Virus record (IMG/VR): IMGVR_UViG_3300037863_000030
Coordinates: 1-31,524 of that record
Length of the DNA: 31,524 nt
Source of the DNA: a virus
Taxonomy: Duplodnaviria; Caudoviricetes
Direction: 5' to 3' (one strand)
Of the stretch, positions 1 through 31,524 are shown one piece after another. The translations under genes and the position numbers were made by a program. The notes beneath the pieces were generated by a model. That model was not told the origin of the DNA. It did no database searches and was given only the letters and a program-made list of their open reading frames with translations. The number at the start of each line of letters is the position of its first letter. The stretch's first letter is position 1.

Positions 1-68
1 ACGTGGTCTACGCTTGTGTATTGTCTATCGACAAACATTCTCCCGCTGCATTTTTTACATTTAATCAT
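1..68 (-). CDS. Small zinc-ribbon protein, 5' part only (runs off the left edge; absent from the ORF track)
   Basis: ATG at 68, just after the TAATAA stop of the 147-aa gene, reads MIKCKKCSGRMFVDRQYTSVDH... with a CxxC knuckle and no stop before the edge. Confidence 0.7.
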   Translation of the reverse strand, partial: MIKCKKCSGRMFVDRQYTSVDH

Positions 69-72
69 CTTA

Positions 73-516
73 TTAGTTTGGGATTCCAATAATAATTAAA
101 TTAACAATAACAGAGACATCTCCCGATGCATTAAAACGAACAAGTCCATTAACGCTAGACCTTGTAATGTCTGTTAGTACAACTGATACGTTTTCACCTG
201 CAGATGTTTTTCCAGTATTAATTGGGGAAGCCGTAACAATTGGAGTATATTTGTAATCGCTTGGAAATGTATAACTAAATGATTTAGTTGTAGATGCTGT
301 AACTGTTGAGTTACTCGCAACAGTAATAGATCCACCAATCATTCTAGCCTCTGATGTTTTAATATTTTGCTTACCTGCAGAAACAGTATCAATAGTTGTA
401 TAGTTATATGTTGCAGTAGAAACTTGATCAGATAACTGATTCAAAGCATTTGTAAGTTGATAAATATAACTTACATCTAGAGGTTGCCCTCTTTCTGGTA
501 GTGGTACTTTAGCCAT
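73..516 (-). CDS. Minor tail / fibre-associated protein with a C-terminal beta-sandwich (gp53-like or H-type-lectin-like pattern)
   Basis: 147 aa with AGGAGG RBS at 521-526. The C-terminal pattern YTFPSDYKYTPIVTAS...VNLIIIG resembles tail-fibre C-terminal domains. It ends the tail module. Confidence 0.55.
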   Translation of the reverse strand: MAKVPLPERGQPLDVSYIYQLTNALNQLSDQVSTATYNYTTIDTVSAGKQNIKTSEARMIGGSITVASNSTVTASTTKSFSYTFPSDYKYTPIVTASPINTGKTSAGENVSVVLTDITRSSVNGLVRFNASGDVSVIVNLIIIGIPN

Positions 517-531
517 TTTTCCTCCTAATTA

Positions 532-540
532 ATTATACCA
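532..540 (-). promoter_or_regulatory. Extended -10 promoter TGGTATAAT
   Basis: Perfect TGnTATAAT in the intergenic gap, directly upstream of AGGAGG and the ATG at 516. Confidence 0.75.
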
Positions 541-552
541 AAGATAGACTCT

Positions 553-981
553 TTATGAGCCAATACTTATATCTCCAGAGTCATAGATAACTAAAGACTC
601 TTTGTATACCTTTCTAGATGATTCTACCTGAACAATTACTCGAATAGATACATTACCTAAATTTAATAAACTATAACTATGCACAGTTGGTGTACCGTGA
701 TAAATTATTGCATTTTCATCAAAAGAAACAAACACATCATACTTAGGTCTATTGACCTCATCTCCCCAAACAGCAGTTACTGTATTTGAGTTTATGCTTA
801 CATCTCCATCAACCAAATCAAATGGAAATGTCTCAACTACATATATTTGTGACCAATGAGATGTTCTATTTTTATCGTCAGATACTACGCGGTATCTAAT
901 ATTATAAGAACTTGTGTCACTAGATAAAGGTGGGAGTTCAGAACTTAAGATTATAACTTTTTTAATATTAGTATCAGCCAC
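553..981 (-). CDS. Minor tail protein, fibronectin/Ig-like beta protein (putative)
   Basis: 142 aa. GTG start overlaps the upstream TAG (TAGTG). The YNIRYRVVSDDKNRTSHWS segment resembles an FN3-type strand pattern. Tail-module position. Confidence 0.5.
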   Translation of the reverse strand: MADTNIKKVIILSSELPPLSSDTSSYNIRYRVVSDDKNRTSHWSQIYVVETFPFDLVDGDVSINSNTVTAVWGDEVNRPKYDVFVSFDENAIIYHGTPTVHSYSLLNLGNVSIRVIVQVESSRKVYKESLVIYDSGDISIGS

Positions 982-2504
982 TATGTGACATCCAAAATAA
1001 ATCTAAACTCAATATAATTGTTTGTGTTAGGTGGCTTAATAATTGTTTCAGCAGTTGTGTTTTGAATAATTGAGTATCCTGTTAATCCATATAAAGGGTT
1101 GACTGTTCCAACATTGTCAATTCTCATAGCATCAAGAGCAACAAAGTATCCAGGTCTAGAAACCTCAAGTACTCCTGTAGGAGATACTGCTGCAGACGCA
1201 ACCGTTCCATCATATGTTTTGCTATAACTAAAGGTATCAGTAGTTACTGCAGTTACTGTAAAGGTACCATTAAAATCTGTTTCAACTCCTGAAACTGTTA
1301 TTCTATTACCAATTGACATTCCATGTGCTGCACTTGTTGTCAAGGTAGCAACATTAGATGATAATGCTTTATTGTTAATTATAAAAGTGTTTAGTGTACT
1401 GACATATATCTTAATAATACTAACAGTATTCCAAGAAAATGTTGGAGTATAGACTAACTCATCTAGTCTTTTTTCTATAACTACATATCTATTTGAAGAT
1501 AACTGATAAACCTGGTTTGTTGCTTCTGCTTCCATCTTTGCAGACTGTGTTCCATCACTGTTAACAAATTCAACTAAAACTCTAACAGTGTCTGGAATTG
1601 TTGCAGCATTGCCATCGACTGCAACTAGTGAGAATGCAATCTTTAATAAATCAGATGTTGAGTTTCTTGTAAGGTCAACTGTTTGTCCAGATAACTGCAG
1701 GATCTTTGGGCTAGAAGCAACAACAAAGTTTGTTCCATTTGAAGTTATGTGTGATGTGTTTCCACGCAACATAAGCACATTGTTCAGATACCTGCAACGC
1801 TCATAACGATTTGCTCTAATAGTATTTAAAAACCCAGCGTTGTTTGAGTTTGTCTGAATAGCATCTTCTGTTGATGTAATAATATTAGATCCATCAATAA
1901 TAGAACTTGTAATTGAAATTGGAGTAGATAGAGAAGATCCATCATTATATTTCCAGTTTTCTGTATCAGCAAAGGCAGAGATAGTTTTGCTATCATAAGA
2001 CCCAGCATTAGAGTTTGATCCAGCAGAGAATACTCCTACTTCAGAAATTTCATATCTTTCTTCTGTTGGTAGTTCTGCAGTTAAAATAATTTTATTCAAA
2101 CCATCTTCTTTAATATATCCTCTTGAAGAGATTGGAACTCTAAACATTTCAAAGTCTAAAACATTGGTTGTTGGATCTGTCTGAATTCCTACTGTTGCTC
2201 CTGAGAATGCTGTTGCTGGAGCATAGTTAACACTAAAGGTAGAACTTGTAAGTATTGCAGTAACTATAGTATCTCCTATAGTTGATAGTACTCCAGTTCC
2301 TGATACTTTTGTTATTTTTGCCCCAACCCAAATGCCGTTTGTGCTTGATACAGTAAAGATGGTGCTTGATGATGAGGCTGTTCCCACGCTTGTAATATTC
2401 GGTCTTGGCTTTGCTCCGCACCCTAAAGCAATGTACGACGCATACGCTGGGGAAGTTCCCATTAAATATTTAGCAATAATTTCTTTACCAGTATTAGTTA
2501 TCAT
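981..2504 (-). CDS. Minor tail / fibre-anchoring protein with two apparently inserted S/T-rich beta modules
   Basis: 507 aa. The N-terminus MITNTGKEIIAKYL...YIALGCG...LDFEMFRVPI resembles tail-collar fibre (DUF3751-type) N-termini. Contains the module VATLTTSAAHGMSIGNRITVSGV...FNGTFTVTAV...TFSY. TAATG coupling. Confidence 0.55.
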   Translation of the reverse strand: MITNTGKEIIAKYLMGTSPAYASYIALGCGAKPRPNITSVGTASSSSTIFTVSSTNGIWVGAKITKVSGTGVLSTIGDTIVTAILTSSTFSVNYAPATAFSGATVGIQTDPTTNVLDFEMFRVPISSRGYIKEDGLNKIILTAELPTEERYEISEVGVFSAGSNSNAGSYDSKTISAFADTENWKYNDGSSLSTPISITSSIIDGSNIITSTEDAIQTNSNNAGFLNTIRANRYERCRYLNNVLMLRGNTSHITSNGTNFVVASSPKILQLSGQTVDLTRNSTSDLLKIAFSLVAVDGNAATIPDTVRVLVEFVNSDGTQSAKMEAEATNQVYQLSSNRYVVIEKRLDELVYTPTFSWNTVSIIKIYVSTLNTFIINNKALSSNVATLTTSAAHGMSIGNRITVSGVETDFNGTFTVTAVTTDTFSYSKTYDGTVASAAVSPTGVLEVSRPGYFVALDAMRIDNVGTVNPLYGLTGYSIIQNTTAETIIKPPNTNNYIEFRFILDVT

Positions 2505-2989
2505 TATTTACCTACCTCATATATTGTACCATTAATGGTAATCTGAACATCTACTTGCTCATCACTTTCAAGATTAATAAATTCAAGAATGATATTGTCA
2601 TCTTCAGTTAAATAGACATTTGAGCCTTGTGGTCCATTCCCTTGATTTGGTATTTTATCATTAAGTTTGATTGGAAAGTTGGCAAAATACTTGTCTGATG
2701 TTTGCTGAACCTTAATAAGATTATTTGGGTTATATTCTTCCTGAAGAATCTTTAAGTTTTTAATTGGTTGATACTTAACATCCTGCCCATTGACAGTATC
2801 ATATCTTGCAATTGTGAGTAACTCTTGTCCCCCAATATTTTCAAAAAGAAGATCAACTATAACTTCTGCATTGTCAATAATTGTTTCATCATCAAACTGA
2901 ATGATATCAGTAGTTGCTGTTTTAACACTGCTTTTTGTTGCAGTTGTTGTTGTATTTAAAACACTGGTTGTTGGCGTTGCTTCTACCAT
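2504..2989 (-). CDS. Minor tail protein (hypothetical)
   Basis: 161 aa, GAGGTG RBS, lies between tail-tip genes. Confidence 0.55.
   Translation of the reverse strand: MVEATPTTSVLNTTTTATKSSVKTATTDIIQFDDETIIDNAEVIVDLLFENIGGQELLTIARYDTVNGQDVKYQPIKNLKILQEEYNPNNLIKVQQTSDKYFANFPIKLNDKIPNQGNGPQGSNVYLTEDDNIILEFINLESDEQVDVQITINGTIYEVGK
2523..2531 (-). promoter_or_regulatory. Extended -10 promoter TGGTACAAT embedded in the end of the 161-aa gene
   Basis: Matches the motif found before other genes, lies 18 nt upstream of the ATG at 2504, and is followed by GAGGT. Confidence 0.5.
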
Positions 2990-2992
2990 ATA

Positions 2993-5900
2993 CTACACCT
3001 CACTCAGATAGACTGTCATGGTTGGTCCTTCTGCAGCCTTTGCATACTCTATATTATATACTACAAACCTAGTCTCTGGTGATGAGATAACATCAATATT
3101 TTCATCATCTTTATAATTAATGTTTACCAAATCTCCAATTTGTAAAGTTGACATTGGAAAAATTTGAAGTCCAATAGCCTTTCTTGGTCTAAGGTTTTTT
3201 TGAATCACCCATCCAAGAATATTTTCTGCAGTATCTTGATCCTGTATATATTCGCTATCCAGCGTAAACTCATTCTTACCATATAGGATCCTACTTGTTT
3301 TAATGCTATCGTATTCATTTGTAAACTTGTAAGGAGAAGATATTAATACATCCCCCTTGAGTTCTGGATCTGAAAAACTTCCACGCTTCTTGTAATAGTC
3401 ATCAACAGTAATTTTATTTGTTGTGTCTTGTGTAAAAGTTATACCAAAGATTCTTAAATAGTTTCCAGTAGTTTCATCTAAATTTAAAAGAGTATCTGTA
3501 TTATTAAATATTAAAAACTCTGCCCCATAGGAACTTGCAGAAAATCCAGATACGGTATAGCCACGCAATCTATTAAATGTCGGGGCTATCTGTGCATATA
3601 GGGCAGGATATGCACGATCATATTTAATATTAAAATAAGCACACTCACGCATAATTGTTCCAAATTCTTCAAAGTATATATTATATGCCTTTGTGGATGT
3701 TGGACTAATACCAGATAGATATGTTTTTTGAATAATGCCAGACATGGCGTATTTATTTAATGCTTCGCTAGCATTAACTTGCAAGTTGTCATCTACAAAC
3801 ACAGATGCCACTGGGGTATTTAGATCAAAGACGCCATTGTCAGCATAGTTTTTACTTAATGCGTATACATTTTCAAACATAAGTTTTGATGTTCCACGAA
3901 CAAACAACCCAATAGAAGGATCAACTAAGGATATAGGATCTTGATCTGTTATAACCTTAATAAGTTTTTGATTTAAATAAAGATAAAATACTCTTGTTGT
4001 TGGATTAATATCTACATACTCCATAGATAAATCATAAACTGTTGGGTTTTCTTCACCAACAAATCTATATTGACCTGTAAAGTTTCCATCATCTACAAGG
4101 ATATTTGCGCTGCCACCCCAAAGTTTTGTTGGCAAAGCACTTGAAGATCCAACAGCCTTTTGAACTTTATAAAATAAAACATTGTCTACTGATATTTGAG
4201 AAGAGCCACTTTCAGTATCGATAGTTAAAGATCTTTCAATAGTACTTGATGTAAGAGCATTTAGTTCAAAGTAGTATCCATTGTTTGTTATTGGATTTAT
4301 TAAACATATTCCTCCAGATCCTCCTCCAATTGATACTGTCTGTGTTGGATCAGTTCCTGGAATGTTGTAGTATGTCATTCCTCCTACGGGACTTTGAGAT
4401 CTGTCCCCCGCTGATTCAATTTTTCCAACAATTCTTAGTCTAGTCCCAAAGTGTTTATATGCACCATCAAGTTTTTTCCAAACATATGAAACAAAGTTTC
4501 TTGGATTTTCTTGAATTGCAAACTCTGGTCCATTAAAAACAAGGGCAGAAGATTGAATAGTTCCTGCTTGAGCAGTTTGAATTGAAGAAATTCCAGTCTC
4601 TGTTTTATATGCTGTAGATAAAAAGTTTTTAATAATGCTATTTCTTTGTGATTTGTCAGCACGCTGCTTGTTAACTCCTGCTGCTCCTGCCTCAACCTCT
4701 ACCTCTGCCCCAGTAGATGTAGTATAGAGTAATTGAGAATCCATCTCACAACCCTGAACATAAAGATTATTTGTCCAGTACGAGTCTACTCCTGCTGAGT
4801 GAATGGTAACTGGAGTGTTAAATTGTCCCCTGCCATGTGATACTACAGCGCCATTTTTAATTTTTGTTATTCCGTCAATAACTTCGTAGTAGGGTTCAGA
4901 ATAAATTCTAACTAATCCAGTTGGATAAATTTTTCCATTAAAGGGAAGTTCTGAAAAATATTTTTGGTACTCTAAGTTTGTTGTAATCCAAATATTTCCT
5001 GTTCCAGTTATATTATACTCAACTGCATCATATTTTATGACCTCACCATTAGCATAGAAGTAACCCTGAAATCTTGTAATATAAAAGATGTTTTCACCAA
5101 AGTCAAGAATATTATTAATTAGTCTTCTATTTAAGACTGTAGGAATACTAGCAGAAAGATTTGAATTTAAAGGCATTGCCCCAAGTGTATACTTTTTTTG
5201 TTTTTCATTGTTTAAAGTTTTTGTTGCTTCAGTTCCAGAAATTTCCCAAAGAAGTACTGGCTTGTATATCCAAGTTTTTTCTTGATCGGTCATCTGAGAT
5301 TGCTTTAAACTTCCATAAGATCTTTGAATATATCTAGAGGTATAGTTGATTGTTCCAGCATTATATACCTTCTGATCTTGAGAAGAAATTTCAATAATGT
5401 TTGATAGTTTTACTGGATAAGTATTTTCATTTATCCCACTCATCAACTCATCCTGAGATCCATACAGCGTCATGTTTAATTCTCTAACATTTGTATCATC
5501 AAGTAAATAGTTTTTACTCATTACAACAAAATTATTATATTCATCAAAGAACATTGCTGTCTGTGTGGCAACTGCCAACTTATTTAAAACCTCTGCAACA
5601 CTTTGTTCTGGTGAGATAAAGAAAAATGGAATAACTGGATCAGACTCATCTGGTAGTCTTTTAAAGATGTAGTTAGAAAATCCAATAGAGTCAAGCAAGA
5701 TACTAACTGCTTGTCCTAAAGAAACCTCAGTTATAAAAATTTCTGGTGCCTTGATTGATTCAAGATAAAAATAAAAATCTCTAAGGTTAATTTCTATTGT
5801 TCCTGCTGTTTGATCTGTTTGTGGAATTCCTTCAGAGTACAGATTTTTAACTGGGACATAATAGTTTGTATTGTTTACATTTTTAATTACATCATAAAAT

Positions 5901-7339
5901 GAAAACTTTATATTTTTTTGAACATATTTGGCAATTATACTTCCTGAATCGCCATCCCAAATATTGTTTAGGTTAAAGGCTGAGTCATCATCAAATAAAG
6001 AAACGCTTCCAGTAGATACCGCAAGTTCTCCTACTGGTAATGCAGAAGTTGTCATGTTTGATAAAACCTTTGTTAATTTAAAATTTAACAATCTTTCTGT
6101 TAAGTCAACAACAAGTCTTGGAGAAATCTCAATTAACTCAAATGGAACATCTGGAATACTCATTGACTCAACAACAACTCTAATTCCTTTAATCCAAACA
6201 AACTCTCTATAAACTTTTGTTGATGTATTTACGTTAGTAAAATATAATGGGTTTGTTAAGTTTGTAACAAATTGAGTATTTTCATATACTCCATCGGTTC
6301 CAATTTTCCAAGAGTATTCAGGAGTATAAACCTGAAACTCATTTCCATCATAAATATAAAGAGTTCCTTGCTGTCCTCCTTCTGTTAAAACAATATAAGC
6401 ATTTCCAATATCAGCATCAAGATTTATAAGACCAAATTTTTCAATTGTGCCAATTAAAATAAAGTTATTTTTATATTGCTCTGGTATATTTAATCCATAC
6501 TCTAAACTTAAATATCCATCACTTCCAAAAACTGGAGTATTGTCAGACCTTGTTGTTGCATCTGAAAATGTATAGGCTGTAGCCCATTCATCTGTAGGAG
6601 TTAAATACTCAACTCTAAATCTTTTAGGAACTGTTTTGTTTGCTTCTCCGTATAAAGGATCTAGTTTTGTTCCAGAAGAACCTTTAAACGGTCCAAGGTT
6701 AATATCTCCAATATGGGTTTGAACCTTTACCACAAGTCTATTTGCTGGAACTTCTTCTTTATAAACAACAAATGGAACTGCATCATCTATAAAGTGAACA
6801 GCGTTACTGCTATTTTTAGAAATACCATATTCAACATTTGCTGTTGTAAGGGTAGTCCCTGTGCTTTCAGTTCTAAAAGATCTCCAATATTTAAATTCAT
6901 CATCTCTATGGGGCATATAGTACCTTGGTCTAAGATACATATCTTTATTTACATTAGATAAATACTTATTGGTAAAGAATGATGCTTTATTAATTCCAGA
7001 CCGTGGTCTAAATGGCTTTAAGCAATCTTCTAAAGAGTAATATAGTTTTTCTTTATCTTTTGTATATTTAAATAGTAGCGGAGTAGAGTCATCAACTTGA
7101 TACCCAGCCTCTACAGAAACCTCTGAATTCAAAGCATTGGTATAAAAGTTTCCTGAGTCTGATCTATCAAAAAAGTTTGGGATTGCGCTGTACTGTGCCC
7201 CTGCTTTGCGATATCTATAGTTTCCTAGTTTAAATATATTTCCTGGCACATTCATATTCCACTCTGTTATTAGTGCAGAAGCAGAACTTACTGTAAAGGA
7301 TGATTCGAGATGATCCTGTAACTCTTCATTCTCAAACAC
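2993..7339 (-). CDS. Large tail-tip / baseplate hub (central fibre-type) protein
   Basis: ~1448 aa. Start re-assigned to GTG at 7339 (VFENEEL), which follows GAGG and the upstream stop; the 7396 start overlaps the previous gene. Second gene after the tape measure, with a C-terminal LQIGDLVNINY...FVVYNIEY pattern typical of tail-tip hub proteins. Confidence 0.7.
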   Translation of the reverse strand: MFENEELQDHLESSFTVSSASALITEWNMNVPGNIFKLGNYRYRKAGAQYSAIPNFFDRSDSGNFYTNALNSEVSVEAGYQVDDSTPLLFKYTKDKEKLYYSLEDCLKPFRPRSGINKASFFTNKYLSNVNKDMYLRPRYYMPHRDDEFKYWRSFRTESTGTTLTTANVEYGISKNSSNAVHFIDDAVPFVVYKEEVPANRLVVKVQTHIGDINLGPFKGSSGTKLDPLYGEANKTVPKRFRVEYLTPTDEWATAYTFSDATTRSDNTPVFGSDGYLSLEYGLNIPEQYKNNFILIGTIEKFGLINLDADIGNAYIVLTEGGQQGTLYIYDGNEFQVYTPEYSWKIGTDGVYENTQFVTNLTNPLYFTNVNTSTKVYREFVWIKGIRVVVESMSIPDVPFELIEISPRLVVDLTERLLNFKLTKVLSNMTTSALPVGELAVSTGSVSLFDDDSAFNLNNIWDGDSGSIIAKYVQKNIKFSFYDVIKNVNNTNYYVPVKNLYSEGIPQTDQTAGTIEINLRDFYFYLESIKAPEIFITEVSLGQAVSILLDSIGFSNYIFKRLPDESDPVIPFFFISPEQSVAEVLNKLAVATQTAMFFDEYNNFVVMSKNYLLDDTNVRELNMTLYGSQDELMSGINENTYPVKLSNIIEISSQDQKVYNAGTINYTSRYIQRSYGSLKQSQMTDQEKTWIYKPVLLWEISGTEATKTLNNEKQKKYTLGAMPLNSNLSASIPTVLNRRLINNILDFGENIFYITRFQGYFYANGEVIKYDAVEYNITGTGNIWITTNLEYQKYFSELPFNGKIYPTGLVRIYSEPYYEVIDGITKIKNGAVVSHGRGQFNTPVTIHSAGVDSYWTNNLYVQGCEMDSQLLYTTSTGAEVEVEAGAAGVNKQRADKSQRNSIIKNFLSTAYKTETGISSIQTAQAGTIQSSALVFNGPEFAIQENPRNFVSYVWKKLDGAYKHFGTRLRIVGKIESAGDRSQSPVGGMTYYNIPGTDPTQTVSIGGGSGGICLINPITNNGYYFELNALTSSTIERSLTIDTESGSSQISVDNVLFYKVQKAVGSSSALPTKLWGGSANILVDDGNFTGQYRFVGEENPTVYDLSMEYVDINPTTRVFYLYLNQKLIKVITDQDPISLVDPSIGLFVRGTSKLMFENVYALSKNYADNGVFDLNTPVASVFVDDNLQVNASEALNKYAMSGIIQKTYLSGISPTSTKAYNIYFEEFGTIMRECAYFNIKYDRAYPALYAQIAPTFNRLRGYTVSGFSASSYGAEFLIFNNTDTLLNLDETTGNYLRIFGITFTQDTTNKITVDDYYKKRGSFSDPELKGDVLISSPYKFTNEYDSIKTSRILYGKNEFTLDSEYIQDQDTAENILGWVIQKNLRPRKAIGLQIFPMSTLQIGDLVNINYKDDENIDVISSPETRFVVYNIEYAKAAEGPTMTVYLSEV

Positions 7340-7340
7340 T

Positions 7341-8030
7341 TTAAACCTCTTCCAGCGATACCGTAATATTCCAAAGGTCGTGATTACTTCCACCACGTTT
7401 TACAACTGTATAATCAAAAGAAGATACATACATTTGAACAATCTGGTTATATTGATTTAATCTTAAAAGTCGGGTTGCATCATCTTCTGCAAAGTTAATG
7501 TATTTATCATAGGCTAAAAATACCCAGAAAGGACCTTTATGATTTTGATACCAATCCAACATTTCGCCTCCGCCTGCTCCACCATCTGCAGTGTATTCTG
7601 TATTTGTGTTGTAGGTCAAACCACTAGCATTACGTTGAGCGGCTTCTCTTGCTATAAACCCTGCATCAATATTTCCAGTGCTTTGTGAAAAGTTGGGTTT
7701 TATAGGATAAGATCTAGATGGAAGCATTTGCCATGAAGTGCTAAGATTAATTTTGTCAGCAATATGGTGAGATCTCATTGTCCCATTAATCATTCTTTGT
7801 CGTTTTTCAATTCTCTGTGGGCTGATAGAAAAATCAGACCTATTATGATCAGTCAATATTAAAAATGAATTAGCAGCATCTTGTGCAGAAATATTAGTAA
7901 GGTCAGATCCAACCTCATAGCCAGATGGGACGTACTTGCCTCCTGAGAGGATTCCTGGAGTGTCTGACCAAAGCATACCTTGGGGCCTTGCAAACCTTTG
8001 TCTGCCCTGCATATAGCCTGTGGATGCCAT
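7341..8030 (-). CDS. Distal tail (Dit-like) protein
   Basis: 229 aa, first gene after the tape measure (TAATG overlap), ending in WNITVSLEEV, a typical distal-tail C-terminus. Positional call. Confidence 0.6.
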   Translation of the reverse strand: MASTGYMQGRQRFARPQGMLWSDTPGILSGGKYVPSGYEVGSDLTNISAQDAANSFLILTDHNRSDFSISPQRIEKRQRMINGTMRSHHIADKINLSTSWQMLPSRSYPIKPNFSQSTGNIDAGFIAREAAQRNASGLTYNTNTEYTADGGAGGGEMLDWYQNHKGPFWVFLAYDKYINFAEDDATRLLRLNQYNQIVQMYVSSFDYTVVKRGGSNHDLWNITVSLEEV

Positions 8031-11000
8031 TATACGACCTGTCTCCTAATTCTTTGTCCCTCAAGTTGCTTAATCTTTTTAATAACGGTATTGGCTACAT
8101 CATCTGCATCCATGTCGCTTCCATTAACGCTAAGGCTTAGGTTATAATTATACACGTCATTGCCTGTTGGTGTACCGTTATTTATATTATTAAGATTTTG
8201 TACCCCGAAATTTTCAACTCCAGTTCTGCTAATAATAAACTCTCCTGGACTAAGCATTGCTGGTATTTTATCTGAACCACGAGCCATGCCTCCGATAGCC
8301 AAATATTTAGGTTTAACCATTCCACCACTAGCCAAATATTTAGGTTTAACCATTCCACCACTAGCCAAAAAACTAAATGCTGAGTATCCTGTACCTGTTC
8401 TTTTATCAAGATTAGAAACTGCTGGATTACTTCCTGTTGCTGCAGCAGTTGGCAAAGTAATTTTTGTTCCAGAGAATATTGTTTCTCCATTATTATACTT
8501 AGAATCTGTTGTAAGTTTAGGGTTTACAGCAAGAATTGCAGATACTGTTGTTCCATTGGCTTTGGCAATGCTAGATAAAGTATCTCCAGATTTTACAACT
8601 ACTGGAGGCTTTGTGGGTGGTGCGGCTGGCTTTGGTGTAGGTGCTGCTCCTGCAGATGCATCTGATGGCTTTGGTGTAGGTGCTGTAGGTTCTGATGTAG
8701 GTTCTGGTGTAGGACTAATATCATTTTGAATTGCTGATACAGATCCTGGAACAGCCTTTGTATAAGAATTAATCTTACCAATAATGGTATCCCACTCTGC
8801 AGCAATTGCTTGTGATGATGCAAGTAACCCTCCAAGGGCTGTATCAAAATTTTTAGATGCTAAATCACTTGCTGCAATCTTTACTCTTACGCCTTCCCAT
8901 GCAGTAGCATTTTGTCCAAGAACTGTAATCTCTCCAACTAGTTTATCAATTCTTGCCTGTGCAAGAGTGTTCTCATCTCCAAGTTTTGCAAGCCTATCTT
9001 GAATTGGCTTGATACTTGTAATGTTTAGTTTATATAGTTCATCTTCTTTTACTGTAATCTTAGCAATTTCAGCAGTACGTAATTGCTCAAGTGCATAAAT
9101 CTTATCTTGTTCTGCAAGAATATCTTTTTGCATTTTTAAACGAAGTGGATTATTTTCAAGATTATAGATCTTTTGAGAAATAGCGTATTGCTCTTCTTCA
9201 ATCTGTGTTTTACTTAATCCAGTAACAGCACCGCGTTGTCTTCCAAGTTCAGCGTTTCTTGCTTCCCCAAGCATATCTTGAGTAGACTTAGCAGAACTTG
9301 CTGCTTTGGCTGCTCTCATTTCTTGAATTGCAGATGCTGCTGCAGAAATATCTCCAGAGGTTAGTGCGTCTGCTAAACCAATTTGCTTCTTCTGTTGATC
9401 AAGAATCTCATCATTAACTTGAGCAACCTTATCAAGGGCTGCTGCTTGCTCATCATATCTTTTGTTAATTTCTTCTGCAGCCTTATTCATTACATCTAGA
9501 TCATGAGAAAGAATACCTGTTCTATCTTGTAGATTTTGAATAGGTCTATTAAACTGCATCTCAATACTTCTGTCTAGAGTATCGATAGTTTTTTGATACC
9601 CTTCAATTTTACGACTAAAGTTAATTTCAACATTTCTTTGCATTGTTTCAATTGAATCAGATATAGATCTGACCTGAGCCTCATATGGAATTAATTGATC
9701 TTGAAGACTTTTCATTGTTGATTCATTGCCTCTTACGAGTTGAACATCTGTAGAACTTCTAGAGTCTATTCCAGTTCTAATTAACTGTTCTTGTACTGCA
9801 AACATCTCATCAACAATTTCAAGACCTGGTGCTGCTGCTGCAGCAAAGTCTTTTTTATTAAAGTTAGTTTTAATCTCAATAAGTTTTGTGGTTTCAATTG
9901 AATTTAAGTATTCAGCAATATTTTTTGCATCAAGTTTGCCATCAGCAAGATCTTTAATCATTGCTTTCATTAATGCTGGATTATCAAATACTGCAGCCAT
10001 TTGATCTGCACTTAAACCAATGCCCTTCATTTGCTTTGCAAGATCTGGCATTTGTTGAACTAGTTTAAAGTCTTCTGCTTTTCCAATTAAATCATTAATA
10101 AGGGCTTGTTGTTCAAGAGCATCGTTAGCAGCCTTAATATCTTTTACAAATTCGTTCATTTCTTTTGAACCTTTTTTACCAACTGTCCCAGCGGCAATAG
10201 CAGCAGCAACTGCTTGATCTTCTACAACTTTTAACGCTTCTGCTGCTGACATGCCAGATGACACAAGCATATTAAACGCTTTACTTTGAGCAGCAATCCC
10301 CTTTACTGTTTCTACCTGTATTAGTTGAAACTCTCCAAGTTGTGCTTCACGATAAGTCTGCATTACAGCCTTACCTTCTTTAGTTAAACCAGTTATATTG
10401 GCTTTTGTTTTTGGAAGGGATTTGCCATTCTTATCTTTGGCATAATCAAACATATTCTTGCCTTTAGGAAGTTTAGCAAAATCAGTAAAATCTTCTGCAG
10501 ACATTCCCATAATCATGTCTCTAAATTCTTTTGGAACATTTAACTTAAGCATACGTTGTTGCAAACCATCAAAAATAGTAAACATCTTAGACGCATCTTT
10601 TTGTGCAGCCTTGCTTGTAAATGCAGCCATCATAGACTTGAGTGGCTTAGTTGCATCAAATGCTCCATCACGAACATTCTTAATTCTCATCGCAAGGGAA
10701 TCAAGGAAATCTAAAGGATCTTTTTTATCTCCTCCAGTTTTATCACCACCTGGAACTTTTGCTTCTTTTGATGTTATTAATGGGTCTACCCCATACTTTG
10801 CAACAACACCCTTTTGTGCATAGTCCACTGCAGTTTTATAATCATTAATTGTAATTGGTTTTCCGTCTGGTCCGACTGTAAGTGCTTTTAATACTATTGC
10901 ATATTCTTTTGTATATGCAGTTGAACCAACATTACCTTTAAGTGCTGCTGCCATTTCTGCTTGTGCTGTAACCCAAATCATTCTTTCTTTTTCATCTTTA

Positions 11001-14000
11001 AAGTTAGTCATTGTTGTAAACAAAGTTGTGTAAGTTTGTAGCGCTTCCTTTTGTACTTCTGGTTTCATTGCAGCATAGTAATCCCAATTATCAATTACGG
11101 CTTGCATATCAACATTATTTTCTTTGCCAAATTGAATTATAACATCTTTGGTTATTGGACTTTTTAATTTTTCTAATGCATCAATTTTGACAGATAAGGC
11201 CATAAGTCCAGGAAGCCCAACTGTATTTATAAAAGCAGTCATGTCAATCTCAAGACCATCAGAGGCTTGTAGTATTGTTAACGTATTTCCAACCCTATCA
11301 AATTCTTGTGGATTTTTTCTTGACATCTGCAAAATAATTTGCTGTGCTTCTTTCTTATCAATACCTGTAAGCATTGATGCAAGAGCAGCCATCTTTGCTC
11401 CACCATGAGTTCTTAAACCAATATTAATTGCTGTATCCATTTGTTTTAAATTGCCTTGAAATATTTTCATCATTGTTTCAATTTGCTCTGGTTGCATTTG
11501 ACCTGACTGCATTAAGAAGTTAATCTTGGCTTCAAAAGTTCTTCCTTCTGGCTTATTAGCAAAAGACTTATCTTCGTCTGCTCTTGCTCCAAGATTTAAA
11601 ACTCTTTGTGCTGCTGCTTCTGATGCTGTTCCCTTAAACTTTGCCTTAACATCTGACTTCTGTGCATCAAAAAATGCACTTTCTCTTCTTCTACTGTCAT
11701 CAAGGAATGAAGAGTCGAAAAAATTTTCTTCTGTACCAACAGTTTTCTTTTCAATTAATATTTTTGCATTTTTTTCTTGCATAGCCAACTGTGCAGCAAC
11801 AAGATTATTCATTCTTGCCATTCCTGCTTCTTGTTTTTTTAACAGTCCAGCAATCTGTAAATCTAATTCAACTTGTCCTACCTTGCTTGTTGTAATATCT
11901 CTTTGGGCTTGAAGAACTTGAAGTTCTTTTTGATAATAAACAGCCATTGCATCGGCTTGTGCTTGTGCAGTTTCAATTGCACTTGATCCTGCAACTGCCA
12001 TTGCTGCAGTTTTATCTGAGCCAGAGCCAGCACCAATTAGTCCTAAACTTGCAAACATAGATAGTCTGCTGTTTCCTCCAACCTCAGACCTATCAGATGA
12101 ACCCAGTTGATTCATTAAATCTTGAGATCTTTGTCCTGCTGCTTGGGCAATTCTGACTCTTACGTTTAAGGGTTCTCTAGTTAAATCTTCACCCTTTGGA
12201 CCAATTAATTTTCTAAGTTCTGCTTCAATTCTCACTGCAGATACTGAATCTTTTATGTTAACACCCATTTGGAATGCAATTTCAGAACCAAGATAACCTG
12301 GAATAGTTCCATCTGAAACTGCTGCTGCTAACTGTAGTGCAAATTGTTCTGATGCTACTTGAGTTCCATTCTTTACAGCATTAGATGTAAATGAATCTTG
12401 TAATGCTTTACCTGCTTCCCCTTCAAGGAATTGCGTTGCCTCTTTTGTTGACTTGCGACCTACCTCATTATATTGGTTAAGAGTACCCTCGCCACGTCTT
12501 TTAGACATAATTTCAGATGCGCCTACTTTGCCAGTTTGCTCACCAATCTTTTTAAGCATGTCTGTTGATATAGTTGTAGTTCTTGTAAATGCTGCAATTG
12601 CTACAGCAGTTCCTTGTAATCTTTTATTAAGTATATATGCTCCAGCAGCAAGTGCTGCTAATGCAAGTACAACTTTCTCTGTTGTAGACATAGTAAGAAG
12701 TTGTGGAGCAAGTGAAGCCAGCATTGATGCTGCACCAAGCCCTGCTGTAACTTGTGGTGGTGCTCCTGCCATACCAGCAACCATAGTTGCGGTTCCAAGA
12801 CCTCCAGCAAATTTTCCAGAAACTTTGCCAACTTTTTCTCTTCTCATTCCACTTTTATATTTTGTATGAACCTTTTTAGTCATAGGGGCACCTGTTGAGG
12901 GGTCCATAATAATCTGACCATTTTCATCTACTGCAAATGTTGATGCTTCTTTAAGGGCTGATTTTCTATCTACTAGTGTTGAAACTTGAGTTGTATCTGG
13001 TGTTGGAACATTTCTTCTTACTTCACTTATTGGTGTACCACCTTGAGTTTTTTGAATTCCATACTCTTCCCCTGGGGTAATTGGTCCAGTTGTCTTTGCA
13101 CCACGAGAGGCCTTCTTTGCAGCAAGGTTAGCACTTTGTGTTGCAGAGGTTCCAAGTTTTCCACCTGCTGCTGCAACATCATCTTCTTTAGATTTCATTC
13201 CAATTACAAGTCCATCACCAATTTCTTCACCAGTTTTAATTGTTTTCTTTGATGGTGAAGAAGTTCCTGCTCCAGTAGAAGTGCCCAGAGTTGCTTGAGT
13301 TCCTGCTTTGTATCCGCCATTATAGGCTTTCTTAGCATTCTCTTCAAATACTCCAACGCCCGTGGACCTATTGATTGGACCAACCTGTCCTGATGCACCA
13401 CTGCCAGACTTACGTCCAGAAAATACTGTTTTATCTAGACCTGGGTCTGCTGCTGTAAGAGCATTACGTGCTTGTTTATTAACATTAACTCTAACTTCGG
13501 TTATAATACCAGCAGCAGTATCTAAGACTTCTTTTAAACCGCCAGAAATTTTTGACAGTCCTGATCTTACAGTAGACTCAATTACCTCAAAGTCAGAGTC
13601 CTTAATATTCTTCCCTGGATTGTTAGTTTTAAATAGTTGCACCTGTTTAAGTATTGCTGCATCGTATGCCTCAACTTCAGATATAAGTTTATCAAAATTA
13701 CCTCCACCAATACCAACAGACTTTCTAAATTTTTCTGCACCACGTCCTGCAAACTCAGAAATAAATTCATCAGTGTTGGCACCTTTTTGATCTGGTTTCA
13801 TTGATGTATTTAGTCTTTGCGATAAGTCATATCCAAGACCACTCTTTGGTCCAACTGTTGGCATTGCAATTCCAGCCTTTTTTGCTGCTGCAACAAGTTG
13901 TGTTAATTCTGCAATAGTTTTTTCATTTTTAATTTGTCCTGATTGAAGCAGAGTTAAAGCATCTACATTTTTAGTCTCTGTTGCATGAGCAAATGTTGTT

Positions 14001-16534
14001 GAATAATTTTGATCTTTTTGGGGAGCATAGGATCCAACAAAACTTCTACCTGCTGCAGGATCGTATTTTCCAATAGCACCTTGAAGTTTTTGTTTGCTTA
14101 GTTTTGTTCCTGCAGCCTTTGCATCTGCTGCAAGACCATCTACTAATTGTTTAAATTCTGTTGTAAGATTTTCTCTAACTTTCTCAAGTCCTTTTGATGT
14201 ATCTACGCCAACACGGTCTGCATATCTTGTTAATTCTGCTGCACTTAAATTAGCAATTCTATCAAGTTCTTTTTGTAGTTGAACTCCAAAACTTGCTGTT
14301 GAAGACGCTCTTCCAGCAACCTGACTTACATATCCACCCTCTGCAAAACCTTGTACTGATCCAGACATTAAGGCCGCTACTAGTTCTGGATTTGACTTTA
14401 CAGTATCTTTTGTTAATACTACTTCTCCAGGTGTAAGCATTGCTGGGACTGTATCTCCGCTACCGCTTCCTGGAACCAATCCTCCTGCTGCCAACTTAAG
14501 ACCAGAAACAGCACCTTTTGCTCCAGGAGCAGCATTAAATAATCCTGGTGAACTTGCTGCTAAGGCTTGTGCTTGTGTTGATGCTGCTCTGTATGCATTA
14601 CCAAGAGCATTTGCTGCACCTGCTTCAATAGCAAAAGTTTCAATAAGGGCTTTGTGTGATGTATGTAATGAGTTAGAAATTGCAAGGTTTTCAGTTTCAG
14701 CGTTTGTAAGATAATCAAAACCTCCGCCAAGAACTTGATTTTGTCCATTTAGTTTTGCAACTCCAGCACGAAGCATAGCAAAAAATTTAATTAAGTTGGC
14801 AACTCCATTAGCAACAAGGCCAACAGTCATAAGCAATACTGGACCTAAGCCAGCAACAACTCCAACTATCACTGTTATAATTTTTCTAGTTCCATCGCTT
14901 AAGTTATTAAATCTATCTAGTATTTTACTTGCAAATTCTACAATTGGTGTTGCTGCTTCAAGGAATGCTTTTCCAAGTGGCATTAATTGAAGTTTTACAT
15001 TCTCAAGACTTTTCTGAAATTTAACTCCTACTGCATCCTCTACCTTGCCTAATTCTCGTTCAGATAAGATTGCAAGTTCTTCTACTGATGAACCTGCTAG
15101 CCCAAGCGTACGGCTTGCTTGTGAACCATCTTTTGTAACATTTTTAAACAATGTTGATAGACGAGCAAATTGAAACTTTCCAAACATTTGCTCAATTGCT
15201 CTAGCACGATTAAGAGGATCAAGTGTGTCTAGTGCTCTTGCAAAACCAACAACTGTTCCTTTAAGATCTCCTGCATTTGCTTCAACAATTCCCTTAATAT
15301 TAACACCAAACTCTGCAAGCATTTTGGATGCTTTCTCTGATGGGTTAATCATAGATGCAAGACCAGACTTTAGTGCGTTAGCACCCTCTGATGCATTAAT
15401 GCCACCCTCTTTCATAGCAGTCATAAAGAATGCTAGATCTTCTACAGATCCACCAAGTTGCTGAATTACTGGACCAGCCTTTGGAATGGCTGTAGTTAAA
15501 TCTTCAATAGAAAGAACTGTTTGGTTCTCTACTGCGTTAAGAAAGTTAATTTTTTGTGCTAAGTCTTCAGAAGAAATACCAAATGCATTTTGTAAAGAAA
15601 TTGTAGTTTCAAGTGCTTGCTGTTGTTCTACTTGACCAAGGACTGCTAACTTGGTAGCAGCAATTACCTGTGCAGTAAGTGCATTTCCAGTAAGACCCAT
15701 AGCAGCAGCCATTCCAGCCATCTCCATGGTTTTTGTTGCTGATATACCATACTTAGTAAACTCTTTTCCTAGTAACTGAATATTTGCAACTGCTTTATTT
15801 GTTGCATCGCTACTGGTAGTAATGTCTCCGTATACTCTTGTAAATTTAACTACCGCTTCTTCCATCTCTCTAAATGTTTTAGAAGCAATACCGCCAAGAA
15901 TAGTAAGTGGAATAGTCAAGCCAACCATTAACTGACGACCTGCCCACTGAGTATTTTTACCAAAGTTTAAAAGATTAGTAGATCCTTGTTTTAATAATTG
16001 ATTAAGGAACTGCTGTCTTTGTGCAGCCATTTGCATTCTAGTCCCATAGGCTGTAAACTGATTTCCAGCCATGTCTAAGGATTTTGGTACAACCTTAAGT
16101 GTTTTTACAAAACCATCTTGTGCTTGTGTAAGTTGAAGATATTGTGTTTGCAACATCTTAACTCTATCTCGCATTGCTCTACCAAGAATTTGTTTTTCTT
16201 GGGCAAACATATTTTTAAAGGCACCTGAATTTTGAGTAGCAGCAGCAGCAGTATATCTAACATACTGCTTCATACTTAACTTATTTTTTTCAAGCGCAGA
16301 TGTAAATGATGATGTGCTTGATGCCACAGTTTCTTGGCTTGAGATAAACTTACCAGTCGCATTAATGGACTGCATAAGGTTAGCAGTTAAAGATTTTTGT
16401 GCCTGAGCGGCAGAGGCATTACCAACAGTTAAAGATTGGTTGAACTTGCTTAGGCCTGCTTGGAGCCGACGTAAACTAGCCAGTGCATCTGAAGTATTCA
16501 GATTTACATGAATATTGGCATTTACGTCTTCCAA
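8030..16534 (-). CDS. Tape measure protein with Pro-rich linker and C-terminal LysM domain
   Basis: 2834 aa, TTG start after AAGGA, Ala/Gly/Lys-rich and helical. TP901-type core (AMKEGGINASEGANALKSGL...AIEQMFGK), hydrophobic segments, and LysM-like VVVKSGDTLSSIAKANGTTVSAILAVNP...IFSGTKITLP. Follows the chaperone genes. Confidence 0.92.
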   Translation of the reverse strand: MEDVNANIHVNLNTSDALASLRRLQAGLSKFNQSLTVGNASAAQAQKSLTANLMQSINATGKFISSQETVASSTSSFTSALEKNKLSMKQYVRYTAAAATQNSGAFKNMFAQEKQILGRAMRDRVKMLQTQYLQLTQAQDGFVKTLKVVPKSLDMAGNQFTAYGTRMQMAAQRQQFLNQLLKQGSTNLLNFGKNTQWAGRQLMVGLTIPLTILGGIASKTFREMEEAVVKFTRVYGDITTSSDATNKAVANIQLLGKEFTKYGISATKTMEMAGMAAAMGLTGNALTAQVIAATKLAVLGQVEQQQALETTISLQNAFGISSEDLAQKINFLNAVENQTVLSIEDLTTAIPKAGPVIQQLGGSVEDLAFFMTAMKEGGINASEGANALKSGLASMINPSEKASKMLAEFGVNIKGIVEANAGDLKGTVVGFARALDTLDPLNRARAIEQMFGKFQFARLSTLFKNVTKDGSQASRTLGLAGSSVEELAILSERELGKVEDAVGVKFQKSLENVKLQLMPLGKAFLEAATPIVEFASKILDRFNNLSDGTRKIITVIVGVVAGLGPVLLMTVGLVANGVANLIKFFAMLRAGVAKLNGQNQVLGGGFDYLTNAETENLAISNSLHTSHKALIETFAIEAGAANALGNAYRAASTQAQALAASSPGLFNAAPGAKGAVSGLKLAAGGLVPGSGSGDTVPAMLTPGEVVLTKDTVKSNPELVAALMSGSVQGFAEGGYVSQVAGRASSTASFGVQLQKELDRIANLSAAELTRYADRVGVDTSKGLEKVRENLTTEFKQLVDGLAADAKAAGTKLSKQKLQGAIGKYDPAAGRSFVGSYAPQKDQNYSTTFAHATETKNVDALTLLQSGQIKNEKTIAELTQLVAAAKKAGIAMPTVGPKSGLGYDLSQRLNTSMKPDQKGANTDEFISEFAGRGAEKFRKSVGIGGGNFDKLISEVEAYDAAILKQVQLFKTNNPGKNIKDSDFEVIESTVRSGLSKISGGLKEVLDTAAGIITEVRVNVNKQARNALTAADPGLDKTVFSGRKSGSGASGQVGPINRSTGVGVFEENAKKAYNGGYKAGTQATLGTSTGAGTSSPSKKTIKTGEEIGDGLVIGMKSKEDDVAAAGGKLGTSATQSANLAAKKASRGAKTTGPITPGEEYGIQKTQGGTPISEVRRNVPTPDTTQVSTLVDRKSALKEASTFAVDENGQIIMDPSTGAPMTKKVHTKYKSGMRREKVGKVSGKFAGGLGTATMVAGMAGAPPQVTAGLGAASMLASLAPQLLTMSTTEKVVLALAALAAGAYILNKRLQGTAVAIAAFTRTTTISTDMLKKIGEQTGKVGASEIMSKRRGEGTLNQYNEVGRKSTKEATQFLEGEAGKALQDSFTSNAVKNGTQVASEQFALQLAAAVSDGTIPGYLGSEIAFQMGVNIKDSVSAVRIEAELRKLIGPKGEDLTREPLNVRVRIAQAAGQRSQDLMNQLGSSDRSEVGGNSRLSMFASLGLIGAGSGSDKTAAMAVAGSSAIETAQAQADAMAVYYQKELQVLQAQRDITTSKVGQVELDLQIAGLLKKQEAGMARMNNLVAAQLAMQEKNAKILIEKKTVGTEENFFDSSFLDDSRRRESAFFDAQKSDVKAKFKGTASEAAAQRVLNLGARADEDKSFANKPEGRTFEAKINFLMQSGQMQPEQIETMMKIFQGNLKQMDTAINIGLRTHGGAKMAALASMLTGIDKKEAQQIILQMSRKNPQEFDRVGNTLTILQASDGLEIDMTAFINTVGLPGLMALSVKIDALEKLKSPITKDVIIQFGKENNVDMQAVIDNWDYYAAMKPEVQKEALQTYTTLFTTMTNFKDEKERMIWVTAQAEMAAALKGNVGSTAYTKEYAIVLKALTVGPDGKPITINDYKTAVDYAQKGVVAKYGVDPLITSKEAKVPGGDKTGGDKKDPLDFLDSLAMRIKNVRDGAFDATKPLKSMMAAFTSKAAQKDASKMFTIFDGLQQRMLKLNVPKEFRDMIMGMSAEDFTDFAKLPKGKNMFDYAKDKNGKSLPKTKANITGLTKEGKAVMQTYREAQLGEFQLIQVETVKGIAAQSKAFNMLVSSGMSAAEALKVVEDQAVAAAIAAGTVGKKGSKEMNEFVKDIKAANDALEQQALINDLIGKAEDFKLVQQMPDLAKQMKGIGLSADQMAAVFDNPALMKAMIKDLADGKLDAKNIAEYLNSIETTKLIEIKTNFNKKDFAAAAAPGLEIVDEMFAVQEQLIRTGIDSRSSTDVQLVRGNESTMKSLQDQLIPYEAQVRSISDSIETMQRNVEINFSRKIEGYQKTIDTLDRSIEMQFNRPIQNLQDRTGILSHDLDVMNKAAEEINKRYDEQAAALDKVAQVNDEILDQQKKQIGLADALTSGDISAAASAIQEMRAAKAASSAKSTQDMLGEARNAELGRQRGAVTGLSKTQIEEEQYAISQKIYNLENNPLRLKMQKDILAEQDKIYALEQLRTAEIAKITVKEDELYKLNITSIKPIQDRLAKLGDENTLAQARIDKLVGEITVLGQNATAWEGVRVKIAASDLASKNFDTALGGLLASSQAIAAEWDTIIGKINSYTKAVPGSVSAIQNDISPTPEPTSEPTAPTPKPSDASAGAAPTPKPAAPPTKPPVVVKSGDTLSSIAKANGTTVSAILAVNPKLTTDSKYNNGETIFSGTKITLPTAAATGSNPAVSNLDKRTGTGYSAFSFLASGGMVKPKYLASGGMVKPKYLAIGGMARGSDKIPAMLSPGEFIISRTGVENFGVQNLNNINNGTPTGNDVYNYNLSLSVNGSDMDADDVANTVIKKIKQLEGQRIRRQVV
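8296..8369. repeat. Perfect 33-bp tandem repeat (2 copies plus 8 nt) in the tape measure C-terminus
   Basis: tagccaaatatttaggtttaaccattccaccac at 8296-8328 and 8329-8361, encoding LASGGMVKPKY twice. Confidence 0.95.
8627..8685. repeat. 20-bp direct repeat in the Pro-rich linker
   Basis: tggctttggtgtaggtgctg at 8627-8646 and 8666-8685, encoding APTPKP twice. Confidence 0.85.
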
Positions 16535-16544
16535 CTTTTATCCT

Positions 16545-16868
16545 TTACTTCATATTAGGTAGTAGATCTGCTGCATCACTTAATTGAATACCAGAGGCTG
16601 CGTCAACAATTGCATAAACTGTTGGCAGATCTAGGTTATCTTCGATTGCAGATCTATTTTCTGCAAGTAGCGGTAAAAATTGCTTGAATGCAATTTGAAC
16701 ACAATCTAACAGAACGTCCATTGATTTTTCATTATCCTCTGCCACCTCAGATAGTTCTTGGAACCTCTTCATGAATGGCTTAAGCAAAGAAATCTTTAGC
16801 GGTTTTACTTCAAACTTTGTACCATCCATTAGGGATAGTTCTTTTTTTTCGTGTACGGTTGTAGACAT
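16545..16868 (-). CDS. Tail assembly chaperone, stand-alone G-type copy
   Basis: 107 aa immediately upstream of the tape measure, AGGAGG RBS at 16879-16884, paralogous to the N-terminal ~95 aa of the upstream gene. Confidence 0.75.
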   Translation of the reverse strand: MSTTVHEKKELSLMDGTKFEVKPLKISLLKPFMKRFQELSEVAEDNEKSMDVLLDCVQIAFKQFLPLLAENRSAIEDNLDLPTVYAIVDAASGIQLSDAADLLPNMK

Positions 16869-16901
16869 TATTGTATTTCCTCCTATTAGTTTACATTGTT
16901 A

Positions 16902-16910
16902 ATTATAGCA
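16902..16910 (-). promoter_or_regulatory. Extended -10 promoter TGCTATAAT overlapping the last codons (ATG CTA TAA) of the upstream chaperone
   Basis: Perfect TGnTATAAT, 33 nt upstream of the ATG at 16868. Confidence 0.7.
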
Positions 16911-17619
16911 TAACGCTGGGATCTCTTGCATCTTCATAATCCAAGCCCATGCCAATTCCAAACCCTGCTTTCATAGCATTTGCGCCCTGTAAAGCAAGCA
17001 CATCTTTACTATCAGTTGCCTGACCCTTACTGAAGACTCTTGCCTTCATGTCTTCCCACTCTTGCTGCCCCTTCTTTTCTCCAGAGTTCTTATCTAAATC
17101 TACACCCTGAATGGCTGCAAGAAACTTTTTGTCTTCATACTCTAACTCTCTTTTAATTCCCAAAGTAATAATGAGTTCTGGCATAGAGAGTGATCTTTCT
17201 AGTTCGTCAAAATCTTTCCAAATCCCCAGCAAAAATACTTCTGACTCTAACTTAGCAAGGTCTAAATCTTCCCAGTTAGTTCCTTCTTTTTTAGACGACT
17301 CTGCCTGTTCTTTGACTGGCTCGTCTTTATCTTTATTAATTTTTATGTTTGCAGACATGTCTAAAACATCATAGACTGTTGGCATATCCATACTGTCCTG
17401 TAAATCTTCAAGTGTCTTAATTGATGGATAGAATTGTTTCATGCATATTCTTGCACAATCAGACAACAGGTTCATGGCATCTTCATCAGTTTTAACATCT
17501 TTCATGTCTTCAAACTTAACCATAAATTCACGCAGATATTTAATCTTAAGTGGTGAGAGTTCTATCTCTGTACCATCAATAAGATAAATTACACCCGTTT
17601 TATATATTTCTGTAGCCAT
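16903..17619 (-). CDS. Tail assembly chaperone, in-frame G-T-type fusion
   Basis: 238 aa from ATG 17619 (MATEIY). This start aligns with the paralog's start, whereas the 17643 start lies in the terminator tail. G-like N-domain, charged linker, then a second domain (LAKLESEVFLLGIWKDFDELERSLSMPEL). Lies between tail tube and tape measure. Confidence 0.7.
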   Translation of the reverse strand: MATEIYKTGVIYLIDGTEIELSPLKIKYLREFMVKFEDMKDVKTDEDAMNLLSDCARICMKQFYPSIKTLEDLQDSMDMPTVYDVLDMSANIKINKDKDEPVKEQAESSKKEGTNWEDLDLAKLESEVFLLGIWKDFDELERSLSMPELIITLGIKRELEYEDKKFLAAIQGVDLDKNSGEKKGQQEWEDMKARVFSKGQATDSKDVLALQGANAMKAGFGIGMGLDYEDARDPSVML

Positions 17620-17633
17620 ATGTCCCCAAACCA

Positions 17634-17642
17634 AGTCTACCA
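17634..17642 (-). promoter_or_regulatory. Non-consensus extended -10 promoter TGGTAGACT
   Basis: TGG-TAnnnT directly after the terminator U-tract, 14 nt upstream of ATG 17619. Confidence 0.5.
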
Positions 17643-17678
17643 CAAAACAACAAAGCCCACCTCCGAAGAGATGGGCTT
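17643..17678 (-). terminator. Intrinsic terminator after the major tail gene
   Basis: RNA AAGCCCAUCUC-UUCG-GAGGUGGGCUU (11-bp stem with one G:U, C(UUCG)G tetraloop) followed by UGUUGUUUUG. Confidence 0.9.
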
Positions 17679-17696
17679 GTCGTATAATTTATTAAA

Positions 17697-18332
17697 TTAT
17701 GATACTGGTGCGAAGGTACGATCTACGATCTTACCGTATGAACCAGATATGTCCTCTGGAAGGAGACGGAATGATACTTCAAACATTGAAGCCTCATCAC
17801 GCTTTGCAGATACTGTAACATTTTCGATTGAAAGTGCACGGTATGCTGTGTATACACGCTCTACTGTTGCAGAGTTAGCGCAATCACCTGTACCTGGACC
17901 AATTGCAACGATACCACGCTCAACTGGGCATTCGCCAAGTTCTCCAGCAGAAAGGTTAAGAACCTGTCCTCCTGAAGTACTTTTTGTACCAGTAAGTTGG
18001 TCATCATTGAATGCTAAAGCAAGTAGAAGATTTTCTAGTGTTGCTTCAGCAAAAGCAGTTGCAAGGTTAACCTGCATGCCCTGCTTGTATAGTTTAGCAA
18101 CGTCAAGAATCTGGTCAACCTGAACTTCACCGAAGTCTGGTTGGAACTGCAGTTCAAGACCGTTCATAGTGTAACCTACGTTTGTGTAGGTAGCGTCATC
18201 AGATAGAGTTTCTCTAAATGATTCTGATCCTACGAATGATTCCAGTGTGCCTGGAAGTAATGTAGTATCTGCAACAAACATTGCTGCTGCTCCAACGATG
18301 ATGTTGGAAGACGAACCACGACTATATGCCAT
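17697..18332 (-). CDS. Major tail tube protein
   Basis: 211 aa. Siphovirus tube-like motifs NIIVGAA, VGYTMNGLELQFQPDFGEVQVDQ, FAEATLENL, FEVSFRLLP. GAGGTG RBS, own promoter and terminator. Confidence 0.85.
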   Translation of the reverse strand: MAYSRGSSSNIIVGAAAMFVADTTLLPGTLESFVGSESFRETLSDDATYTNVGYTMNGLELQFQPDFGEVQVDQILDVAKLYKQGMQVNLATAFAEATLENLLLALAFNDDQLTGTKSTSGGQVLNLSAGELGECPVERGIVAIGPGTGDCANSATVERVYTAYRALSIENVTVSAKRDEASMFEVSFRLLPEDISGSYGKIVDRTFAPVS

Positions 18333-18391
18333 ATTTTCACCTCTTTCTCAAGATAGATATTAAGTTGTTTGGCGTTTGTTTCCTCTGTATT

Positions 18392-18400
18392 ATTATAACA
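18392..18400 (-). promoter_or_regulatory. Extended -10 promoter TGTTATAAT
   Basis: Perfect TGnTATAAT in the gap upstream of the major tail gene. Confidence 0.75.
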
Positions 18401-18406
18401 GTGTTT

Positions 18407-18955
18407 TTAATTATATAGGGATTCAATGGGATCGTTGGCGTGGTAGCAATATTGAATAATAATCTTATTCTTGTATACCGTTCTTGCAGAGGCAAGTTCT
18501 AGAAGATCCCTACTTTCATCTATGTGGAAAACCCTTGTATAGTGGAAAGAGGCTGTAATCCTTGAATTGATGTTTTCTTGTGCCCACTGATTAATGTCTT
18601 GGGCTGACGCATCTTCACGATCTAAGGCTGCCTTAATAACTCTCATAGAATTGATTAACTTCGTCTGGTTTGTGGTGTATACATAATATACCAGTTGCTC
18701 TATTTTTTTAGGATAGAAAGGGGAAGTTCTTAGTCTTGCTAAAGTTTCATATTGAATAAATAATGGATCTTGTACGTTTGGGGCGTCGATATAATTTTTG
18801 TAAACTTCCTCAATATTTCCTGGGGAAGTAGGAAATATAGGTGTCATCTGACTAACTGTACTATCAGTAATCCCAAATAGGTCTAGTTGAGCCATAAGAT
18901 AACCATTTAAAATAGTTGGTGGAAAAGATGTCTCTTCATTAATATCTAAAGTCAT
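18407..18955 (-). CDS. Tail terminator / completion protein (positional)
   Basis: 182 aa immediately upstream of the major tail gene. TAGAAT (18962-18967) lies 6 nt before the ATG, suggesting a leaderless start. Confidence 0.5.
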   Translation of the reverse strand: MTLDINEETSFPPTILNGYLMAQLDLFGITDSTVSQMTPIFPTSPGNIEEVYKNYIDAPNVQDPLFIQYETLARLRTSPFYPKKIEQLVYYVYTTNQTKLINSMRVIKAALDREDASAQDINQWAQENINSRITASFHYTRVFHIDESRDLLELASARTVYKNKIIIQYCYHANDPIESLYN

Positions 18956-18959
18956 ATCC

Positions 18960-19637
18960 CTATTCTACACCAATCTTTGCATTAGCAATCCATTTAAAGC
19001 CTGCATTTAGTCCTGTCTTTCTTCCACCCCTAGACCCAGCAGAAAAGTTTCTCTTATAGGCTGTGGGGTTGCTTAGAGTGGCTAGCAAACCACTTGACCT
19101 TAAGAATGCCTGGGTAAAGTAAACACTAAAGAATTCATCAAATACTCTTTCATAAGATCCTTGCACTTCTTCTCCACCAGGATTTTCTACGGTTACTGAT
19201 TTCTTTGTGTATACCATTTCTCCATTATTTTCAAATGCAAGAACTCCACCACTGCGGGGATTAATAACTACTCGTCTTCCATCTTCCATAATACTTGCCT
19301 TTGATTTAAAAGGAACTCTAGCACCTTCTGCTAGACTATCTGACTGAGTAAGATTTGATTTAAAGGATAAGCCTACATTGCTTATTGTATAGGTTATGTT
19401 AAATAGTCTAGCCGCTGGTGATCCAGTTTGATACCACTCGTAAACGTGATGAAGGGCTTGTGGGTTTGACCTTGCTTCAATATCTATATAGTTTTGTAAT
19501 ACTGGAATTGTTGATTTTCCTATATTATCTAGCAAAGCCTTTTTGCCTAACTTGGCTCCATCAAGAAATCCAATAGAATACTCAACTATATTATTTAGTT
19601 GTTTTTGAAAAGCCTTTGCTTGAAATACGGCTTTCAT
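18960..19637 (-). CDS. Neck / tail-completion protein (positional)
   Basis: 225 aa, basic, AGGAGA RBS, TAATG coupling, third gene of the head-tail joining block. Confidence 0.5.
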   Translation of the reverse strand: MKAVFQAKAFQKQLNNIVEYSIGFLDGAKLGKKALLDNIGKSTIPVLQNYIDIEARSNPQALHHVYEWYQTGSPAARLFNITYTISNVGLSFKSNLTQSDSLAEGARVPFKSKASIMEDGRRVVINPRSGGVLAFENNGEMVYTKKSVTVENPGGEEVQGSYERVFDEFFSVYFTQAFLRSSGLLATLSNPTAYKRNFSAGSRGGRKTGLNAGFKWIANAKIGVE

Positions 19638-20089
19638 TAATCTCCTATAGTTTGGTTTTCAGTCTTACGCAATAACAGTTTAAAATACTCTACAGATCCA
19701 AATGGCCCAGTCAGTGGTTCTACTGTTCCTAATTCGTAAAATGTTGCTCTACCGCTTCTTGGTCCCGCAGTTTCTTTATAAATAATATTATCAGAAGCAG
19801 TTCTAATATTTGTAACTAAAACATTAGTCATAGCATTACTAGACTCGTTAGAAGATATTCTAATATCTTTTTTAACTCTACCCACAAGTTTATCCTCATA
19901 CTGTAAGAAGGCTGCTGGAGACATTTCTTCTTTTCCAAGACCACCAATGGGTGTTGCATTTAAAACAATAGTTCTATCAAAAACCCAGTTCTTGCTTGCT
20001 TGGCCATACTCAGTTTGAGTGATGATTGGATAATAAACATCTGCCCTCATTGGGTACACAAAGTCTGTGCAGTCTTCGCACTCTTGCAT
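19637..20089 (-). CDS. Head closure (stopper) protein (positional)
   Basis: 150 aa, beta-rich, with QTEYGQASKNW resembling the D-x-x-G-x(4)-W pattern of stoppers. Follows the adaptor. Confidence 0.5.
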   Translation of the reverse strand: MQECEDCTDFVYPMRADVYYPIITQTEYGQASKNWVFDRTIVLNATPIGGLGKEEMSPAAFLQYEDKLVGRVKKDIRISSNESSNAMTNVLVTNIRTASDNIIYKETAGPRSGRATFYELGTVEPLTGPFGSVEYFKLLLRKTENQTIGD

Positions 20090-21057
20090 TATAGTATTCC
20101 AAGGCGTATTGTATTATTTGTGTAACGGCTTAAAATTTTATCAACTAAAAGATTTCCTGTACCACCAAATTGCTTGGGATCAAAGTCAATCTTAAACTGA
20201 TCTGTTTCATAAACCTTTACATATCTCTTGTAATAATCTAGTTTGCCACAACGCATATCTTCAATAAGCATATTAGTTGCATTTTGAATATCGTATGGAA
20301 CTACCTTGTAGCCAGTCTCAACTTGGAAGATGTAGTCATAGCCTTCTGGGAATCCTACTCCAGTAGAAATGGTTTGTACATTTCCACTGTCTTCTGTATC
20401 AAACATACTGATTGAATCTGATGGGGCTACAGGAATTCTTGCATATTTTCTTTCAGCACGATTAATAGATCCTGTAGGTTGAACTGGATCCTTGGTGATT
20501 GCTGTCTTATCTTTTGTTATTAAATAATTAAATGATCCTATTGCTGGTTCCTCTAGTGATGAGTTATATACTAGTTCCGCATTTTCATATGCCTTCAAAA
20601 TTTTATGTGTTCTATTCCAAAGAGGAATATAATCTGTTCCCTGCCCAACGACCTCAATGTGGGTTTTATTAAAATAGAATCCGTCTGTTATAGAGTCGAT
20701 TATTGCTCTTGCAAGAAATTCATATTCTGTATATGATGCAATCTCTGTTGCTGTTGTTCCTAAAGTTTTTGGATTTACGTATGGTCTAGAAATATCTAAA
20801 TTATCTTCAACTACTGCATCATCTGAAAGAACACCTTCTTCTACTTCTTCATATATTGCTAAAGAATAAGAATTGTCATATTTTGAAAATGAAGATGGAA
20901 GTGTTAATGTTACTTTTGAAAGCGATGTAGATGCTATTGCTTCTTGTGAAATCTCTTGGTTTTCTACATCTTCAATAATAAACATATATGAAGTATTTGG
21001 CTCTGGAACTGTGTAAGTTACATTAATAGGATAGGGTGGAAGTCTAAGTATTAACAT
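20089..21057 (-). CDS. Head-tail adaptor with N-terminal beta extension
   Basis: 322 aa. Adaptor-like motifs ARAIIDSIT, ETGYKVVPYDIQNATNMLI and TGNLLVDKILSRY. Confidence 0.6.
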   Translation of the reverse strand: MLILRLPPYPINVTYTVPEPNTSYMFIIEDVENQEISQEAIASTSLSKVTLTLPSSFSKYDNSYSLAIYEEVEEGVLSDDAVVEDNLDISRPYVNPKTLGTTATEIASYTEYEFLARAIIDSITDGFYFNKTHIEVVGQGTDYIPLWNRTHKILKAYENAELVYNSSLEEPAIGSFNYLITKDKTAITKDPVQPTGSINRAERKYARIPVAPSDSISMFDTEDSGNVQTISTGVGFPEGYDYIFQVETGYKVVPYDIQNATNMLIEDMRCGKLDYYKRYVKVYETDQFKIDFDPKQFGGTGNLLVDKILSRYTNNTIRLGIL

Positions 21058-21392
21058 TATTTACCATAGTAACTGGCAACTTCTTCAGGTGTCGCTATGC
21101 GAACTGCCTTATGAGTTACCCATTTTTCTGCATCAGTTGAAGTGACAATATTGTATCCTGGGGTAAGAACTCCTACTCCAGTCCAGTGTAGGTTTCTTGT
21201 TGAGTGAACCGCTGTTTTATGAATAACTGCTTTTGTAATAACTTCCTCAACCTCTTCTCTTGGAATCCAACTAGCAATAACTTCTAAGATCTCTAGTTTT
21301 GTTTTAGATCCGTAGATGTCAATCTTGTTGGTCTTTGCATAAGACTTTAACTCAAATACTGTTTTATTTGCTAACTCTTCAATACTAGACAT
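21057..21392 (-). CDS. Small Rho-N/HeH-like domain protein
   Basis: 111 aa. LANKTVFELKSYAKTNKIDIYGSKTKLEILEVI fits the helix-extension-helix pattern common after capsid genes. AGGAGG RBS. Confidence 0.6.
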   Translation of the reverse strand: MSSIEELANKTVFELKSYAKTNKIDIYGSKTKLEILEVIASWIPREEVEEVITKAVIHKTAVHSTRNLHWTGVGVLTPGYNIVTSTDAEKWVTHKAVRIATPEEVASYYGK

Positions 21393-21407
21393 TTATCCTC
21401 CTAAGTC

Positions 21408-21416
21408 ATTATACCA
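21408..21416 (-). promoter_or_regulatory. Extended -10 promoter TGGTATAAT
   Basis: Perfect motif between the capsid terminator and the AGGAGG at 21397-21402. Confidence 0.75.
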
Positions 21417-21420
21417 GAAT

Positions 21421-21458
21421 GTGAAGAAGGGGAGCAGATTTTACTCTACTCCCCCTCT
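21421..21458 (-). terminator. Terminator / stabilising hairpin after the major capsid gene
   Basis: RNA GAGGGGGAGUAGA-GUAAAA-UCUGCUCCCCUUC (13-bp stem, two G:U pairs that only pair on the minus-strand RNA) with a weak U-tail. Confidence 0.75.
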
Positions 21459-21473
21459 AAAGTTGACTACTTA

Positions 21474-22616
21474 TTAGGATTCTGATGCTGCATCCGCATA
21501 AGCGACTGCATCAAGTTCTTCCCACTGTAAGCCAAAGCGCACGAATACTGTGTACTCGATTGTGTCTTTCTTAGCAACGTACTCACGATTTACTGTGATA
21601 TCACGTTGGAATCCCCATACACGGTTCTGAGGGAATGTCAAGTCGACATAACCTGCAGGGTAGTAAGGAACTTCCATTACATCAATGCCGAGTACGCGAG
21701 TTGTGCGTGCTAAACCGAATGTTTGATTAGCACCATCGAGGTATGACTGACGGTTTGCTTCTGTGCCTGGACCCTTGTTAACAAAGGCTTCTGCGATTGC
21801 ATCAGCAAGTGTACCGTTATTCTTAACGATTCCTTGGAATACATCTGTACCAGCATAGAACTTTAGACCAGCCTTTAGTGCACGATACTTACGTGGCAAA
21901 GCCAAGATAATATCCTGCATCTTTGATGTTGTCCATTCATTATCAGATACAGTCATGACTGCTTCGTGAGCGTCAGAGCCTGTTTTGACTTTATTTACAA
22001 AGCCATCCATAATTGAAAGGAAATTACCTGTTGAGTTATCGCCATTAATAGCAAGGTCCTCAATATCGTTAGCGAAAGCATTGGTCATCAAGCGAACTAG
22101 ATGATCCTCAAGTGCTCCACCTTCAATATTATCTTCAAGTGCTTCTGCTGAAACTTCCCAGTCTAGACGAATCTTCTTTGTAGTAAGTTCGACCTTAGAG
22201 AATGTTGCTCCAGCGTTTGTGTAATCTGGCTGTGCCTGAGCAGCAGCACGGATTACACGCTCTCCTACGTTAACTTTTTCAAGTTCCATAGTGTTAGCAC
22301 GCATTGTAACTTTACGACCGTCTTTGGCGAGAACTGTTGCATCCCACACATAGTCGATGAAGCGACGAGCCTGCTCTGGTGCTAGAATACCACCTGGGGT
22401 TCCAGTTGGATTTACAGCGTTTGCGCCAGCAGTAGTTCCGAAGTTCGCTGTGGCAATGTTACCAAGCGAAGCAGCGGGTGAAAGATTACCGTTAGCATCA
22501 GTAGTTGTTGCACTACCAATTGCTCCAGATGCTAAAGAACCATCGCCGTTGTGGGCGTGTGATTCAGTTGGTGCTCCAGGGTAATTCTTTACTATTTCTG
22601 TATTTTGTTCCGACAT
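21474..22616 (-). CDS. Major capsid protein (HK97 fold)
   Basis: 380 aa from ATG 22616 after AGGAGGTG (22623-22630). Motifs GGILAPEQARRFID, VELTTKKIRLDWEVSAEALEDNIEG, FANDIEDLAINGD. Downstream of the protease. Confidence 0.9.
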   Translation of the reverse strand: MSEQNTEIVKNYPGAPTESHAHNGDGSLASGAIGSATTTDANGNLSPAASLGNIATANFGTTAGANAVNPTGTPGGILAPEQARRFIDYVWDATVLAKDGRKVTMRANTMELEKVNVGERVIRAAAQAQPDYTNAGATFSKVELTTKKIRLDWEVSAEALEDNIEGGALEDHLVRLMTNAFANDIEDLAINGDNSTGNFLSIMDGFVNKVKTGSDAHEAVMTVSDNEWTTSKMQDIILALPRKYRALKAGLKFYAGTDVFQGIVKNNGTLADAIAEAFVNKGPGTEANRQSYLDGANQTFGLARTTRVLGIDVMEVPYYPAGYVDLTFPQNRVWGFQRDITVNREYVAKKDTIEYTVFVRFGLQWEELDAVAYADAASES

Positions 22617-22643
22617 ATTGTTCACCTCCTAGTGATTTATATC

Positions 22644-23213
22644 TTAATTTAACAGGTCGGTAGATGTGAGGAAACGACCGCCCCATAGGGATTTCTGAAC
22701 CCTTACAGGTTCAAACTGCACGATCTCGCCTAGATCGCCAGACTTGCGGAAAGCGGTGTCTGCAACTACGGCATCTACTCGCTTGCCAAACTCATTAAAG
22801 TTACCCTTGATATTATTAACCTCACCTGTTACATTATCAAGAGACTTTGTTACTGCTGATACCTGCTCATGAAGAGACTTAACGGTTGCAGCAAGATCGC
22901 CAAAGGCATTATTAAGAGAGTCTTTAATGTCTGCAATTGCTTTAGCAACTTCATCATTAATTGTTTCAACAACATCTGCTACTGTTTCTGTTGCATCTTC
23001 TGTCTTCTCTTCTTCTACCGCTGCATCTGCAACAGGAGAATCTGCACCACCATCAACTGCGTCTGCTACAGGTGCTTCTTCAGCAACTGGGGCTTCATCA
23101 TCAACTGCAGGTGCGTCTGTTACTACTGTAACTTCTTCAACTGCTGGCTGTGCCTCTGGAGCGGTCTTAACTTCTTCAACTTCAACAATTGTTGAATCTG
23201 TTGTATCTGTCAT
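22644..23213 (-). CDS. Nested in-frame scaffolding protein (internal start)
   Basis: AAGGAGGT at 23221-23228, 7 nt before the in-frame ATG at 23213 (MTDTTD...), at the protease/acidic-domain boundary. 189 aa. Confidence 0.75.
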   Translation of the reverse strand: MTDTTDSTIVEVEEVKTAPEAQPAVEEVTVVTDAPAVDDEAPVAEEAPVADAVDGGADSPVADAAVEEEKTEDATETVADVVETINDEVAKAIADIKDSLNNAFGDLAATVKSLHEQVSAVTKSLDNVTGEVNNIKGNFNEFGKRVDAVVADTAFRKSGDLGEIVQFEPVRVQKSLWGGRFLTSTDLLN

Positions 23214-23972
23214 TGGACTTACCTCCTTGGTAATCTTAGAAGTATTAATGCCTTTAGCACTATCAACTAAGAACTTTATCATATCTGCTTTTTCACTATC
23301 GTTTTTTTCAACGAATCCTATGTTCTGCATTTGCTTCTGTGTGGATGGGCTTACCTGTGATTCAGAATCTGAAACCATTACGAGGCCAGTCTCTGCATCC
23401 CAAAAAATATTCTCTGTCTCAACTTTTGAAAGCATGCCATCAATAACATTATGGCCATCTTGTTTTTCAATAGAAACAATATTAGCAAACTGATTTGCTG
23501 GGGAATCAACAAGAGATAACTCAAAAAGATCATATTCTTTAATAACACGAATAGACCTATTCATCTCTTCATTAAACGCATCATCCCAAGACTTGATATT
23601 TCCACCAATAGAAAAACCAGTGTATGTTCCGTCTAGAACCTTTTCCCATGCATTCTGTGCGCCCTTAGAAACATATGCTGAAACATATACTCCACTATAA
23701 AACTTTTTTGTGCTTGGATCAAAGTAGCGATCTTCCTTAAAGGATACAATCTTTCCTACTGCTGATGGCTGATGCATCTCTCGCAAGTTACCACGGAAAT
23801 TATTAAAAGCCTGAAGGCTTGCCTTGGTATCAACAATGTCATCCTGCTTGTCGATATTATCTAGAGTAGCAAAGCCAGAAACCATTCTGCGCTCAACATC
23901 TACCTTGCCAATGGGCATTGATAGACGTACGCTGTCGCCTGAAGTCGTCCAGTGTGCTTTATTGATTAACAT
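22644..23972 (-). CDS. Prohead (capsid maturation) protease fused to scaffold domain
   Basis: 442 aa. HK97/herpes-type protease motifs LREMHQ (His), TGFSIGG (Ser), ELSLVDSPAN. Acidic and coiled-coil C-terminal half. Confidence 0.88.
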   Translation of the reverse strand: MLINKAHWTTSGDSVRLSMPIGKVDVERRMVSGFATLDNIDKQDDIVDTKASLQAFNNFRGNLREMHQPSAVGKIVSFKEDRYFDPSTKKFYSGVYVSAYVSKGAQNAWEKVLDGTYTGFSIGGNIKSWDDAFNEEMNRSIRVIKEYDLFELSLVDSPANQFANIVSIEKQDGHNVIDGMLSKVETENIFWDAETGLVMVSDSESQVSPSTQKQMQNIGFVEKNDSEKADMIKFLVDSAKGINTSKITKEVSPMTDTTDSTIVEVEEVKTAPEAQPAVEEVTVVTDAPAVDDEAPVAEEAPVADAVDGGADSPVADAAVEEEKTEDATETVADVVETINDEVAKAIADIKDSLNNAFGDLAATVKSLHEQVSAVTKSLDNVTGEVNNIKGNFNEFGKRVDAVVADTAFRKSGDLGEIVQFEPVRVQKSLWGGRFLTSTDLLN

Positions 23973-23981
23973 ATCGTATCT

Positions 23982-23990
23982 ATTATACCA
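23982..23990 (-). promoter_or_regulatory. Extended -10 promoter TGGTATAAT (near-leaderless protease mRNA)
   Basis: Perfect motif 9 nt upstream of ATG 23972 with no SD in between. Confidence 0.75.
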
Positions 23991-24012
23991 AACATTTATG
24001 CAGGTTTCTCAC

Positions 24013-25608
24013 TTATTGAGACGCTCTGCCCTCACCTTGTGGATTTCTTCCACTAATCGTTGTTGTGCTATCAGATTGATTATTTGTTCTTTCTGTATCC
24101 CGTGCCCGATTACCAGAAGCGTTGGCAGTTGCATCTGCTGCTGCCCTTGCAGTTAACTCTAGTGGAACATCTCCACCTGCTCTTTGAGGCATATCAAGAA
24201 TTTCGCGTGCTTCATTAGGAAGCATAATCTGAGACTTGACATATTTCTCAAGGATTTGAGCCTGTGCAATTTCATCTGTAAGGGTTAGTTCATTAAACTT
24301 AAGTTCAAGAATATCGGTTTTTTCACGAATAATCTTGCTGACTACCTTTTCAAGGTGATGCTGTGCTGGACGAGCAACCTGCTCTTTAAAGGTACGATCT
24401 TGAGATAAAGCAGCAGCCAAACCAGAGTCTGTGCCACCTAACTTAGAGATAGGAACTTGATGGGCAATCAAAATATCATCACGATTTTGTTTGCGGTATT
24501 CTTTAAATGAACCATCTTGAACACCATTTTCAATTGGCTCCATCTTAAACTCAACCTTGTTTTGATCTGTGTCTCCAGGAAGTGGGATGTATAGAGTTCT
24601 ATGTGACTGAGACTTAAGTCCAGTCTGTAGGAATCTAAACATCTTGTCTTCTGAATCTCCTGAGAGTTGTGCTCCCTTAAGGGTAATAATATATCTTGGT
24701 ACCGCTTTATTTTCAAAGTAATCAATATTATATTGTGAGGCTAGTTGATCTCCAATAAGAGAAGGCATAGCAGCAACAATATCTGGAACTCCATAGAATG
24801 TATTCAAAGGTGAGTATTCTTTAATGTGAATAATCTCGTTTGGTCGTGGATCTGCTGTTATTGGGTTTTGATTCTTTGCCCCAAAGTTTCTAAAGTAGAC
24901 AACCTGCTGGCCAATGATCTGAAGGAATCCATCATGTAGTCTACGAACACGAACTGTAGTTGCAGGTATGTGTCCTAAATATCCTATTTGTCCATCTGTT
25001 GTTCTTCCAATTTCCATGAAGCCATTACCAGTTGCTTGTAAATCTGTATAAACCTTTTCCATTATTTTAGTAAATGAGTCATCATCATTAAGTTCCTCAA
25101 GCCAATCACGTATCTCAATCTTCATTCTTTCAATACGCTTACGAGCACGCATTACTTTATCTTGGTCTTCTGAATTCTCAAACCTTAAACTTGTACTATC
25201 TGTAATATCAAAGCGGTATCCAAGTCCAACAATATTTTCTACCTTAGCATCAATTGCAGCATGGTTAGCAAAAGATGTGTCATAAAAGTTAGCCAACTCA
25301 TACATGTTATAAGGTGGAGTAATTACATCAAATAGGCCATAGCCATTACGATAAACAGTTCCAGGATTAATTTGCTTTGATGCAGAGTCTGTTCCTGATG
25401 GCATTGCGTTTGCTGCATCTAGGTATGCTACATCCCCTACTGCTTTATTTATAAGTCTTCCAGTTCTTCTTTTAAAGTTTTGATTTATCCCGCCAAGATC
25501 TTTAAGTTCTTCCCAAGATTTATTAAAAGGGTCTTGTCCCTTAAAGACATCTTCCTCTTCTGGCTGTGTATTTAGGGATGCCCTAATATACTGAGTCTCT
25601 TCACTCAT
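24013..25608 (-). CDS. Portal protein (PBSX/HK97-like)
   Basis: ~531 aa from ATG 25608, overlapping the upstream gene end. Motifs DLQATGNGFMEI, NEIIHIKEYSPLNTFYGVPD, YFENKAVP, ILIAHQVP, PNEAREILDMP. Confidence 0.92.
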   Translation of the reverse strand: MSEETQYIRASLNTQPEEEDVFKGQDPFNKSWEELKDLGGINQNFKRRTGRLINKAVGDVAYLDAANAMPSGTDSASKQINPGTVYRNGYGLFDVITPPYNMYELANFYDTSFANHAAIDAKVENIVGLGYRFDITDSTSLRFENSEDQDKVMRARKRIERMKIEIRDWLEELNDDDSFTKIMEKVYTDLQATGNGFMEIGRTTDGQIGYLGHIPATTVRVRRLHDGFLQIIGQQVVYFRNFGAKNQNPITADPRPNEIIHIKEYSPLNTFYGVPDIVAAMPSLIGDQLASQYNIDYFENKAVPRYIITLKGAQLSGDSEDKMFRFLQTGLKSQSHRTLYIPLPGDTDQNKVEFKMEPIENGVQDGSFKEYRKQNRDDILIAHQVPISKLGGTDSGLAAALSQDRTFKEQVARPAQHHLEKVVSKIIREKTDILELKFNELTLTDEIAQAQILEKYVKSQIMLPNEAREILDMPQRAGGDVPLELTARAAADATANASGNRARDTERTNNQSDSTTTISGRNPQGEGRASQ

Positions 25609-25996
25609 CCATTGCATCCTTTCCATATTTGTTAACAGTCTGCTGTGCAGCGTGCCATGCTCCTAGGTCATTCATTGATGGAATCAAACCCTGTTGCATT
25701 CTATCTTTTTGTTCTGAATATTCTTCTTCTGTAATCCTTGTTAGTCCAGGAACAAATAGTGCTTCACCATCTCCTGGATCGCCAAAGTGCTTGGCTACTG
25801 TTTTTAGTTCAGCAATCTTTGAAATGTCACCACGCATTGACTCAATATTAAGAACAGAACCTTGTCCGTCTGTAAAATATTTACCATCTGCCTTTTTGTA
25901 TACGTATAGACCCCAGTCATAATGTTTATCAATAACCTTGCGTCTTACATTACTTACAATTGATTTACCAGTTTTTGGGCTAATTAATGAATCCAT
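25601..25996 (-). CDS. Hypothetical pre-portal protein
   Basis: 131 aa from ATG 25996 (the alternative ATG 26002 abuts the -10 box). Its stop overlaps the portal start. Confidence 0.7.
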   Translation of the reverse strand: MDSLISPKTGKSIVSNVRRKVIDKHYDWGLYVYKKADGKYFTDGQGSVLNIESMRGDISKIAELKTVAKHFGDPGDGEALFVPGLTRITEEEYSEQKDRMQQGLIPSMNDLGAWHAAQQTVNKYGKDAMDE

Positions 25997-26003
25997 AACC
26001 ATT

Positions 26004-26012
26004 AGTATACCA
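26004..26012 (-). promoter_or_regulatory. Extended -10 promoter TGGTATACT with leaderless start
   Basis: TGG-TAnnnT 7 nt upstream of ATG 25996, no SD. Confidence 0.65.
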
Positions 26013-26014
26013 TG

Positions 26015-29000
26015 TTATACCGCTATTCGGGTTACGGTTGACCATGTTACGTCATTATAAACACGCACATCTTCTGGTGCAACCGAAACTCCATCTACTC
26101 CATCGTCTACAAGGATTCTGTTAGTTCCCATATATTTGTCATAAATAATAGTTGGATCAATAGAATAAACATTAATTGTATTAACAATCTTAACTTCGTT
26201 CCATGTAAATGCATTTTGCCAGTAATCCCATCCACCTGGATCTCCTTGAGTGAGAACATCTCCCCAAGTTCTTACCTCAACACGCTGATTCTGCTCAAGG
26301 TTTGTAGCAAGGTAGTATGAAGCATTGTTATAAGTTAGTGGACCATTTAGATTAATACGACCAGTGTATTGATCAAAACTAATAAGTTCTGTAAATGCTA
26401 CAGATAAAACAGTCCATTGTTCATTAACTAAGTAAGGAGTCTGTACTGGCTTACCATTAACATAATAATCAATTGAAGATATTTCTGCCCCAGTTAATCT
26501 ATCTACTGCATAGACATAACCTCTTTGGCCACTAGCATCACCTTCTAGATAAAAATCAAAGATACCGTTCTTGTGGTCTACGGACATAATAAGCATTGAG
26601 CCTGTAGGGAATACTCTGTCTGCAAACTTTGCCCAGACCTGAATAGTACTTACCTCTGTTCCAAGACCTTTTTGTACGTTTACTGGGATAGAGATTCCTC
26701 TTTCAGTTATTTCTGAGAAGTCCCCCAAAATTTTCCAACCTGAGTGTTTAGTTAAGTATAAGTATGGAGTGCTACCCTTATAAGTGGCAATAGGGTTCTT
26801 TCCTTTAAAGTCATAGTATAGCCCAGTCTTTTTATATGGATAAACTGGAACACCAAACTTTGTTCCTATCTCTGTAAACTGTTTTCTTTCAAGAACCTGA
26901 GAAGCAAGTTGCAATCTTCTAAATTTAACGGGGTGATGTAAAATTCCTTCTGAGTTAAAATCAAGATGGTAAACAAGGGCTAGATCGTTAAAGTCAACAG
27001 GTCGATTTTGATCAGTTTTTGTTGGTGGATAAATTATAGATCCATCAACAACTTCGTAAGCCGTGTCTTCCCAGTTGCCAGAGATAATTGCTGGATCAGC
27101 AGTCCCCTTAACTCTTGCTGTTGCAAAATTTGCAAAGTCTAGAAGGTTAGTGTTTGCCCCATCTTTAGTGTACTGAAAAGAAACATAAGCACGAACAGCA
27201 CTTCTTTCTGTATCATAATAATAGAACTTGCTTGAGTCTTGTGACATATCTTCATAGTTGTCCCAGCCACTATAGAAGTTGTTATCAAGAGATGCGTAAG
27301 ACTGCTGGCTTGGAGTATAGTATCTAGTCTTAAGATCGTCATATGTCCAAGAAGATACTGACTCAAGAGAGTTAGTTTCAATAGGCTCTGGGAAATCCAT
27401 ATTGAATTGAATTGAGTCTAAGTCGTAAAATGTGTTGCCTTCATAGTCTTCTACATACTTTGCAAAATATGACAATGGCATATAATCTTCCCAATACCCC
27501 GCCACAGCAATATCTGCAAACATTAGTCCATATTTTTGGATAGGCTTAAGAGTATAGTTAGCAACATGATTAAGCATTGTAGTTGCATTATTTGTGGAGT
27601 TAATAAAAATACCATCTTCTCCATACTGAGTAAGGATCTTTCTATTATTATAAGAAGAGTTAAATCCAAACCTATACATCTTACCAGTAAAAGATTGCAC
27701 CTTATCTCCAGCAATTAAGATTGTTAGGTTTGATTGGTTTGTAAAGAACTTGTTTATACTTGACACTGTCTGTGATGATAGATTTTTAATATTGATACCT
27801 GCAACAAATCGTGTATTTGCAGATATTGAGATACTCTTAAAGGTCGTGCTAGTTCCAGAAATATTAAAGACATAACTCAGGGTTGTTCCATTTACCATAA
27901 CAGATAAAGAATCTTTGGTCATCTTGTTATCTATTCTAAACAAGGTTTGGTTTGTTGCAGTTCCGTCTGTTTCAAATACTCCGTAAATGCTTTCTACTGA
28001 CTCATTTAGTACCCCTAGATTATTAAAAAACATATAGGCATTAGTTGAGTTCCAACCAGAGTTAGGTCTGAAGGTAAAGTACTTTAGGTTTGTTCCACTC
28101 TCCGCAGCCTGCATTTGATCAAACCACTCTTGATTTGTTTTTGTTCCTAAAGAAAACTCAGGTAATTTATACTCTGGAAGAGTCAAGAACCTAGATGAAG
28201 TTTCCACGTTACTGAAGAATGCCTGTCTCCAGGTTGCAAAATCTGGGTAGTTATAGTTAACAGCATAATCTGCAAAAGAATAATCATTAAATACAGTAGT
28301 TCCACTAAGAGATGCATTCGTGGTTTCTGGTGCTACTACCGCTTGTCCCCATACCCATCTTCTTTTTGCTACCTCAGTTGGAACGGAATAAGAGTAAATT
28401 GAAAAAGAATCAATATCAATTGGGTGAACATCTGCATAAGCATAAAATCCAAGCCAGTCTTGGCTCTCATTTGAACCATTAAACTCTGCTGGTAGGCCTA
28501 CTGTTGTTTGGTTAAAAGGAATCTCTGCAACTTCTTCACCATTTAAAACAAGGGTAACTGTATCTTTAATTATTCTAATATGAATAAGCATTGGTCTAAG
28601 CCATTCACCAACATAGTGTGACTTATAGTTATTGCCAACAACAATTGTTAAGAATCCACCTTCAACATAAAGACCATCATTTGATGCAATAGGGCCAAAA
28701 ATCTTTTTAGGTTCTAGGGAGTCAGAACTTACTCTTATCCACATCTCTGCTGTGTAGTCGTTATACCTTCCACGCTCATTTAGAAATCCGTACCCTGGCA
28801 AAATAATAGATGGATAGTTGATTCCAGATAAAAGGTTTTCATAAATTTTTGTTACATTTGCTGATCCATAAACCAAAGGAATTCCAAAGTATTTAGCAAA
28901 AAGAGTTGAGTTGTTTGCTAAGTAATATCCATTAATTGTTGATGCTCCATAAGGTACTGCATCAACAACTTTTAAAGATGATGGTAATGCTATGTTTGTG

Positions 29001-29644
29001 GGGATTGCAGAAGTCCTAATGCCTACAGAATTCTTATTAAAATCTTCAGACCATTGACCAACACTTAACCCATTAATGAAGAAGTCGTAGTCTCCAACAC
29101 CTCCTCCAGTAGATATGCTAATTTTAAATAACAGTTTTACATTTGTAGAACCTACTGGAGGTAAAGAAAATGTGTTTGAGTAAAAGTTCCAAAACCCTGC
29201 ATCCAGAGTTGAGAGTGTTTCTGTTTTTAAAACCTCTATAATTGTTGATGTTGCAGGGTCAGTATATTTATACCCATACTGAATTGAACTTGCATTAGTA
29301 TTGTCTGGATAAAAATAAAACCCTATTGCAAAGTTTGATAGGTCTGTTTCAAAGTTTGATAAATTAATGTTATAAACGCTTGTAGCAGTAATAACAGTTG
29401 GAGATACAGAAGGAATAGATGCTGAGATTCTATTAACAAGAGATGTTTTTATTGGGGTATTCTCAGGAATAGGATCTTCTTGAGTTGCCGTGGCATTGAC
29501 CAAAGTCCATTGACCGCCTGAGTCAAACCGTCTATTAGTCTCACTGATTGTAGATAAATAGTCAACTTCCTCGTTGAGCATCCAAACAGCCAAGGGGTGC
29601 TCTGAGTTAATTTTTTCTACGTATAAGTTAGATTGAGTAGTCAT
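26015..29644 (-). CDS. Large LamG/concanavalin-A-like virion-type protein (putative minor tail or carbohydrate-binding protein)
   Basis: 1209 aa, beta-rich. HPLAVWMLNE start and TAEMWIR...VTLVLNGEEV...IDSFSIYSY fit the LamG pattern. Trp-rich TWxD/E-type segments at the C-terminus. AGGAGA RBS. Confidence 0.55.
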   Translation of the reverse strand: MTTQSNLYVEKINSEHPLAVWMLNEEVDYLSTISETNRRFDSGGQWTLVNATATQEDPIPENTPIKTSLVNRISASIPSVSPTVITATSVYNINLSNFETDLSNFAIGFYFYPDNTNASSIQYGYKYTDPATSTIIEVLKTETLSTLDAGFWNFYSNTFSLPPVGSTNVKLLFKISISTGGGVGDYDFFINGLSVGQWSEDFNKNSVGIRTSAIPTNIALPSSLKVVDAVPYGASTINGYYLANNSTLFAKYFGIPLVYGSANVTKIYENLLSGINYPSIILPGYGFLNERGRYNDYTAEMWIRVSSDSLEPKKIFGPIASNDGLYVEGGFLTIVVGNNYKSHYVGEWLRPMLIHIRIIKDTVTLVLNGEEVAEIPFNQTTVGLPAEFNGSNESQDWLGFYAYADVHPIDIDSFSIYSYSVPTEVAKRRWVWGQAVVAPETTNASLSGTTVFNDYSFADYAVNYNYPDFATWRQAFFSNVETSSRFLTLPEYKLPEFSLGTKTNQEWFDQMQAAESGTNLKYFTFRPNSGWNSTNAYMFFNNLGVLNESVESIYGVFETDGTATNQTLFRIDNKMTKDSLSVMVNGTTLSYVFNISGTSTTFKSISISANTRFVAGINIKNLSSQTVSSINKFFTNQSNLTILIAGDKVQSFTGKMYRFGFNSSYNNRKILTQYGEDGIFINSTNNATTMLNHVANYTLKPIQKYGLMFADIAVAGYWEDYMPLSYFAKYVEDYEGNTFYDLDSIQFNMDFPEPIETNSLESVSSWTYDDLKTRYYTPSQQSYASLDNNFYSGWDNYEDMSQDSSKFYYYDTERSAVRAYVSFQYTKDGANTNLLDFANFATARVKGTADPAIISGNWEDTAYEVVDGSIIYPPTKTDQNRPVDFNDLALVYHLDFNSEGILHHPVKFRRLQLASQVLERKQFTEIGTKFGVPVYPYKKTGLYYDFKGKNPIATYKGSTPYLYLTKHSGWKILGDFSEITERGISIPVNVQKGLGTEVSTIQVWAKFADRVFPTGSMLIMSVDHKNGIFDFYLEGDASGQRGYVYAVDRLTGAEISSIDYYVNGKPVQTPYLVNEQWTVLSVAFTELISFDQYTGRINLNGPLTYNNASYYLATNLEQNQRVEVRTWGDVLTQGDPGGWDYWQNAFTWNEVKIVNTINVYSIDPTIIYDKYMGTNRILVDDGVDGVSVAPEDVRVYNDVTWSTVTRIAV

Positions 29645-29658
29645 ATGTCTCCTACCCT

Positions 29659-29667
29659 ATTTTACCA
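29659..29667 (-). promoter_or_regulatory. Extended -10 promoter TGGTAAAAT
   Basis: In the 42-nt gap, directly upstream of AGGAGA (29648-29653). Confidence 0.7.
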
Positions 29668-29686
29668 CGATGAAGGGGTTTTCTGG

Positions 29687-31524
29687 CTAAATTAGACAGT
29701 TGTCATTGTTACAATATTTTTCTCCCAAGGCATCAAGGTTTTCAATCCCGTCATAAATAGCAGACCAATCAATCTTTGCTATTTTGCCAAGATAATCCTT
29801 ATACTCTTCTTCTGTAATCTCTTGGTAAGGTTGCTGAGGATAGACCTTATTCCCCATTGGCAAGAAGGAAACTGCCTTTAACTGACCCTCATACATGTGA
29901 AGGGCTGGAGCAACAAATTTCTTTTCTGTTTCTTTATCAAAAGATAACGTTACAGAAACGCCATTGTCTGACCAGTACTTTTGAGATGTAGCAGCAAGTC
30001 CAATTTTTTCAAATAGGCTAACTTGTTTTTCAGAACGCTTATGCTCAGACTTGATTGGAAAATATACTACAGATGTTTCTTCTGAATACACATCATCTTC
30101 AATTCTGTACCCTGCTGCTTTAAACAAATGCATCATGTTATCTTGCTTGCCAAAACGAACAGCACGAAGATAAAAGGCTCCTCCTGGCCCCCAGTGAACT
30201 CCAGGTGTAGCACCAGATAAGAGTGAGACTGAGCCTGAAGGCTTAACAGTTGTTACACGAATTGACTCACGAATACATAGCCATTCTGAATATTGCTTAT
30301 CATAATGACGAATCTTGTTGTATCCTTCGTCCATCCACTCACGAGTAATTGGCAAACCATGCTCATCAGCAAAAGATGCAATACCTGTAAGGGATGTTCC
30401 AATACGACGATTACGTTGCATGATACCGTTTGTTTGTTGCCAGTGTGTAGGCATAAGAGTTACAGTCTTTCCATATAGGTATGCAAACTTTAATGTCTTA
30501 AGGAAATCTTCTTTAGAATCGTGACGATTTAAATGTACTTCTACAAGAGTACACATTTCTCCACTTTCAAGATCCATCTCAGCACAGGGATTCATTCCCA
30601 TAACACGATAATCTTTTCCATCTGCAGGATCTGCAAGACGACCAAAGTTGCGAGCAACATCAAGCCAAATGAAACCTGGCTCTCCATTGTCTGCAATTAG
30701 GTCTACATACTCTTCATAGTTTGTTCCAACTTTTGCTGAGATTGAGTTATTAGACATATACGCCCATCCAGGATTTTTTGGATCATAAGAATTTCTTTCT
30801 GGAAAAACTTCTGCATTCTTTAGGTTAATAAAATCTTTATCTTCTGGTGACCCAAGTGCAAGGGTAGCAGAACGACGAACATTACCAGCAACAACACATG
30901 TACCAATAAGATTAATAATATCTACAATTGCACGAGAGTCAAGAATCTCTCCTGCTCTACCGCCAATTACTTTACGAATGCGAGTATGCAAATCCATCAA
31001 GGGTTGTGGGCCAGAGGCTGTTCCACCAAACCCCTTAATAGGAGCACCTAGTGGACGAACTTCTGAATAGTCAAATTCTTGGATACTTTGGTTTTGACGA
31101 AGGAATGAGTTTAATAAGATACGTATTGATTCTACCCAGCCTTCTCTGGTGTCTGGAATGACATAGGTGTTTACAGGCTCTGTAGGGGCATAGATGGGCA
31201 TTTCTTTATCCTGACCAACTGTATCAAACCCTACGCCAATACCCAGCATAAGGGCGTCCATAACCCACGCAAACAGTGCTCCTGGGTCGTTCCTATCAAT
31301 GTCTCTTGTTGAGATCATTGCACAGTTCTGCAAAGAAGCAGAATTGCGTTTTTCCATTGTCATTGGAGTTCCAAAAGCCCACATTCCACGGCCTGGTGGA
31401 GTCCACTTTAAATTAAACATGCGGTCATAGGCTTCTTGTGCAGATTTTTGGGCTTTATTATCTGACCAAGGTAATCTGCTATCTTTGGCATGATTTTTTT
31501 GTACTGAATACATTCCTTCAATTA
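29687..31524 (-). CDS. nrdJ: Class II adenosylcobalamin-dependent ribonucleotide reductase (monomeric RTPR type), 5'-truncated by the window
   Basis: Motifs WTPPGRG, LQNC, VVAGNVRRSA, NPCAE...C, TTVKPSGSVS and C-terminal redox pair CNNDNC. The frame stays open to the edge (..IEGMYSVQK). Confidence 0.92.
   Translation of the reverse strand, partial: IEGMYSVQKNHAKDSRLPWSDNKAQKSAQEAYDRMFNLKWTPPGRGMWAFGTPMTMEKRNSASLQNCAMISTRDIDRNDPGALFAWVMDALMLGIGVGFDTVGQDKEMPIYAPTEPVNTYVIPDTREGWVESIRILLNSFLRQNQSIQEFDYSEVRPLGAPIKGFGGTASGPQPLMDLHTRIRKVIGGRAGEILDSRAIVDIINLIGTCVVAGNVRRSATLALGSPEDKDFINLKNAEVFPERNSYDPKNPGWAYMSNNSISAKVGTNYEEYVDLIADNGEPGFIWLDVARNFGRLADPADGKDYRVMGMNPCAEMDLESGEMCTLVEVHLNRHDSKEDFLKTLKFAYLYGKTVTLMPTHWQQTNGIMQRNRRIGTSLTGIASFADEHGLPITREWMDEGYNKIRHYDKQYSEWLCIRESIRVTTVKPSGSVSLLSGATPGVHWGPGGAFYLRAVRFGKQDNMMHLFKAAGYRIEDDVYSEETSVVYFPIKSEHKRSEKQVSLFEKIGLAATSQKYWSDNGVSVTLSFDKETEKKFVAPALHMYEGQLKAVSFLPMGNKVYPQQPYQEITEEEYKDYLGKIAKIDWSAIYDGIENLDALGEKYCNNDNCLI

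Follow-up and report, generated by a model that had tools for sequence, protein, structure and literature searches.

Two related genes of a phage, lying between its tail tube and tape measure genes, very probably encode the long (GT) and the short (G) tail assembly chaperone without a frameshift, with differing start signals that would keep G in excess of GT; we put the probability of this reading at roughly 0.8. They lie in a stretch of 31,524 nucleotides (the window), a 31.5-kb linear fragment of a phage record estimated to be 29% complete. Few recoding events in long-tailed phages are as conserved as the G/GT frameshift. In the present case a large phage lineage appears to have dropped it while its nearest relatives retain the −1 layout, and the replacement control elements are readable in the DNA. 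The excess of G over GT is one that we infer from sequence proxies, namely promoter motif, Shine-Dalgarno (SD) motif and codon bias.

Layout of the locus

The minus strand of the window carries portal, protease, capsid, tube, tape measure and minor tail genes. A reading made from the sequence only had placed two genes between tail tube and tape measure, the longer one first and the 107-aa gene ending 10 nt before the tape measure gene, and the ORF map agrees on all three points. The order on the minus strand is tube gene, 238-aa ORF (GT), 107-aa ORF (free G), a 10-nt gap (16545 versus 16534) and tape measure gene. As also claimed, the 238-aa protein runs in frame through a charged linker into a second domain, with zero stops between the two. 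The features of the locus were as follows.

17697-18332, minus strand: tube gene (major tail protein), context; 211 aa, phrog_2175
17653-17678, minus strand: intrinsic-terminator-like hairpin with T tract between tube and GT; 11 pairs
17634-17642, minus strand: degenerate extended −10-like motif TGGTAGACT ahead of GT, 14 nt before the GT start
16903-17619, minus strand: GT gene, likely the long tail assembly chaperone (homology, PHROG, model); 238 aa, with a G domain at about residues 1-95, a charged linker and a T domain at 114-238, all in one frame
16903-17280, minus strand: T domain of GT, homologous to the part that frameshifting relatives carry in the −1 frame (Yaboi, L354, alignment A1)
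16902-16910, minus strand: extended −10 promoter-like motif TGCTATAAT ahead of free G, overlapping the GT stop codon
16879-16884, minus strand: Shine-Dalgarno AGGAGG, 10 nt before the free G start (from sequence)
16545-16868, minus strand: free G gene, likely the short abundant chaperone (paralogy, homologs, codon bias); 107 aa
8030-16534, minus strand: tape measure gene, context; 2834 aa, TTG start, PF10145 above cut-off

A GTG at 17643, upstream of the GT Met, would make a protein of 246 aa; the GT proteins of relatives align from the Met at 17619. The phrog_2175 protein holds the same position in relatives as genes annotated 'major tail protein'. Near its C-terminus (window 8030-8700, minus strand) the tape measure protein has a proline-rich stretch, a LysM domain and a short motif that is repeated.

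Identity of the G and T domains

BLASTP aligned the 107-aa protein with the 238-aa protein from Met1, with 36 of 101 positions identical, 2 gaps and an E value of 1e-22, in line with an earlier hand count of about 34 identities in 94 positions from Met1 and two gaps. The significance of this similarity and the resemblance of the C-terminal domain to T segments had been set beforehand as tests, and both came out positive: the window T domain matched the −1-frame T of Streptomyces phage Yaboi at 47% identity over 87 aa (E 2e-25), and also the T of the uncultured L354 at 53% identity over 116 aa. In PHROG, phrog_10504 matched both the 107-aa protein and GT residues 1-114, and a separate family, phrog_10474, matched GT residues 133-208. 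In the Yaboi record G and T are joined into one tail assembly chaperone, and Dorin is likewise annotated as joined. In tblastn searches the GT protein matched 130 phage records, in two pieces in all 60 matches listed, and free G matched 124 Streptomyces phage records, many annotated as tail assembly chaperone, these annotations being predictions. Clusters related to GT, of 130-417 aa, numbered 6669 in a protein search; the best 120 were inspected. The genes thus share with tail assembly chaperones both their position between tube and tape measure and homology to annotated (predicted) members.

No Pfam family passed the cut-off for either protein. An alignment-based model of GT reached a pLDDT of 74, and above 90 in most of G, and its best match among solved structures was YqbN (3KLU; Z 5.5, rmsd 3.9, 84 aligned, residues 1-93), a middling score. 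YqbN is described as a tail assembly chaperone in a passage of PMC9603447. The HK97 chaperone 2OB9 followed with Z 3.9 and a Foldseek E value of 4.8; Foldseek returned nothing at E 0.001 against solved structures, and a profile search of solved-structure sequences gave one weak unrelated match only. The YqbN match to the model therefore supports the chaperone reading only together with homology and position. Chaperone-labelled predicted structures were among the best structure-search matches of G, and a feature-level cluster search, which yields leads only, took G to chaperone clusters and T to clusters containing PF06223 Phage_tail_T (0.88). A single-sequence fold of the 107-aa protein (pLDDT 52) was set aside, and a predicted complex between free G and GT's G domain scored 0.10, which weighs neither for nor against.

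Fused and predicted frameshift loci exclude each other

Six scans yielded 424 loci, namely the best 80 of 335, 331, 554 and 430 confirmed stretches (two of these totals being at least the number given), plus all of 26 and all of 78. Together with 12 phage records and the window this gave 437 classified loci; two had no T match, and the remaining loci collapsed to 290 distinct junction sequences. A survey of synteny between tube and tape measure in relatives had been proposed as a check on the sequence-only reading, and it upheld that reading: an in-frame GT with a downstream free G was present in 221 of the 290 distinct loci, while 61 were split, with a single G and T always in the −1 frame, proportions that are biased by the queries, which included T-only and G-only ones. 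No second G was found in any of the 57 split loci with more than 400 nt downstream. One further locus had a fused GT at which the contig ends, six were cut upstream with the downstream G present, and in one (L376, 1-650) the GT frame is broken by one base midway through the G domain, probably through an assembly error. A mixed state, that is a GT pair together with a frameshift layout, occurred in none of the 290 distinct loci. Fused GT with free G, and a single gene with a −1 T, are states that exclude each other.

A slippery heptamer of the form X XXY YYZ (C CCA AAY or G GGA AAM) lay in the G/T overlap of 51 of the 61 split loci, and the other 10 had C CCG GA in the overlap. In L081, L083, L085, L091, L092, L173-L176 and L180 the site is found some 20 codons ahead of the G stop. 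There the sister subfamily carries C CCA AAT and Boydwoodruffvirinae carry C CCG GAA, which lies outside the tandem-slip pattern and may act by a single-tRNA slip at Pro. Among fused junctions of an earlier set, an X XXY YYZ heptamer was absent from 107 of 120, and in the same set no ±1 frame stayed open for more than 40 codons beyond the stop of any of 115 complete free G genes.

We considered whether the fusion could be an assembly error, or whether the GT gene could still give a short product by recoding. The one-base break of L376 and an A-rich heptamer at 13 of the 120 fused junctions would fit such an account. The heptamers at fused junctions, however, are not conserved, and an error is contradicted by the 221 distinct in-frame loci and by a third sequencing run, in which a contig spanning 17179-17529, G-T junction included, showed 0 differences and 0 gaps. 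Runs X1 and X2 match the junction too, but may be the source of the record. Since the third-run contig is identical and the fusion recurs across loci, the in-frame join is no assembly artefact, and we give either form of this explanation only a very slight chance.

Start signals, terminator and codon bias

Start signals were counted over distinct loci, leaving out L376, cut starts and loci with less than 70 nt upstream. Free G genes had a perfect TGnTATAAT in 218 of 221 cases and an SD motif in 220 of 221, at a median distance of 26 nt, and the G genes of near frameshifters looked alike (30 of 36 and 35 of 36, at 25 nt). GT genes had the perfect motif in 24 of 220 cases and an SD motif in 0 of 220. 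Their −10-like motif lay 10 nt or less from the ATG in 212 of 220, in other words leaderless-like, and at 5-10 nt in most relatives. The window is one of the 8 atypical GT loci of the 220, with its motif TGGTAGACT at 14 nt and a weak GGGG besides. Between tube and GT, the region 17620-17700, which contains the terminator-like hairpin, had a folding energy of −26.4 kcal/mol (z −3.75). On a codon-bias scale running from tube to tape measure genes, free G was more tube-like than either the G domain or the T domain of GT, lying above both in 60 of 60 loci. Taken across loci, start signals and codon bias point to a free copy that kept the ancestral signals and a GT that was tuned down, the promoters being putative.

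Within the window, a sigma-70 −35/−10 scan gave no excess over shuffles (45 versus 49). TGnTATAAT occurred 7 times against 2.35 expected from shuffles, with 2 of 100 shuffles reaching 7; this enrichment is modest, so the promoter case rests on conservation across loci. The motif also stands in the gaps before several late genes of the minus strand (532-540, 18392-18400, 21408-21416 and 23982-23990). Before the prohead protease gene it lies 9 nt from the ATG with no SD, so that leaderless-like starts would occur elsewhere in this genome too. In L004, L053 and L169, inserts of 170-780 nt separate GT from tube or from free G; the start signals of each gene are intact beside them, as expected if each has its own promoter. 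RNA run X23 gave contigs of relatives' tube genes only. We also considered that free G had taken over a tape measure promoter; among near frameshifters, however, the motif stands ahead of the tape measure gene in only 10 of 33, against 30 of 36 for G, and inheritance of G's own promoter is the better supported by these counts.

The same signals could reflect timing or chance in a pair of chaperone genes expressed near evenly, without a lambda-like excess of G. According to a section of PMC7148126, which for mycobacteria describes translation of leaderless transcripts as not clearly worse, efficient translation of leaderless mRNAs is possible in actinobacteria, and the similar short-leader motif of the prohead protease gene is in keeping with a near-even ratio. 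Against this, promoter match, SD and codon bias agree in direction in nearly all loci, and a ratio of 30:1 is called crucial for lambda in a passage of PMC5009743; we therefore hold a near-even ratio to be improbable. Leaderless mRNAs being not clearly poorer, a low GT output would rest on the terminator, the weaker promoter motif and the codon bias as much as on the missing SD.

Evolutionary history

In a larger tree of G domains the GT-type domains formed one clade (SH-aLRT 100) and the free G another (96). The larger trees were quick ones of 109 columns, rooted on Rhodococcus phages, and both clades fell inside the frameshifters. Such a tree had been suggested earlier as a check, and each copy forming one clade makes a single origin of the two-gene layout likely.

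The flanking genes are mosaic across two-gene and frameshifting loci. A first tree of tube plus tape measure, from which 4 of 85 rows had been dropped because their markers were short, showed the two-gene loci as a single clean clade (99), which was lost after 18 more frameshifters were added; we therefore dropped a single two-gene clade in the flanking markers. With these additions, tube plus tape measure required 2 changes, tube alone 3 and T alone 3. Loci L311 and L328 combine frameshifter-type tube, G and T with a tape measure that is sister (100) to those of the two-gene phages L096, L097, L152, L162 and L213; by sharing the same site, L316, L321 and L330 belong with them. L311 and L328 probably arose by recombination at the tape measure border, which suggests that similar tape measures can be served by either cassette.

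In both G trees, free G grouped with some frameshifters (support 86-90), apart from the G domain of GT, which sits on a long stem. In 61 of 61 loci the G of three near frameshifters resembled free G more closely than it did GT's G domain, and mean pairwise identity was 54% for GT's G domain versus 67% for free G. Taken at face value, this grouping, together with a tail region that recombines (L311/L328), would have the second copy of the same two-gene system acquired by recombination from a related frameshifting phage and not by duplication in place. However, the faster evolution of GT's G domain can push it outward, and on the 146-row set, before 17 rows were added, a tree that joined the two copies had a score better by 16.6 log units and was not rejected (p-AU 0.687). 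We regard acquisition by recombination as rather unlikely, and duplication with faster change in GT fits the G trees. The sequence-only reading of a hard-coded GT and a separate G paralog is supported by T homology, paralogy and exclusive states, with in-place duplication more probable than uptake of a second copy from a relative.

The G domains of one locus are only 29-51% identical, as might be expected if the 107-aa paralog had taken another job and GT alone did the chaperoning. The free copy, however, is conserved and is the closest to the ancestral G in sequence and signals, and free G is present exactly where the frameshift is absent, which leaves a change of job quite implausible.

On the favoured reading of a frameshift-free G and GT pair, an ancestral frameshifting gene would have been copied once. 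The upstream copy would have become fixed in the GT frame and lost its SD and most of its leader, coming to stand behind the tube terminator with a weaker promoter motif, and the downstream copy would have shed T but retained promoter, leader and strong SD from the ancestor. If lambda is a guide, the tape measure protein would be coated by many G, and a few GT would join via the G domain and recruit tube protein via T. More tentatively, and as a possibility that we hold with some doubt, the G domain of GT, freed from bulk coating, may evolve faster and may now, expressed from its own promoter, act as a rare component that starts or caps the G spiral. Both cassettes seem to work on near-related tape measures (L311/L328 versus L097 and the four others), which would amount to a natural swap experiment in which only the ratio, and not recoding, is conserved.

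Comparison with known systems

Lambda needs about 30 G per GT, and the −1 frameshift of tail assembly chaperones is conserved, by the account given in a portion of PMC5009743. As with lambda gpG/gpGT, the locus lies between tube and tape measure, the G domain is common to a short G and a long GT, and the T is homologous to the shifted-frame segment of relatives. In contrast to lambda, there are two genes whose G domains are only about 36-41% identical, the long form comes first, T is in frame where the lambda type has one locus with a shifted T and a slippery site, and the ratio would be set at transcription and initiation. As far as the sequences indicate, the view holds that the window pair would work like lambda G/GT yet stand outside the frameshift systems.

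The nearest known phages are Stanwilliamsviridae (Yaboi, Gilson, Coruscant, Circinus and others) and Rhodococcus phages Trina and Dorin, which have homologous tube, G, T and tape measure genes in the same order. They differ in having a single G overlapped by a −1 T, with slippery-type sites, in 12 of 12 records, the frameshift being predicted or annotated. Each of the 12 records had one G and a T whose −1 frame is open starting 16-82 nt ahead of the G stop, and none of these Stanwilliamsviridae and Rhodococcus phages had a second G. WhiB genes were present in four of five related records, and in four of four complete ones (101-110 kb), and cultured homologs have Streptomyces and Rhodococcus hosts; the host of the window phage is thus likely to be actinobacterial.

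A two-gene solution is not categorically new, as one is reported for some T4-like phages, where a short gene and a longer fused gene take the place of a frameshift according to a passage in PMC10885494 (citing Vladimirov, Gautam, Davidson 2022, Virology 566:9; PMID 34826709). The window, with its separate short gene and fused long gene, answers that description and resembles the T4-like chaperones as there described. Unlike the T4-like case, however, it belongs to a WhiB-carrying, likely actinobacterial, long-tailed lineage related to Stanwilliamsviridae, its two genes are adjacent and clearly paralogous, and its nearest relatives retain the −1 layout. Likeness to PF12322 T4_baseplate was weak (one member at E 0.0012; TM 0.51). 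As the layout is nested among frameshifting relatives, it likely arose separately from the T4-like pair. Some Microbacterium phages are described, in part of the literature consulted, as lacking an evident frameshift, and in this they resemble the window pair as actinobacterial phages seemingly without one; by that description they are set apart in having two ORFs and not a fused GT with a G paralog. Our literature search, which covered mainly openly available papers, found no paper on such an arrangement in the lineage of the window. What is new here is a two-gene variant with living sister phages that are predicted to frameshift. Homologous parts are available in cultured Streptomyces phages, so cassette swaps there could address the question of why the frameshift has been kept. 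Annotators who meet a long G-T gene with a short paralog after it should not force a frameshift call on the pair.

Other features of the fragment

Two large ORFs of 1209 and 1467 aa lie on the minus strand of the window at 26015-29644 and 2993-7396. The 1209-aa ORF is remote from the tail genes; it has the portal region on one side and, on the other, an ORF at 29687-31522 that by eye is ribonucleotide-reductase-like.
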